Below are positions 1 through 64,000 of a DNA stretch of 64,000 nt, piece after piece. This DNA is from Candidatus Dojkabacteria bacterium (GTDB lineage: Bacteria > Patescibacteriota > Dojkabacteria > SC72 > JAFGCJ01). The stretch's first letter is position 1; each line of letters begins with the position of its first letter. The position numbers and the translations under genes are program-made. The notes under the pieces are model-generated. The model was not told where the DNA came from, made no database searches, and was given only the letters and a program-made list of their open reading frames with translations. The DNA lies in assembly GCA_016929645.1 (NCBI GenBank), contig JAFGIK010000086.1, forward strand, positions 408 through 64,407, written 5' to 3'.

Positions 1-86
1 AAAGATCAACATCCAGCAAGACATTGAAAGACTTGCTTAAAGAGATGCATGCCTAGAAAACCTCATATAAAAACACTTCAAAAACT

Positions 87-1130
87 ATGTCTGACGTTAA
101 TTTAGACAAATATGATTCATTTAAGAAAAAGTTTTCTCTTGTTGAAAAGCCTATATCTGCTGACCAGTGGGAAGAATACAACAGACTTTATCCAATTATC
201 GAGTCAATAAAAAAACTTGAGACACTGGTAAAGCAAAAAGACGAAAACGAGAAGATCATCAATACCGAATCAGATAAAGACTTAATCTCTTTCGCCAAAG
301 AGGATACCCTACGAATTACTAAAGATATTGAAAACATACAAGAAGAGATCAAAGAATTTGAAATCGAAAATCGTAAAAGCGATCCAATAAATCTAAAAAA
401 CGCTATACTCGAGATCAGAGCTGGTGCTGGAGGTGAAGAAGCCGCTCTATTTGGAGCAGATTTAATAAGAATGTACACTCGTTTCGCTGAAAAGAAAAAT
501 TTTAAAGTAACTATATTTCATCAAAATATATCTGAAAACGGAGGAATTAAAGAAATCGTAGTAAAAATAGAAGGAAGAGGAGCATTTGGCACATTCAGAT
601 ACGAAAGCGGAGTCCACAGAGTTCAAAGAGTCCCTGTCACTGAGAGTGCAGGAAGAATTCATACCTCCACTGCATCAGTTGCTGTATTACCAGAAGCAGA
701 AAAAGTTGACCTGGAAATAAAAAATGAAGAAATAGAAATCGATGTATTGAAAGCAACAGGCCCAGGAGGTCAACACGTCAACAAAACTGAATCGACAATA
801 CGAATCACTCACCTACCCACAAATATCATTGTAACCTGCCAGGAAAGCCGATCCCAGCTTAAAAATAGAGAAATTGCAATGGAAGTATTGAGAGCAAGAT
901 TATATGAGAGAAAAATAAAAGAAGAAGCTGATAAAAGAGCCACACTTAGGAAAAATCAGATTGGAAGTGCCATGAGATCTGAAAAAATTCGTACTTACAA
1001 TTTTCCTCAAAATCGAATCACAGACCACAGGATAAAGAAATCTTGGCATAACATTCCAGCTGTACTTGATGGTGATTTAGATGAAATTGTTGAAACATTA
1101 TCCTATGAACTCAATAAAGAAGATGAATAA
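87..1130 (+). CDS. prfA: peptide chain release factor 1
   Basis: GGQ motif ([12 protein letters not shown]) and RF1-type PVT tripeptide ([17 protein letters not shown]); 347 aa. Confidence 0.95.
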
Positions 1131-2070
1131 AACTCAAAATAAAACAGAAAGATCTATAACAATAGGCCAAGCGATAAAAAAGATCGAGAAAGAGTCAAAG
1201 GACAATCTTGCAAATCCGCAAACTGATCCCATTCGTATCATAGAATCCATTATTAATACAAGCGAAACAGGAGTTATGCAAAGAATCAACGAACATTTAA
1301 CTCAGAAACAGATTGATAAATTAAACGATTCCATTAAGAGAATCCTAAATGACGAGCCAATTGAGTACATAACAGGGATATCATATTTCTGCGGGCATCG
1401 AATAAAAATATCAAAAGATGTATTAATTCCACGAGTTGAAACAGAGATGCTAGTCGAATTGGCAATCGCAGAAGCTTACCAAAAAATATATGACAAAGAC
1501 AAAGCAAATACAGAAAAAGAAAATCCAGAAAGCCTAGATTCTGATAACGGGAAAACCATAACAATAGTCGATGTTGGCACAGGGAGCGGTTGCATAATCT
1601 TATCTATTGCCTTGGGTATAACAAGTCCAGTTGACCTTAATGCAACAGAAATCTCACCCAAAGCAATTGAAATAGCAAAGGAAAACTTCACGATTCATGG
1701 GCTAGAAGAAGATATTCTATTAAAACAAGGAAATCTCCTTGCACCAATCATTGCACCCAAGTTTGCTGATATTGTTGTGGCAAATCTTCCATATATTCCA
1801 TCAATCGAAATGGAAGATTTGCCACGAAGTGTCCTCGCCTTCGAGCCCGAAACCGCATTAGATGGAGGGACTGATGGACTAAAGTATGTTAATGAGATGT
1901 TTGAACAATCAGTAAACCGGCTACGACCTGATGCAGTCATGTTGCTTGAGCTACAACCCAGTACAATAGAAGAAGCAGCTCTACTTGCAAAAAAATACTA
2001 CCCAGAGTGCAAGAAAGAGGTCATAAATGATCAATTCGATCGACAAAGATTTTTAAAAATATCTGTATAA
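1081..2070 (+). CDS. prmC: release factor glutamine N5-methyltransferase (HemK/PrmC)
   Basis: SAM-binding [10 protein letters not shown] and NLPYIP (NPPY-type) motif; immediately follows prfA (classic prfA-prmC pair). ORF overlaps the prfA end; the true start may be the ATG at 1123. Confidence 0.9.
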
Positions 2071-2075
2071 ATTAT

Positions 2076-2091
2076 AGATTTGGCCAAATCT
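2076..2091. terminator. perfect 16-bp palindrome AGATTTGGCCAAATCT between convergent prmC and htrA
   Basis: Seen directly; lies in the 125-nt gap between the convergent gene ends; weak U-tract. Confidence 0.3.
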
Positions 2092-2195
2092 GCTAAATAG
2101 GCGCTACAGAATCAAATCTCAAGTGGCATAAAAATCAAGCAACAAGAAAAATGACAAGGATTACCACCTTATACTAACTAATATTATTACTAGAC

Positions 2196-3548
2196 CTACT
2201 CCGCTTCTTCGAGAGTTACATCTACATTAATGTATTTTCCATCCCTCAATATCTTCATTTCAACCTTATCTCCAATATCATAAGTTTGAATAATGTCAGA
2301 AAATGATGTGACAATATCCTTACCATCAACCTGAGTAATAATATCACCAATCTTGATTCCGGCTTTCTCCGCAGGACTGTTTTTTGAAACACGCTTAACA
2401 TCAGCACCGTATACAAGATTGCCTTCAACAATAGCTGAATAATCAGTTACTAATGAATACTCAACCCCTAAATATGGTTGAATAAATTTACCGTTCTTTT
2501 TATATTCACTTATCCTTCCTTTTGCTTTATTTATCGGAAGCGCAAATGAAATATTGTCTGCACCGACAGTTTTAGTAAAATTAATTCCAATTACATTCCC
2601 ATCAGAATCAAGCAATGGCCCGCCAGAGTTACCAGGATTCACAGATGCATCAGTTTGAATTACATCCTCATACGTCCTGCTTGTACTCCAAAAACCCTCA
2701 CTCGTAGCAGCGGTGACAGATCGTCCAAGCCCACTAATAATTCCTGTAGTTACACTTCCTGGATAATTGCCCAGTGGTGTCCCAATAGCAACAACATACT
2801 GCCCAACAAGCAGATCATCAGAATTGCCAAGAGCCAAAGCATTAAAGTCTTTTCCATCAATCTTCAAAATCGCAATATCATTTACATTATCTCTGGCTAT
2901 ATCCTCAACTTCATATTTTTTCCCATCACTGGTAATTACGATATAGTTACTCGATGTATTTGAGACAACATGTTGATTAGTTAAAACCAGTCCAGATTCA
3001 TCAATAATAAAACCTGTTCCAATATTGTAAGAATCCGAAGTATTTTCTGAATCCTTAATTGCTACAGTAACAACTCCATCCTTGGTTTCATCAACAACAT
3101 CTATAACAAAATTCTCTTCAACAACAACATTTCTTATCGTGTTTTTAGAATTATTTTCAGAATTTGATGCTTTACTAGAAGAATCAGGATCTTCACGATC
3201 ATAAGTATCTTCGATAAAATTATGATCCTCTAGCCAATGTCTAACAACAGGGACAAATGTTGCACCAATATAGACCCCTATAAAAAGCATTATCGTTAAG
3301 GAAATAATATAGCCAAAGAGCCTTATATACTGGACAATTTTGAACCTCGGCTCTTTATTATCTTTATTATCAGTTTTGTCAGGTTTTTTAGAACCTTGTA
3401 TTTTATTATCCTTTGCAATATTAACCTCACCTTTCGGAGTCATCTGGTGATTTTTGTACATACTACGAGATTCTTGATTATGAGAATGTTCATTATCTTT
3501 TTGATCAGTTTTGTTAAATTTCTTATCTTCCATCAATAAAGCCATCAT
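2196..3548 (-). CDS. htrA: HtrA/DegP-family periplasmic serine protease with C-terminal PDZ domain, N-terminal membrane anchor
   Basis: Trypsin-like catalytic motif VNPGNSGGPLLD, His/Asp region (TNQHVV...DIAILKI), PDZ-like C-terminus; hydrophobic N-terminal segment. Confidence 0.9.
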   Translation of the reverse strand: MMALLMEDKKFNKTDQKDNEHSHNQESRSMYKNHQMTPKGEVNIAKDNKIQGSKKPDKTDNKDNKEPRFKIVQYIRLFGYIISLTIMLFIGVYIGATFVPVVRHWLEDHNFIEDTYDREDPDSSSKASNSENNSKNTIRNVVVEENFVIDVVDETKDGVVTVAIKDSENTSDSYNIGTGFIIDESGLVLTNQHVVSNTSSNYIVITSDGKKYEVEDIARDNVNDIAILKIDGKDFNALALGNSDDLLVGQYVVAIGTPLGNYPGSVTTGIISGLGRSVTAATSEGFWSTSRTYEDVIQTDASVNPGNSGGPLLDSDGNVIGINFTKTVGADNISFALPINKAKGRISEYKKNGKFIQPYLGVEYSLVTDYSAIVEGNLVYGADVKRVSKNSPAEKAGIKIGDIITQVDGKDIVTSFSDIIQTYDIGDKVEMKILRDGKYINVDVTLEEAE

Positions 3549-3607
3549 AAAAATTTAATTTTTTAATCAAGAAAGTTGATACTTGTGGGTTCTTAAGAAA
3601 CAAAAAA

Positions 3608-4072
3608 TTACTCCCCAATTAGATTAACAACAATATCAGTTGTACTTGTTTTTGTAGGACAACTAATTACTAACTCAAGAGGATATTTACCCAGCTCTCT
3701 TAAAGGTTGAGAAAGTACAATATCTAAGGAAATAGAAGAGTTATCAGCTATTTTCATCTTCTTCATAATTACCTGAAGAACCTCATCTTTATCCACTGAA
3801 CCAAATAAGCGGCCACCACTACTTGCCTTAGCTTTTATCTGGAAAACTTTATTCTTGACAGATTGGGCTATTTTTATTACCTCATCAGCAGCCACAAGCG
3901 ATTGCTCTTCCTCCTGCTTCGCCGTCTTCTTGGCCTGAGCCAAAACATTATCAGAAGCAACAGCTGCAATCTTTCGTGGGATTAGAAAATTTACGGCATA
4001 TCCAGATTTAATTTCTACAATATCACCCTTCTTCCCAATTCCCTTACAGTCTTCTATCAAAACTACTTTCAT
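3608..4072 (-). CDS. rplI: 50S ribosomal protein L9
   Basis: N-terminus MKVVLIEDCKGIGKKGDIVEIKSGYAVNFLIPRKIA is the canonical L9 signature. Confidence 0.93.
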   Translation of the reverse strand: MKVVLIEDCKGIGKKGDIVEIKSGYAVNFLIPRKIAAVASDNVLAQAKKTAKQEEEQSLVAADEVIKIAQSVKNKVFQIKAKASSGGRLFGSVDKDEVLQVIMKKMKIADNSSISLDIVLSQPLRELGKYPLELVISCPTKTSTTDIVVNLIGE

Positions 4073-4076
4073 AGTA

Positions 4077-5363
4077 TTAAATTTTAGAATTTAGATACTT
4101 GAGAGCCTCATCCATCTGAGGATCATCCCCATCTTTAAACTCCTGATCACTTATGTCAATTTTCTTATCAGGTTCAATAACATTATCAGGGTTCAGCCAG
4201 GTACCATCAGGCAATAACCACTTAAAAATAGTAATATGCAAACTTGATCCATCTGTAAAATCAACAATATCCTGAGCAGTACCTTTGCCATAAGTTTCCT
4301 CACCGATGATATATGCCCTATCATTTTGTTGCATAGCTCCTGCGAAAATTTCAGAAGCAGACGCGCTACCTCCATTAACGAGCACTACCACAGGAATATC
4401 CAGCATATTTCCGTCTCTGTCTACCGTAAATGAAGTCTGATCTCCTTCGCGATCTTCTTGTTTTACTACAACGGTACCAGAATCAAGGAAATCACCAGCT
4501 GCCCACACTGCAGCACTGAAATACCCACCTGGGTTTCCTCGAAGATCAATAACCAAAGCCTTAGGCTTTTCTTTTTTAACATCCTCAATAACTGAATCCC
4601 ATTTTTGTTCCCAAGCTACAAGCGAACTTTCAGTAAATCTATCTACGTCAACGACAGCAATATCCCCTTCCATTCCTTCAAAGGTAATACTTGGAGCCTT
4701 AATTTCATCACGAGTTACTACAATATCCTCTGTTTCACTACCATCTTTATGTAATACTGTAATTTCTACATCAGTGCCTTTTTCTCCTCTTAACAAAGCG
4801 ACAACTTCATACAAACCTTTCCCTGTAACATCATTGCCATCTACTTTTAATACTTTATCTCCAGATTTCAAACCTGCCTCTATCGCAGGCGATCCCTCCA
4901 ATGGGGAAATGATAACAACATAACCATCTTCATAACCCATTTCAGCACCAATTCCTTCAAACTTGCCTTGATTTCCATCCTTGTATTGCTGAGTTTCCTC
5001 TGGTGTTAAATAAACAGTTGCAGGATCATCCAATCCGTCAACCATACCCTTAATTGCACCATAATACATTTCCTGTTGGTCCAAATCTTTGTCAACATAT
5101 TGTGTAGCCAAAGTCTCCCAAACTTCCCAAAATCTATCAAAATCTAACTCTGTTACATCATTATTTTCTGTTTTTCCTACAATCTTATATAGATTTGAAA
5201 CGTCATTACTTTTTGACCCTCCCCAAACTTTTCCAGAAAAAAAACCTACTGTAAAAACACAGAAAATAACGAGAACAAGCCCTATAAAATTAAGAAATCT
5301 ATTAATACTTAATGAACTTACGTCCTTATTCGCATTAATTGAAGAAACCTTAGCTTTAACCAT
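4077..5363 (-). CDS. ctpA: carboxyl-terminal processing protease (S41 family, PDZ domain)
   Basis: S41 motif LVIDLRGNPGGYFSAA, PDZ region (GIGAEMGYEDGYVVIISPLEGSPAIEAGLKSGDKVLKVDG), N-terminal TM anchor. Confidence 0.88.
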   Translation of the reverse strand: MVKAKVSSINANKDVSSLSINRFLNFIGLVLVIFCVFTVGFFSGKVWGGSKSNDVSNLYKIVGKTENNDVTELDFDRFWEVWETLATQYVDKDLDQQEMYYGAIKGMVDGLDDPATVYLTPEETQQYKDGNQGKFEGIGAEMGYEDGYVVIISPLEGSPAIEAGLKSGDKVLKVDGNDVTGKGLYEVVALLRGEKGTDVEITVLHKDGSETEDIVVTRDEIKAPSITFEGMEGDIAVVDVDRFTESSLVAWEQKWDSVIEDVKKEKPKALVIDLRGNPGGYFSAAVWAAGDFLDSGTVVVKQEDREGDQTSFTVDRDGNMLDIPVVVLVNGGSASASEIFAGAMQQNDRAYIIGEETYGKGTAQDIVDFTDGSSLHITIFKWLLPDGTWLNPDNVIEPDKKIDISDQEFKDGDDPQMDEALKYLNSKI

Positions 5364-5467
5364 ATCTATTAATAAAATACTAATTTAAAATCATACTTAA
5401 CATTAGTATTATACCACAGGGTAAAAATAGTGGATTATCAAAAACTAGTAAAATAAATCATAATCTA

Positions 5468-7132
5468 TCAAAGATATTGTGAAGGATTTTGAATAAAATC
5501 CCGTCTAAGCATACGTTGTAGCTGAATCATTTTTCCTAGTAAAGTTGCTCCTGCGGTTCTTGATCGACAAATTTTCTTACCTGAAAAGAATTCATCTAGA
5601 CCGCAAATTCGATCCTGCTCAGATCTTAATTTCAAAAACTCTCCTGTACCTCGCCGTACTCGATTAAGTCTATAACTATTTCTTGATTTAGCTATTCCGA
5701 TAGCTTTCTGTAAGCTACTTTGAGGATATCCTGCTTTGAGATATTCAATGGAGGCAATTGTAGATAAGGCTTCAATCTCAGTATCCATAATTAATTTAGA
5801 AACACGGTATCTAACTGATTCGTCCTCATTATATATTTGATCTAAAGAATATCCAGGATAAAATAACTGCCATAATTCTAATCTGCTATCAGAACAAAAT
5901 TTTTGAACAAATCCTAATTCTTCATTAAAAAGGTTTAGAACTTGATCAACACTCAATCTCTCAAGATCTGAATAACCTTGTTCAGGATAGTTATCTTGAA
6001 TGTATCCGAGAAGAAGTCTTGAGTATCCATCAAATAGCAGCTTATTGAGTCTGAGTTTTTCTGCACTTTTATTTTCAGGATTATCCAGAACATTGGCAGA
6101 AATAAACATCATTTCCAACATATAGTTATCAAACACTTGAGTTTTTACACGATCAGTCATCAAATATTGCAATGAGTGACCCGTACCCTCATAATCTTCA
6201 TCGTACCATCCATACTTATCAAGCCAGTAATCAGCAAAACCTTTAAATTCTGATTCATTTTGACGTCTCCACTCATTCGCAATAACAGTCATCTGTTCAT
6301 TAGAAAGAGAATAATTAGCCACAAACTGTTCATCTATCTGACTCATACAAGTCTCATCCCATTCACACACACGCGTCAAGTATTCACTCATTGTAGAAAT
6401 ATCTATTCCAATCATGCTGATTACAGGGATATCCTGATCCGGTGTTGCCCCTGTTATATGAACTGGGGCAACTTTTGATTCTTGAGAAAACATAGTATCC
6501 AATGGATTGATTCCAGATAAATCGTCGGTCAAGAAGGGAGAAGGATCATCATAAAACAATAAATATTGTAAACCCTCGACAGTAAGAACACCTTCGTTTG
6601 CAGGTGATGCCGGAATAAGATAGAAAAGCCCATTTGTGGATCTTACGGAATAGATAGCGATCGATTGATCAGGGATACGATTATCCAAAGACGAAAGCAG
6701 ATCAGCTGGATTTTCAATTCCTGCCTCAGTCATCATACGGACATAATGCTTGCGGACTGCAGACATAGCGAAATCAATATCAACAAGATTTGCTCCTTCA
6801 CCAATTCTGAATTTATACATATTTACACCACTATCCCTGGTTTCCGATTCTACTTTTATTTCTGTACCAGATGTAATCACTTCTGAGTGCTGAATTTCAT
6901 ATCGAGGTGGAAATTTGGACATATGATCTTCATTAAATGCAGGCTGACCAAATTGGTTTAATACTATATCGCCAGCTTTACTTGATATACCTGAAGAAAG
7001 AGGAGATGTTGTAGGTATTTTATCTCCTGTAGAGCTTGTATCAGGTGTACGATTATTTGGCGTACTACAGGCGGTAAATGATGTAATTGCTGCAGCTAGA
7101 ACTAATCTGATTCCCTTACTTTTAAGATCCAT
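5468..7132 (-). CDS. predicted lipoprotein of unknown function (554 aa)
   Basis: Signal peptide with lipobox LAAAITSFTAC followed by a Ser/Thr/Pro-rich linker; no recognisable catalytic motif. Confidence 0.6.
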   Translation of the reverse strand: MDLKSKGIRLVLAAAITSFTACSTPNNRTPDTSSTGDKIPTTSPLSSGISSKAGDIVLNQFGQPAFNEDHMSKFPPRYEIQHSEVITSGTEIKVESETRDSGVNMYKFRIGEGANLVDIDFAMSAVRKHYVRMMTEAGIENPADLLSSLDNRIPDQSIAIYSVRSTNGLFYLIPASPANEGVLTVEGLQYLLFYDDPSPFLTDDLSGINPLDTMFSQESKVAPVHITGATPDQDIPVISMIGIDISTMSEYLTRVCEWDETCMSQIDEQFVANYSLSNEQMTVIANEWRRQNESEFKGFADYWLDKYGWYDEDYEGTGHSLQYLMTDRVKTQVFDNYMLEMMFISANVLDNPENKSAEKLRLNKLLFDGYSRLLLGYIQDNYPEQGYSDLERLSVDQVLNLFNEELGFVQKFCSDSRLELWQLFYPGYSLDQIYNEDESVRYRVSKLIMDTEIEALSTIASIEYLKAGYPQSSLQKAIGIAKSRNSYRLNRVRRGTGEFLKLRSEQDRICGLDEFFSGKKICRSRTAGATLLGKMIQLQRMLRRDFIQNPSQYL

Positions 7133-7262
7133 AATTTATGTTCAAAAAAATTACGCCAAACATTTGTCATTATAACAAAACAAAGGGAAAATTGGGAATT
7201 CCATAGCTGAAATATACTAATATTGGGGCATCACAAGAATACTTCGGTCATTAACACACAAC

Positions 7263-8333
7263 CTAAATCAACACAAAACTATTTTCGGAAAGTAATACTT
7301 TCCTTCCACTATCAAGAATAACTTGTATCAAATCTTCATTATCCATAATGCTAATTACCTTGGCAGTATAGCCCCAAAAAGGAAGATCAAGAATTTTCAC
7401 AAAGTCTCCAATTTTAACAAGCCTCACAGGACAAATATCGACATTATTAAAATCTGGAATATTTACAAAAAAACTTCGCTTCTTTATATTCTCTCGATCG
7501 TCATGATAAAGCACAATCGATTCCCTATCAACATCAAGATAAGTGAACTTATCCTTATGACTGGATAATAAATCTAATAACACAGCATTTATTGGTATCG
7601 TACCCCACCCTTCAGTAACAAATATTGGGATAACTTCATCCTTTATACCGTCAAATTCGGCACGATCAACAGCACCTACAATTATGCCGGAAACATCATT
7701 TTCTACAGCAGCTTCATAAAGCTTGAACGTCAGTTTTCGACCAAGTACAAGAATCTTGCCCTTACATGATTCATCAATGTCGGATGTAGAGTACATGGAG
7801 TTTCCATCTTTTATTAATTTCAATTTCCCTCCCTTACTTTCACCCACACACGTAAAAGCCTTGGCTACAAAACCATTTACTGAAAAACTGATACTTCGTC
7901 GATAGTTGCTTAGAGGTAGGATATTGAAGACCTTGCCATAGATACCTGCTTTCACACTTGAATATTCAGAAGGAGCCATGATATCAACAAAACCAGAAGA
8001 CAGACGATCAAGAGCAACCTTCCCATTATATTGAGAAAAAGCAATTTTCTCTGCAAGACCAAAGGAAACGGAGCGACGCGCAATTACTTCTCCCTTATCA
8101 ATAATCTCCCCTTGATCTTTGAGTAAATATTTGCCAACTTCATCGACATTCACACCCAAATCTTTTGGTAGATTTATTGACTGCAATACTTCAGAAGATT
8201 CTCCTTCAAAGATTAACGAATCTGGACTAATCTCATCACCCTTTGATACAACACAGCTAGCAGATCCAGAAAAATCTATTGAGATTTCTTCATCAGTTGA
8301 ATAGTAAATTTTCTTTTCTTCAACCCCAATCAT
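7263..8333 (-). CDS. hypothetical protein with KOW-like C-terminal motif (356 aa)
   Basis: C-terminal IGDFVKILDLPFWGYTAKVISI resembles the KOW motif (GDxVxVxxGPFxGxxGxV). Start overlaps the upstream gene stop by about 4 nt, indicating co-transcription. Confidence 0.5.
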   Translation of the reverse strand: MIGVEEKKIYYSTDEEISIDFSGSASCVVSKGDEISPDSLIFEGESSEVLQSINLPKDLGVNVDEVGKYLLKDQGEIIDKGEVIARRSVSFGLAEKIAFSQYNGKVALDRLSSGFVDIMAPSEYSSVKAGIYGKVFNILPLSNYRRSISFSVNGFVAKAFTCVGESKGGKLKLIKDGNSMYSTSDIDESCKGKILVLGRKLTFKLYEAAVENDVSGIIVGAVDRAEFDGIKDEVIPIFVTEGWGTIPINAVLLDLLSSHKDKFTYLDVDRESIVLYHDDRENIKKRSFFVNIPDFNNVDICPVRLVKIGDFVKILDLPFWGYTAKVISIMDNEDLIQVILDSGRKVLLSENSFVLI

Positions 8334-8337
8334 TTGA

Positions 8338-9696
8338 TTAATACGAAAGGTTTAAATTATTTAACCACCTTGAAAGGCGACTTCTATTTTGCATTATTCC
8401 AGGTCCATAAACAATTGGAGATTCACGACAATCAATCACAAGCTTATCGCAAGGATTTTTAAAACTCAAAGAAAATTCAGAATTTGATCCATTAAGAGAA
8501 GGGAAGAATGCCCCATTCTGCGGACGAAATTTTACATACTCAGCTTCATGAATATTCATCGTATAAAAATCGCCAAACACTCCAAGTATTGGCTCCATCG
8601 AAGGTGTTCTTTTGTCATCCGGAAGTAAAGTCAACTCCTTATATGAAATATTATTATCTTCTTTAAAGTTAATATGACCTTTGAAGCATACTGAACCTAT
8701 ATTAGAATCATTTCCACCCTCACATGTAAGATATTTAATAGAAGGATTAAAAAGTCGCTTTATCGAACAAATAAAATCTTTCTTTAACTCTGGATTCAAC
8801 ACAACAGATCCATTTATAAAATTCTCGTCATTATCGAAAATGACATCAAAATTTCCTCTAAGTTGCAAACCGTCAATTACTGATAGGAAAATCAATTCGT
8901 TCGAAAGAATTTTTGTTAAATCTCCAGTGATCAATAAAGCAGCTCTCAATCCATCTCTACCAAGTTTATTAAATTCGCTATCTTTAATTTTTATCAATTT
9001 TAAAGTCAATAAAGAACGAAAAATATCTTTAACATCAACGGAAGAACAGTTTAATACGGGATCCTTCATGACATTATGCAAGAAATTATCCAATTCCTGA
9101 CTATTTATATTCACGGAAAGAGTATTAGAAATCAACGGTAGAAGATTATCTATATCAGAAACAAACTTCGAATGATACTCCTTGATACTATCGACAACAG
9201 AATCTTGCGCATTAGTGTTATTACCGAGATGAAAAACATCAATATCATCCCAACCTAAATCAACCACAACCAGGTCATCCACTTCAAGAAGCTCTCTTAT
9301 TCTGATAATCTCTTTTGATTTCGAACTATCATTGTACAAAACAGATCTTACTCCAAGAACATTTGAATAAAAATCTTTTTGATAAAACTTAGGACATACA
9401 AGCAAAAATGCTTCAGTGACGCCTAAGCCATCCTCCTGCATAGGCCGTATCAAGGAATTGTCCTCATTGATAAACTTCCAATCAACCTCGCGAACCCAAT
9501 TCTTTAGAAATTTAGCACAGAGACTATCAAGCAATGACAATGAAAAATCTGTGGGAATTCTGACATAATCAGACGTAACAAGAGAATCTCCTGTTACATA
9601 ATCAGAAATTATCAGAGAAAATCTTACGCTTACATCAGTTACTGCAACAATAAGTCTATTATCCTGTCTCTCAGTTGGATATTTGGGCAGATTCAT
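8338..9696 (-). CDS. hypothetical protein, possibly a divergent actin/Hsp70-fold (ASKHA) ATPase-like protein (452 aa)
   Basis: VVVDLGWDDIDVFH matches DxGxxxxD phosphate-2 spacing (compare DIGGGTTD in MreB/FtsA). N-terminal IVAVTDVSVRFSL resembles a degenerate phosphate-1 motif. LLITGDLTK resembles an adenosine motif. Pattern-level call only. Confidence 0.35.
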   Translation of the reverse strand: MNLPKYPTERQDNRLIVAVTDVSVRFSLIISDYVTGDSLVTSDYVRIPTDFSLSLLDSLCAKFLKNWVREVDWKFINEDNSLIRPMQEDGLGVTEAFLLVCPKFYQKDFYSNVLGVRSVLYNDSSKSKEIIRIRELLEVDDLVVVDLGWDDIDVFHLGNNTNAQDSVVDSIKEYHSKFVSDIDNLLPLISNTLSVNINSQELDNFLHNVMKDPVLNCSSVDVKDIFRSLLTLKLIKIKDSEFNKLGRDGLRAALLITGDLTKILSNELIFLSVIDGLQLRGNFDVIFDNDENFINGSVVLNPELKKDFICSIKRLFNPSIKYLTCEGGNDSNIGSVCFKGHINFKEDNNISYKELTLLPDDKRTPSMEPILGVFGDFYTMNIHEAEYVKFRPQNGAFFPSLNGSNSEFSLSFKNPCDKLVIDCRESPIVYGPGIMQNRSRLSRWLNNLNLSY

Positions 9697-9748
9697 AGCA
9701 AGAATACCATCCCTATATAATTAATCTCAGTCGACAAACTTAATACAC

Positions 9749-10096
9749 CTATTTTGTCAGAGAAACATAAGGAAGTAAAGCCATATATCTTGCATTTTTT
9801 ATAGCTCTGGCTAGCTGTCTTTGATGCTTTGCACACATACCTGATTTATCACGTCCAATAATTTTACCTCTTACAGAGGTATATTTCTTAAGCTGATATA
9901 CATCTTTGTAGGTGATATATTGAACGCCAGCTTCACATAAAGGACATTTCAAATCAACATCTACTCTTTTTCGACGCCTCGTCCTCTTTGTAGGTTCATC
10001 ACCAAGAATAGACTTATCGTCAAAGACATCAGTCAAAGCTTTACCTTCTTTTTTTTCCATTAAGATATCTGTTTTTGGTTCTTTTATATCTGGCAT
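9749..10096 (-). CDS. rpsR: 30S ribosomal protein S18
   Basis: RRRKRV...CPLC...YKDV..LKKY.S.RGKI..R..SG.CAKHQR.LA.AIK.AR signature. Confidence 0.93.
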   Translation of the reverse strand: MPDIKEPKTDILMEKKEGKALTDVFDDKSILGDEPTKRTRRRKRVDVDLKCPLCEAGVQYITYKDVYQLKKYTSVRGKIIGRDKSGMCAKHQRQLARAIKNARYMALLPYVSLTK

Positions 10097-10124
10097 AGTA
10101 ATTTTATCCTTATTTTATAATCAT

Positions 10125-10661
10125 TTAAAATGGAAGTTCATCCTCTAACGGGTCGTTACTTTTGTCATCATCTGACACCTCTTCGGATTTTGAAGCTTCT
10201 TTTGATTTGTCATCAGAAACTTCAGCCTTTTCTTCACTAACAGGTGCATCAACTGTTGATCCAGAGTTTGCAACAGGCTCAGCTCCTTCACCATTACCTG
10301 CTCCGCCACCTACTCCTGACTTCCCTTTACTGTCAAGAAGAATCATCTCATTTAATTTGATTTCTGTTCGATACTTGGTCTCACCTGAATCATCTTCCCA
10401 AGTCCTAGTCCGAAGTTCACCTTCTACGTAGACTTTCATACCCTTGGCAAGTAGCTGATAACAAACTTCAGCCATTTTATTCCAAGCAACGACATTGTGG
10501 AATTCAGCCTCTTCTTTAATATTACCCTCAGCATCTTTCCAACTTCTGTTAGTTGCTACACCAAATGTACACATACCAGCACCACTTGATGTATAACGAA
10601 TCTCAGGATCTCTAGTAAGATTTCCTATCAATATAACCTTATTTAATGATCGAGTAGCCAT
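10125..10661 (-). CDS. ssb: single-stranded DNA-binding protein
   Basis: OB-fold N-terminus (NKVILIGNLTRDPEIRYT), Gly-rich linker, acidic C-terminal tail ending DELPF. Confidence 0.93.
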   Translation of the reverse strand: MATRSLNKVILIGNLTRDPEIRYTSSGAGMCTFGVATNRSWKDAEGNIKEEAEFHNVVAWNKMAEVCYQLLAKGMKVYVEGELRTRTWEDDSGETKYRTEIKLNEMILLDSKGKSGVGGGAGNGEGAEPVANSGSTVDAPVSEEKAEVSDDKSKEASKSEEVSDDDKSNDPLEDELPF

Positions 10662-10745
10662 TAAACTAAAAAATAAATTTATATTATATTACTAAGTATA
10701 TCTGTCAATAATTAAAAAATATTAAAACACCTCGAAAAGCAAGAA

Positions 10746-11090
10746 TTAAATATCTATAACCTTTTTATTAAGATTCTTCCCTTTTTCCTCAGGACTATTT
10801 ATCCTTGTTATCAAGTATCTCAAAACCTCTGTAATTCTTGATAATGCAACCTCAATTTCGCTTAAGCCTGAAGATGGAATTTTAAGTTCGTATACAATAT
10901 AATATCCCTCTTCATGCTTCTTTATAGGGTAAGACAAATATCGTTTGCCCCAAACATCTGCACCAACAACATCCCCGCCAAGTTTTTTAACAGCATCTAG
11001 GATTATTGTATGTGCATTTTTTCTAACATCATCTGGAAGAAGTGGCTTAAAAATAACCATCAATTCATATGCCTTCAAATTCTTTTCCAT
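10746..11090 (-). CDS. rpsF: 30S ribosomal protein S6
   Basis: MEKNLKAYELMVIFKP... S6 signature; begins the rpsF-ssb-rpsR operon. Confidence 0.9.
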   Translation of the reverse strand: MEKNLKAYELMVIFKPLLPDDVRKNAHTIILDAVKKLGGDVVGADVWGKRYLSYPIKKHEEGYYIVYELKIPSSGLSEIEVALSRITEVLRYLITRINSPEEKGKNLNKKVIDI

Positions 11091-11259
11091 ATTTTATTCT
11101 TTCATATTTTTATCAATTTATGTCACACCAGTATCTGAAAGGCTGCAGAAATAATAACAGAAATGTAATTTTATATCAAGGGAAATGGGATATATTGGCA
11201 CTTTACTGTTAAAAAATTTAACGATCTATTGCGAAAAAAATACCGTATTTCTCTTAATA

Positions 11260-12378
11260 TCATGCAGCACTGTGAATCAGAATATAATCACCATCCTGGA
11301 TAAGGTACTCCTTACCCTCAACCCTCACCAACCCTTTTTCTTTTGCATTATTCCAACCACCAGAATCAATCATATCTTCGACATTAACAACCTCTGCTCT
11401 AATAAAATTTTGTTCAAAATCAGTATGGATTACTCCAGCAGCCTCTTTAATAGTAGCTCCACTGGCGATAGACCATGACCTTGCATCTTTTTCGTTTCCA
11501 GTAAAAAACGATAATAAGTCTAATCTCCTGTACGCTAGCTTAATAATTTCTTCTACCCCTTTGTAATCATCAATCATAGAAAGAAATTCTTTTTTATCAT
11601 CAGCCTGATAGGAATCAAGTTCACCTTCAAGTTTGCAATCTACTGTTAATATAAAATTGCACTCATCCTCAGGTATATTCTTTTTAAGATCACTTATCCA
11701 TTGTTCAAGCTCAGGTTCATTTACTCCGTTTTTTACATTTAGTAAATAAAATGCCTTTTTGTCAGTCAATAGCCAGAGATCTTTAACAAATTCCCGCTCT
11801 TCTTCAGTTAAATCAATTGATACCACAGGAATCTCATTATTTAGACCCACCGAAACTTTTTCGAGCCCGGAAAGTTGAATTTTCAGGTCATCCGTCATTC
11901 CAGATTTTGTCATTTTTCTTATTTCGTTTAGTTTTTTTTCAACAGTCTCCATATCTTTAAACATCAATTCCGATCTTACAATCTTCAAATCATCAACAGG
12001 ATTAATTTTATCGTAAACATGAGTCACATTCTCACTTTTAAATGATCGAAGAACATACATGATAGCGTTCACTTCACGAATATGACCAAGAAATTGATTT
12101 CCAAGCCCTTCCCCTTTTGATGCACCTTTAACGAGTCCTGCAATATCTACAAAGGTCATTGCAGAAGGAATTTTCTCTGCCGAGTTATAAAATGCAGCAA
12201 GCTTTTCGAGTCTTTTGTCAGGAATCTTCACAACCCCAACATTTTTGTCAATCGTACAAAATGGATAATTCTCTGCAGGAACTGCACTTTTGGTCAATGC
12301 ATTAAAAATCGTCGATTTCCCCGAATTTGGCAATCCTACAATCCCAATAGATAAATTGTGAGATCTTGTTACTGACAT
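11260..12378 (-). CDS. ychF: ribosome-binding ATPase YchF (Obg-family GTPase)
   Basis: P-loop IGIVGLPNSGKSTIFNALT, a G3 DxxG motif (VDIAG), C-terminal TGS-like domain; 372 aa. Confidence 0.9.
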   Translation of the reverse strand: MSVTRSHNLSIGIVGLPNSGKSTIFNALTKSAVPAENYPFCTIDKNVGVVKIPDKRLEKLAAFYNSAEKIPSAMTFVDIAGLVKGASKGEGLGNQFLGHIREVNAIMYVLRSFKSENVTHVYDKINPVDDLKIVRSELMFKDMETVEKKLNEIRKMTKSGMTDDLKIQLSGLEKVSVGLNNEIPVVSIDLTEEEREFVKDLWLLTDKKAFYLLNVKNGVNEPELEQWISDLKKNIPEDECNFILTVDCKLEGELDSYQADDKKEFLSMIDDYKGVEEIIKLAYRRLDLLSFFTGNEKDARSWSIASGATIKEAAGVIHTDFEQNFIRAEVVNVEDMIDSGGWNNAKEKGLVRVEGKEYLIQDGDYILIHSAA

Positions 12379-12587
12379 ATATAATATGTATAGATATTAA
12401 TGTATAAAATTTGCTTAATTCATATTAACAGTTAATACAAATTGCCTAATTTTACTATAAAATTAACGTTTACGTAAGAAAGTATACTATTGATGTATCC
12501 TGACTTGTTAAAAATTGTCATTTTTTAGCGAAAATCCTCGTAATATAGGCCGTTTCCTCACATAAATATACACTTATCTGCTAATAT

Positions 12588-14435
12588 ATGTACATGCGAT
12601 TGGAAATCAAAGCTAAAAAGTTACCGCTACAGTTACTAACCTTTGTATTACTGGCTTTATTAATTATCCCTTTATTCAGGACAAAGGCTTATGCATCAGA
12701 TTTTCTTATAACAATAAACAGAACATACACATATGAACCAGAACAAGAACTAATTCATATAGAAGAAACACGAAATATTCAAAGTTTTTCTAACGCATAC
12801 TATATTAAACAAGATTCTACCGAATCCTTTGTTATACAAAACTTCAAAGAGGGTGTTTCTCAAGAGGAACTTGATATAAAAAAGAACTCAATCTCAGTTT
12901 CAAGCCCAACCTACGGTGAACTTAGCCATAAGGTAGAGCAACAAGGAGATGAGCTAATTGTGACGGCAAGATATCCAACTGACGTTACGGCAGACAAATC
13001 TGTAAGTTTCACTCTCGAATACGATTCAAACGAGTTAATTGAAAATATTGGAAAGATTACAAATATTTATATTCCAGGCTTCAAAGAGGATCAAGAAGAT
13101 ATCACCATAAATCCAGAAAACGGTTTATCAACAGAAGTTTCATATAATACAATTTTAAAGATACCCCAAAACGAAGATCTCGTTATACACTCTGCACCAG
13201 AACCAACAAAGATTTACAATGATTCAGGGTTCAAGGTATATGAATATTCGACAGATATCCTAAAAGGAAAATCCGTATGGTATCAAATGGGAAATGAGCA
13301 ACTCTATTTCTTCAAAATAGTACAACCTACAACAAAGACAGACAACTTGACCCCAGAAAATATTAATTTTCTATCAAAAAATGAATATCAAGTTGTACTT
13401 CCCAGAGAATATGAAGAAACAAACCAGAAAGTTTACTTTTCAAAACTAGACCCCTACCCTAATGAAATTTTTACAGATAATGAGGGAAACCTCATTGCTA
13501 AATTCCTTGTCGACGCTAATAAATCTTCACAGATTGTTATTGAAGGTTATATAACGATAAATTTGAATAAAAATAGCGAAGATTACCCCAAAGATGTACC
13601 TTCGAATGTAGATATAAGTGAAATTAATACATTTTCAGATGTAGATAAATATTTACAGCCATCTGAGTACTGGGAAGTAGATAACTCTCAAATACAAGAT
13701 AAAGCTCAGGAACTAAAAGGTGACAAATCAAATATTATGGAAATCTTAAAAGCTGACTATAAATTTATAATTGAATCCATCGACTATGATGATTTTAAAT
13801 TTGGTGACGCAAACACGAGACAAGGAGCTGTCGCTACTCTTAACGGAGGCAATTCAGTATGCATGGAATATTCAGATTTACTTATAGCAATAAGTCGCGC
13901 GCAGGGTATCCCTGCGCGCGCAGCCTACGGTTACGGCTTTGACCCTAAACTTGCTGCAGACAATCAAGAAGAGCACCAATGGGTTCAGGTATGGATCCCA
14001 GACTATGGCTGGCTAACAATTGACCCCACTTGGGGTGAAACCGGACGCGAATTTTTTGGCAAAGACATTGACCATGTCCTATGGTATGTTGCAGCGGAAC
14101 ATCCAAACATCCCAGCTCCTATTGAAGTTTTATCTTCTACTAAAAATGTTAGTATCAAACCAATCCAGATTGAATTTTATGCAGTTGAAGAAATCTCAAA
14201 TCCCAATGATCTCATGGACTTGAATGAATTAAAAAACGAAATTGAAAACTCAAGTACCAATGAGACAACAAAAATCATACAAGTCAGTCCACTTGGAAGA
14301 AGCTTTGCGATAGTAGCACCAAGCTGCATTGGCGGAATTATATTAATCTTATGTTTAAGAATTATTTCAAGATTGATTTCTAGAAAATATGCTAAAAAAA
14401 AGGACTTTGATAATTTGATAAAAAAGAAAACATAA
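12588..14435 (+). CDS. transglutaminase-like cysteine protease domain surface protein (signal peptide, C-terminal TM anchor)
   Basis: Cys-His-Asp core: GGNSVCMEYSDL...EEHQWVQVWIPDYGWLTIDPTWGE. N-terminal signal sequence. C-terminal hydrophobic segment plus KK-rich tail. Confidence 0.75.
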   Translation: MYMRLEIKAKKLPLQLLTFVLLALLIIPLFRTKAYASDFLITINRTYTYEPEQELIHIEETRNIQSFSNAYYIKQDSTESFVIQNFKEGVSQEELDIKKNSISVSSPTYGELSHKVEQQGDELIVTARYPTDVTADKSVSFTLEYDSNELIENIGKITNIYIPGFKEDQEDITINPENGLSTEVSYNTILKIPQNEDLVIHSAPEPTKIYNDSGFKVYEYSTDILKGKSVWYQMGNEQLYFFKIVQPTTKTDNLTPENINFLSKNEYQVVLPREYEETNQKVYFSKLDPYPNEIFTDNEGNLIAKFLVDANKSSQIVIEGYITINLNKNSEDYPKDVPSNVDISEINTFSDVDKYLQPSEYWEVDNSQIQDKAQELKGDKSNIMEILKADYKFIIESIDYDDFKFGDANTRQGAVATLNGGNSVCMEYSDLLIAISRAQGIPARAAYGYGFDPKLAADNQEEHQWVQVWIPDYGWLTIDPTWGETGREFFGKDIDHVLWYVAAEHPNIPAPIEVLSSTKNVSIKPIQIEFYAVEEISNPNDLMDLNELKNEIENSSTNETTKIIQVSPLGRSFAIVAPSCIGGIILILCLRIISRLISRKYAKKKDFDNLIKKKT

Positions 14436-14555
14436 TTGAGATACAACACAAACAAAATAACGCATACAGCAAACGAAGTGATATACAATCAACAAATGTT
14501 GGTTTACAGATAATTTCCAAAATGGTACTATACAGAAATTTCAAAAAATCTATCA

Positions 14556-16247
14556 ATGGATAAATTTCTCAAAATTTTAAAAAAACTTCAGAACTTAACA
14601 CAAAAACATTTCACTGATAAACCATATCTATTACCTCTTTCAATTTCATTGTTAGTATTAATAATCGGCCTATTGATTTTCAGGGACTATGGAATGCCCT
14701 GGGATGAAGGATATTGTATTAATAGAGGTGCACTAAATCTGAAATATGCCCTTTTTGGCGATATGACATTGCTTAACTTTAAAGGAAGATATCATGGGCC
14801 ATTTTTAGAAATGGTATTCCATGTCATTTACAGATTTCTTGGTGCAGAAGATATACGAATGATCTTATACGTCAGACATTTACTCTTATTTGCATTATTT
14901 TGTGCCAGTGCATACTTTATTTATCAAATAACATTCAAAATAACACAAAAGAAAAATACATCCCTATTATCAATGTTTATATATATCCTAAGTCCGCGAA
15001 TATTTGCGGAGGCTTTCTATAATTCAAAAGATATAGGATTCATGATATTTCTCGTTTTTGGTATTGCTAGCTTATTTTATGCAATTGATTCGACCCCTCA
15101 AAAGCAACGACTAAACCTGATAATTGTAGGGATCCTTTCTGGAATAGTAATGAGCATCAGAATTCAGGGAGCATTATTAATAGGATTCACATATATTTTC
15201 ATCATAATCCAATTTTTAAGAAAAGATCAGAACAAAATAAAAATATTTATTAATGGATTAACATATACAATTGTATGGATGTTATGTATGTATACAGTAA
15301 CACCGTTACTCTGGGGACATCCAATAAATAACACAATAGACATGTTTAACACTATGAAAAGTTATCCTTGGTATGGAAATATGTTGTATTTGAATCATCT
15401 ATACAAGTCAACAGATCTACCATGGCACTATTTACCCATGTGGATATTTGCCACTACACCAATACTATATAGCATCGGTGTAATTTTTGGATCAATAAGC
15501 TTAACTGTAACCTCAATTAGAAAAGATTTAAAAAAGATCTTTGCTGATAATTCATTTATAAAAAAACTAATTGTGATTTTATGGTTATTCATGCCACCAA
15601 TTCTAATACTTGCGATGAAAGTTGTAATATACGATGGATGGAGACATATGTACTTCATATACCCTGCTTTTGCAATAATCTCAGCTATCGGATTGGCCAC
15701 AATATATAGAAATATTCAAAAAAAATTAGCAGTAGAATCCAGGAAAGTATCCTCTATTATAATGAAAGCTTCATTATTTATATCGTTCATATTAACAATA
15801 TCGTTCATATTAACAATATCGTTCATGGTTATTAATCACCCATTTGAAAACGTCTACTTCAATCCGATTTTCAGCTATAACATGCAGGAGAATGCGAAAA
15901 AGAATTTTGAACTCGATTACTGGGGATTATCTTATTACCAGGCACTTCAATATATTGTAGAACATGATAATTCAGACGAGATAAGAATTATTGGTACGAA
16001 TCCGCCAATGATTAACAATTTTAACATGATAGATTTCAACAACAGACAAAGATTGATCAACGAAACAGATGTTCACAATGCTGATTACTTTATAGGTATG
16101 TACAGAGCTATGGAAAACGAAGAATATGACCTTGGAAGGATTCCTCACGAAGAGTTTTACAGCATAAAGGTTGGAAATGCCAAGATAATAGTCATATACA
16201 AACTAGATAACGATCAATATAATGATCGTATCAAACAAGGCAAGTAG
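14556..16247 (+). CDS. GT-C fold membrane glycosyltransferase (ArnT/PMT-like, many TM helices)
   Basis: About 12 predicted TM segments; early-loop acidic motif (PWDEGY) as in GT39/GT83 enzymes; large C-terminal soluble domain. Confidence 0.55.
   Translation: MDKFLKILKKLQNLTQKHFTDKPYLLPLSISLLVLIIGLLIFRDYGMPWDEGYCINRGALNLKYALFGDMTLLNFKGRYHGPFLEMVFHVIYRFLGAEDIRMILYVRHLLLFALFCASAYFIYQITFKITQKKNTSLLSMFIYILSPRIFAEAFYNSKDIGFMIFLVFGIASLFYAIDSTPQKQRLNLIIVGILSGIVMSIRIQGALLIGFTYIFIIIQFLRKDQNKIKIFINGLTYTIVWMLCMYTVTPLLWGHPINNTIDMFNTMKSYPWYGNMLYLNHLYKSTDLPWHYLPMWIFATTPILYSIGVIFGSISLTVTSIRKDLKKIFADNSFIKKLIVILWLFMPPILILAMKVVIYDGWRHMYFIYPAFAIISAIGLATIYRNIQKKLAVESRKVSSIIMKASLFISFILTISFILTISFMVINHPFENVYFNPIFSYNMQENAKKNFELDYWGLSYYQALQYIVEHDNSDEIRIIGTNPPMINNFNMIDFNNRQRLINETDVHNADYFIGMYRAMENEEYDLGRIPHEEFYSIKVGNAKIIVIYKLDNDQYNDRIKQGK
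15781..15828 (+). repeat. 18-bp in-frame tandem repeat (about 2.6 copies; unit TATCGTTCATATTAACAA) inside the GT-C gene
   Basis: Seen directly: unit repeated perfectly twice, then a partial copy; encodes ISFILT-ISFILT-ISFM in a TM segment. Confidence 0.9.
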
Positions 16248-16265
16248 ATCCCTAAGACATATAAA

Positions 16266-17780
16266 TTACTCAATCTCAATAAACTCGCCTTCCTTTTTCA
16301 AAACCTCTGTACCAATATCCAAACGCTCTTTGCCTGTTGCATATAATGTAACAATTGTTTCCCCAGTTTTCACAGTTTGGCCACGAAGTTTATGAAAATA
16401 TAGCCCTGCCTCCTTGATAAACGGAGCACCAAGTGCACGAGCAATGTTCACAACCTGTTTATTCCCAATTCGAGAAATCACTCCGTTTTTCGTAGCCTTC
16501 ACATCATAGGTATACTTCGCAAGAATAAGCTCATCCGATTTTACTTTTTTAGTTGCTCCCTGAGCAAAAGCGATACTCCAGAATTTTTCTGCGGCTTCCC
16601 CACTTTCAAGTTTGGCACGAGCAAGTTTCTCTCCTTCTCCAGGAGCACAAACTTCGCTAAGTTCTAGTAACCTACCAGCCATCTCAATAGCAACTCCTTC
16701 AAGAACCATTGGTCTCAAAGGATCTCTTTCAAAAATTCTCAATAAATCACGCATTTCTAAAAGTGGCCCTACCCCATATCCATCAGGACCTAAAGACTCA
16801 CGAGTAAATACATCTACTTTGATATTGAATTTCTGACATAACTTTTGAAAACTTTGCGTCACTAATTCAGCTTCCTCTCTGCTATGAAGCTTTGCTCCAT
16901 CTCCATACGGAATGTCAATTAACAAATGAGTAATTTTCATAGCTAGTTTTTTGGCAATTATACTGACTAGGAATTTATCATTTGATTCAATATTCAACGG
17001 ACGTTCAAGATTAATCAGAATGTCATCTGCAGGAGCAAGATCAAAACCACCACCCCAGACAAGACACGCTCTCTCTTTTTTCATAACTTCATATATTTTT
17101 TCCTTAGTCAAAGCAACCGGCATTACAACCTCCAACATATCAGAGGTGCCTGCAGGAGTTGTAATTGCACGTGAAGCAGTATTCGGCACAACAACATCAT
17201 CGAAAAGTGCAACTATTGGCACCAAAATCGGAGTTACACCTTTAGAAGGAATACCACCAATTGAGTGTTTATCAATTATCTTTCGATCAGGCTTTCCTTC
17301 GCTAAAATCCATAATATCTCCAGTTTCTGCCATAGATTTTGTCATATAATACACTTCCTCTTCATCAAATCCTGGATTAAAAGAAGTTGCAGCAAAATAT
17401 GTCATCATTACCGTACTCAACCTCCTGTTAGAGATGTCATCCATTATTTCATGAATCTCTTCGTAGGTAAGTTTTTGTCCTTTTATCTTCTTTCTTATAT
17501 ATGCTTCAGATTTTGGTGGCTCAGGTATTGTAATACTGCACAAATCATCTGCTGGAATATTATACTTATCCCAAACTTCATTAAACATTCCAATTTCACC
17601 AGAATTTACAAGACTATCACTGATATCAACACTTACATAAAGACAAACATCTTTCCAACATAAATAAACTTTATGTCCATTTGGAATTGCAAATTCAGCA
17701 GAATCCTTAGAATTAAGAACAACAACAAGTGGATCACCAGCAGAAACATCTAGTTTTTTCGACTTAAGATAGAAAGCCAT
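16266..17780 (-). CDS. AMP phosphorylase (thymidine-phosphorylase family, archaeal DeoA-like)
   Basis: Family II pyrimidine-nucleoside phosphorylase fold. The N-terminal extension and the MAETGD region align with archaeal AMP phosphorylase (AMPpase). Adjacent to RuBisCO and R15P isomerase. Confidence 0.8.
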   Translation of the reverse strand: MAFYLKSKKLDVSAGDPLVVVLNSKDSAEFAIPNGHKVYLCWKDVCLYVSVDISDSLVNSGEIGMFNEVWDKYNIPADDLCSITIPEPPKSEAYIRKKIKGQKLTYEEIHEIMDDISNRRLSTVMMTYFAATSFNPGFDEEEVYYMTKSMAETGDIMDFSEGKPDRKIIDKHSIGGIPSKGVTPILVPIVALFDDVVVPNTASRAITTPAGTSDMLEVVMPVALTKEKIYEVMKKERACLVWGGGFDLAPADDILINLERPLNIESNDKFLVSIIAKKLAMKITHLLIDIPYGDGAKLHSREEAELVTQSFQKLCQKFNIKVDVFTRESLGPDGYGVGPLLEMRDLLRIFERDPLRPMVLEGVAIEMAGRLLELSEVCAPGEGEKLARAKLESGEAAEKFWSIAFAQGATKKVKSDELILAKYTYDVKATKNGVISRIGNKQVVNIARALGAPFIKEAGLYFHKLRGQTVKTGETIVTLYATGKERLDIGTEVLKKEGEFIEIE

Positions 17781-17830
17781 TTAGACTTTATTAAAAAATT
17801 ATTAACTTGAATCATCAAGAAAATCAAATA

Positions 17831-19144
17831 CTACATCAGACCCTCTGTCAATCCATACGTATAGGTAATTAATGAGTTATTTTTAGGAACCAACAACGAT
17901 TCATCTTTGTATACACCCCACTTATCAATTGCCCGTTGTAGTTCTTTATGATCTTTAGCATATTCGTTCAAATCAATTTTGGCAATAGAGGCATCAACAG
18001 CCTGAGATGCTGCAATCGCTCCACTCTTTGTACCATCTGGATGACCATGAATACCGCCACCGAGATTAATAATGACATCATTGCCAATCAATTCAATCAT
18101 CTTTTGCAATAATCCAGGATGTACACCACCAGAAGCAATTGGCATAGTCTTCTTTAAATTACCCCATTCACATCTCATTGCATTATTAATTGCAGAGACT
18201 TCCTCTTCTCCACCATGCATTTTTCCAATAATTGTCCCTGTATGTAGCTGATCTATACCACAAATCCTTGCAGTTTTAGCTATTGGCAACATTGCTATAC
18301 CATGTTTGGTTGAGTGGGTAAATGCTCCATGCATCGCACGATGTCCATGAAGAACCAATCCTGTATTTTGATCACGAATATATTGTACCCCAGCAAAACC
18401 GACAGTCAGAATATCCATCATAACAGCAATGCCACCCTGAGCTTTAACAAATTCAGCTCGCTTAAGCATGTCTGATGCCTGTGCACTAATATTTGGTACA
18501 TACATCTTCTTTTCACCAGTGATATCTTCAGCTTTTCGAAGCATAGCAAGAGTCTTAACTACACGCTCCTCAAATGGATTGAATGATTGATTGGAGAGAT
18601 TTTCATCATCCTTAACAACCTGAACTCCACCAACCCATGCATCAAATGCTACAGAGGCATGTCTATCAGCATCTAATCCAACCTTTGGTTTAATTATTGT
18701 CCCAAGAAGTGGTCGTTCAGGAATTCCTAATAACTTTCTGATACCACTAATACCAAATGCTGGTCCATCAAATGTCCTAAGATAAGCCTTAGGAAATATA
18801 ATATCTCTAACCCGCAAGTTGATTATTTCATTCATACCAAACACATTACCAGCAACATCAGACAATAACTGTGGTATATTTTCAGCTTCAAATAAACCTA
18901 AGGGGTAGGCAATCTTAACAATATGCTCTTCTTCATTAGCATAAAAAATTCTCGCGCCCAAACGTGTCATTATATCAGCATCCATCGTGGATAAATCAGT
19001 CCATGTACCAATAGATGATTCTGCTGCCAAAGCCTCAGCAACCTCAAGGATACTTTTGTCAGATTCTACATAAAACTCAGTAATTATATATTTATCAACA
19101 TCTATGTTTTCTCCAAGATGCAGATAACTTTGTTTTCCGTACAT
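17831..19144 (-). CDS. rbcL: ribulose-1,5-bisphosphate carboxylase large subunit, form III-like (II/III)
   Basis: RuBisCO motifs GTIIKPKVGLD, VGGVQVVKDDENL and GGGIHGHP; 437 aa, no small subunit gene. Confidence 0.88.
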   Translation of the reverse strand: MYGKQSYLHLGENIDVDKYIITEFYVESDKSILEVAEALAAESSIGTWTDLSTMDADIMTRLGARIFYANEEEHIVKIAYPLGLFEAENIPQLLSDVAGNVFGMNEIINLRVRDIIFPKAYLRTFDGPAFGISGIRKLLGIPERPLLGTIIKPKVGLDADRHASVAFDAWVGGVQVVKDDENLSNQSFNPFEERVVKTLAMLRKAEDITGEKKMYVPNISAQASDMLKRAEFVKAQGGIAVMMDILTVGFAGVQYIRDQNTGLVLHGHRAMHGAFTHSTKHGIAMLPIAKTARICGIDQLHTGTIIGKMHGGEEEVSAINNAMRCEWGNLKKTMPIASGGVHPGLLQKMIELIGNDVIINLGGGIHGHPDGTKSGAIAASQAVDASIAKIDLNEYAKDHKELQRAIDKWGVYKDESLLVPKNNSLITYTYGLTEGLM

Positions 19145-19213
19145 AAGTTTTTTAATTAGAATTTAATTAATTAATCACATATAATTCTTAACTTTCCGAA
19201 ATACTACAAAAAA

Positions 19214-20209
19214 TTACCACATCCATTCATAATACTTGTTCATAGTCTCTTCGAGATCCTCAGGTTTGATAATTCCAAACTCGGTTACAAAACCAGTAAC
19301 AAATTGATGAGGAACAACCTCGAAAGCAGGATTAACAACAAGAACTTTTTCCGGTGCCTCGTCCCAAACCTCTTTAGGATCCCTCATTTCAATTTTCGGC
19401 TTAAGATATATGCTAGAAGGCTCCATCTTAAGAAGAGAGCCTACAACATATAATGGTTTACTAGCAAAATGACATGCAAGACCAATTCCAAAGCTACCTA
19501 CTTTATTTATTAAACTTCCATCAAAGTTTATTTGATCACATCCAATAAACACGGCATCCACAGGAATATCCCAGTCACCCCACTTACCCATAATATCACT
19601 TGCTTTCCATTCACCAGAGATAAATGACTCAACAGCACCATCTGCGATTAGTAATACCTCAATACCAGCCTTTGCAAGATTCGAAGCCGTAATTCTGCCT
19701 TGATAACGAGGACGAGTTTCTGTAGCAACAATAGAAAACCACTCCTTTTCCTTTTTCATTGAAACAATACCTTTAATCATATTCTCTACGGTTGAGGAAT
19801 GACAATGGGTAACTATACCATTAATATTATGGAAATTTTCAACACCAACCTTCACGATCTGAGCCTTAGTACTATCAAGTATTTTGATGAAATCATCCAT
19901 TACTACTGCAAGCTTTTCACAAGCAGTATCAATATCTTTTATTTCCGGGAATTTTATTTTATATGTATTCATTAAATATTTGAGACCATTTCTTGCTAAT
20001 GGCTCATTTGGTCTTGCATTAACTAACGACAAACCAACTTTTTCTACATCAGATATAAATACATCATAGTTTTTTCCCTTATGATTTAAAGAATCTTTCA
20101 AATAAATTTTAATTCCATCAAAACAAGCTTCTGCAACAGCAGTAGCACCTTGAATCTTCAGAGATTCAATATCACTAATAATTTGTTTTATATTAGAAGG
20201 AACTTCCAT
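19214..20209 (-). CDS. ribose-1,5-bisphosphate isomerase (eIF-2B alpha/beta/delta-like family)
   Basis: e2b2/MtnA-family fold, 331 aa, third member of the AMP-phosphorylase/RuBisCO cluster. Confidence 0.75.
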   Translation of the reverse strand: MEVPSNIKQIISDIESLKIQGATAVAEACFDGIKIYLKDSLNHKGKNYDVFISDVEKVGLSLVNARPNEPLARNGLKYLMNTYKIKFPEIKDIDTACEKLAVVMDDFIKILDSTKAQIVKVGVENFHNINGIVTHCHSSTVENMIKGIVSMKKEKEWFSIVATETRPRYQGRITASNLAKAGIEVLLIADGAVESFISGEWKASDIMGKWGDWDIPVDAVFIGCDQINFDGSLINKVGSFGIGLACHFASKPLYVVGSLLKMEPSSIYLKPKIEMRDPKEVWDEAPEKVLVVNPAFEVVPHQFVTGFVTEFGIIKPEDLEETMNKYYEWMW

Positions 20210-20226
20210 ATTAATTAATCGATAAA

Positions 20227-20937
20227 TTATTTACGAAGTAATTCATTACATATACGATAATCATCTATTACCAGATCTGCACTATTTACAACCGTTTCAT
20301 TCCAATTTTCGTTTGATATTCCGACACAAAAAAGACCAGCATCTTTTGCTGCTTCGATCCCAAACATAGAATCCTCAAATACTATACTATCAGTTCTTGA
20401 AGCCCGAAGTCTACTGACAATAGTTACATAAATTTCTCCGTCAGGTTTGCCTAACCTTACGTCTTCTGCCGTTATGACAAGATCGAAAAGACTAGTAATA
20501 TTCAAACGTTTCAAAATCATGTCCGTAAAAATTTTCCTGGTAGAAGTTCCAAGAGCAATATACTTACCATTTACTTTAAGTGTATTTAGGAATTCGGACG
20601 CACCTTCAATCATGGACACCATTGAATCAAAATTATTATCCAAATTGTACTTCTTAATTTTTAAAAATTCATTACTAAGTTTTTCCGGACTGACCATTTG
20701 GTCATTTATATCATTATTTTCCAGAAAGGAACGAAAGCCATCAACGCTTCTTCTGCCTGCAAATAGATCAATATAATCCTTGATGTTTATATTAACAGAT
20801 AAAGGTTTTAGAACTTCACGAAAAGTCTCAAAGTTCAATTTCTCTAAATCCACAAGTGTCCCATCAAGATCAAATATGAAGAACTTTTTATTTTTCAAAA
20901 GATTTTTAAGCAAATTTTCATCCAATTTCATCATCAA
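20227..20937 (-). CDS. HAD-superfamily hydrolase (beta-phosphoglucomutase-like)
   Basis: Motif I FIFDLDGTLVD, motif III K, motif IV FEDSMFGIEAAKDAG. Confidence 0.8.
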   Translation of the reverse strand: MMMKLDENLLKNLLKNKKFFIFDLDGTLVDLEKLNFETFREVLKPLSVNINIKDYIDLFAGRRSVDGFRSFLENNDINDQMVSPEKLSNEFLKIKKYNLDNNFDSMVSMIEGASEFLNTLKVNGKYIALGTSTRKIFTDMILKRLNITSLFDLVITAEDVRLGKPDGEIYVTIVSRLRASRTDSIVFEDSMFGIEAAKDAGLFCVGISNENWNETVVNSADLVIDDYRICNELLRK

Positions 20938-22319
20938 TCTAATTCAACAATCTCATTTAATTCAGGTACATAAGTCTCAAGCATTAGATTCTTCCGGATG
21001 TACTCTGACCACAAATCAATAACCTCCTCATCTCCATGAACGGTAAAAACTTTCTTAGGATAATGTCCGAATCCTCTCAACCAATATTCAAGATCAGCTT
21101 GATCGGAATGAGCTGAAAAACCACCAAGCGTATGTACTTGAATATTCACGTCATAACGTTTACCGTTAATCCTAACTTCAGGAGCTCCATCGACTATGGC
21201 TCTACCCAATGTCCCCTTAACTTGATATCCAGTAAAAAGAATATGGCTATTTGCATCTCCGACATTATTTGCAAGATGATACAGAACACGACCCCCAGTA
21301 CACATACCGCTACCCGCAATAATCATAATACCATTCTTTGCAGAAAGTCTTTTTGAATCATGGAAATCAGCAATAAAATTCAGCCCAGAAAAATCAAAAA
21401 CCTCATCACCAGACTCTAATAAACGTCGAGCATCTACATCGTAAAGCTCAGTATAACGACGAAAAATCTCGGTAGCCTTAGATCCAAGAGGACTATCAAA
21501 ATATACCTCAAGATTTTCAACAATTTTATTTTCTACAAAAAGATTAAGCTCGTAAAGAAGCTCTTGTGCTCGCTCTACAGCAAACGTAGGAACAATCAGG
21601 TTTCCATTTGATCTTTGCGCCTCTTTAATTATTGAAAGGAACTCCATAAGAGTCTCATCTTTACTTTTGTGTAACCTGTTTCCATATGTTGATTCAACAA
21701 TAACATAGTCGGCTTCACGTACAAAATCAGGATCTTTAATAATCCTAGCTCCAGGTTGTCCAAGATCTCCAGAAAAGACAATTTTCCTCACCCTGTTATG
21801 ATCATTTTCCATCCATATCTCAACAATAGCCGATCCAAGAATATGACCTGCATCCCTCATTCTGATTTCAAGACCTTCCCCTAGTCTAACATTGGTACCA
21901 TAAGGATAAGTCTCGAATAGATACATGACATCCTCAGCTTCCTCCTCAGTATAAAGCATTTTAGGTGTACAATCTTGTCGACCCTTTCTTTCGCATCGTT
22001 CAAAATCTTCTTTTTGAACTTTAGCCGAATCTGCAAGCAAAATTCTTGTCAAATCTCTTGTAGCAGCTGTTGAAATTATCTTGCCGCGAAACCCTCGTTT
22101 TAATAACAAAGGTAACCGACCACAATGATCTATATGAGCGTGAGTGAGGATAACGTATTCTATTTCCGCAGGATTAAAAGGAAAATCAAGAAGATTCTTC
22201 TCTTTATCATTGAATCCTTGAAACATACCACAATCAATTAGAATCTTATGCTTGTTGTTTTCTAAATAATGACATGACCCAGTGACAGTTTTTGCGGCTC
22301 CACAAAATTGTATTTTCAT
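20934..22319 (-). CDS. MBL-fold beta-CASP ribonuclease (RNase J/CPSF-like)
   Basis: HxHxDH motif (LTHAHIDHCGRLP) and beta-CASP C-terminal region; 461 aa. Confidence 0.75.
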   Translation of the reverse strand: MKIQFCGAAKTVTGSCHYLENNKHKILIDCGMFQGFNDKEKNLLDFPFNPAEIEYVILTHAHIDHCGRLPLLLKRGFRGKIISTAATRDLTRILLADSAKVQKEDFERCERKGRQDCTPKMLYTEEEAEDVMYLFETYPYGTNVRLGEGLEIRMRDAGHILGSAIVEIWMENDHNRVRKIVFSGDLGQPGARIIKDPDFVREADYVIVESTYGNRLHKSKDETLMEFLSIIKEAQRSNGNLIVPTFAVERAQELLYELNLFVENKIVENLEVYFDSPLGSKATEIFRRYTELYDVDARRLLESGDEVFDFSGLNFIADFHDSKRLSAKNGIMIIAGSGMCTGGRVLYHLANNVGDANSHILFTGYQVKGTLGRAIVDGAPEVRINGKRYDVNIQVHTLGGFSAHSDQADLEYWLRGFGHYPKKVFTVHGDEEVIDLWSEYIRKNLMLETYVPELNEIVELD

Positions 22320-22423
22320 TAAGGCAGTTTACAAAAAACTAAATATATTGTCATTAATGATAACACAAACAACAAGAAAAATGACAGATTTCCTTGGAAA
22401 TTTAATCGTTTTGTTTTAGCGTG

Positions 22424-22461
22424 GGAGCAAAGCGAGGGTCCTTAAACCCTCGCTTTGCTCC
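22424..22461. terminator. perfect 16-bp GC-rich hairpin (GGAGCAAAGCGAGGGT / ACCCTCGCTTTGCTCC, 6-nt loop) downstream of the 1027-aa surface protein gene
   Basis: Seen directly; intergenic between two minus-strand genes; U-tract is weak on the minus strand, so intrinsic-terminator function is inferred. Confidence 0.6.
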
Positions 22462-22485
22462 TTACTTACAACTTTATTTGTAGTA

Positions 22486-25400
22486 TTATGGCTTGTACTT
22501 CGTACTTCCATCACTATCAATTCTGATCCAATATCCTGAAGTCGGATAGGCATCAAAATTAAATCCATAGACCTTACCATCCTCAACAATCAAGCTATAG
22601 TACTTTCCATCTTGCCATCTGGATATAATTTTTGAACCATCAGTATCAGAATCAATATTTGACAAAACGTCTTGAGCATCAAGTTTCTCACTATTTTCCT
22701 TATATAACCCAACAAGATTCCACCCTGGATTTAGACTAATTTCCAATGATCCCTCAACAAATTTTCCTTGAAAATCTACATCAGCTTTTTGATATGTTCT
22801 AATGAAATAACCAAATCCAGGAATAATACTGAAATCTTGACCAAAGGTCACATCTGCACCATCTGTGGACTCTCTTGTTGTATAGGTATTAAATACACCT
22901 CCACTATAGCTAACAATATGCGTCACATCACCACCATTTTGATTAATATAGTTCATCAATTCGGAAGCTTTGGTTATTTCAGAAGTACCGGAACCCTCCA
23001 TAACAAGCGGGAAATGCACAAGATTCCATCCGACATCAAAGTGATACTGTAATAAATCTGTCACCTTTTTTACTTTTATATCAGAAATGTTTTCTCCAGA
23101 GATATATGGCTCTTCATCATCCCGCACTCCATTTTCATTATTATCAAGAAAGTATCGAAGCTCACCAGTCTCTTCAATCACAATTTCTGTTGTAGTAATA
23201 TCAAGACCTTTTACCTCATAAACTCCAGGTTCATAGGTTTCGTTAGTATTATCAGTATCATTAGTCTCGGCTTGAGCCAAAGCATCAGTTTCTAAATTAC
23301 CAGACACATGCGTAGATTCTCCAAGCACTGATGATATTGAGGAATCTCCAGGCTTAACTCCAATAGTACCTCCTGCTGTATGATCGACACAGCAGACATA
23401 ATAGGAATCATCTTCAATATCCTTACATCCAATATATGACATGCTAATAGATTTCAAAACTTTAACCATACCAGAGGAAGAATCACATGTTGTCACACCA
23501 TCAAATACTGGATCTTTTGGACAACAGAAGAATCCAGTTCCTGTAATGTTCCAGCAATCAGTTCTATTAGAATAGTCAAGAATTTTATCATGTGTCGCGG
23601 ATGGACATCCAGATCTATCCTTTGGACAACAATAATTATCATCTGTAAGATACCAGCAAACGGATTTGTCTTCTGGATGGTAAGTAATGTCATAATACTC
23701 TTCTGGACAATCACTATACGGGTCATAAGTTGAAGATTCAGTGCAACAATACAAACCATTAACGTATGGATGCTGCTCACAAGTATATGATCCTTTAATC
23801 TCCGAATTATATGAGCTCTCAGTCCCATCAGGACATTTACAGCATAAACCTCCACCAGCAGGAGCAGGCGTACAGCCCATAACTAAAGCGTCAACTCCTG
23901 AAACGAAACTCGTCCCTTCTGGACAATTAGTCGTCTTCTTTACCTCTGGCTTCCACGTAGGGTTACCACACTGATTATTACAGCCACATCCATCAATCTT
24001 GTAAGTGACACCAGATGAACTGCACATTGCCATAATGCAAGACCCTTCTCCATTACTTACTTTGTTTTTTAAATCCTCAGGCCAACTAACAGGAGTATCC
24101 GCATTACAACCATAATTCGTCCAAGCATTAGGTCCACAGGCACTTGTCTCTTGAGTTGAAACAGGATTATTAGTATTGCAATAATCGTTGCCAGAACCAG
24201 TCATACAACCATTAGTACAAGCCTCAGCAAGTTCCCCATCACCGGAATTCGAATTACATCTCCAGAGATTTGATCCATTACAATACAAACCTGCTCCATT
24301 CCAGCCACCATTTGAAAGTGAAGAACAAAAGCCAGAAGGTTGAAGCTCACCTGTACCACCTGAAGAATTACATAAATTTGAACAAGCCGCAGGGCATCCA
24401 TTTTCACAAGCAGTTGGATCATCAGACCCAGGACAACCGGACTTACAAGAATCAACACAATCCGAAACATTAGTAAACCTCGAGTCTCCAGGACAATCCC
24501 CTGATCCAGAAGAACCCCCACTACTTGGAGTACCTGAATCACTTGGAGTACCAGAATCTCCAGTATCGCTAGAAGAACTACACAAATTTGAGCAAGCCGA
24601 AGGGCATCCATTTACACAAGTAGTTGGATCATCAGACCCAGGACAACCGGACTCACAAGAATCAACGCAATCCGAAACATTAGTAAACCTCGAGTCTCCA
24701 GGACAATCCCCAGCAAATGCACCAAGAACCAACTTATCTAGTTCGCTTTTCCCTGATTCGGTATCTTCCAAAGTTATTGGACTAACTGGCTGATCCATAT
24801 CAGTAGAAACATACATTTTGCTTGAATAAACACTATTATTAACCACACCAAAAATATTAATTATATCAGTATCGTTTATCCCAGGTTCATATACGGATTT
24901 ACCATCAACTGAAAGTATATTTGATATATCTACAGTATAAGAACCTTCAAATAAAGGAGAAGAGACCCAACCAGATTCTTCTGTATCAATACTTGATCTT
25001 TTTACCAGAGCTACACCATCAACAATTGAATCTCCATTGCCATCACTTACATTTCCATAGACAGGGTCAGGACTAGTTACATCATCATTGATTTGAGAAG
25101 TCTTAAATGAATTATCAATTTCAAATGCAACTTTAGCAAAAGATCCAGATTTTATTGCAAAATAATAGTTTGCTGTTGGCTCCAATCCTGTAATAGTTAC
25201 ATGATGAGTATATCTTTTATTTGCAGCACTTTTATTATAATCACGATTCCCGGATGAATCCATTTCAACGTCTCTATCATCATAAAATTCATTATCTGAT
25301 TTGAACAACATAAAACCACCGTCAACTTCTTTTTCACCTACAATAACTGTACCAATAACAGGTCTATCCGTAGTCCAAACAATTGTTGCACTGGAATATG

Positions 25401-25569
25401 TCACATTGGAAACATACACATTATCTACTTTCACAGAACAATCAATATTTATCTTGACTAAAACTACAATCAAACAGGACGCTAAGATCAAACCCAGTGC
25501 AATTAAAGAATAAATAACTAATGATTTCTTTGAGAAACGGAACGAAGAAGGCTTGGATTTAATAGCCAT
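22486..25569 (-). CDS. large secreted/surface protein: N-terminal TM anchor, fibronectin-III-like domain, Cys-rich internal repeats, CC-motif-rich region
   Basis: N-terminal hydrophobic segment. FN3-like VTYSSATIVWTTD...YYFAIKSG. Duplicated about 46-aa Cys-rich module CPGDSRFTNVSDCVDSC.SGCPGSDDPT.C.NGCP.ACSNLC. Later CCKCPDG/CCTESS/CCPKD motifs. Confidence 0.7.
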   Translation of the reverse strand: MAIKSKPSSFRFSKKSLVIYSLIALGLILASCLIVVLVKINIDCSVKVDNVYVSNVTYSSATIVWTTDRPVIGTVIVGEKEVDGGFMLFKSDNEFYDDRDVEMDSSGNRDYNKSAANKRYTHHVTITGLEPTANYYFAIKSGSFAKVAFEIDNSFKTSQINDDVTSPDPVYGNVSDGNGDSIVDGVALVKRSSIDTEESGWVSSPLFEGSYTVDISNILSVDGKSVYEPGINDTDIINIFGVVNNSVYSSKMYVSTDMDQPVSPITLEDTESGKSELDKLVLGAFAGDCPGDSRFTNVSDCVDSCESGCPGSDDPTTCVNGCPSACSNLCSSSSDTGDSGTPSDSGTPSSGGSSGSGDCPGDSRFTNVSDCVDSCKSGCPGSDDPTACENGCPAACSNLCNSSGGTGELQPSGFCSSLSNGGWNGAGLYCNGSNLWRCNSNSGDGELAEACTNGCMTGSGNDYCNTNNPVSTQETSACGPNAWTNYGCNADTPVSWPEDLKNKVSNGEGSCIMAMCSSSGVTYKIDGCGCNNQCGNPTWKPEVKKTTNCPEGTSFVSGVDALVMGCTPAPAGGGLCCKCPDGTESSYNSEIKGSYTCEQHPYVNGLYCCTESSTYDPYSDCPEEYYDITYHPEDKSVCWYLTDDNYCCPKDRSGCPSATHDKILDYSNRTDCWNITGTGFFCCPKDPVFDGVTTCDSSSGMVKVLKSISMSYIGCKDIEDDSYYVCCVDHTAGGTIGVKPGDSSISSVLGESTHVSGNLETDALAQAETNDTDNTNETYEPGVYEVKGLDITTTEIVIEETGELRYFLDNNENGVRDDEEPYISGENISDIKVKKVTDLLQYHFDVGWNLVHFPLVMEGSGTSEITKASELMNYINQNGGDVTHIVSYSGGVFNTYTTRESTDGADVTFGQDFSIIPGFGYFIRTYQKADVDFQGKFVEGSLEISLNPGWNLVGLYKENSEKLDAQDVLSNIDSDTDGSKIISRWQDGKYYSLIVEDGKVYGFNFDAYPTSGYWIRIDSDGSTKYKP
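24362..24709 (-). repeat. 139-bp direct repeat (two copies, about 95% identical, offset 209 bp) inside the surface-protein gene
   Basis: Copies at about 24362-24500 and 24571-24709, read from the sequence; encode the duplicated Cys-rich module. Confidence 0.85.
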
Positions 25570-25700
25570 TTTGAATTTTTAATAAGTTAGTATATCGGGA
25601 TCGGATATATTTCAATCTAATACTACTACTCATCAATGTATCAAATTTGACTAATAATGACAAAACCTGACATTTGAGTCAGTGGGCGAAAATCAATACA

Positions 25701-27155
25701 TTATTTTTTCATAGATTTAGCTAAATCAAGAAGTTGATCTTTTGTATTCATGCTAGGGTCATCAATAACTTTTTCAAGAAGATCCTTTAGGATAATTCCC
25801 ATTAATGGACCTTTCTCAATACCAAGTTCTGCAAGATCATTTCCATCGATTTTTAAATCATTAATTTTTAATGCCATATCTTTCTGTCGAATTTCAGATA
25901 TACGCTCTTGCAACTGCTCAATTTCTGCAGGCTGAAATATACCATCAGGATTTGAAGATGCATCTGCAATTCTTAACGAGAAAAGATCATCTATGTTCTC
26001 CTCACCGACCCTGGCAATAAAACGCCTTACTGCAGAATCTGTCCATTTTTTTGATTCATAGATCTCAATATCTTTTTCTGATGCATTTTCAGAAACAATA
26101 GGATAATAGAACATATGAAATTTTACCAATCTGGCTACTCGATCAATCTCGGCTCTTGAAAACCTTAAACGCTGCATCACTTCACGAGTTATTTTCTCAC
26201 CTTCAATATCATGACCATAAAAATGGCCATCAGCCATAGCTTTCCGTGGTTTACCAATATCATGTAGAAGTGCAGCTAATCTAATATTAACAGGAGCTAA
26301 ATCCATAGTACTCAAAAGATGTTTATAAACATCCTCTTTGTGAAATATTGGCTGATCAAAACCCACCCCTTCCAATAACTCCGGAATAAAAAGCTTCAAC
26401 AACCCACTCTTGCGCATAAACTCTATCCCAATAGATGGCTTCTCGGACTTGTTCAGCAATTTCACAATCTCATCACGTACGCGCTCCATAGAAACCTGAG
26501 CAGACACAGCTAAAGTTTTTGTTATAGCCTTAAAGGTCTTCTCCTCTATATCAAAACCTAGCTCTGCTGCTAATCTACAAGCTCTCAACGCTCGAAGTCC
26601 ATCCTCACTAAATCGCTGTTCTGCAACACCAGTTGATCTGACTATCTTATTATTCAAATCAATAATCCCATCAAATGGATCATAAATAGTCATTTTTTTA
26701 AGATCTTTACTGCCATCCAGATCTGCTGATGCAAGATCCATTGCCATCGAATTCCAGGTAAAATCCCGTCGCTTAAGATCCTCATCAAGATTCTTTACAA
26801 ATTCAACTGTTGATGGCCATCTGCCATCAACATATTTTTCATCACTACGAAAAGTTGTAACCTCCACTTGGTAAGTTGGATAACCATCTTTCTCTCGAAT
26901 AATAACTGTAACTGTCCCAAATTTTGCACCAGTTGAAACAGCTTTTGGAAAAATATTCAACATTTGATCTGGCAAAGCATCAGTCGCAAGATCATAGTCA
27001 TCTGGCAATATTCCCATAACAAGATCCCGTAATGCCCCACCAACTAAATAACATTTAAATCCCTCTTTACTTAGAATTCTTGCCACTGTTTGAACATACT
27101 CAGGAATAATAAGCTCAATCTCATATATATGTTGATCTATCTTTTTGATATTCAT
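25701..27155 (-). CDS. cca: CCA-adding tRNA nucleotidyltransferase with HD domain
   Basis: Pol-beta NTase motif YLVGGALRDLV...DYDLATDALPD. HD domain LLHDIGKP. The ORF track extends the N-terminus to 27299, but the likely start is MNIKKIDQ near 27155. Confidence 0.85.
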   Translation of the reverse strand: MNIKKIDQHIYEIELIIPEYVQTVARILSKEGFKCYLVGGALRDLVMGILPDDYDLATDALPDQMLNIFPKAVSTGAKFGTVTVIIREKDGYPTYQVEVTTFRSDEKYVDGRWPSTVEFVKNLDEDLKRRDFTWNSMAMDLASADLDGSKDLKKMTIYDPFDGIIDLNNKIVRSTGVAEQRFSEDGLRALRACRLAAELGFDIEEKTFKAITKTLAVSAQVSMERVRDEIVKLLNKSEKPSIGIEFMRKSGLLKLFIPELLEGVGFDQPIFHKEDVYKHLLSTMDLAPVNIRLAALLHDIGKPRKAMADGHFYGHDIEGEKITREVMQRLRFSRAEIDRVARLVKFHMFYYPIVSENASEKDIEIYESKKWTDSAVRRFIARVGEENIDDLFSLRIADASSNPDGIFQPAEIEQLQERISEIRQKDMALKINDLKIDGNDLAELGIEKGPLMGIILKDLLEKVIDDPSMNTKDQLLDLAKSMKK

Positions 27156-29038
27156 GCTCTTATTATAACAGCAGATAAAATTCTTGAAAGATAACGACCA
27201 ATATTCAGCCTTCGTGCAAGAATATAAAGCGAGAAACTGCTTGATAGTAATATAATATTTATATTTGAACCAGTCCTGGCAAGATATCCTGAATGACAAA
27301 TCGCTCCAAGATTACATATAGTTGAAGGATTAAAAGCACCATCTGATATATCACCTTCCTGAGAAGGAATTTCCTCAGAATAGACATTAACTATGGTGCT
27401 TACAGAATCACTAATATTCTGACAATAGTCACTATCGCAAAAAAGATTTACTACATTTGGAATTACGTATTCTCCCGAAATAAGGTCAGATTTGACTTTA
27501 GCATCAAGAACATAATGAACCTCTTGTTTATTATTAATCCTGCCAATATGAGCCTGAAGTGATAGATCTTGAATATTAAAAAAGTTGGCATCTGTAATTT
27601 CAATATAATTATCAGAAAACAGGTCATTTACATCAATATTTTCTGCTCTTGCACCATTATTTTTAACAATAATGTCATATCTAATAAATTCTCCTGAGTT
27701 ACTAGTCGTAGATTCAACCATCGTCTCATCACTATCAGAAACAAACTTCTCAACACTCAAATCTGGGGCAAGATGTAAATCAATAGCCATAGATCTTAAT
27801 TCATATGGAATCAGAGTAACTGATATAAAATCTCCAGAGCCTACAGCAACAAAATCTGTCTGATTAGCTACCCAAGTCGAAGGAGCACCATAATCACCCC
27901 TCAAAGAAATGATGCTTCGAGATTCAGGATTCGTGGACATATTAGTTGAAGCTGCAAGACTTACACTCTCTTTATGAAAATTTGGATCTTTCACAATTAG
28001 AGGAGAAATTGTCATATCCAATGGATAGTCAAGACCCATATTCAAATCATAATATAAAGAAATTCTATCTTTAGGACCAATACTTACAACCTGAGTATGA
28101 ATTGAACCATCAGGTAATTGATCAGTTACCTCAATATTATTAAGCGTGTAAGAACTATAGTTAAAAAGTGTAGAAGAAAACTCAAGTATCAATTCACCAG
28201 AATCATTAAATTCTGGAACCACTGATCTATGGACAATTTTTAGTGGTTGAATAGTGGAAAAAGAATAGATAGTCCGGCCAACAGGAGGATATGAGTAAGA
28301 ACTTGGAGCAAAATTGCCAATAGTTTCCATAACGTGAGCTTTACCACCCCTTGTAATCATCGAACCATTAAAAAGAAAAGCTACTGAGACATTTACAACA
28401 TCAGCACCTAAACGCGTCAGATCACCCGATGATGGATCGGCTCTTGATACAAAAATGTTAGATTTACCAACATCAATCTGATGACTGGAATAATTAAAAT
28501 AAAAATATCCAAAATCAATATTGCTATTGGGCGGAACCTGAACAGCATCTGCAACACCTAAATAACGCCTTGCACTCGGATATAACACAGTACCAACATC
28601 AAAAAAATCATGCGACCCTACAAATCCATCTGATTCACCATGAATAAGTGAACTATCATAATACATCGACCCTGCAGATCTGGAAGGTACCGGAAGATTT
28701 CTATACGATACAGAAATTGTCTGAGCAAATTCACAATTCATCGTGTCACCTCTAGGATAAAATGCATCCGCTCTTACCTTTTGTGGTAAGAATATAATCA
28801 GAGATGCCAGAAAAACTAAGTATAGAAGGATACGATTTTTATATTTCTTGTAGATTTTTGCAAATCTAGCATTACGTTGATCCAGGTTGTCGCTTAGAAC
28901 ACTTTTATTTGTTGCCCTGGAACTCCTACATATATCTTTCCATACGGTATATCCACGATAGGAGTCACCGAACTTTACGTATTTCCCATTAAGATATTGA
29001 ACATCGGAATTCCTAGGATAATAAGTTTTTTTATTCAT
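27152..29038 (-). CDS. secreted surface protein with C-terminal LAxTG-type sorting signal (628 aa)
   Basis: N-terminal TM/signal segment. C-terminus LARTG + hydrophobic stretch + RR/R tail (class-E-sortase-like LAxTG). Middle region resembles bacterial conserved-repeat (DUF11-like) domains (weak). Confidence 0.55.
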   Translation of the reverse strand: MNKKTYYPRNSDVQYLNGKYVKFGDSYRGYTVWKDICRSSRATNKSVLSDNLDQRNARFAKIYKKYKNRILLYLVFLASLIIFLPQKVRADAFYPRGDTMNCEFAQTISVSYRNLPVPSRSAGSMYYDSSLIHGESDGFVGSHDFFDVGTVLYPSARRYLGVADAVQVPPNSNIDFGYFYFNYSSHQIDVGKSNIFVSRADPSSGDLTRLGADVVNVSVAFLFNGSMITRGGKAHVMETIGNFAPSSYSYPPVGRTIYSFSTIQPLKIVHRSVVPEFNDSGELILEFSSTLFNYSSYTLNNIEVTDQLPDGSIHTQVVSIGPKDRISLYYDLNMGLDYPLDMTISPLIVKDPNFHKESVSLAASTNMSTNPESRSIISLRGDYGAPSTWVANQTDFVAVGSGDFISVTLIPYELRSMAIDLHLAPDLSVEKFVSDSDETMVESTTSNSGEFIRYDIIVKNNGARAENIDVNDLFSDNYIEITDANFFNIQDLSLQAHIGRINNKQEVHYVLDAKVKSDLISGEYVIPNVVNLFCDSDYCQNISDSVSTIVNVYSEEIPSQEGDISDGAFNPSTICNLGAICHSGYLARTGSNINIILLSSSFSLYILARRLNIGRYLSRILSAVIIRA

Positions 29039-29139
29039 TCAGATATTGGTTAAAAAATAAGATTTTAACCAATAATATCTCCTGAAGATTAAAGAATATT
29101 AAAAACGAGAAAAAATTGAGAATAATCGTAGATTTCCAA

Positions 29140-30120
29140 TCATTGTTTATCAAATATGTTTATCACTACATCCTCCAAAGACATCTCTTTGATATCAACA
29201 TCATCAATCGGAAGTGATTTTAGGATAGAAGATGAAACAAGAGGAACGTCTTTACGATCAACCGATATCGTTGCAGAAACACCATCGTATTCAATAACTT
29301 CGCCAAATTTTTCTAAATCAGTTTGACTTACACTCGATAAAAATTGGAGAGAAATATACTTTTCCCTAACATACTTTTTAACAATTCCATCAAGAGAACC
29401 ATCGTATGCAAGCTCCCCTTTATTTATCATTATCACACGAGCACAAAGCTCCTGAACATCATCCATATTATGACTCGTCAAAATTATTGTAGTCTTGTAT
29501 TTGGAATTATACCCACGCAAAAATTCTCTCAATCGTTTCTGCATAGCAAAATCAAGACCAATTGTCGGCTCATCAAGAAATAGAATCTTAGGTGAATGAA
29601 GTAATGCTGCAACCAATTCACATTTCATTCGTTGCCCAAGAGATAACTTGCGAACCTGAATATTCAAAATATCTCTAAGATCAAGCATTTCTATAAGTCC
29701 ATCAAGCGTATGATTAAAATTTTTCTTGCTAATATCATAAATTTCCTGGTTCAGTAAAAAACTATCCATCGCAGGCAAATCCCACCATAACTGATTCTTT
29801 TGACCCATGACCAAAGAAATCTGTTTTAAAAATTCTGTTTTTCTATCAAAAGGAGTAAAACCCAGTACATTTATCGTCCCAGAAGATGGAAAAAGAAGAC
29901 CAGACAAACATTTCAATGTCGTAGTCTTACCTGCACCATTAGGGCCAATAAATCCAACAAACTCACCTTCTTCAATGTCAAAAGATACAGATTTAACAGC
30001 GTCAATAGAAATATACTCTCTTTTGAATAATGACTTTAGAGAACCTAATAATCCTGGTTTCTTTTTATACTGCTTAAATATTTTTGATAAATTTTTAACT
30101 TCAACTACTTTTTCTCGCAT
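29140..30120 (-). CDS. ABC transporter ATP-binding protein with C-terminal extension, no adjacent permease
   Basis: Walker A GPNGAGKTT, signature LSLGQRMK, Walker B ILFLDEPTIGLD; about 100-aa extra C-terminal domain. Confidence 0.85.
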   Translation of the reverse strand: MREKVVEVKNLSKIFKQYKKKPGLLGSLKSLFKREYISIDAVKSVSFDIEEGEFVGFIGPNGAGKTTTLKCLSGLLFPSSGTINVLGFTPFDRKTEFLKQISLVMGQKNQLWWDLPAMDSFLLNQEIYDISKKNFNHTLDGLIEMLDLRDILNIQVRKLSLGQRMKCELVAALLHSPKILFLDEPTIGLDFAMQKRLREFLRGYNSKYKTTIILTSHNMDDVQELCARVIMINKGELAYDGSLDGIVKKYVREKYISLQFLSSVSQTDLEKFGEVIEYDGVSATISVDRKDVPLVSSSILKSLPIDDVDIKEMSLEDVVINIFDKQ

Positions 30121-30169
30121 ATTAGGAATTTTTTATTAAAAACAAATGCTATCAACAATAGAAATAAAA

Positions 30170-31156
30170 CTACAGGATTCTTAATTCAATAACTTTACTA
30201 TAAGTCGAGAATGAAACTTTTGAAACACTTTGAAGTTCTTCTAATCCAAACTTTTCAATAAACTTCCTGCCAAAATCAATAACATGTGTAGCTCCTTTAG
30301 GAAATGAAACTCCGTACCTCTTAGATAGTTCATTCATTTCTATGACAAATTTCGCACGAGCGATAATTGATGCTGCAGCAACAGCGATGTCAGCTTCACC
30401 TCTGTGCATTTGAACTATCTCCTTACTTCGTAAATCAGCCTTTAGCGCATCCAAAATTCGATCATCACTGTTTGCAAATTTATCAAATACAATTTTTTGG
30501 CATTTCTTCCTAACTATTTGTTTAGAAAGCAGTTGCTCCAAAGTATTTGCATGACCCCAAGCAAGAAGTTTATTTACATTTTTAATGTGAGAGTATAAAT
30601 GATTGTAATCGTAAGGCTTAATCACAAGTGTTTCACATTTAGTAAGTGATCTAATTGCAGAATCAAGTTCAAGAATTTTTCTATCGCTTAATTGTTTTGA
30701 ATCTCGTACACCAAGTGACATAAGTTTTTTTGTGATTTCTTCTTTTTCAATAAAAACAGCTCCTACAACAAGCGGTCCGAAGAAATCCCCTTTTCCCGAT
30801 TCATCAACACCAGCATATGGGACAAATCCATTATCAATTGAATTTAAATTCTTCCTAATTTGCAATTTGTCTGCTTCATTAACTCTTAATGAAGCCTCCG
30901 TACTAATCTTTTTATGGCAAACAGCACTATCTTCAAAACCTGCTAAAAACACACATACCTTGTCAATCCATAGATTATCAGAACTTTGAACAACAATCTT
31001 ACCACTCGAATAAGCTACAATAACACCATTGTCACATTTAAGCTGAAATTTGGCTTGAGGATTGTTAATTGATTGAAAATCCCACTTTGCAAAAAGTTTC
31101 TTGCGCATATCATCCAAATTGGATTTAACCTCAATAACCTGAGTATGCTGAGACAT
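30170..31156 (-). CDS. rnhC: ribonuclease HIII
   Basis: RNase HII/HIII catalytic motif GVDESGKGDFFGPLVVGAV plus the about 90-aa N-terminal TBP-like domain typical of HIII; 328 aa. Confidence 0.8.
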   Translation of the reverse strand: MSQHTQVIEVKSNLDDMRKKLFAKWDFQSINNPQAKFQLKCDNGVIVAYSSGKIVVQSSDNLWIDKVCVFLAGFEDSAVCHKKISTEASLRVNEADKLQIRKNLNSIDNGFVPYAGVDESGKGDFFGPLVVGAVFIEKEEITKKLMSLGVRDSKQLSDRKILELDSAIRSLTKCETLVIKPYDYNHLYSHIKNVNKLLAWGHANTLEQLLSKQIVRKKCQKIVFDKFANSDDRILDALKADLRSKEIVQMHRGEADIAVAAASIIARAKFVIEMNELSKRYGVSFPKGATHVIDFGRKFIEKFGLEELQSVSKVSFSTYSKVIELRIL

Positions 31157-31178
31157 TTAATTAAATACTTACATTACA

Positions 31179-32543
31179 TTACTTTACGATATTCCAAACA
31201 GGTCCAGTTGCTGTATCTTCCAAGGTAACACCCAAATTCTCAATCTCTCCTCTTAATTTATCTGCCATATCCCAATCCTTGTTTGATCTAGCTTCTTCAC
31301 GTTCTCGAACCAATTGTTCAATTTTTTCCGTCAAATCATCACTAATTTTGTGATCAGATTGTGTGAATTCCTTTAGATTGAAAGCAAATACCTTGTCAAA
31401 ATCCAAAATCGTCGCAAGCTTATTTTTACTGGAAATATCTTTTGACTTTACAACCGCCCAAAGAATTGCAACTGCCTGAGGAGTATTAAAATCTTCGCTA
31501 AGCTTTTCTTCAAACTGAGCCTTCATGTCAGGATCTACTTCACCAAGCTTTCCTTTAACCTCAATCCAAAGTTTCGTAACATAGTTTCTCAATCTTTGAA
31601 GTGCTTTTTGAGCTGGCTCAAGTACAGATTTATCATAATTGATCTCGCTTCGATAATGAACAGTAGCCCTCCAGTACCTTATAACCATTGGATCATAATC
31701 TTTAAGCATATCAGGAATAATAACAAAGTTGTGATTTGATTTACCCATTTTTTTTCCATTAACATTTAGAAGTCCCGCATGCATCCACCAATTCACAAAC
31801 TTCTTGTCATTTGCTGCTTCCGACTGGGCAATTTCATTCTCGTGATGTGGAAATCTCAAATCTAAAGCTCCTCCATGTATATCAAATGGCTGTCCAAGAT
31901 ATTTTTCAGACATGACAGAACACTCAATATGCCAACCTGGTCTACCTTGCCCCCATGGGCTTTCCCAAGAAGGTTCGCCTTCTTTTGCTTTTTTCCACAA
32001 CGCAAAATCAGCAACACTATCTTTATCATATTTATCAGTATCAACCCGCTGACCAGTTACACCCTCATCAAATTTTATTCCAGAAAGCTTTCCATAATTT
32101 TCAAATTTTGAGACTCTGTAATATACTCCATCCGCTGTTTCATAAGCATAACCTTTCTTTTCAAGGCGAGAAACCATATCAACAATCTCTTTAATGTGAT
32201 CAGTAACTCGTGGATAAACATCAGCAGGCATAATATTAAGAGCATCAAGATCCTTCATATATTGTTTAATATTAGTATCAGCTAATTCAAAGATTGTAAT
32301 ACCCTGATGATTTGCCTCCTTTATCATATCGTCGTGTACATCAGTAAGATTTACAACATACTTTACTTCGTATCCAAGATAAATAAATGCCCTACGAATA
32401 ATATCAAACGTAATATACGTACTTGCATGACCAAGATGACTTGGACCATAAACTGTAGGTCCACACACATACATATTTACTTTGTTTTCATTAATAGGTG
32501 TAAATTCATCAACAGACCGAGTAAGTGTGTTATATATTTTCAT
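31179..32543 (-). CDS. cysS: cysteinyl-tRNA synthetase
   Basis: HIGH-class motif CGPTVYGPSHLGHASTY, KMGKS (KMSKS) motif, Zn-binding Cys residues. Confidence 0.93.
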   Translation of the reverse strand: MKIYNTLTRSVDEFTPINENKVNMYVCGPTVYGPSHLGHASTYITFDIIRRAFIYLGYEVKYVVNLTDVHDDMIKEANHQGITIFELADTNIKQYMKDLDALNIMPADVYPRVTDHIKEIVDMVSRLEKKGYAYETADGVYYRVSKFENYGKLSGIKFDEGVTGQRVDTDKYDKDSVADFALWKKAKEGEPSWESPWGQGRPGWHIECSVMSEKYLGQPFDIHGGALDLRFPHHENEIAQSEAANDKKFVNWWMHAGLLNVNGKKMGKSNHNFVIIPDMLKDYDPMVIRYWRATVHYRSEINYDKSVLEPAQKALQRLRNYVTKLWIEVKGKLGEVDPDMKAQFEEKLSEDFNTPQAVAILWAVVKSKDISSKNKLATILDFDKVFAFNLKEFTQSDHKISDDLTEKIEQLVREREEARSNKDWDMADKLRGEIENLGVTLEDTATGPVWNIVK

Positions 32544-32608
32544 AATAGGAATATTATATACCGAGGGAAAAGGATTAACAAACTAAAAAGCTGTCATGAC
32601 TAATAGAA

Positions 32609-33220
32609 CTATTGAGAAATAAATCCCTGAAGATTTCCGTCTTCATCAAATGGTAATCTTAATTTTCTTGAATTAGAAGTACCATTATTATACTGCCCCA
32701 CAATACCATTAATATATGCTGCTTTAGATTGATCTAATTGAGGGTCATCGACTGAATGGAACTCTCCCGCACTATCTTTAATTGTGACTTGTAATCGAGT
32801 TTCATTTCTAATTCGTATCCCATCGAAATCCAAACTCGTAAGCTTGCCCGATTGAATTCTGAATACTAAGGTCTCGCCAGATTTAGGATCAGGGATTTCA
32901 CAAGAAAATCCCTGAACTTGTTGTGCCTGGATTCGATCTTGTTCGTCATAGAATTCATGAGGGGCAGATTCTTGAGTCTTAATCTGTACTCCGCGAACTA
33001 ATTCGAAATTTTGTGATCTTAAATCTGTACCGCCTGAGGCTTTTGATCCATCAATCCAAAGAGATTCTACTCGGCCTGTAACATCTAGTCCTAATTCGTC
33101 CTTACAAGTAAAAGTAGATATAAAAGATTGCGGTTTATAGATACTTTCGGAACGTAGTACTGGATCATCAATATGAAAAACTGAGGCCGGACCATTTGTT
33201 AAAAGCTCTGAATTAGTCAT
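32609..33220 (-). CDS. hypothetical protein (203 aa)
   Basis: No recognisable motif; no signal peptide. Confidence 0.4.
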   Translation of the reverse strand: MTNSELLTNGPASVFHIDDPVLRSESIYKPQSFISTFTCKDELGLDVTGRVESLWIDGSKASGGTDLRSQNFELVRGVQIKTQESAPHEFYDEQDRIQAQQVQGFSCEIPDPKSGETLVFRIQSGKLTSLDFDGIRIRNETRLQVTIKDSAGEFHSVDDPQLDQSKAAYINGIVGQYNNGTSNSRKLRLPFDEDGNLQGFISQ

Positions 33221-33254
33221 TTGTTAGATTTTTAATAAAATTGTTGGTTTTTAA

Positions 33255-35252
33255 TTATATTATTTCTACTCTCACTGCAATATTTTTGTAACACGGCGTC
33301 CCACTTTCAGGATCAAGAACCCTTGGCGTCAACTTATTTACAAGTATTTTATCATAATGATAAGGTGCTACAATCACACGTTTCTCAACACTAGCGTCCA
33401 ATTTTAACATGACTTCAATCTGCCCCACCTTAGAAACAACTCTGACAACATCTCCATCCACTATCTTTAATATATCAGCATCAATAGGATTCATCACTGC
33501 ATAAGGTTCACCGCTTAATTTCTTCATAGTTTGACTGTTACCAGTGCCTTCACCAGTGCAAAATTGAAATCGCTGTCTTGCTGTTGTAAAAACAAAAGGA
33601 AACTCGCTCATATCTTTGAAATGAGAAATTTCATATTTAATTTTCGGAAGCTTAATATACTTTGGCTGTTTATCTGTCAAAATATCATTTCCTGAAAACA
33701 CTTCATTAAAAGTTAACAAATCGTATCCCGGGACAACGCTTACCATTTCATTAATAATATCAACCACAGAGCCATATCTAAATTCTTCAAAATTCATAAA
33801 CTTTGCAAAGTCAAGAATTATTCGAGTATTAGATTTTGCCTCAGATACATTACACCACTTAGCCTTATAACTCACTTCGTCGCCTATAGAATTTTCACTA
33901 TGCAACAACCCTCGAATTCTGCGCTCTGCATTGGTAATCGAACCAGATTCCTCACTAAGCATCAAGGTTGGAAGAACAACATTTGCATATTTCATGGTCT
34001 CACCTGGATGGTGATGCTGATAAATAACAAATTTATCGAAAAGAGAATCATTAAGAGCGTTTAGATCAGGCATTGATTGACTAGGATTAGACTCCATAAT
34101 CCAAACGAATTTCACATCAGAGTCATACAAGGCCTTTGTAGAAACACTTCCATCATGTGATAAAAATTCCATATTCCATGACTCTGAAGCAATTCGTTCA
34201 TTAGATATATTCCAAAAAGGACTACCACCAACATCTGATGCTCCTTGCACATTAACCTTGCCACGACCAGGGAAAATAATTGCGTCAAGCAATAGCCCAA
34301 GACTTGTTATTGCTTGTACATTCTGCACTCCATTTTCATGTTGAGTCAAACCCATACCAAAACCGACAACTAACTTTTTAGCAGCATTAATATTTGAATA
34401 TAAAATTTCAATATCATCGCGAGAAAAACCAAATGTAGATAATGGGTTGTTATTAGCAACCTCAATGATAGAGTTTACAAAATCCGAATATCCTTCAATC
34501 TTCCCAGCATTTTTGCTTATATCTCCATTCTCGATTAGTTTAATCATAAGATGGCATAACATGGGTATAATTCCTTCAGGTGTAATTTTCAGTTTAACAT
34601 CAGCTATCTGAAAAGTACTACTCGACGCCATATCAACAGAAATGATTTTTGCACCATTGTTCTTTGCCGCAAGTACACGATTAAACATAACTGGATAATC
34701 TTCCATTGGATCTGTTCCTACATAGAGAAAACAATCTCCGTCCAACATATCATCAAAAGTATAGACAGGAATTGCCTGTAAGCCAAAAATTCGATCAAAA
34801 GCTACTGCTGTAGCTGCATGACAAAGCCGTGCACATGAATCAATATTATTTGAAGCAAACCCACTTCGACATAATTTTGACAACAAAAAGTTTGCCTCAT
34901 TAGTTGCCTCACCAGATGCCAGAAAATACACTTTATCTCGAACAGACTTCTTACTACTACCGTATCCAATGTTTTCAAGATTAGCTTTAATAAATGAGAA
35001 CGCATCGTCCCAGGTACAAGATTTAAATTCTTGATTTTTATTTTCTCGTATCATAGGTGTCTGAATTCTATTTTCATATAAAGGCTCATTAGATTTCAGA
35101 CCCTTTACACAAGGTCTTCCCGAACTTATAGTATCCTGCATGTCCGGTAATATTTTTTCTATCGTATTATTATCGGAAAGAATAGCATCAAATCTACAAC
35201 CACACCCACAATATGGACAAAACACCTTGTTCTTAAGTTCAGAAGAATTCAT
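33255..35252 (-). CDS. FdhF-like molybdopterin (bis-MGD) formate dehydrogenase catalytic subunit, Cys-type
   Basis: N-terminal 4Fe-4S ferredoxin-type motif CPYCGCGC...GRPCVKG (C-x2-C-x3-C-x27-C). CARLCHAATAVAF aligns with E. coli FdhF CARVUHGPSVAGL, with Cys replacing SeCys. KIISVDMAS MGD-binding region. C-terminal molybdopterin-binding beta-barrel. Confidence 0.75.
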   Translation of the reverse strand: MNSSELKNKVFCPYCGCGCRFDAILSDNNTIEKILPDMQDTISSGRPCVKGLKSNEPLYENRIQTPMIRENKNQEFKSCTWDDAFSFIKANLENIGYGSSKKSVRDKVYFLASGEATNEANFLLSKLCRSGFASNNIDSCARLCHAATAVAFDRIFGLQAIPVYTFDDMLDGDCFLYVGTDPMEDYPVMFNRVLAAKNNGAKIISVDMASSSTFQIADVKLKITPEGIIPMLCHLMIKLIENGDISKNAGKIEGYSDFVNSIIEVANNNPLSTFGFSRDDIEILYSNINAAKKLVVGFGMGLTQHENGVQNVQAITSLGLLLDAIIFPGRGKVNVQGASDVGGSPFWNISNERIASESWNMEFLSHDGSVSTKALYDSDVKFVWIMESNPSQSMPDLNALNDSLFDKFVIYQHHHPGETMKYANVVLPTLMLSEESGSITNAERRIRGLLHSENSIGDEVSYKAKWCNVSEAKSNTRIILDFAKFMNFEEFRYGSVVDIINEMVSVVPGYDLLTFNEVFSGNDILTDKQPKYIKLPKIKYEISHFKDMSEFPFVFTTARQRFQFCTGEGTGNSQTMKKLSGEPYAVMNPIDADILKIVDGDVVRVVSKVGQIEVMLKLDASVEKRVIVAPYHYDKILVNKLTPRVLDPESGTPCYKNIAVRVEII

Positions 35253-35275
35253 TAACTTTGGCAGTAAATTTAAAA

Positions 35276-35923
35276 TCAGGCATTAGTTCTACCTTCTATT
35301 GCACGCTTAATAGTCAAACGATCAGCATATTCAAGGTCAGCCCCGGTTGGAAGCCCCATTGCTAATCTGGAAATTTTTATTTTGCTATGATCAATTTCAT
35401 TTATTGAAGATAACATATCAATAATATACGATGACGTAGCCTCACCTTCTAAACTTGGATTGGTAGCAATTATTATCTCCAACAACTCTGTATCAGAATT
35501 ATCACTAGCAGAATCAAAATATGAGATAATCCGATTTCTTAGTTGACCCATTCTTAAGTTTTCAGGTCCTATCCCATCAGCAGGAGAAATAACCCCGCCA
35601 AGAACAAAATACAGGCCATCATAGACACCTGAGGCTTCAATGGCCACTACATCAAGAAGCTCTTCAACAACACATACTTTATGCTTGTTTCTCGAGGAAT
35701 CAGAACAAATATCACATGGATTTTTATCTGACACATTAAAACATGTTTTGCAGACAACAATATCCTTTTTCATCTGAACAAGAGCCTTTGCAAGTTCAAC
35801 TGATCGCTCGCTTGGAGCTCGAAGGAAAAAGTATGCCATCCTGGCAGCAGATTTAGGACCAACTCCAGGTAGCTTTTCGAATTCAGAAATTACTTTTCGC
35901 ACACAAGATGGTAATACAGCCAT
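35276..35923 (-). CDS. recR: recombination protein RecR
   Basis: HhH (KLPGVGPKSAARMAYFFL), C4 zinc finger (CKTCFNVSDKNPCDIC), Toprim domain. Confidence 0.92.
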   Translation of the reverse strand: MAVLPSCVRKVISEFEKLPGVGPKSAARMAYFFLRAPSERSVELAKALVQMKKDIVVCKTCFNVSDKNPCDICSDSSRNKHKVCVVEELLDVVAIEASGVYDGLYFVLGGVISPADGIGPENLRMGQLRNRIISYFDSASDNSDTELLEIIIATNPSLEGEATSSYIIDMLSSINEIDHSKIKISRLAMGLPTGADLEYADRLTIKRAIEGRTNA

Positions 35924-35949
35924 AAAAATATTCTAAAAACTCAGAAAAA

Positions 35950-36255
35950 TTAAGACCCAAGCATATTTCTAATAGAACCAAGATCTATATCCTTCATCAT
36001 TTGTTTTTGAAGTTTTTTCTGAAAATCCTTATATGCTTCTTTAAAAGCCTCAACCAAAACAGAATTCATTTCAGGATTAAGAAGTTCTTCCTCAATAGTC
36101 AAATTCTCTAATTCCTGCGCACCATTAAAATATAATCTGACCTGACCTTTTCGAGATTCCCCTGTAACTTTGATAAGTTTCATCTTATCCTTCATTTTCT
36201 TTGCCTCTCGTTGCATATTATACAAATCTTTCATTTGATTAAATACATTTGCCAT
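35950..36255 (-). CDS. ybaB: nucleoid-associated protein YbaB/EbfC
   Basis: 101 aa, MANVFNQMKDLYNMQREAKKM... family signature; located between dnaX and recR. Confidence 0.88.
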   Translation of the reverse strand: MANVFNQMKDLYNMQREAKKMKDKMKLIKVTGESRKGQVRLYFNGAQELENLTIEEELLNPEMNSVLVEAFKEAYKDFQKKLQKQMMKDIDLGSIRNMLGS

Positions 36256-36493
36256 TTTTTTATTAAAAAAAATTTAACTATTAACTCAAAACATATTTAT
36301 TAGTAGATACAAACATCACAATTATACAACACAAAAACAGAAAAAATACATCCAGTTAATTTATGATGAAAAGACAAGAGATACTGCAGATATTTATCGT
36401 ACTCTTTCAAAAGTTCAAACCGAAGTAAAACAGGAAGTTTGATTACTTAGATTATAAATAAAGTCCAATATTGAAATATAGTTTTGATTAGTA

Positions 36494-38221
36494 TTACAGA
36501 CCTACAATATCTTCACCAAAGACTTCGGTCACATTATCATATACATTCACAGAGTCTGTACCGTTAATACTTGAAGATACGAGATCAGATCCTGTTGATA
36601 TTTCTCCTTCAGGATCAACAACAACTATCCCATCTGCAGTTTTTACATTATTTCGGACAGCCGAATCCACCTCGCAAGTGACAGTTAAAGCATGTCCGAA
36701 TAAATCATTAAAAACCTTAGCAAGAATATCTTTGCTTTTAGGACACTCAAGTCGATCTTTGTGAAAGTCAAAACCCACAGCACAATGTAGAATATTCCCA
36801 TCAACATCAAGCAATTTAGCTCTTCCAAAAAAAGCATATAAATGGCTGTTATATTTTTTTAATTCCTTTAGAATAAGTGGCCATTTCTCATTAATTAATT
36901 CTGTCGTAATATCTAAATCCTTTGCTCTTGATTTAATAACGACACTGGATTCATCAACAACACTAATTTCTGATTTTTCTACATTTTCTTTATTCAAATC
37001 TTTATTATCATACGAACCCTTTGAATCAGGATTTTTTGTGTCTCGTACTTTAGTAGGACCACCACTATCACCATCATCCCCAGAAGAAGAACCGGCCGAG
37101 GATTTATTTACACCAAGATTATCAGTATTTTTAAAAACATCAATTGAATCAGCAACAAGCATCTCCAATGGAAGCGTTGGAATAATTGAATCCTTAACTG
37201 CACGCTCAGCAGAAACAAATAAATTAATTAATTGTAGAGTTGATTTTCTATCAAGTTTTTTGGCAAAAGAATATTCATTGAAATCAACACTATTATTTAG
37301 TTCCCCAAGTAAAATTGATCTCAATATTTCAAGATTAAGTTTAATAAATTGATTTAAATTCACACCTTTTTGAGAAATCTCAGAGATAAGTTTTAATGCC
37401 TCTGCGGAATCACAGTTAATTACCTTCTCTAGAAAAAAGTAAGCCATTGTACTATCTGCAATTCCTAGAACAATTTTAACCTCATCCTCTGAAATATGTT
37501 TTGGATTATCACTGCTCTCCTGACCACTGATAACAACATCAAGTAATGACAATACGTCACGATAACTACCCTTTGCATTGTTTACAAGCAAAGCAATTGC
37601 AGCATCTTCAATCTCAACATTTTCACTTTTAGTAACATTTTTTATCAAGGACATAAGCTCTTCGTCCGTAGCAAGTTGGAAATCAAATCGTTGACACCGT
37701 GAAAGAATTGTTGCAGGAACTTTTTGAATTTCAGTTGTTGCCAAAATAAAAATTGCATGCGCTGGCGGTTCCTCAAGTGTTTTGAGAAGCGCATTAAATG
37801 CCTCATTCGTAAGCATATGAACTTCATCTATTATATAAACTTTATACTTACCTTCAGTGGGAGAAAACTCTATCTTTTCTTTCAAATCACGTATCTGATC
37901 TATACCGCGATTTGAAGCAGCATCAATCTCAATCATATCTAAAAAACGGCCTTCCTGAATAGCAATACATGAATTGCATTTGTTACAAGGGTTGCCATCT
38001 TGCTGAAGCTGGGGGCAGTTGACAGCTTTAGCAAGAATTCTTGCGGTACTTGTTTTTCCAAGACCTCTTGGCCCGTGAAACAAGTATGCATGAGCAACCT
38101 GGCCCTGAGAAACAGCATTTTTCAAAATAGAAGAAATGTGTTCCTGACCAATAAGCTCATCAAATATCTGCGATCTGTATTTTCTATATAAAACTTGAGA
38201 CATATTGGAATCAATATACAT
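36494..38221 (-). CDS. dnaX: DNA polymerase III subunit gamma/tau
   Basis: AAA+ clamp-loader motifs AYLFHGPRGLGKTSTARILAKAVNC, Zn module CNKCNSC, DEVHML box; dnaX-ybaB-recR order. Confidence 0.93.
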   Translation of the reverse strand: MYIDSNMSQVLYRKYRSQIFDELIGQEHISSILKNAVSQGQVAHAYLFHGPRGLGKTSTARILAKAVNCPQLQQDGNPCNKCNSCIAIQEGRFLDMIEIDAASNRGIDQIRDLKEKIEFSPTEGKYKVYIIDEVHMLTNEAFNALLKTLEEPPAHAIFILATTEIQKVPATILSRCQRFDFQLATDEELMSLIKNVTKSENVEIEDAAIALLVNNAKGSYRDVLSLLDVVISGQESSDNPKHISEDEVKIVLGIADSTMAYFFLEKVINCDSAEALKLISEISQKGVNLNQFIKLNLEILRSILLGELNNSVDFNEYSFAKKLDRKSTLQLINLFVSAERAVKDSIIPTLPLEMLVADSIDVFKNTDNLGVNKSSAGSSSGDDGDSGGPTKVRDTKNPDSKGSYDNKDLNKENVEKSEISVVDESSVVIKSRAKDLDITTELINEKWPLILKELKKYNSHLYAFFGRAKLLDVDGNILHCAVGFDFHKDRLECPKSKDILAKVFNDLFGHALTVTCEVDSAVRNNVKTADGIVVVDPEGEISTGSDLVSSSINGTDSVNVYDNVTEVFGEDIVGL

Positions 38222-38287
38222 TGAAGAAACTAGTCGATCAACAGTACAAGAAGATTCATACGAAATAAACCATTTAATAATAAAATC

Positions 38288-38322
38288 ATGCTCTCGTAAT
38301 GAGTCTCTTATTACGAGAGCAT
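38288..38322 (-). terminator. intrinsic terminator downstream of mfd (13-bp stem ATGCTCTCGTAAT/ATTACGAGAGCAT, 9-nt loop, then U-rich tract on the minus strand)
   Basis: Seen directly; the minus-strand transcript continues GAUUUUAUUAUU after the hairpin. Confidence 0.7.
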
Positions 38323-38554
38323 ATATTAACGCTAAGTTACCAAAACATAGAATGAAAATTACGGGTAAATATATTACTCAAACTTAATAACTAAGCTCTT
38401 TTTGAAACATATCTGTAATATTGAGGATTGAGATAGAACCACAAAATCTAAAATATATTGCAACAAGTATAAAAATATAGAAAAACTTTTATATATCTAG
38501 CTCTACTACGAAAGCAATAAAAAAATATCTATGAAAAGAAGACAAAAAAAAAGA

Positions 38555-41230
38555 TTAACCCAATATTGTTGTTTCTTTTTTCTTAAGTTTCTCAACCATT
38601 TCAGATAGAAGTCTACAATAAAGACTAAACCCAATAGCTGAAACATTACCATGTTGCTGTTTTCCAAGAAAACTTCCAGATCCGCGAATCTCCAGATCTT
38701 TTTGTGCAAGATTAAATCCAGACCCGAGATCTTCAAGACTCCTAATCGCATCCAACCTTAATCTTGCCGTCTCCCATAAAATACCTTTTGAAGAGACACC
38801 CCATATATCATCATCATCAAAACCAATAGCATCATCCACTTTTAATTTTTTCTCATCCTTTACTGTCCTATTATCAGCAACACCTTTGTAAAAGAAATAT
38901 GCGTACGCTTGTCGTCGACTCCTCCCAATTCGACCACGTATTTGATAAAGTTGAGATAGTCCAAACATTTCTGCTTTATCAACAATCAACGTATTCACTC
39001 TTGGCATATCCAGACCATTTTCAATAATTGTAGTACAGAAAAGCACATCATATCGACCTTCGTTGAAGTCACGCATAACTTTGGATAATTCACTGTCCGA
39101 AAGCTGCCCATGCCCTACACCAAACTTGATATCTGGCATTTTTCTTTCAAGTATCTGCCGAACATGATTTATTGATTGCACACGATTATGCAGAAAATAT
39201 ACCTGTCCATTACGATCCACCTCGTTTCGTATAGCAGCTTCGGCATCTGCCCAATTAAAATGCTTAACAATATTTTTAATAGGTTTACGGCCAGCTGGAG
39301 CCGTGGCAATAAGAGAAATGTCACGAACGCCAGATAGAGCCATATTTAAAGTTCTTGGAATAGGAGTTGCCGTCATTGTCAACACATGCGTGTTGATTTT
39401 AAATTTTTTAATCTTCTCTTTCTGACTCACACCGAATTTCTGCTCTTCATCAATTACTAAAAGTCCGAGATCGTTAAATTCGATATCTTTAGATAATAAT
39501 CTATGAGTTCCGATCACAATATCGATTTTTTTGTTTTTGATATCTTTAAGAATTTCATTGCTTTCAGTACTTGAGACAAATCTTGATAGAGCAGCAACTT
39601 TAAGTCCAAATTTCTCAAGTCTAGTTTTAAACAAATGATAATGTTGCTCAACAAGAATTGTTGTAGGTGCAAGCACTGCCACTTGTTTACCAAGATAAGC
39701 AATGAGATAGGCCGTCCTTAAAGCAACCTCAGTCTTACCAAAACCGACATCCCCTACAATCAACCTATCCATAGGTTTTGAAGAGCGTAAATCAGCTTTA
39801 ATATCTGCCAAAGCAGAGAGCTGATCATCTGTCTCTACAAATTCAAAATCTTTTGCAACGTCATCAAGAATATTATCGTTGAATTGTAGTCCCTCTGTTT
39901 TTACAAGTTCTCTTGCTGCGTATATTCGAAGTAGCTCAATTGCGAGCTTTTCAACATCCTTTGTTACTTTATTCTTAACACGTAACCATTCTCCTCCACT
40001 GAGTCGTGTTAATTTGGGAGGATTTTTATTAACTCCGACATACTTTGTAATACGGTTAACTTGATCTAGCGGAATCAAAAGCCTGTCTTTCTGAGCATAT
40101 TTGAGCTCAATATATTTATCTGATGACTCATCAAATTGCTTGAGACCAGTATACAAACCTACCCCGTGATCTTCATGAACGACATAATCTCCGGGATTAA
40201 TCTCATTTAAAATAAGATTAGTATATTTACTACTTGTCTTGTTTGTTTTCAAATTAACAGTACCCCATATCTCCTGATCTGTGTAAACAACAGTATTTAG
40301 AGCCTTGGAAAAGAATCCTGAATCAAAATTATCATGAAAAATCTTAACTTTAGGAAAGTTTTTTTTGACGTGTTCAAAAAAATCATCATTTCTTGAAGAA
40401 ACAATAATTACTTCTACCTTTTGATCATTATATTTTCTAAGCTCTGTTTCATTCCAAATTGGTACACCAATATCAGTGTGCACTAGATTAATTGGAATAT
40501 TGATTTCGTCTTCAATTACAGGCTTTTCCGAATACAAAGCAATATCGCAACTAGACGCTTCTGATCCATCGTTTTTTATTTTTTTATTACTTGATTCTAC
40601 TAAATAAATGTTAAAAAAATCTGAAAACTTTGTATTCTCCAAATCCTTATTACCCACATAAATATCCGATCGAATATGAATAGGAAACGAAGTATTCAAA
40701 AGCGAAACTGAGCTAACGGTTGATAATTGACGTCGAGTTTCAGAATCGATCTGATATATTTCATTCAATTTATCAAAATCAAATTCCAAACGATACAATT
40801 TATTTGAGCCAACAGGATTTATAGTCATAACATCACCTATTACAGAAAACTCACCTTCAGTCCAAACTTGTTTCACTCGTACATATGATAATCTCTCTAA
40901 AGTTTTTAAGATTTGGGATAAATCATCACCGCAATTAATGAAATCAGATTTTTTTAACAAATCTAAATCTTTCAAATCAAGAAGCGCTATATCATCAATA
41001 TTGACTCCATTTTTTTTCTGAATCGCTATAATTCTTTTTTGATAAAGTTTATTAATCGACTCATTTATCAGAGCTACCAGATCAGTATTCTTTGTTATCA
41101 CCCAAGGATATTTTTGATTATTTAATGAAAGAATAATACTTTGATAAAGTTTTTCTACCCAAATTTTGTATTCAGGTTTTTTTGAAAAATAACTCCACCA
41201 AGATTTTGTTTTGAACTTTTTTTCTTTCAT
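38555..41230 (-). CDS. mfd: transcription-repair coupling factor Mfd (short form, 891 aa)
   Basis: RNAP-interaction/TRCF motif YVVHEDHGVGLY. SF2 helicase motifs GDVGFGKTEVALR, LVIDEEQKFGV and TATPIPRTL. TRG motif region. Confidence 0.85.
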   Translation of the reverse strand: MKEKKFKTKSWWSYFSKKPEYKIWVEKLYQSIILSLNNQKYPWVITKNTDLVALINESINKLYQKRIIAIQKKNGVNIDDIALLDLKDLDLLKKSDFINCGDDLSQILKTLERLSYVRVKQVWTEGEFSVIGDVMTINPVGSNKLYRLEFDFDKLNEIYQIDSETRRQLSTVSSVSLLNTSFPIHIRSDIYVGNKDLENTKFSDFFNIYLVESSNKKIKNDGSEASSCDIALYSEKPVIEDEINIPINLVHTDIGVPIWNETELRKYNDQKVEVIIVSSRNDDFFEHVKKNFPKVKIFHDNFDSGFFSKALNTVVYTDQEIWGTVNLKTNKTSSKYTNLILNEINPGDYVVHEDHGVGLYTGLKQFDESSDKYIELKYAQKDRLLIPLDQVNRITKYVGVNKNPPKLTRLSGGEWLRVKNKVTKDVEKLAIELLRIYAARELVKTEGLQFNDNILDDVAKDFEFVETDDQLSALADIKADLRSSKPMDRLIVGDVGFGKTEVALRTAYLIAYLGKQVAVLAPTTILVEQHYHLFKTRLEKFGLKVAALSRFVSSTESNEILKDIKNKKIDIVIGTHRLLSKDIEFNDLGLLVIDEEQKFGVSQKEKIKKFKINTHVLTMTATPIPRTLNMALSGVRDISLIATAPAGRKPIKNIVKHFNWADAEAAIRNEVDRNGQVYFLHNRVQSINHVRQILERKMPDIKFGVGHGQLSDSELSKVMRDFNEGRYDVLFCTTIIENGLDMPRVNTLIVDKAEMFGLSQLYQIRGRIGRSRRQAYAYFFYKGVADNRTVKDEKKLKVDDAIGFDDDDIWGVSSKGILWETARLRLDAIRSLEDLGSGFNLAQKDLEIRGSGSFLGKQQHGNVSAIGFSLYCRLLSEMVEKLKKKETTILG

Positions 41231-41297
41231 ATAGAAAAAGTTTTTATGGATTAATCAAACAAGGATAATTGTAAAAGATGGCTATACTTACGACCCT

Positions 41298-41861
41298 TTA
41301 AAATTCTACTATCTCTCGAAGAGATTTTATCGCTTCTCCAATTACTTTATGTAGAACAGCTAATTCTTCCTCGCTAAATTTTGATAAAACATAAGCATCA
41401 CCAGGAATCGTCCTATCTCCAAGTCTTGAATCAACACCTAATCTTACTCTAAAAAACTCCTTTTTCAAGAGCTTTAATTCTACATCATTAACACCATTAT
41501 GTTTTTTGGGTGCAACAGACCTCTGGATCTTGAATTTCCCAAGCTCAAGATCAAGATCATCATGAACAAGAATAAAATCTTTATCAGCATCAATATTAAA
41601 ATAGCTGACAAGACGAAGTGCAGCAAGACCACTCCTATTCATCAAAGTGGAGGGTTTCGCCAGAATAATTCGGGAGGATTCACCGGATTTAGCTTCGCAG
41701 ATCTCTGATAAATACTTCTCATCATATTTCCAATCTTTAACATCATGAAGTGTATCATTACCAAGAAAATTACGAAGCTCATTAACAAAAAGAAATCCTG
41801 CATTATGTCTAGTGTTTTCATATTTTTGTCCTATATTTCCAAGACCTAGAATTATTTTCAT
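41298..41861 (-). CDS. pth: peptidyl-tRNA hydrolase
   Basis: MKIILGLGNIGQKYENTRHNAGF signature. Confidence 0.92.
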   Translation of the reverse strand: MKIILGLGNIGQKYENTRHNAGFLFVNELRNFLGNDTLHDVKDWKYDEKYLSEICEAKSGESSRIILAKPSTLMNRSGLAALRLVSYFNIDADKDFILVHDDLDLELGKFKIQRSVAPKKHNGVNDVELKLLKKEFFRVRLGVDSRLGDRTIPGDAYVLSKFSEEELAVLHKVIGEAIKSLREIVEF

Positions 41862-41863
41862 AA

Positions 41864-42373
41864 TTATTTAATGAATAAATTATCAAGAACTTTTTCCTGA
41901 ATTTTGAACATCTCTTCTTTTTCCTTCTTTTGTCTGGAAAAATATGATGCATGATCATATCCATAAAGATGAAGCATACCATGAACAACTACTCGAAGTA
42001 ACTCTATTTCAAAAGTTTCTTTATTCAATCCTGCATTATATTTTATATTTGATGGGCAAATCCACACCTCACCAAGAACACCGTTCTCATGCATTGGAAA
42101 AGATAATACATCTGTTGAATTATTTATATTTCGAAACCTGTTATTCAAACCCTTCATCAAATATCCGTCTGTAATAACAATATTAATATCATTTTCTTCA
42201 AGATCGAAGTAACCGTCCTTATCAAAAGATTTTGCAAAAAATGGAACAGACTTAAAGGATTTCTTCAAGCTCAATACATATTTTGATATATGATCAAAAG
42301 CAAGATTACTTAATACAGAGTCCAGGGATTTAAAAACAAATATATCAGGCAATAAATATTTACTTGCAGACAT
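41864..42373 (-). CDS. ybeY: endoribonuclease YbeY (rRNA maturation factor)
   Basis: H3xH5xH zinc motif HGMLHLYGYDH. Confidence 0.9.
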   Translation of the reverse strand: MSASKYLLPDIFVFKSLDSVLSNLAFDHISKYVLSLKKSFKSVPFFAKSFDKDGYFDLEENDINIVITDGYLMKGLNNRFRNINNSTDVLSFPMHENGVLGEVWICPSNIKYNAGLNKETFEIELLRVVVHGMLHLYGYDHASYFSRQKKEKEEMFKIQEKVLDNLFIK

Positions 42374-42380
42374 GGCTCGT

Positions 42381-42824
42381 CTATTTAGATAATTTTTCTT
42401 TTACAAGATTATTAACCACAGCACCATCAGCTTGCCCTTGAACCTTACCCATCACTGCACCCATAACACGACCAATATCTCGGGGTCCTGCTGCACCAAT
42501 TTCCTTGATCACTTCATCTATAGTCTTTGCAATATCATCTTCTCCTAGTTGTTTGGGAAGATACTTCTCAATTACCGCTAGTTGCTCCTCTTCCCGCTTT
42601 GCAAGATCATCTCGACCTGCAGATTTAAACTGATCCATAGACTCTTTTATTCTCTTTGCTTCAGAGAAAACAAGCTTGATTTCATCCGCCTCTGAAAGTT
42701 CACCCTTCTCGATCTTTGCATTTTTTAGTGAAGATAAAACAAGCCTCAGAATATCCCTCTCTACATCATTACCTTCCTGCATAGCCTTTACTGAATCTTT
42801 TTGTATTGTTTCTAGAATCGACAT
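42381..42824 (-). CDS. GatB/YqeY-domain protein
   Basis: 147 aa, YqeY-family pattern (LRLVLSSLKN...DRD...LPKQL). Confidence 0.75.
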   Translation of the reverse strand: MSILETIQKDSVKAMQEGNDVERDILRLVLSSLKNAKIEKGELSEADEIKLVFSEAKRIKESMDQFKSAGRDDLAKREEEQLAVIEKYLPKQLGEDDIAKTIDEVIKEIGAAGPRDIGRVMGAVMGKVQGQADGAVVNNLVKEKLSK

Positions 42825-43001
42825 GAGAGTAAGAATAAAATTAATTTTGAAAAAATTATCCTTGAATTTTTCATCAAGGATAAAAACGGATATTGAGCAA
42901 AGAAAACAGGAATATTAATAAATAATACGAAGAACATTAGCCCATATCATAAGGAAATCAAACGGATTAAACAAATTGAAAAGAGCACAAACATAAGTAA
43001 G

Positions 43002-43211
43002 TTATTTCTCTTTTAATTGTCTTCGCCTTGCTGTACGTCTTCTTTTCTTCATCTTAATCCACTCACGTCGTTTCTGCCTATCATCATAAGTTGCGTCAAT
43101 ATGATACTGTCGTTCACGTACAGTCTCAAGGACTTTTTCTCGAACGACTTCGCGATGAAGACGTCTTAAAGCTGATTCAATACTTTCGTTTTGATGTACT
43201 ATTACTGCCAT
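43002..43211 (-). CDS. rpsU: 30S ribosomal protein S21
   Basis: 69 aa, basic; ALRRLHREVVREKVLETVRERQYH... S21 pattern. Confidence 0.8.
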   Translation of the reverse strand: MAVIVHQNESIESALRRLHREVVREKVLETVRERQYHIDATYDDRQKRREWIKMKKRRRTARRRQLKEK

Positions 43212-43277
43212 AACGTTCAGGATTATATAATAAATTTGAAAATAAGCAAAGAATATTCTAAAAGAATAAGACTTTCT

Positions 43278-45083
43278 CTATAAATGCCTATCACTGCTTG
43301 ATTTTCCAGCGGAGAACTCTTTACCAAACTCTTTTTCAGCAGAATCCATAACCTTATTTTCCCACAAAGATCTTCTGCCTTTCTTTGACATTCTCATCTT
43401 AAGATCACCCATACCGCCACCTACTCTTTCAGAAACAAACAAGATTACATTGTCGAACATTCCAGATTTATAAGAAAAACCGGCAACAACAAGAAGCAAA
43501 CCACCCAATGCTATCCTTGCTAGTGTACTGTCAAAAAGTCCAGTATTAGGTAGTCTACAAGTCACAAAAATATCCTCATCCGCATATATATCACCAGGCT
43601 CTGGCTCAGTAACATGGGCAAACACCTGATTATGTAAAGTTAGTCCAAAGGCCTCTCTTGGTACACGAATAGTATATCTAAAGTATCTCCAACACGAATC
43701 ATCTGTACAAGGCTCAAAGATTTGATCATCTCCTTCAAGATTCCATCTAATATGTTCTGATGTTATTTCTCCAGGAGGAATTGTTGGACTTGTTGATATG
43801 ATCCAATTCTGTTGAATAGTGTCATCATAGTGATCTTCTACATATTCTATCTTTCCAGTGCTCCCTTCAGCAGTGTTTCTTATCCTAATTTCGTAAGTGA
43901 TATCAGCATATACACTTGATGTACCCTCTTCATAACAAACAGGCGTGCCATTCTTCTCAATCTCCCAATCAGGAGGTGTCTCTTCCTGACAGACACACTC
44001 AGGCTGAATACACTCACTCCACAAACACTCCTGTTGAGGACCACCCGGATCGCCAAGCTCACAATGCTCATAATCCTGATTATAAATACGATCACCACAG
44101 AAAGGAGCAACCTGCTCTATACTTGCCGTACAGGTTTCAGCTTCCTTCCAACTATCCGCATAATTGTCAGCATCCGCAACATCAACCTTCACACTGTAAG
44201 TATGACCAGATTGCTGAGTGAGACTAAATGTACCGTTTAATGTACACTGATTTCGTCGACCAATATTTCCGTTCTGGATAAGTGGTTCACCAGTTCTAGC
44301 ACAAGTAATCATACTTGAGCCAGCCTCAACGATTTGAGGATATCCACTTACAACCTGGCCATCTTCCATTACGGTAACTCTAAATCTAACATTATCTCCA
44401 TCGATATCTTCTCCTCGAGTTGTAATTGACAAGGTATTTGTAGCCTGGTCCCATGTAGCAGTAGTGTCAATACAGTAGGTACATGCTGACCAATCAACTG
44501 AGTCACAGCTACCAGCAGCACCTTGAGCATCGAAACACATTACGGTAGCATCCCCAGCACAATCCATCTGGCCAAGAGAACATGGATATGAATTAAGGCT
44601 TAGCGAAGCACCATCGCCAGTATAGACCCAATAACCTTCAATAACATATTCAGAAAAATTTCCACCGCCATCACAACCCGCTCTAGGACCACTACAACTG
44701 GCACCAGTAATACTTGCAGAAGCATCATCAGTGCTACAAGCAGAGCCACTAGTTGTACATGTAAGACCACCACAATTGCACGTACAAGTACCATCATCAG
44801 GAGTTGTTCTTGGTGTACAATGACACCATCGATCATGACCATCTCCATCACCATCACACTCTTGTCCATCAAGACACGCAGCTTGCTCATCTGAAGCACA
44901 ACATGTTACTCCCTCAGTCGAACTACAACAATCATGTTCCGTACCAGCCTGACTCTCCTCAGGCGTCACCTCTTTGGGCTGATTCAACCTCCAGATAACA
45001 TAAACAGAAGCTCCAATAGCTAAAACTCCAAGAATCGAACCAAGGATGATAAAAATCGTTTTTTTGTTAATTCTAGTTGCCAA
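43278..45083 (-). CDS. Cys-rich secreted surface protein with LPxTG-type sortase signal
   Basis: N-terminal TM/signal. Dense Cys clusters (HDCCSSTEGVTCCASD, CHCTPRTTPDDGTCTCNCGGLTC). Near the C-terminus LPNTG + hydrophobic helix (LARIALGGLLLVVAGF) + basic residues, followed by an unusual about 70-aa tail. Confidence 0.65.
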   Translation of the reverse strand: MATRINKKTIFIILGSILGVLAIGASVYVIWRLNQPKEVTPEESQAGTEHDCCSSTEGVTCCASDEQAACLDGQECDGDGDGHDRWCHCTPRTTPDDGTCTCNCGGLTCTTSGSACSTDDASASITGASCSGPRAGCDGGGNFSEYVIEGYWVYTGDGASLSLNSYPCSLGQMDCAGDATVMCFDAQGAAGSCDSVDWSACTYCIDTTATWDQATNTLSITTRGEDIDGDNVRFRVTVMEDGQVVSGYPQIVEAGSSMITCARTGEPLIQNGNIGRRNQCTLNGTFSLTQQSGHTYSVKVDVADADNYADSWKEAETCTASIEQVAPFCGDRIYNQDYEHCELGDPGGPQQECLWSECIQPECVCQEETPPDWEIEKNGTPVCYEEGTSSVYADITYEIRIRNTAEGSTGKIEYVEDHYDDTIQQNWIISTSPTIPPGEITSEHIRWNLEGDDQIFEPCTDDSCWRYFRYTIRVPREAFGLTLHNQVFAHVTEPEPGDIYADEDIFVTCRLPNTGLFDSTLARIALGGLLLVVAGFSYKSGMFDNVILFVSERVGGGMGDLKMRMSKKGRRSLWENKVMDSAEKEFGKEFSAGKSSSDRHL

Positions 45084-45283
45084 TTCAGCAGTTTTGTAAA
45101 TTTACAAGCAATTAATTGAATCTTAAAAAATTTGCTCTACGTACATTATTTGTACAAAAGATTCAGATAAATATTTCTTTATAGAATATAACTATATCTC
45201 TATAAAATGTCAAAGATTTTTACCTGAAATTAAGTAACTCTAATTTGGTAGTGAAAAATTCCTTTAATATAAACATTTCTTTC

Positions 45284-46462
45284 TTACTTGAAGAATCCAG
45301 CGATAAAGGAAACTATTACAGAAAATAGATTTTTTATCCAATCCCAAACACCGAATTGAAAAAAATCTTTAGCTGAAATTACTATCATCAAACCAAACAA
45401 CAAAAGCATACTTACTGTAAATAAAACATTCTTAAATTTTTCATTAATTGGCTTCCCTCTTATTGCCTCAATCAAGATTATCACACCATGACCACCATCA
45501 AGTGCTGGAAATGGCATAATATTAAAGATAGCAAGAGTCAAATTAAGCATTGCAATTAAATCAAGCATACTAATAAGCCCAAGCCCTTTGAAAATATCAA
45601 CCACTGCAAACAATCCAATAGGACCAGTTACTTGTTGTGCAACAGGCTCAATTGTCTTTTCTTTTACAGATTCCTTTGCCAGATTTCCAATTGCATAGAA
45701 ATTCAACTGAATGATATTACCAGCGTGAAGAAAACCAGCAAATGGTCTTTGCCAGCCATTGTATTCTATTTTCCAGGTAGTAACATCTTCTATTAATTCG
45801 ACTCCAAGCCTGCCGTCGTCACCAATTTTAAACTTTTTAGTGTACTCTGTATCCATAAGATCATTAAATTTTATTTCAACCTCATTACCTGCGTTGTCTT
45901 GAAGAACTGCTGTAAACTGATCTGCAGATTTAACCGTATCTCCATTTATCTCTAAAATCGAAGCTGGAGCTTCAAGTCCAGCGTTATCTGCAGCAGAATC
46001 ATCAATCACATTTACAACAAGAAGATCACTTATCACCTCTTTCTTTTGATCACCAAACCAAAAATCCAAATCCTTATAGTAAGTTATATCTGAATAAACG
46101 AATCCCTTTGATATAAGAATGATATAAAAAAGAAAAACAGCAAGGAGAAAATTCATAAACACTCCAGAAAAAGAAACAAGAAGTTGAGCCCAAGGTCCCT
46201 TCTCGCTATAACTTCTTTGGGATTTAACATCCTCCTCTTCTCCAAGTAGTTTCACATAACCTCCAATAGGAAATAATTTCAGCATATATTCAGTCTCGCC
46301 ATATTTCTTAGAGAAAAGTTTTGGACCGAATCCAAATGCGAATTCTTCAACTTTTATGCCACTTACCTTTGCTGCAACAAAATGACCAAGTTCATGAATC
46401 AAAACAACAACACCAATTATCACGACAAAAATTAGAGCTGTAACTAAAAATGACCACATCAA
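45284..46462 (-). CDS. rseP: RIP zinc metalloprotease RseP (site-2 protease, M50) with PDZ domain
   Basis: HELGHFVAAK (HExxH), PDZ insert, NIMPFPALDGGH (LDG motif). Confidence 0.9.
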   Translation of the reverse strand: MMWSFLVTALIFVVIIGVVVLIHELGHFVAAKVSGIKVEEFAFGFGPKLFSKKYGETEYMLKLFPIGGYVKLLGEEEDVKSQRSYSEKGPWAQLLVSFSGVFMNFLLAVFLFYIILISKGFVYSDITYYKDLDFWFGDQKKEVISDLLVVNVIDDSAADNAGLEAPASILEINGDTVKSADQFTAVLQDNAGNEVEIKFNDLMDTEYTKKFKIGDDGRLGVELIEDVTTWKIEYNGWQRPFAGFLHAGNIIQLNFYAIGNLAKESVKEKTIEPVAQQVTGPIGLFAVVDIFKGLGLISMLDLIAMLNLTLAIFNIMPFPALDGGHGVIILIEAIRGKPINEKFKNVLFTVSMLLLFGLMIVISAKDFFQFGVWDWIKNLFSVIVSFIAGFFK

Positions 46463-46480
46463 AATATATTATTGGAAAAA

Positions 46481-47029
46481 TTACATATTCAGGATCTCAT
46501 CCTGCTTCTTGTCTGAAAACTCATCAATATTATCAATTATACTTGAGATATGTTTTTCAAATTCATCTTTCTTTCGCTCAATATCATCTTCCGATACCCC
46601 ACCAGATTTTAACTGATTATCAAGCTCTTCCATAATTTTATGACGAACCTGTCGTACAGCAACTTTGGATTCTTCTGTTCTAATCTTAACATCTTTAACA
46701 TAATTTTCTCTAATTTCCTGAGTCATGGAAGGAATACTAATTCGAATAGTTTCACCATCAACAATAGGAGTGATATCAATATCCGCAGCAAAAATAGCTT
46801 TCTCAATAGACTTTAAATTCGTCTTATCCCAAGGCTGTATCAAAATAGTTCTAGGATCAGGAGTAGAAATATTCGCAATATGCTTAATCGGCATTGTCGA
46901 TTCATACACCTCAACTTGAACAGAATCTAATATCTCTGGATTCGCCCGACCAAGTCTCAACTGATTCATCTCCCCTTTAAACCGCGAAACAATCTCGTCA
47001 AGTTTCTCCTTAGCCTCTGAAATATTCAT
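46481..47029 (-). CDS. frr: ribosome recycling factor
   Basis: 182 aa; RLGRANPEILDSVQVEVYES...PWDK signature. Confidence 0.92.
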   Translation of the reverse strand: MNISEAKEKLDEIVSRFKGEMNQLRLGRANPEILDSVQVEVYESTMPIKHIANISTPDPRTILIQPWDKTNLKSIEKAIFAADIDITPIVDGETIRISIPSMTQEIRENYVKDVKIRTEESKVAVRQVRHKIMEELDNQLKSGGVSEDDIERKKDEFEKHISSIIDNIDEFSDKKQDEILNM

Positions 47030-47083
47030 AAAGAATTGAAAAGGTTTAAATTAAGATACAAAGCCTAAAACACTATTTCAATT

Positions 47084-47791
47084 CTACTCTCCAAGCTTTA
47101 TTCTGTAAATACGACCTAAAGAAATTTTTTCTCCGATATTTGCAATTGCATCGTCAAGGATGTTTCGGATAGTTTTCTCTTCGTCTCTGAAGTATTTCTG
47201 CTCAGTAAGACATGATTCTTCGTAAAATTTCTTGAGTTTACCTTCCGTAATTTTCTCTATAATGTCATCTGATTTTCCCTTAAGTTCATCTGATTCTTTT
47301 ATCATTTTTTTCTGCTCTTCTATAACGGCCTTTGGTACCAAATCAGGCTCAGCATATTTTGCACCATTTGAAGCTACCTGCATTGCAAGTTCATGTGCTA
47401 AATTTTTGAATTTTTCGTTTTTGGCGACAAAATCTGTATCACAAAAAAGCTCGACAATAATAACCAACTTCTGCTCTTCTCCATGAATATAAATTCCAAG
47501 ACCACCCTCTTTTTTCTTTTCTTGAGAAGGATCTCCACCCCAACCGTTTTCCTTAATAATTTCGACAGCTTTCTCAAAATCACCTTCAGCTTTTTCATGT
47601 GCAATTTTACAGTGAATTATCTTTGCTCCAGTTAGGTTATAAAGCCTTGAAACAACGTCACTTCTTTTATCAATATACTTACGTGCCTTTTCAAAGTCAC
47701 CATCACTATCCGTCAATGCCTCTTTACAAAGAGCCATACCAGCAGAAGTCATTTTCCTAAGCTTCATTATATCCTTTGCTTTAAACGCCAT
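47084..47791 (-). CDS. tsf: elongation factor Ts
   Basis: N-terminal UBA-like LRKMTSAGMALCKEAL; 235 aa. Confidence 0.9.
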   Translation of the reverse strand: MAFKAKDIMKLRKMTSAGMALCKEALTDSDGDFEKARKYIDKRSDVVSRLYNLTGAKIIHCKIAHEKAEGDFEKAVEIIKENGWGGDPSQEKKKEGGLGIYIHGEEQKLVIIVELFCDTDFVAKNEKFKNLAHELAMQVASNGAKYAEPDLVPKAVIEEQKKMIKESDELKGKSDDIIEKITEGKLKKFYEESCLTEQKYFRDEEKTIRNILDDAIANIGEKISLGRIYRIKLGE

Positions 47792-47829
47792 TTTCGTTGT
47801 CTTATTAATTTAGTTATTAACAATAAAAT

Positions 47830-49080
47830 TTACTTCTTTAATGCTTTATTAATATCTTCGATAGCTTTTTCTCCAACTCCTTTTAATCCTAGTAACTCGC
47901 TTTTAGTTTTGGATCTAAGCTCATCGACAGTCTTGATATTACTTTCTTTTAACGCATTCAATGTTCGTTTAGGAAGTTTAAGTTCATTAATGTCTGTAAC
48001 CTTTTCTTCATTCATAGTAGCCATCTTTTTCACAACCTTCTTTACTGATTTCTTCGAATCTTCAACCTTACCTGATGTTTTACTGGAAGAGGTATCTGCT
48101 TGTACGATTCTAACAACTTTGCCAGAGGTAGCATCCGATTCTGCAACATCAACCCCATCTTTCATTGCTTTAAGCTTCTGAACATGTAATTCCTGCTCCA
48201 TCCTTTTTCTTTCTTGCTCTTTTTCAGAAAATTGCCTTTTAGCTTCAATATTTGAGATATAATCATTTCTCCTCTTAATCAAATCTCTACTTGGTTTAGA
48301 ATCAGAAAAAGCCTGGGCAAGATAGTCAATAAATAATCTTAAGGATTTAATTGCATCATCATTTCCGGGGATTGGATAATCAATAACCTTTGGATCACAA
48401 TTTGTGTCAACTATTGCAACCAATGGAATATTCATCTTTCTCGCCTCTTTTATTGCGATTCTCTCAAATTTGGTATCAATTACAAACATAGCGACAGGTT
48501 TCTTATCCATAAATGTTACCCCTTCATATACTTTCTCATATCTTTCCCTATCACGATCCATAACACCACGCTCTCGTTTTGTTTCATAACCAGAATGCGC
48601 AGCAAGATTTTCATCCAAAAACATCAATTTATTAATACTCTTTTGAATAGATCGCGAATTTGTCAGTAATCCAGCTGGCCATTTTTTACTAATATAGAAA
48701 GCTCCATGATCAATACCTGCATTTTTAATTAATGTTGCAGCTTGACCTTTAGTACCAACCAATAATATGTTCCCCTGTGTCGAAATTTTCGCAAGGAATT
48801 CAGCAGCCTCTCTCATAAGCTTTAACGTTTGAGTGAGGTCAATAATATGCATATTATTTCTGACGTCAAAAACATAATCCTTCATAGCGGGATTCCATCT
48901 GCTCTTTTTATGTCCAAAGTGACAACCAGCAGCAAGAAGCTCTTGAAGAGTCACATCTTTGATCTTACTTAGATCAACAGATTTTACTTCCTCTGGTTTA
49001 CGAACAAAATTTGAAGGTCTTGATGATTTAGATATTTTTTTAGAGGCTTTTACAGCCTCCTTTGCAGTTGATTCTGCCAT
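47830..49080 (-). CDS. rpsB: 30S ribosomal protein S2 with C-terminal RNA-polymerase-alpha-CTD-like HhH domain
   Basis: S2 core (LLAAGCHFGHKKSRWNP...). Basic Lys/Ser-rich linker. C-terminal LKLPKRTLNALKESNIKTVDELRSKTKSELLGLKGVGEKAIEDI matches the alpha-CTD pattern L.LS.R..N.L....I.TV.DL......ELL...N.G.KS..EI. Confidence 0.85.
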   Translation of the reverse strand: MAESTAKEAVKASKKISKSSRPSNFVRKPEEVKSVDLSKIKDVTLQELLAAGCHFGHKKSRWNPAMKDYVFDVRNNMHIIDLTQTLKLMREAAEFLAKISTQGNILLVGTKGQAATLIKNAGIDHGAFYISKKWPAGLLTNSRSIQKSINKLMFLDENLAAHSGYETKRERGVMDRDRERYEKVYEGVTFMDKKPVAMFVIDTKFERIAIKEARKMNIPLVAIVDTNCDPKVIDYPIPGNDDAIKSLRLFIDYLAQAFSDSKPSRDLIKRRNDYISNIEAKRQFSEKEQERKRMEQELHVQKLKAMKDGVDVAESDATSGKVVRIVQADTSSSKTSGKVEDSKKSVKKVVKKMATMNEEKVTDINELKLPKRTLNALKESNIKTVDELRSKTKSELLGLKGVGEKAIEDINKALKK

Positions 49081-49102
49081 TGTAGTATCCTCCTTAAATA
49101 AG

Positions 49103-49140
49103 CTTTTCGATCATATTCAATCAGGAGTCTAATCGAAAAG
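49103..49140 (-). promoter_or_regulatory. hairpin (9-bp stem CTTTTCGAT/ATCGAAAAG, 20-nt loop) in the rpsB leader, downstream of nrdD
   Basis: Seen directly; about 10 nt upstream of the rpsB Shine-Dalgarno sequence (GGAGGA) on the minus strand. Confidence 0.4.
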
Positions 49141-49241
49141 TAAGAAATAAATTAAACCTGAAGGGATAATAACATCAATCATCCCTAAAAATCAACTCTA
49201 TACTTATTACAAATATCATTCTTAAAAATAAGCTAACAACA

Positions 49242-51083
49242 CTAATCCCTTATCTCAAATTCACTCCTCTGCTTAAATTCAGCAACTTTACCCTTATTCC
49301 AGCGCGAAACAGGTCTGTAATATCCAACAACACGACTATAAACATTGGTTTGCTTATTACATTTGGGACACACATATACCTCACCATTAATATAACCATG
49401 CGACTCACAAACACTAAAAGTTGGAGAGATTGTAAAATATGGAATTCTATAATTTTCTGCTATTTTCTTGACAAGTTTCATACATGTTTTCCAGTCCTTC
49501 AAACGTTCTCCGATAAATGTATGGAAAACAGTACCTCCGGTATAAGTCGATTGGATTTCCTCCTGAAGATCAAGTGCTTCAAAAATATCCCGGGTAGCAT
49601 CAACAGGTAGCTGGCTTGAATTTGTATAATATGGATCACCATTACCCTGAGTTATTATACTGGGATATTTCTCTCTATCTAATCTTGCTAAATGATATGA
49701 TGCACTCTCAGCAGGACTTGCCTCAAGATTATATATATTTCCTGTCTCCTCTTGATAATCCTGTATTGTCTTTTTCATAAATTTTAAGATCTTAACTGTA
49801 AAATTGATTGCTTCCTTGTTAGTTAAATTTTTACCAAGATAGTTCAACATCATCTCGTTCATACCGACAAGACCAATCGTAGAAAAAAAACGATCAAAAG
49901 TACCAAGGTAACGTCTTGTGTAAGGCATAAATCCGCATTCAAGATTTTTTGAAACATACTCACGCTTTTGCTCAAGACATTCTTTGCACAAATCCATACG
50001 TTTTTTGAGAATTGAAAATAATGCCGATTCAGGCTTTCCTTTAACCTCAAACCCAATCCTTGCCATATTTACATCAACAACACCAATTGAACCAGTTGAT
50101 TCGCCAGATCCAAATAATCCGCCAGTCTTCTTTGCAAGCTCCTTTAAGTCCATCTGTAAACGACAACACATAGATCGAACATCCCCGGGATTCAAATCGC
50201 TTTTAATAAAATTTTGGAAATAAGGAGTACCATATTTAGCTGTTAATTCAAATAACATCTGAGCATTTGAGCTCTCCCAATCAAAATCTTTTGTCAGATT
50301 ATAAGTTGGAATTGGATATGAGAACGGCTGTTGATCAGCATCTCCTTCCTGAAAAACTTCAAGAAATGCCCTGTTTATCAAATCCATCTCCCTTTGAAAA
50401 TAACCATACTTTTCTTTTTGAAGTTTGCCACCAATCATGACTCTCTGGTTCTTTAAATCTTCAGGAACAACCCAATCTAAAGTGATATTAGAAAAAGGAA
50501 CTTTGCCACCATGACGAATATGTGTGTTCAATGCATAAACAAATCGCTGTATATTCTGCTTGATTTCTCTATACGGTAGCCCATCGTAATAAACAAACGG
50601 TGCAAGATATGTGTCAACAGAGCTAAAAGCTTGAGCACCAGACCATTCGTTACATACAATCTGAATAAATCTGGCCATTTGATCAACTGCAGCATGCATA
50701 TGTAGTGGAGGTTTACTCGAAGTTCTATCTGGTATCCCATTTAGGCCTTCAGACAAAAGCAATCTCAAGCTCCATCCCGCACAATAACCCACCATGCCTT
50801 TACCAAGGTCATGAATATAAATATCCCCATCAAGATGGGCATCAGCAACCTTCCGATAAAGCAAATGATTGATAAAGTACACTTTACTTATCTTTTCAAA
50901 AACATTATTAACAAGACCTGGAAAACTATACATAACGTTTGCACCTTCCTTTTGATACGAGCCAAGAGATGCCGCAGTAGCGAGAGATTTTTTTGTTTTC
51001 TTTGAAACCTTTGAGAAATCATCAGAATACATATATTCCTCAATCAATAGTTTTGCATCAATATTTAGTTTATTTCGGGGCAT
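49242..51083 (-). CDS. nrdD: anaerobic ribonucleoside-triphosphate reductase (class III RNR)
   Basis: Glycyl-radical C-terminus RVVGYYRPVSRWNKGKVAEFKQR. Zn site CESHGY...CPKCN. Confidence 0.9.
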   Translation of the reverse strand: MPRNKLNIDAKLLIEEYMYSDDFSKVSKKTKKSLATAASLGSYQKEGANVMYSFPGLVNNVFEKISKVYFINHLLYRKVADAHLDGDIYIHDLGKGMVGYCAGWSLRLLLSEGLNGIPDRTSSKPPLHMHAAVDQMARFIQIVCNEWSGAQAFSSVDTYLAPFVYYDGLPYREIKQNIQRFVYALNTHIRHGGKVPFSNITLDWVVPEDLKNQRVMIGGKLQKEKYGYFQREMDLINRAFLEVFQEGDADQQPFSYPIPTYNLTKDFDWESSNAQMLFELTAKYGTPYFQNFIKSDLNPGDVRSMCCRLQMDLKELAKKTGGLFGSGESTGSIGVVDVNMARIGFEVKGKPESALFSILKKRMDLCKECLEQKREYVSKNLECGFMPYTRRYLGTFDRFFSTIGLVGMNEMMLNYLGKNLTNKEAINFTVKILKFMKKTIQDYQEETGNIYNLEASPAESASYHLARLDREKYPSIITQGNGDPYYTNSSQLPVDATRDIFEALDLQEEIQSTYTGGTVFHTFIGERLKDWKTCMKLVKKIAENYRIPYFTISPTFSVCESHGYINGEVYVCPKCNKQTNVYSRVVGYYRPVSRWNKGKVAEFKQRSEFEIRD

Positions 51084-51139
51084 TTTTCAGTTATAAAAAG
51101 TAATATGAACAAGAAAATTAACTACAGATTAACATTTAA

Positions 51140-51190
51140 TAGATACGTTGCGTATCTACGTATCTATTTGAGTATCTATTTACGTATCTA
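51140..51190. promoter_or_regulatory. GTATCTA repeat array: palindrome TAGATACgttgcGTATCTA plus three more direct copies at 8/12/12-bp spacing, upstream of nrdD
   Basis: Seen directly: copies at 51152, 51160, 51172, 51184 and an inverted copy at 51140; the last copy overlaps the dcd stop. Confidence 0.6.
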
Positions 51191-51835
51191 TTTTAACGGC
51201 TGATCTTTTCCAGAAGAACCCCAACCTCGTTCACCACGATCAGTATCATCAAGCCTATCAACAACCTCAACTTCAGGGTAAACTACAGGACAAACCACAA
51301 GTTGAGCTACTCTATCACCTTTTTTTATAACATAATCAACTCCAGAAACATTGACCAAAGCCACACCAACAACGCCTCTATACTGTTCATCAACAGTACC
51401 CGGTGAATTTACAACCACTAATCCATACTTAAATGCACTACTTCTTGATCGGATTTGAATATCAAACCCAGGAGCAAGAGCACACTTAAACCCAGAATTC
51501 ACAAGAACCCTATCAAGAGGCTTCAATACAATTTCATCAAATTCTGAAACTGGTTTGCCATTTACTTCTTCAAGTTTTTCATTATTTCGATAAATCGAGT
51601 CAAACTTATAAACAGTTACATCCAAACCTGAATCTGTAGGAAACACCCGTTGAGGAATCACCACATCATCAGCAATAAGCTCGATGCGAAATTTTGGCAC
51701 AGATGTATTTTTTTTAGTCATAGATGATTCCATAAAAAATTTTAAAATATATAACCATATCATCAAACAGAACAACAATTGATATGTCAAAAGTAATCCG
51801 ATATCATTAATCAATACCAGAATTCTGGTATCCAA
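51188..51835 (-). CDS. dcd: dCTP deaminase / dUTPase-family protein
   Basis: Dcd motifs GLDVTVY and SRSSAFKYGLVVVNSPGTVDEQYRG. The ORF-track N-terminus (hydrophobic 38 aa) is probably an over-extension; likely start MTKKNTSVPKF near 51721. Confidence 0.8.
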   Translation of the reverse strand: MDTRILVLINDIGLLLTYQLLFCLMIWLYILKFFMESSMTKKNTSVPKFRIELIADDVVIPQRVFPTDSGLDVTVYKFDSIYRNNEKLEEVNGKPVSEFDEIVLKPLDRVLVNSGFKCALAPGFDIQIRSRSSAFKYGLVVVNSPGTVDEQYRGVVGVALVNVSGVDYVIKKGDRVAQLVVCPVVYPEVEVVDRLDDTDRGERGWGSSGKDQPLK

Positions 51836-51881
51836 AATTTATAGAAAGAATAAACAACTAAAATATACAAGAACAAAAAGA

Positions 51882-53171
51882 ATGAAAGTAAAAGAGATTA
51901 TTGAAAATGAACTCAAATACCAACAGCAGCAACTCAAACTAATTCCCTCTGAAAATTATGTTAGTAAAGGAGTGCTTAACGCAGTTGGTTCAGTAATGAT
52001 AAATAAATATGCAGAAGGTCAAGCATTCAAAAGATACTATCAGGGCAATAAAAACATGGATATGCTTGAAGAACTTTGCAAAAATCTTGCACTTCAGACC
52101 TTCAATTTAGATCCCGACAAATGGGCGGTCAATGTCCAAGCAGTCACAGGAAGTGTAGCAAATCTTTCGGTTTACAACGCCATACTCAACCCTCAAGATA
52201 AGATATTGGCAATGAGTTTGTTTCATGGAGGCCATCTAAGTCATGGCTGGAAACTACCAAACGGGAAAAAGATAAGTTTCTCGTCCAAGGTTTTTAACTC
52301 AAGTTTTTATATGGTATCACCAAAAGACTACAGGTTCGATTATGATCAAATAGAAAAACAGGCACAAGAAGAAAAACCAGCACTCATAATCTCAGGAGGA
52401 ACAGCTTATCCAAGACAGATAGATTTTAAAAGACTATCCGAAATTGCTAAATCTGTTGGAGCAAAATATTTAGCCGACATTGCCCACGAAGCAGGACTCG
52501 TAGCAAACGGACAATACGACAGTCCATTTGAATATGCAGACTTTGTAACAATGACAACACGAAAAACCCTTCGCGGTCCAATCGGAGCACTTGTTTTTTG
52601 CAGAAAAGAATACGAAGACGCAATTGATAGCTCAATTTTTCCAGGACTTCAAGGCGGACCAATGATGAATTCAATAGCAGGTATAGCAACAGCCCTAGAA
52701 GAAGCCCAAACAAAGGATTTCGAGACATATATAAAACAAGTTCGGAAAAACGCCGATACACTCGCAGCGTCACTAGTCAAAAGAGGCTTCAATGTAATAA
52801 CTGGCGGCACAGACTCTCATTTGATACTAATTGATATCACAAATAAGCAACCCAACGGTTACGTTGCCGCAGAAATACTTGAAGCTGTAGATATTATCCT
52901 TAACAAAAATACAATCCCTTTTGATCCGGGATCTCCATGGAGACCATCAGGGATAAGACTTGGCACCCCATCTGTGACAACAAGGGGCATGAAGGAAGCT
53001 GAAATGGAAGTTATTGCCGAACTTATAGAGAAAACATTGAAAGAATTTACTGCAGACGGCGACATCAAAAAATTTCAGCTTAAAAAAGAGATTAACAAAA
53101 ATAGGCATATTTTCGAAATAAAAAAGGAAGTTAATGATCTAACTCAAAAATTCCCAATATACAATGATTAA
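51882..53171 (+). CDS. glyA: serine hydroxymethyltransferase
   Basis: LIPSENYVSKGVLNAVGSVMINKYAEG; PLP lysine region TMTTRKTLRGP. Confidence 0.93.
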   Translation: MKVKEIIENELKYQQQQLKLIPSENYVSKGVLNAVGSVMINKYAEGQAFKRYYQGNKNMDMLEELCKNLALQTFNLDPDKWAVNVQAVTGSVANLSVYNAILNPQDKILAMSLFHGGHLSHGWKLPNGKKISFSSKVFNSSFYMVSPKDYRFDYDQIEKQAQEEKPALIISGGTAYPRQIDFKRLSEIAKSVGAKYLADIAHEAGLVANGQYDSPFEYADFVTMTTRKTLRGPIGALVFCRKEYEDAIDSSIFPGLQGGPMMNSIAGIATALEEAQTKDFETYIKQVRKNADTLAASLVKRGFNVITGGTDSHLILIDITNKQPNGYVAAEILEAVDIILNKNTIPFDPGSPWRPSGIRLGTPSVTTRGMKEAEMEVIAELIEKTLKEFTADGDIKKFQLKKEINKNRHIFEIKKEVNDLTQKFPIYND

Positions 53172-53225
53172 GCACAAAAATTACATTATCTTGCAAATCA
53201 GCACAAATAAGTCTTCTAACTGATT

Positions 53226-53873
53226 TTATATGATCACGTGATCTATCATTGTGACACCAATTATCTCTGCTGCATCTTTGACTCTCTTGGTAAAGACAAT
53301 ATCTGCCACACTGGGCTTAGTCTCACCTGAGGGATGATTATGCACAAGGATAAAGCCTGCAGCTCCAGATTTCAAAACCTCAAACAAAATATCCCGAGGC
53401 TCAATAATAACTCTGTTTTGCGCCCCTATTGCAACAGTTTTCTGGCATATAAGTTGATTTTGAGCATCAAGGCAAAGCACAATGACATGCTCTCGCACAC
53501 TTCGTTTCAGAGATTTAAGATATGACGCAACATCTGCCCGACTATTGATCCTGACTTTATGGCTAATTTTTGAATAAATCCTCCTGCCAAACTCCAGACC
53601 ACAAAATATCTGCATCGATTTAACTCTGCCAAGACCTTTAATCTTATCAAGATCAGTCCAAGATAAAATCTGAGAAAAAGAGTCGTCCCCTTTACTTAAA
53701 AATCTATCTGCACGAGATTGAATAAAATTTCCAACCTTCCGTGCAACAATCCTTACGTGATTATCTTTGCAACCACTACCAATAATGATCGCTATCAGAT
53801 CGTAATCAGATAATGAATTAATTCCGAATAATTCAAGTTTTTCGCGAGGCAAAAGAGAACTTTTATTCTGCAT
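53226..53873 (-). CDS. radC: RadC-family JAB/MPN domain protein
   Basis: ILVHNHPSGETKPSVADI (JAMM motif), N-terminal HhH. Confidence 0.88.
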   Translation of the reverse strand: MQNKSSLLPREKLELFGINSLSDYDLIAIIIGSGCKDNHVRIVARKVGNFIQSRADRFLSKGDDSFSQILSWTDLDKIKGLGRVKSMQIFCGLEFGRRIYSKISHKVRINSRADVASYLKSLKRSVREHVIVLCLDAQNQLICQKTVAIGAQNRVIIEPRDILFEVLKSGAAGFILVHNHPSGETKPSVADIVFTKRVKDAAEIIGVTMIDHVII

Positions 53874-53925
53874 ATAATAAATATTACAGAATAAAAATTA
53901 AAAAATAATAAATGAAGATGTTGAA

Positions 53926-56064
53926 TTATTTGTCTTTTTTTATGTATTTACAATCCGGATATCCACTACAACCAATAAAAGATTTGCCCCAGCGACCTTT
54001 TCTTTCAACAAGGTTTTTACCACACTCAGGACATTTTTCACCAAGTAACAAAGGTATTGTTGTTTTACATTCAGGATAATTACTGCAGGCCCAGAATCTT
54101 CCAAATTTACCGCTTTTAAGTTCCATCGGAGAGCCACATTTTTCACATTTATCAGGTTTTGTGTAGAAACCACTGTCGATTTTAGCTTGAAATTCCTCAT
54201 CATCAAGACCTAACATACCTTTGCATTTAGGAAAACTTGCACAACTCAAAAATTTCCCGTTGCGCCCCAATCTAACTACCATTTTACCCCCACATTCAGG
54301 GCATTTCTCATCAGAATCAGACAATATCACAACATCCTCTTTGTCAACACTTTTCTCTTTTTCATCGATCTCTTTTTGAAGAGGAGAATAAACCTTATCA
54401 ACAACAATTGTCCAATCATCACCTTTGGTAGCAACATCATCCAAATCTTCCTCTACTTCAGATGTAAAATCATAATCCACAATTCTTGAAAAATATTTGA
54501 CAAGAAAATCATTTACAACACAGCCCGTATCTGTTGGATAAAGAAAACGACCATCTTTTTTAACATAACCCCTCGCTTGAATTGTGGAAATAATCGTGGC
54601 ATAGGTTGATGGTCTACCTATACCGTACTTTTCCAGTACCTTAACAAGTGAAGCTTCCGTAAATCTTGCTCGAGGTTTTGTAAATTTCTGATCTAAAGTG
54701 ATATCATTACAAATCAACTTATCACCCTTTTCAAGATCAACAAAGACATCATTCTGTTCTTTATCTGAAACATTTGTTAGATATACTGGATATATTCTCG
54801 AAAAACCATCAAATAATATCTCTTTACCAACCAGGTTAAATGTATAGAACGAATCTTTGTCACTTTTACGAGCTTCAATAAATATTTTATTATCGTTATA
54901 AATAATAGGACTCATTTGACACGCAAGTGTTTTATCCCAGATAAGTTTATAAAGTTTATACTGATCGTCTTTTAGTAAAGATTTTAGTTTTTCTGGTGTC
55001 AGCTCAATATCTGTCGGTCTAATTGCTTCATGAGCTTCCTGCGCCAACCGACTCTTTGTCTTATAGAAATTTGGCTTATCTGGTAAATATTTGTCTCCAA
55101 AATTTGACTTAATGAACTTCCGGATTGATTTGATTGCAATCATAGAAATACTTGTAGAATCAGTTCTCATATAGGTGATAAGACCAGTTTGCCCAATTCC
55201 TTTAATATTCACCCCTTGATACAAGTTTTGGGCAATCTGCATAGTTCGCTTTGCTGTAAATCCAAGCTTATTGTTTGCCGCTTGTTGTAAAGTTGATGTT
55301 ACAAAAGGTGGAGTTGATTTCTGATTCCTTTCTTTTTTCTCAACCTCCGAAACATGCCAATCTGCACTTTTTAGGAACTCTTTTACCGATTTAGCATCAG
55401 ATTCATTCACGACTGTATATTTCTTATCATCTTTTTTTACAAGTTTTGCTGGAAACGGATTTTCAGATTTACTCTTTGCTAGGATTGCAACAATATCCCA
55501 AAATTCTTCTGGTACAAAAGAATCGCGTTCACGCTCTCTTTCTACGATTAATCGTGTGGCAACAGACTGAACCCTTCCTGCAGACAAACCATACCAGATC
55601 TTCTTCCATAAAAGACCAGACAATTTGTATCCAACAAGACGATCAAGCACTCTTCTGGCTTTTTGAGCATTTACAAGATTAGTATCAATCAGTCGTGGAT
55701 TTTTAATAGCCGATAAAATAGCGTCCTTTGTTATCTCGCTAAATATGATTCTGTTTGGATTTTCCAATTTTAGTGACCTTGCTACATGGTCCGCAATTGC
55801 TTCTCCTTCCCTATCAAGGTCAAGAGCCAAGTAAACATCTTGCTCATTTTGTGGTAAAAGTTTCTTCAATTCCTTGATTAGCTTTTTCTTTCCATGTATT
55901 ACTTCATATTTGGGTTCGTAATTTTTTTCAATATCAACACCAAGATCACTTTTAGGAAGATCCATAACATGACCCTTGGTTGCATAAACCTTATAATCTT
56001 TTCCAAGATACTTTTCAATAGTTTTAGCTTTTGATGGAGACTCAACAATTACAAGTTTTTTCAA
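53926..56064 (-). CDS. topA: DNA topoisomerase I
   Basis: Toprim N-terminus MKKLVIVESPSKAKTIEKYLG, catalytic-Tyr domain, C-terminal C4 zinc ribbons (CPECGGKMVVRLGRNGKFLSCASFPKC, three copies). Confidence 0.93.
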   Translation of the reverse strand: MKKLVIVESPSKAKTIEKYLGKDYKVYATKGHVMDLPKSDLGVDIEKNYEPKYEVIHGKKKLIKELKKLLPQNEQDVYLALDLDREGEAIADHVARSLKLENPNRIIFSEITKDAILSAIKNPRLIDTNLVNAQKARRVLDRLVGYKLSGLLWKKIWYGLSAGRVQSVATRLIVERERERDSFVPEEFWDIVAILAKSKSENPFPAKLVKKDDKKYTVVNESDAKSVKEFLKSADWHVSEVEKKERNQKSTPPFVTSTLQQAANNKLGFTAKRTMQIAQNLYQGVNIKGIGQTGLITYMRTDSTSISMIAIKSIRKFIKSNFGDKYLPDKPNFYKTKSRLAQEAHEAIRPTDIELTPEKLKSLLKDDQYKLYKLIWDKTLACQMSPIIYNDNKIFIEARKSDKDSFYTFNLVGKEILFDGFSRIYPVYLTNVSDKEQNDVFVDLEKGDKLICNDITLDQKFTKPRARFTEASLVKVLEKYGIGRPSTYATIISTIQARGYVKKDGRFLYPTDTGCVVNDFLVKYFSRIVDYDFTSEVEEDLDDVATKGDDWTIVVDKVYSPLQKEIDEKEKSVDKEDVVILSDSDEKCPECGGKMVVRLGRNGKFLSCASFPKCKGMLGLDDEEFQAKIDSGFYTKPDKCEKCGSPMELKSGKFGRFWACSNYPECKTTIPLLLGEKCPECGKNLVERKGRWGKSFIGCSGYPDCKYIKKDK

Positions 56065-56068
56065 TATT

Positions 56069-57199
56069 CTATTTTAAAATTTTAATTTTGCTTGATCTCT
56101 CAAGCCTCAAAATACCTTCTAGCTCAAACTTTGTCAAGAAACGACGGATAAGGCTTGATTCTAGATTGCTTTGTTTAAACAGGTCCTCTAGTATAAATTG
56201 TCCAGATTTTAGCAGTTCATAATTTTCCGGATTATCTGGAATTTTGAACGCTGACATAAAATTCTTAATCGATTCACGATTCATAACAAAATCATAATCA
56301 AACTCAACACCGTCAATAAGAACTCGTATGTCATTAGCACATGTAATTACATACGCACCATTTTTTATCAAGAAATTAGTCCCAAAAGAAGAGCGATTAT
56401 AAATACTTCCAGGAACACTTCCTACATCTCGATTATATTGAATTGCAAGATCCGCTGTAATCAAAGAACCACTTTTCTCAGGAGCTTCAATCACAACAGT
56501 CAGTTTTGATAAACCTGCAGTTATTCTATTTCTTACTGCAAACATCTTTTTACAGAGAGGTGTACCAGGAAGAAACTCCCAAACAGCACAACCCTTATTG
56601 ATAATTGTGTCATATAGGCTTCTATTATATGAAGGAATCCCATCCTCAGGACCTCCAGGTAGTACTGCTACAGGAATAGCGGATAAAACTTTCTCATATT
56701 GAAAAAGTTTGTGTACTTCTGAATCTATTCCATAAGCAAGACCACTGACAATATTAAACTCACAGCCCTTAATTATCGGATAAAGAACTTCTTTGACAAC
56801 ACTTCTTCCATAATTAGTCATACTACGAGTACCAACAACTGATATTGAAAATTCATTTTTTAATGCTGCAGGATTACCTTTAACAAAAAGAAATGCAGGA
56901 TAATCAGGAATTTTTTTTAGAAGTTTAGGATAGCGGTCATCCCAAAATGGAATTATTTCAACTCCAGCATGACTGCATTTTCTCATAATATTTTCTGCTG
57001 ATAATTCTTCATACTTTAATTGCAGTTGATCAGCAACAAAAGATTTAAAATCCGTTATCCCTAATTTTTTGAATTTTTGGTAAGTATTAATAACTCTTTT
57101 AGAGCCATACTCCATCAAAGAGAACAGCCACAACCAATATTTAAGCATGAACAAATAATAACAAAGGGAAATTAAAATTTCGTTAAAAGAAAAAAACAT
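56069..57199 (-). CDS. dprA: DNA processing protein DprA (Smf)
   Basis: Rossmann-like DprA core (GLAYGIDSEVHK, GSLITA); N-terminus in the ORF track is probably over-extended (likely start MEYGSKR). Confidence 0.8.
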   Translation of the reverse strand: MFFSFNEILISLCYYLFMLKYWLWLFSLMEYGSKRVINTYQKFKKLGITDFKSFVADQLQLKYEELSAENIMRKCSHAGVEIIPFWDDRYPKLLKKIPDYPAFLFVKGNPAALKNEFSISVVGTRSMTNYGRSVVKEVLYPIIKGCEFNIVSGLAYGIDSEVHKLFQYEKVLSAIPVAVLPGGPEDGIPSYNRSLYDTIINKGCAVWEFLPGTPLCKKMFAVRNRITAGLSKLTVVIEAPEKSGSLITADLAIQYNRDVGSVPGSIYNRSSFGTNFLIKNGAYVITCANDIRVLIDGVEFDYDFVMNRESIKNFMSAFKIPDNPENYELLKSGQFILEDLFKQSNLESSLIRRFLTKFELEGILRLERSSKIKILK

Positions 57200-57232
57200 T
57201 TCAGGACGATACAGCAGCAGAAATCAAGTACA

Positions 57233-59185
57233 CTAATTTTCCAGGTAGCCATTATCTGCCAACCAATCAATATATTGCAGTGCAACTTCTGCTGCGTTAT
57301 TACTAGCACCACCACCTTCAAGAAAAATAACAAAAGAATACTTTGGATTGTCATAAGGGAAAAATCCCATAACCCAAGCATGAGTTTTTGTATAATATCC
57401 AGTTTCATCTTTTACACCGAACTCTGCAGTACCAGTTTTTGCTGCAACTTCAACTTTTGACTGACCCAAAGGAACAATAATGCTGTAAGGGCCGGAAACA
57501 CTATTTCTCATACCCTCCTTTATATAATACAAAGTACTATCACTTAATTTACCCTCACGAAGAACATTATCTTCTACCATTGTATAACTCTTTTCAGAAT
57601 TAACACCCGTGGTAACTGATTCCCATTTGTATGAATAATGAGGCTGAATCACCTTTCCTCCATTGGATATTGTTGCAGACCATCCAACCACCTGCATAGG
57701 AGTAGCAAGCGTAATACCTTGACCAATAGCAGAGTTACATGCATCACCTTCTTCATACCAAACAGGATCAAGATACGGATTATTCTTAGCAAGTTCAATT
57801 TTGTTCTCTGGAGAAGGTAACATGCCTGATTGTTCACCAGGAATATCAATCCCGGTCTGACTTCCCACACCATAAAACTCAGCATAATCTATAAAGTTAT
57901 CAATTCCTAAAGCAAGCATTGTCTGACAAAAATAAATATTACTTGATCTCGCAAGACCCTGAACAAAATTCAAAGAACCATAGGCATGACCTTGGTATTC
58001 TTGAAAAGGGAGTGTTCCACCAAGATAGATCGTACCAGAACTCACATAAACAGTATCAGGAGTGGCAGTACCATATTCGAGTGCAGCAGAGCCAACTATC
58101 GTCTTAAACATAGATCCAGGAGGCATTTGAGCGTTTGTCACTCTATTAAATAAAGGAATTCCGGAATCATTAATAAATTTATCATAGTCATCCTGAGAAA
58201 TACCCCCTATAAAGAGATTATTATCATAATTCGGTACACTGACAGAAGCAATAATTTCTCCAGTATATGGATCTTGCAACACTGCAGCACCACCTGTCGC
58301 ACCATATTCTGCAACACCAGCTTTCAACAATTCATCAAGTTTAACTTGGGCATCATAATCGATAGTCAAATACAAACTATCCCCAGGAATAGGAGCTGTT
58401 CCCGAATTCACATATTCTGCAATTAATTTTTGAGAAGCATCAATCTCAATAATCTTCGTACCCTTCTTTCCTCGCAGTTTTTCATCATACCAATACTCTA
58501 TACCATCCATACCAACAATATCTCCCATCTCAACACCATCAACAGCATCAACAACTTCAGCAGAAGCCTCTCCTGTATAGCCAATAATATGGGAGAATGA
58601 GTCCCCACCAAGATATTCCCGTTTAGTAGAATAATCAACCCAAACACCAGGAAGATCATTCTGATTTGAATGAATTTCAAGTACTTGATCTCTTGAAATG
58701 TCTTGAACAAGAATAAGTCTAGAAGTAAGAGGTTCATCGGAAACTACCTTGTCGAACTTATCCATAAGTTCAGATTGATCAACACCTGTCACTTCGGAAA
58801 TTATTCGGAACTCTTCTTTCAGAATTTCGGGATTAACATTTTGTGGATCAATCATCAAATTAAAGGACGGGATATTAATAGCAAGTTTTTTACCATTTCT
58901 ATCATAAATAATACCCCTGTCAGGCTGAATTATGTGTTCTTCAAGTCGATTTAGTTCGGACAAAGTAGAGTATTTTCGCCCTCGGACAATCTGAAGATTA
59001 ACTAAGGAAAAGACGAGAACTCCAAAAAAAATAACTGTAACAGCATAGAGAAAAACTGTATTCCATCCAAAATATTCAGAAATATTTTGTTTCCCATGAA
59101 CCTGCCCTTTAAGAGAATTTACATCCCTCCACACAATATCTTGCTGAAATGTTTTTAGTTTTTTCGATGCAGAGATAACTTCCAA
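57233..59185 (-). CDS. mrdA: penicillin-binding protein 2 (peptidoglycan D,D-transpeptidase)
   Basis: N-terminal TM, SxxK (GSMFKTIVG), SxN, KTGTAEF (KTG) motifs. Confidence 0.9.
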   Translation of the reverse strand: MEVISASKKLKTFQQDIVWRDVNSLKGQVHGKQNISEYFGWNTVFLYAVTVIFFGVLVFSLVNLQIVRGRKYSTLSELNRLEEHIIQPDRGIIYDRNGKKLAINIPSFNLMIDPQNVNPEILKEEFRIISEVTGVDQSELMDKFDKVVSDEPLTSRLILVQDISRDQVLEIHSNQNDLPGVWVDYSTKREYLGGDSFSHIIGYTGEASAEVVDAVDGVEMGDIVGMDGIEYWYDEKLRGKKGTKIIEIDASQKLIAEYVNSGTAPIPGDSLYLTIDYDAQVKLDELLKAGVAEYGATGGAAVLQDPYTGEIIASVSVPNYDNNLFIGGISQDDYDKFINDSGIPLFNRVTNAQMPPGSMFKTIVGSAALEYGTATPDTVYVSSGTIYLGGTLPFQEYQGHAYGSLNFVQGLARSSNIYFCQTMLALGIDNFIDYAEFYGVGSQTGIDIPGEQSGMLPSPENKIELAKNNPYLDPVWYEEGDACNSAIGQGITLATPMQVVGWSATISNGGKVIQPHYSYKWESVTTGVNSEKSYTMVEDNVLREGKLSDSTLYYIKEGMRNSVSGPYSIIVPLGQSKVEVAAKTGTAEFGVKDETGYYTKTHAWVMGFFPYDNPKYSFVIFLEGGGASNNAAEVALQYIDWLADNGYLEN

Positions 59186-59196
59186 AAAGTTGCTAC

Positions 59197-59688
59197 TTAT
59201 ACTTTAACTACTGGTCTATTATCTATACGTTCCTTTATCAAGTAAAGAACAAGATATGCTATCCCCGTAAGAATCCATGAACCTACTGAAACTTGAGCAT
59301 AGTAAAGAAAAAGATTCTTATTCATTGACAAACCCTCAAATAACACTTTGCCTATAAGATAATGAACGATATATGATAGATATATTATAGCGTAGGAAAA
59401 TATTAATTTCTGCCAACTCCTATTAAGGATATTGAATGACTTAACTAACACAAAAAATATTAATGGAATCAAAATACTTATTGACATAAGGCCAACATTT
59501 GAATGAAACATCAAATCAAAAAAAATGCCACAAAGAATAGTAAAGATGACAGAACTTGAATCATCATCAATTAATAAAAATCCCAAAGATACTGCCAGAA
59601 TTACATTAACTGGCCCAACAAATGTAAGGCCATAATTCACAAAAGCAATTATGAAAGATAATAAAATTATACGAAGAACTTTATTCAT
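59197..59688 (-). CDS. mreD: rod shape-determining protein MreD
   Basis: 163-aa polytopic membrane protein immediately downstream of mreC. Confidence 0.7.
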   Translation of the reverse strand: MNKVLRIILLSFIIAFVNYGLTFVGPVNVILAVSLGFLLIDDDSSSVIFTILCGIFFDLMFHSNVGLMSISILIPLIFFVLVKSFNILNRSWQKLIFSYAIIYLSYIVHYLIGKVLFEGLSMNKNLFLYYAQVSVGSWILTGIAYLVLYLIKERIDNRPVVKV

Positions 59689-59712
59689 ATATTCTTAATA
59701 AATATTTTAAAA

Positions 59713-60510
59713 TCAATAATCAATTACGACAAAAACATAATCAACATCTTCAATAGCAAAACCAATATCTACATAGGATTTTTTCGTTGATGAAGTGGGA
59801 CTATCTTCAAGTTTAGAGATCTTTCCTATAATCAAATCCTGAGGAATATCATCCTCCCATGTAATAACAGTATCACCAACATTAAGTTCCTCATTTTCCA
59901 AAACATCCTCAAAAACCAATCCATCCAGAGAGCCATGAACAATACCTTTTGCTCTAGTCTCCTGATCAAGACAAATAATATTACTATTATAATCAGTAAT
60001 TAACTGAACTGTTGCCGTACTTTTATAAACAGCACTTACTCTACCAAGATAAATCATACCAATAATTACTACATCATTTTTATGAACATCTTTATCTTCT
60101 CCAATATCAATTACAATACTACCCACAGTACTTTCATTTTCCAGTCCCAATACTCTAGCTTTTTCAAGTTGCCATTCCTTATCATCAGTTAATTCGAGTT
60201 GATCTTTTAATAATTCGTTTTCAACCTCAATCTCTTTAATATTACTTATTTGAGCAAGCAATTTTGCATTATCAATTTTCAATTCATTATTCTGAGAGCT
60301 CAAGACTCCAATCTGAGTAATAGTACTAAAGAATCCCTGTACAGATACAACAGATCTGCCAGCAAAATACTCCAGAGGCTCCATCACGAAATTTACAGAA
60401 GAATACACAGGATCAATCCAACCCATTCCGTCAAGTAAAAGCATGAATACACAAATTAGAATACCGACAACAAAAGACCTAATTGTTTTTTTTAAATAAT
60501 CAATATCCAT
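59713..60510 (-). CDS. mreC: rod shape-determining protein MreC
   Basis: N-terminal TM, coiled-coil (LLAQISNIKEIEVENELLKDQLEL), beta-domain; position between mreB and mreD. Confidence 0.85.
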   Translation of the reverse strand: MDIDYLKKTIRSFVVGILICVFMLLLDGMGWIDPVYSSVNFVMEPLEYFAGRSVVSVQGFFSTITQIGVLSSQNNELKIDNAKLLAQISNIKEIEVENELLKDQLELTDDKEWQLEKARVLGLENESTVGSIVIDIGEDKDVHKNDVVIIGMIYLGRVSAVYKSTATVQLITDYNSNIICLDQETRAKGIVHGSLDGLVFEDVLENEELNVGDTVITWEDDIPQDLIIGKISKLEDSPTSSTKKSYVDIGFAIEDVDYVFVVIDY

Positions 60511-60555
60511 TTATATTTTTATTTTCTAAATATCTGAGCAGGAAAAACAAGAAAA

Positions 60556-61605
60556 CTAAATAACGTCATCCCAATTCAACTGACACTTCTTTAAGAACTC
60601 AGGATTTTCAAGCATCTTTGACGCACCTCTAACTGCCGCAGTCAAAGGATCATCCGCAATAATAATTGGAAGTTTAACTCTCTCCTCAAGATATTTATCA
60701 ATACCACGTAGCATAGCTCCACCACCAGCAAGAGTAAGCCCAGAACTTGATAAATCAGCCAATAATTCAGGAGGTGTTTCCTCAACAGCATCCTTAACTG
60801 CTTCAGTAATAGAGCTCAGTGAATTCATTAAAGCTTCCCGGACCTCAACTCCTGAAACCTCAATCGACTTTGGCAAACCAGAAAGAAGATCCCGTCCTTG
60901 AAGTACTACTGCCTTTTCTTCTTTTTGAGGATAGGCAGAACCTATGGAGATTTTTACGTCCTCAGCACTTCGCTCTCCAATGAGTAAGTTATACTTATGT
61001 TTTATATAATTAACAATATCCTGATCCATTTCATCACCAGCAATCTGAATCGTTTTATCAACTACAATCCCACCAAGCGAAAGAATAGCAATATCGGTAG
61101 TACCTCCTCCAATATCAACAATCATACTTCCGCTTGCATCTTCAATTGGAAGACCAACACCAATTGCTGCAGCAACAGCTTCTTCAACTACAAAAACTTC
61201 ACGTGCACCAGCAGATTTGGAAGCATCAACAACAGCCTGCCTTTCAACTTCCGTTACTGATGATGGCACACCAATAACAACTCTTGGTCGAGGAATAGTA
61301 AACATTTTTGCGTTAAGACTATGAACTTTCTCAATAAAATATCTAATCATTGCCTGAGTCGTATCAAAGTCAGTAATGACACCATCTCGAAGAGGACGAA
61401 TTGCAACAACATTTGCTGGGGTACGACCAATCATTTGTCTTGCTTCACTACCAACAGCAAGAACCTGTTTTGTTTTCCGGTTTATTGCCACAACTGACGG
61501 TTCATTAATCATAATACCCTTACCCTGAACACTGACCAGTGTATTTGCGGTACCAAGATCAATACCAATATCAAGTGTGACAAGATTCCATATTGAATCA
61601 AACAT
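60556..61605 (-). CDS. mreB: rod shape-determining protein MreB (actin homologue)
   Basis: IGIDLGTANTLV phosphate-1 and VDIGGGTTDIAILS phosphate-2 motifs. Confidence 0.95.
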   Translation of the reverse strand: MFDSIWNLVTLDIGIDLGTANTLVSVQGKGIMINEPSVVAINRKTKQVLAVGSEARQMIGRTPANVVAIRPLRDGVITDFDTTQAMIRYFIEKVHSLNAKMFTIPRPRVVIGVPSSVTEVERQAVVDASKSAGAREVFVVEEAVAAAIGVGLPIEDASGSMIVDIGGGTTDIAILSLGGIVVDKTIQIAGDEMDQDIVNYIKHKYNLLIGERSAEDVKISIGSAYPQKEEKAVVLQGRDLLSGLPKSIEVSGVEVREALMNSLSSITEAVKDAVEETPPELLADLSSSGLTLAGGGAMLRGIDKYLEERVKLPIIIADDPLTAAVRGASKMLENPEFLKKCQLNWDDVI

Positions 61606-61733
61606 ATTGATGGGATTTTATCATTAAAGCAAATCTTATGGAAATACTAATATATGACTACGTCACAGATCAAATAAATCAATGCAAAAACGACAGTTAA
61701 CACTGTCTAAAATAATGACACACAAGGAAAATG

Positions 61734-61949
61734 TTAATTTGAACCTTTTTTGCTTAGAGATTTATAGCACTTCATGCACACCTTCACTCGTTTCATGACA
61801 CCATTAACAAGAAGCTTTGCAGTTCTAAGATTGGGTCGAGTCTTATGAACTCGATTTGGAGCACTGTGAGCCCAACCTGTTGCATGGTGATGAGTATCAC
61901 GATTGCCATAAACTGTTGATTTTTTGCAAATATCACAAACTTTTGACAT
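61734..61949 (-). CDS. rpmB: 50S ribosomal protein L28
   Basis: MSKVCDICKK...GN..HH...W......NL pattern of L28; 71 aa. Confidence 0.75.
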   Translation of the reverse strand: MSKVCDICKKSTVYGNRDTHHHATGWAHSAPNRVHKTRPNLRTAKLLVNGVMKRVKVCMKCYKSLSKKGSN

Positions 61950-62001
61950 AATTACTTGAGTATTAAATCTAAAGATTCAAAGAGATATTATCAGAAAAAT
62001 T

Positions 62002-62640
62002 ATGATCAATCAAATAGCATGGATAATCTTTTCAATACCGACACTACTAATCTCATCTTCCGTACATGAGTTTGCTCATGCCTGGACTGCATACAAACTT
62101 GGAGATTATACAGCAAGAGCAGAAGGAAGAATGACACTTAATCCACTTGCGCACATTGATCCAATAGGTCTTCTTTTAATGATATTTGTCAGATTTGGCT
62201 GGAGCAAACCGGTACCCGTGAACGAATATAATTTTAAGCGACCAGTGCTAGGTATGGCTCTTACGGCACTAGCAGGACCCGTTTCTAACCTTATTCTTGC
62301 AATAATAGCAGCACTGATATACAGAGTATTACCACTTGGAGACATATACTCTACAACACAAACGGCATCTCAGAATTTCATTTCCATAGTTCTCCTTGTT
62401 TTCATAATCGTAAATTTATCTCTTACAATATTTAACCTAATACCACTACCTCCCCTGGATGGTCACAAAATTGTACGAGCATTACTGCCATCAGGAATTA
62501 GGTATTACTGGGAAACACTTGAAAATTATGGATCCTGGATTTTGATGCTGATATTTTTACCCTTCTCTCCGTTGTCAACAATAATTGCTAGTTACCTAAA
62601 CGTCGCAATCCTATTTCTTTTAAGAATTCTTGTTTCATAA
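62002..62640 (+). CDS. M50-family (site-2 protease-like) small zinc metalloprotease
   Basis: HEFAHAWTA (HExxH in TM helix) and NLIPLPPLDGHK (LDG motif); 212 aa, polytopic. Confidence 0.85.
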   Translation: MINQIAWIIFSIPTLLISSSVHEFAHAWTAYKLGDYTARAEGRMTLNPLAHIDPIGLLLMIFVRFGWSKPVPVNEYNFKRPVLGMALTALAGPVSNLILAIIAALIYRVLPLGDIYSTTQTASQNFISIVLLVFIIVNLSLTIFNLIPLPPLDGHKIVRALLPSGIRYYWETLENYGSWILMLIFLPFSPLSTIIASYLNVAILFLLRILVS

Positions 62641-62823
62641 AACAATACAAAAATCGCGAACTAGAGAGAGAAACAGGTTGTTCCGTTACGTCTACAAGTA
62701 GTAGAGCTCTATTCAATTTTGATCAAAGGTCTAACAATCCTAGAATAAAAGCCAGAATTACAATTCTAAACAAAGGAGAGTCGGCATAACTTTCAATCCC
62801 CACAAAGTCTTGTTAAAATTATT

Positions 62824-62969
62824 ATGTCCTACAGACAACGTTAGAGAAGACTAACGTCCCACAACCATAATACCGGGGATCCAAAATCTTTTCGTCCCGT
62901 GGGATGAAACTGAGGCTCCCCACCTGCAGCGCAGGGCGTGTTAGCTTTTGTAACAGGACTGTAGGACAT
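62824..62969. ncRNA. candidate structured RNA or miniature inverted-repeat element closed by a perfect 11-bp inverted repeat (ATGTCCTACAG...CTGTAGGACAT)
   Basis: Seen directly: 11-bp terminal stem. Internal hairpins ACGTTAG/CTAACGT, GGGGA/TCCCC, CCCAC/GTGGG, CCTGC/GCAGG. Non-coding 500-nt gap upstream of the tRNA cluster. Confidence 0.4.
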
Positions 62970-63156
62970 TTGTTTGATCATCCAAGTAAATTCCAAACTC
63001 GTAAACATTATCAAATAGGTAAAAATCCATATCTTGGCATACTAATTAGATCATGTATAATACATCAATCACAATACATTTGTGTTTATGATCTTTTCTT
63101 ATACAAACAGCTCTGTTAAAATTAGTTGCTACTGGGTTTTCTCAAGTTGATAATTT

Positions 63157-63233
63157 GCCGATGTAGCTCAGTTGGCTAGAGCAACGGTTTTGTAAACCGT
63201 AGGTCATGAGTTCGAATCTCATCATCGGCTCCA
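63157..63233 (+). tRNA. tRNA-Thr (anticodon UGU), CCA encoded
   Basis: Cloverleaf read by eye: acceptor GCCGATG/CATCGGC, D-arm AGCTCAGTTGGCTAGAGC, anticodon stem ACGGT/ACCGT with loop TTTGTAA, T-arm GGTTCGAATCC. Confidence 0.9.
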
Positions 63234-63255
63234 AGGATTCGTGTAACAATTTTGT

Positions 63256-63341
63256 GCAGGGATGCCAGAGTGGTCAAATGGTCTGGACTGTAAATCCAGC
63301 GCCGCAAGGCTACACAGGTTCAAATCCTGTTCCCTGCACCA
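63256..63341 (+). tRNA. tRNA-Tyr (anticodon GUA), long variable arm, CCA encoded
   Basis: Acceptor GCAGGGA/TCCCTGC, anticodon stem CTGGA/TCCAG with loop CTGTAAA, long variable arm (class II), T-arm GGTTCAAATCC. Confidence 0.9.
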
Positions 63342-63365
63342 GATAAAACTTCAAGAAGCCTAGCA

Positions 63366-63438
63366 GCTGGAATAGCTCAGTTGGCAGAGCGCATCCATGG
63401 TAAGGATGAGGTCCCGAGTTCGATCCTCGGTTCCAGCT
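63366..63438 (+). tRNA. tRNA-Thr (anticodon GGU), no encoded CCA
   Basis: Acceptor GCTGGAA/TTCCAGC, anticodon stem CATCC/GGATG with loop ATGGTAA, T-arm GAGTTCGATCCTC. Confidence 0.88.
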
Positions 63439-63570
63439 TTTTGGAAAGAATATGATTGGAAAAGAATATCAATCACCACTCCCGATATTCGAAAACATTC
63501 AGTTTATGTAGTCGTCAACAAAGCATTTCTACAAAAAACTTATTATTCACAAAAATCAACAGGTATTCGC

Positions 63571-63999
63571 ATGCAAAAAAAACATGAAATTCCACAAATA
63601 TGCTTAGATAATGCATTACATCCACTAGACGACATAAATCAATATTATAATTTTCGTTTATTTCTGTTCTCAATTGTGATCCCAGAAATGGCAAAATCCA
63701 AAAAAGAATATTATCTTTATGATCCAAGTTGTGGAATCACAATATCTTCTTTACCATTACCTCCAGAAAAATTTGGATATGTTCTTGCCATAGAGCAAAC
63801 AGGGGAAGAACAAGTTAGACTTTTACAATACTACTATGGAGCGGTAACCGAAATTACCATTCCCGAAACCAACGGAGATGGATCTACCGACCCAATAACT
63901 ATTAGAAATAATTTTTGTAACCAACAATCACCTACAGCAGAAAATCAACAAATAATACAAAGCTACTATCAAAATCAACCAATAATCTCACCAGAATAG
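63571..63999 (+). CDS. hypothetical protein
   Basis: The ORF track starts at 63397 inside tRNA-Thr; a more plausible start is the in-frame ATG at 63571 (MQKKHEIPQ...). No recognisable motif. Confidence 0.35.
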   Translation: MQKKHEIPQICLDNALHPLDDINQYYNFRLFLFSIVIPEMAKSKKEYYLYDPSCGITISSLPLPPEKFGYVLAIEQTGEEQVRLLQYYYGAVTEITIPETNGDGSTDPITIRNNFCNQQSPTAENQQIIQSYYQNQPIISPE

Positions 64000-64000
64000 G

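What the first reader, a model, noticed from the sequence alone, without database searches (positions are those of the whole stretch)
47830..49080. Ribosomal protein S2 fused to an RNA polymerase alpha-CTD-like helix-hairpin-helix domain
After the S2 core and a lysine/serine-rich linker, the last about 50 residues (LKLPKRTLNALKESNIKTVDELRSKTKSELLGLKGVGEKAIEDINKALKK) match the alpha-subunit C-terminal domain signature. That domain binds UP-element DNA and transcription factors. An S2 fusion could tether ribosomes to nucleic acid or couple transcription and translation.
Basis: partly seen in the sequence, partly recalled or inferred. Interest (0 to 1): 0.55.

Follow-up and report, generated by a model that had tools for sequence, protein, structure and literature searches.

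The report
Ribosomal protein S2 carrying an alpha-CTD
In this candidate-phylum bacterium (Dojkabacteria), ribosomal protein S2 ends in a genuine copy of the DNA-binding C-terminal domain of the RNA polymerase alpha subunit, a fusion conserved across the lineage and apparently never discussed in print, which places a transcription-type nucleic-acid-binding module on the ribosome at a site where RNA polymerase and NusA dock in E. coli.

Summary
The ORF at 47830-49080 (-) encodes a 416-aa bacterial uS2 in a normal rpsB-tsf-frr operon. Its last ~55 residues are a real RNA polymerase alpha-CTD: Pfam PF03118 scores 51 bits against a cutoff of 23.8; the best PDB sequence and fold matches are RpoA CTDs; TM-scores reach 0.88. 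The organism is a Candidatus Dojkabacteria (WS6, Patescibacteria) MAG.

The fusion is not an artefact. Of the 120 closest S2 proteins, 97 carry the domain at the same syntenic locus. In one subclade it has repeatedly been replaced by long Lys/Arg-rich or short tails.

The E. coli alpha-CTD DNA-contact positions are the best-conserved surface residues: R265 (94/97), G296 (97/97) and K298 (87/97). The domain follows a long helix and a flexible linker.

My best reading is a tethered arm that binds nucleic acid, probably duplex DNA, on the 30S solvent face. Its function is inferred, not shown. I could not retrieve the lineage's own RpoA, so I cannot say whether the S2 copy is extra or displaced. 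I found no published description. I class it as a new variant of known parts, of moderate interest.

The parts
47830..49080 (-). rpsB: 416-aa uS2-alpha-CTD fusion protein, including the stop codon at 47830-47832
   Evidence: ORF. Identical to an NCBI protein annotated '30S ribosomal protein S2 [Candidatus Dojkabacteria bacterium]' (P0001). TIGR01011 rpsB_bact scores 253 bits.
49089..49095 (-). Shine-Dalgarno sequence AAGGAGG, 8 nt upstream of the ATG
   Evidence: Read directly from the sequence.
48955..49080 (-). N-terminal basic extension, residues 1-42 (11 K/R), predicted disordered and absent from E. coli-type S2
   Evidence: pLDDT 45-50 for the first 30 residues. Relatives have extensions of variable length, median 23 or 54 residues by clade.
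48298..48954 (-). uS2 core, residues 43-261
   Evidence: Pfam PF00318 at residues 48-259, E 2.1e-73. Model pLDDT above 90. Foldseek matches to ribosome-bound S2 chains have target-normalised TM 0.9-0.95 and rmsd 1-2 A.
48160..48297 (-). Long charged helix extending the S2 C-terminus, residues 262-307
   Evidence: A single helix H262-307 with pLDDT about 95. It is conserved in all relatives whatever their tail type.
48103..48117 (-). Conserved V-V-R-I-V motif, residues 322-326 (R324 nearly invariant); role unknown
   Evidence: A VVRVV-like motif is present in 112 of 120 relatives, including those without an alpha-CTD.
47995..48159 (-). Flexible K/S-rich linker, residues 308-362 (contains the VVRIV motif and the internal Met353/Met356)
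   Evidence: pLDDT below 50 for residues 318-345 and 347-359. In the query's clade the linker has a median length of 54 residues and is strongly basic; in the large clade it is 25 residues and slightly acidic.
47833..47994 (-). Alpha-CTD-type double helix-hairpin-helix domain, residues 363-416. R372 (47965-47967) corresponds to E. coli R265. The hairpin G401-V402-G403 (47872-47880) places G403 at E. coli G296, and K405 corresponds to K298.
   Evidence: PF03118 at 51.3 bits. All PDB phmmer hits are RpoA; the profile scores 3.7e-16 against 1doq. Model pLDDT is about 92 (full-length) and 84 (tail alone). All top 50 Foldseek hits are RpoA CTDs, 49 of them with TMq 0.76-0.88 and one at 0.67.
47084..47791 (-). 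tsf (EF-Ts), immediately downstream in the same operon
   Evidence: Pfam EF_TS, E 2.4e-28. The order rpsB-tsf-frr is conserved in relatives.
46481..47029 (-). frr (ribosome recycling factor)
   Evidence: Pfam RRF, E 2.7e-53.

Best explanation
Shown: this is the single orthologous rpsB gene of a Dojkabacteria bacterium. Its product is a normal uS2 core extended by four elements: (i) a 46-residue helix, (ii) a conserved VVRVV motif, (iii) a flexible basic linker of about 40-55 residues, and (iv) a complete alpha-CTD-type double helix-hairpin-helix domain homologous to the C-terminal domain of the RNA polymerase alpha subunit. Inferred: the domain works as it does in RpoA, as a small module on a flexible tether that grips the backbone and minor groove of duplex nucleic acid. 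It would do so through the conserved arginine (R372 = E. coli R265) and the second hairpin (G403, K405). Because it hangs from uS2 on the solvent side of the 30S subunit, beside the SD/anti-SD duplex and the bS1 anchoring site, I think it most likely binds AT-rich chromosomal DNA non-specifically. That would keep 30S subunits and ribosomes next to genes being transcribed and favour co-transcriptional loading of the first ribosome. In sister lineages a long Lys/Arg-rich polycationic tail does the same generic job.
For: Identity. The DNA-contact set of E. coli alpha-CTD is the most conserved surface in 97 S2 tails: R265 position R in 94/97, G296 position G in 97/97, K298 position K in 87/97, N268 position K in 69 and N in 27, S299 position A/S/T in 97/97, while neighbouring surface positions vary freely. 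The numbering was verified against the exact E. coli RpoA sequence. The tail model superposes on DNA-bound alpha-CTDs (1lb2, 3n4m, 3n97, 9zum) at rmsd 1.0-1.5 A. The domain is separated from the core by a segment predicted to be disordered, so it is a tethered arm and not part of the S2 body. In the query's clade the alpha-CTD has been replaced several times by Lys/Arg-rich (K/R fraction 0.3-0.5 of the last 60 residues) or short tails in the same syntenic gene, and one protein (P0004) has both. This fits a shared polyanion-binding role. Position on the ribosome comes from the literature: uS2 borders the SD-aSD duplex and anchors bS1 (PMC10983998), and RNAP/NusA contact uS2 in E. coli complexes.
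Against: No binding was tested. The same residues are conserved in all RpoA CTDs, so their retention could partly reflect fold or ancestry. In the large clade the linker is short (25 residues), acidic and helix-prone, and the domain is only mildly basic (median +2). That fits a fixed position on the ribosome, and therefore an RNA or protein partner, as well as it fits a free DNA-seeking arm. Lys-rich tails on ribosomal proteins usually bind rRNA, not DNA. An A-form RNA helix is not excluded as the ligand. The lineage's own RpoA could not be examined.
Confidence: 0.35

Rival explanations
1. RNA-directed role on the ribosome. The alpha-CTD, and the Lys-rich tails that replace it, would bind 16S rRNA, the SD/anti-SD helix or incoming mRNA next to uS2. 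That could stabilise a remodelled CPR small subunit or assist mRNA capture alongside a shortened bS1.
For: uS2 borders the SD-aSD duplex and is the bS1 anchor (PMC10983998). CPR ribosomes have many lineage-specific protein extensions, including Ala/Lys-rich tails, and mostly 3-4-domain S1 proteins (10.1101/2022.01.07.475337). The short, helix-prone linker in the large clade suggests a defined location near the S2 body. The helix and VVRVV extension are conserved independently of tail type. A profile of the S2 tails also detects the helix-hairpin-helix part of haloarchaeal ribosomal protein L32e (E 2.4e-05), so this motif occurs on other ribosomal proteins.
Against: Alpha-CTD and classical HhH motifs are known as B-DNA backbone and minor-groove binders (established knowledge). 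The conserved arginine is used for minor-groove insertion, which an A-form RNA helix does not offer in the same way. bS21, which already contacts the SD-aSD helix, is encoded a few genes downstream in relatives, so the tail is not filling in for a missing S21.
Confidence: 0.3
2. Protein-protein adaptor for transcription-translation coupling. The ribosome-borne alpha-CTD would mimic RNAP's own alpha-CTD and bind the same partners (NusA, sigma, transcription factors or RNAP itself), bridging the lead ribosome to the elongation complex.
For: In E. coli TTC-B, NusA KH1 docks on uS2/uS5 (10.1101/2024.03.13.584796). uS2 lies close to RNAP omega in collided expressomes, and a core RNAP-30S site maps near uS2 (10.1101/2020.03.01.971028). 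Alpha-CTDs resolved in TTC-B structures (8y5l, 8y5t) are among the fold matches. The acidic pair at E. coli positions 258/259 is retained (E in 75/97, D or E in 91/97).
Against: E261 of the sigma-contact '261 determinant' is Gly in 72/97 tails, and the 286-288 patch is not conserved as in E. coli (K/E/D). The domain stops at the equivalent of E. coli S309, so it lacks the 315-318 part of the activator-contact surface. Its repeated replacement by low-complexity Lys-rich tails is hard to reconcile with a specific protein interface. No nusA or rpoA could be examined in this lineage.
Confidence: 0.2
3. Displaced rather than duplicated domain. Dojkabacteria RpoA would have lost its own CTD, and the S2-borne copy would serve RNA polymerase in trans.
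For: Only that it could not be excluded. No rpoA is present in the window or in any fetched locus.
Against: Many Dojkabacteria in the query's clade lack the S2 alpha-CTD altogether (22 of 33), which would leave them with none. RpoA CTD is near-universal in bacteria (established knowledge). Stoichiometry and geometry would be very different.
Confidence: 0.04
4. Artefact: a mis-assembly, a read-through gene call, or a fused annotation of two genes.
For: An internal Met-Ala-Thr-Met (M353, M356) precedes the domain, and stand-alone ~70-aa alpha-CTD proteins exist (P0251, 50% identical).
Against: One uninterrupted frame. The same architecture occurs in 97 of 120 distinct homologues from NCBI, JGI, ENA and Logan assemblies, including contigs of 0.7-1.1 Mb. 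There is only a weak SD-like GAAGG before M353.
Confidence: 0.01

Closest known systems
C-terminal domain of the bacterial RNA polymerase alpha subunit (RpoA alpha-CTD, Pfam PF03118; e.g. T. thermophilus 1DOQ, B. subtilis 1Z3E/3IHQ, E. coli 1LB2)
   Same: Same fold (TM 0.78-0.88, rmsd about 1 A) and same sequence family (51 bits; 62 bits by profile against 1DOQ). Same flexible-tether design. Same key residues: R265, G296 and K298, with N268 retained in the query. The G-I-G hairpin is shared with Thermus RpoA.
   Different: It is attached to ribosomal protein uS2 and not to the alpha N-terminal (dimerisation/assembly) domain. It ends at the equivalent of E. coli S309, so it lacks the C-terminal arm (residues 310-329). 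E261 is mostly Gly and S299 mostly Ala. There would be one copy per ribosome, against two per RNAP.
Bacterial ribosomal protein uS2 (TIGR01011 / PF00318) and its C-terminally extended variants, e.g. NCBIfam NF051451 'S2, sunset domain variant'
   Same: Canonical uS2 core, rpsB-tsf-frr operon, single orthologous locus. Other lineages also append extra C-terminal modules to S2, as the existence of NF051451 shows.
   Different: The appended module here is an alpha-CTD. The protein scores 199.5 bits against a cutoff of 710 for the sunset variant and does not reach that model's C-terminal part (profile positions 316-382), so it is not that variant.
Lys/Ala-rich terminal tails on CPR ribosomal proteins (e.g. 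S19 in Parcubacteria; Tsurumaki et al., 10.1101/2022.01.07.475337)
   Same: Lineage-specific, basic, probably nucleic-acid-binding extensions of small-subunit proteins in Patescibacteria. The sister S2 proteins (P0005-P0008 and others) carry exactly such tails at the same position.
   Different: Here the extension ends in a folded, recognisable domain. That paper reports that its CPR-specific regions match no Pfam domain, and it does not list S2.
NusG/NusA-bridged transcription-translation complexes of E. coli (TTC-B) and the bS1 arm anchored on uS2
   Same: A flexible nucleic-acid- or factor-binding element sits at uS2, the 30S protein contacted by NusA KH1 and by RNAP omega, and the protein that anchors bS1.
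   Different: In those systems the links are separate proteins (NusA, NusG, bS1). Here a transcription-type domain is covalently part of uS2. No coupling function has been shown.
Haloarchaeal ribosomal protein eL32 (L32e; 1JJ2/1S72 chain, 240 aa) with an N-terminal helix-hairpin-helix segment
   Same: Another ribosomal protein carrying an HhH-type module, detected by the S2-tail profile (E 2.4e-05, residues 28-64).
   Different: Large subunit, archaeal, only a partial single-HhH match, and not the alpha-CTD family.

Membership tests
RNA polymerase alpha-CTD domain family (PF03118) | Profile match above the curated threshold over essentially the whole domain | tested here: met
   51.3 bits against a gathering score of 23.8, covering profile positions 7-66 of 67. 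NCBIfam rpoA models match only the C-terminal part.
RNA polymerase alpha-CTD domain family (PF03118) | Compact four-helix, double helix-hairpin-helix fold superposable on solved alpha-CTDs, and closer to them than to other HhH families | tested here: met
   AF2 pLDDT is 92 (full-length model) and 84 (tail alone). All 50 top Foldseek PDB hits are RpoA CTDs, 49 with TMq 0.76-0.88. In the profile search the 21 best PDB sequences are RpoA; Hel308, Pol X, ComEA and L32e match only partially at E of 1e-08 or weaker.
RNA polymerase alpha-CTD domain family (PF03118) | DNA-contact residues of the '265 determinant' (E. coli R265, N268, C269, G296, K298, S299) | tested here: met
   The query has R372, N375, A376, G403, K405 and A406. 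Across 97 tails: R 94, N268 position K 69/N 27, C269 position A 74/S 19, G 97, K 87, S299 position A 75/S 18. R, G and K are kept; Cys and Ser are replaced by Ala.
RNA polymerase alpha-CTD domain family (PF03118) | Sigma and activator contact patches (E. coli '261' and '287' determinants) | tested here: not met
   D258/D259 stay acidic. E261 is K in the query and G in 72/97 tails. E286/V287 are K/S in the query and K/E in the family. The domain ends before residues 315-318. These patches are lineage-specific even among RpoAs, so this limits functional analogy, not domain membership.
RNA polymerase alpha-CTD domain family (PF03118) | Actual binding to AT-rich/UP-element DNA | not testable with these tools
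   Needs biochemistry.
RpoA (the RNA polymerase alpha subunit itself, TIGR02027) | N-terminal dimerisation/assembly domain (PF01000/PF01193) preceding the CTD | tested here: not met
   Only the CTD part of the rpoA models matches (41-49 bits against cutoffs of 228-523). The N-terminal 260 residues are uS2. The protein is not an alpha subunit.
Bacterial ribosomal protein uS2 (TIGR01011 rpsB_bact) | Full-length equivalog match above the cutoff, an S2 fold, and the rpsB-tsf genomic context | tested here: met
   253 bits against a cutoff of 76.3. Foldseek matches ribosome-bound S2 at target-normalised TM 0.9-0.95. The order rpsB-tsf-frr holds here and in relatives.
S2, sunset domain variant (NCBIfam NF051451) | Score above 710 bits, including the model's C-terminal domain | tested here: not met
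   199.5 bits; only profile positions 4-316 of 382 are matched.

The most novel reading that the evidence does not exclude
The uS2-borne alpha-CTD is a ribosome-resident mimic of RNA polymerase's own alpha-CTD. It would engage the same ligands (AT-rich promoter-proximal or upstream DNA, or NusA and other transcription factors) and so hard-wire the 30S subunit or lead ribosome to the transcription machinery. That would be a covalent transcription-translation coupling device in an ultra-small CPR bacterium, distinct from the NusG/NusA bridges of E. coli.
Probability: 0.15. Interest if true: 0.85.

Novelty: new variant of a known kind. Interest (0 to 1): 0.55.

Why it matters
uS2 is the 30S protein that anchors bS1, borders the SD/anti-SD helix, and is contacted by NusA and RNA polymerase in E. 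coli expressome structures. A transcription-type DNA-binding domain covalently fixed there, and conserved across a whole candidate phylum, points to an experiment. The experiment would test whether some bacteria physically link ribosomes to the nucleoid or the transcription complex through a ribosomal protein, without separate factors. A 60-residue domain and a point mutant (R372A) would be enough for a first test. The finding also adds a folded domain to the catalogue of CPR-specific ribosomal protein extensions, which so far contains regions with no recognisable domain. The natural swap between alpha-CTD and Lys-rich tails within one clade offers a built-in comparative experiment. If the domain merely binds rRNA, the finding is a modest addition to ribosome diversity.

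Tried and rejected
1. I searched for the lineage's own rpoA. An HMM of the S2 tails against the six-frame translation of the window found only the S2 tail. A tblastn search with the verified E. coli RpoA against the window and 80 fetched loci found nothing. The same HMM on seven Dojkabacteria-type loci found only S2. No tool path reached RpoA from this lineage, so whether the S2 copy is extra or displaced is unresolved.

2. A tail-only search of the named 5.8-billion-protein database failed because no candidate shared three 5-mers with the query. One capped search was lost.

3. The exhaustive phmmer search with the tail was dominated by multi-repeat alpha-CTD proteins, whose scores add up. It did not rank S2 tails against RpoA CTDs.

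4. The tail alignment A2 was too variable for the genome pattern scan. Whether other Patescibacteria classes have the fusion was not determined.

5. I rejected the idea that the alpha-CTD compensates for a missing bS21, because rpsU is present a few genes downstream in relatives.

6. I rejected the idea that the G-x-G hairpin sets the tail apart from RpoA, because Thermus RpoA has the same G-I-G.

7. I rejected membership of the NCBIfam 'sunset domain' S2 variant. The term does not occur in the biological literature I could search.

8. Literature searches for any description of an S2/alpha-CTD fusion found none. The library lacks most subscription-journal papers, so absence is not proof.

9. 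Promoter and terminator scans around the gene were no better than shuffled sequence.
Full report
**1. The observation**

The ORF at 47830-49080 on the minus strand encodes 416 residues. The ATG at 49080 lies 8 nt downstream of a perfect AAGGAGG, so the annotated start and the ~42-residue basic N-terminal extension are real.

Pfam finds two domains:
- Ribosomal_S2 at residues 48-259 (E 2.1e-73).
- RNA_pol_A_CTD (PF03118) at residues 356-415, covering profile positions 7-66 of 67 (E 9.8e-14, 51.3 bits against a gathering score of 23.8). The generic HhH families score far lower.

NCBIfam confirms a bacterial rpsB equivalog (253 bits against a cutoff of 76.3). It matches only the C-terminal part of several rpoA models. 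S2 and the tail lie in one uninterrupted frame.

**2. Is the tail really an alpha-CTD?**

- A single-sequence phmmer search of all PDB sequences returned 32 hits, all of them RpoA. The best was the B. subtilis alpha-CTD at 7.3e-07.
- A profile of 34 diverse S2 tails hit the T. thermophilus alpha-CTD (1doq) at 3.7e-16. The 21 best sequences were all RpoA. Other HhH proteins (Hel308, Pol X, ComEA, haloarchaeal L32e) matched only partially and more weakly.
- AlphaFold2 on a 45-sequence alignment gave mean pLDDT 84.7. The model has a confident S2 core, one long helix (262-307, pLDDT about 95), a disordered stretch (318-359, pLDDT below 50), and a confident four-helix C-terminal module (360-416, pLDDT about 92).
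- The S2 part superposes on ribosome-bound S2 chains, with target-normalised TM 0.9-0.95.
- A separate model of the tail (pLDDT 84) gave 50 top Foldseek PDB hits, all RNAP alpha CTDs, 49 with TMq 0.76-0.88 and one at 0.67. rmsd is mostly 1-2 A, and the hits include DNA-bound complexes 1lb2, 3n4m, 3n97 and 9zum.

**3. Organism and context**

The protein is identical to an NCBI entry, '30S ribosomal protein S2 [Candidatus Dojkabacteria bacterium]', on a 64.5-kb contig. Dojkabacteria corresponds to candidate division WS6. The window has about 35% GC.

The neighbourhood is ordinary housekeeping: nrdD, then rpsB-tsf-frr, then an M50 protease, an ORF with no Pfam hit, ybeY, pth and mfd. The rest of the window contains no rpoA, nusA or rpsA.

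**4. Conservation**

Of the 120 best homologues (39-60% identity; sources NCBI, JGI, ENA and Logan), 97 carry the alpha-CTD module. The other 23 have long Lys/Arg-rich or short tails.

A neighbour-joining tree of the S2 cores shows two clades:

| Clade | Size | Typical length | Tail type |
|---|---|---|---|
| Large clade | 86 sequences | about 376 aa | alpha-CTD in every member |
| Query's clade | 33 sequences | variable | 11 alpha-CTD proteins interleaved with 22 lacking the domain (Lys/Arg-rich or short tails) |

One protein, P0004, has both tail types. The simplest reading is an ancestral fusion with several later replacements.

Synteny is the same for an alpha-CTD protein of each clade and for a Lys-tail protein: topA-radC-(glyA)-rpsB-tsf-frr-M50-X-rpsU-yqeY-ybeY-pth-mfd. 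This is therefore one orthologous gene with a variable tail, and bS21 is present.

The long helix and a VVRVV-like motif (112 of 120) are conserved whatever the tail type. Linkers differ between the clades:
- Query's clade: median 54 residues, strongly basic.
- Large clade: median 25 residues, slightly acidic and helix-prone.

**5. Which alpha-CTD features are kept**

I used the PDB alignments and the exact E. coli RpoA sequence (329/329 identical to PDB chains). Query residue n corresponds to E. coli residue n-107. Counts across 97 tails are.

| E. coli position | Residues in S2 tails (of 97) |
|---|---|
| R265 | R 94 |
| G296 | G 97 |
| K298 | K 87 |
| N268 | K 69, N 27 (N in the query) |
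| C269 | A 74, S 19 |
| S299 | A 75, S 18 |
| N294 | G 97 |
| E261 | G 72 (K in the query) |

- The hydrophobic core is nearly invariant at positions L260, L262, L270, L281, L289 and I303.
- The 286-288 patch differs from E. coli, and the domain ends at the equivalent of S309.
- From established knowledge of alpha-CTD/DNA complexes, R265, N268, G296, K298 and S299 are the DNA contacts, with R265 in the minor groove.
- The DNA-binding surface is therefore retained, while the E. coli-type sigma and activator patches are not.

**6. Mechanism (inference)**

According to the literature:
- uS2 borders the SD/anti-SD duplex and anchors bS1 (PMC10983998).
- NusA KH1 docks on uS2/uS5 in E. coli TTC-B (10.1101/2024.03.13.584796).
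- uS2 lies close to RNAP omega in collided expressomes, and a core-RNAP binding site on the 30S maps near uS2 (10.1101/2020.03.01.971028).

A tethered alpha-CTD at this position could take one of three roles:

| Reading | Role | Confidence |
|---|---|---|
| a | Binds chromosomal DNA and keeps ribosomes next to transcribing genes | about 0.35 |
| b | Binds rRNA or mRNA | about 0.3 |
| c | Binds NusA, RNAP or a transcription factor | about 0.2 |

I rank (a) first because the DNA-contact set is the conserved surface and because generic polycationic tails can replace the domain. The margin over (b) is small. The short acidic linker of the large clade and the usual rRNA-binding role of basic tails on ribosomal proteins both favour (b). 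Repeated replacement by low-complexity tails argues against a specific protein interface (c). None of this was tested experimentally.

**7. Comparison with what is known**

The two parts are well-known families. The combination is already visible in precomputed Pfam annotations of public proteins.

I found no paper that mentions it:
- The systematic study of CPR ribosomal protein extensions lists many proteins but not S2. It states that its CPR-specific regions match no Pfam domain.
- The other literature searches were negative.
- The library omits most subscription-journal papers, so absence is not proof.

The protein is not the NCBIfam 'sunset domain' S2 variant. The alpha-CTD is a mobile module in general. 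The exhaustive search found tandem arrays of 3-11 copies, RpoA proteins with a duplicated CTD, TPR fusions, and stand-alone 71-aa proteins.

**8. Limits**

- I could not obtain RpoA from any Dojkabacteria genome with the available tools. Whether the S2 domain is an additional copy is therefore untested. It is very likely an extra copy, because 22 of the 33 relatives in the query's clade lack the S2 alpha-CTD entirely.
It recovered only two tail-bearing loci (L001, L002) among 80, so the distribution outside Dojkabacteria is unknown.

**9. Verdict**

The fusion is real, lineage-wide and under selection. Its function is inferred.

It is a new variant built from known parts, already present in sequence databases but apparently undescribed in print. 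I score interest at 0.55. It is noteworthy for people working on transcription-translation coupling and on CPR ribosomes, it is easy to test in vitro, and it is not a new kind of system.

Noticed in passing
window 3608-4072 (-): A 154-aa ORF matches both domains of ribosomal protein L9 (PF01281, E 1.1e-18; PF03948, E 8e-09). The CPR literature states that L9 is absent from Dojkabacteria (Brown et al. 2015, as cited in 10.1101/2022.01.07.475337). Either this lineage is an exception or that generalisation is incomplete.
   Followed up: no
window 16266-20209 (-): Three adjacent genes: an AMP/thymidine-phosphorylase-like protein (PF02885/PF07831/PF00591), a RuBisCO large subunit (PF00016, E 1e-81), and an IF-2B-family protein that is probably a ribose-1,5-bisphosphate isomerase (PF01008). 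This looks like the nucleoside-salvage RuBisCO pathway known from CPR bacteria and archaea (from my own knowledge).
   Followed up: no
proteins P0121-P0270: The closest matches to the S2 tail in the 1.84-billion-protein representative library are proteins made of 3-11 tandem alpha-CTD-like repeats (e.g. P0121, 806 aa, 11 repeats, with a hydrophobic N-terminus). Others are RpoA proteins with a duplicated CTD (P0211, P0177), TPR proteins with two alpha-CTDs (P0226, P0263), and a stand-alone 71-aa alpha-CTD (P0251). Their taxa and functions are unknown.
   Followed up: partly
window 48013-48024 (-), residues M353-A-T-M356: The alpha-CTD segment is preceded by Met-Ala-Thr-Met, with a weak GAAGG about 11 nt upstream. 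This could be a trace of a formerly separate small alpha-CTD gene, or it could allow internal initiation of a free 64-aa domain. Other clade members do not share it.
   Followed up: partly
window 43278-45083 (-); also L081 16374-18203 and L085 13737-15881: A large ORF (601 aa here; 609-714 aa in the relatives compared) with no Pfam match keeps a fixed place between the M50 protease and rpsU in two of the three relatives examined. In HGW-Dojkabacteria-1 the ORF in that slot is 529 aa and hits PF01345. Its function is unknown.
   Followed up: no
window 5468-9696 (-): Three consecutive ORFs of 554, 356 and 452 aa have no Pfam hit at E <= 1e-05.
   Followed up: no
PDB chains 1jj2_X, 1s72_Y, 3cma_Y, 9l94_Q: The profile of S2 tails detects an HhH-like segment (residues ~28-64) in the N-terminal extension of haloarchaeal ribosomal protein L32e/eL32 (E 1e-06 to 2.4e-05). 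This is another case of an HhH module on a ribosomal protein.
   Followed up: no
window 48955-49080 (-), and relatives: Dojkabacteria S2 proteins also carry a basic, disordered N-terminal extension. Its median length is 23 residues in the large clade and 54 in the query's clade, reaching over 100 in some Lys-tail proteins. Some of the longest may be start-codon miscalls.
   Followed up: partly
window 63157-63439 (+): A tRNA-Thr(TGT), tRNA-Tyr(GTA), tRNA-Thr(GGT) cluster lies at the end of the window. Rfam's gathering threshold reported only the first two. In HGW-Dojkabacteria-1 an rpmG (L33) gene lies beyond the syntenic mreB-side M50-like gene (L083). The secE-nusG-rplKAJL-rpoBC region may therefore follow just outside the window.
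   Followed up: no
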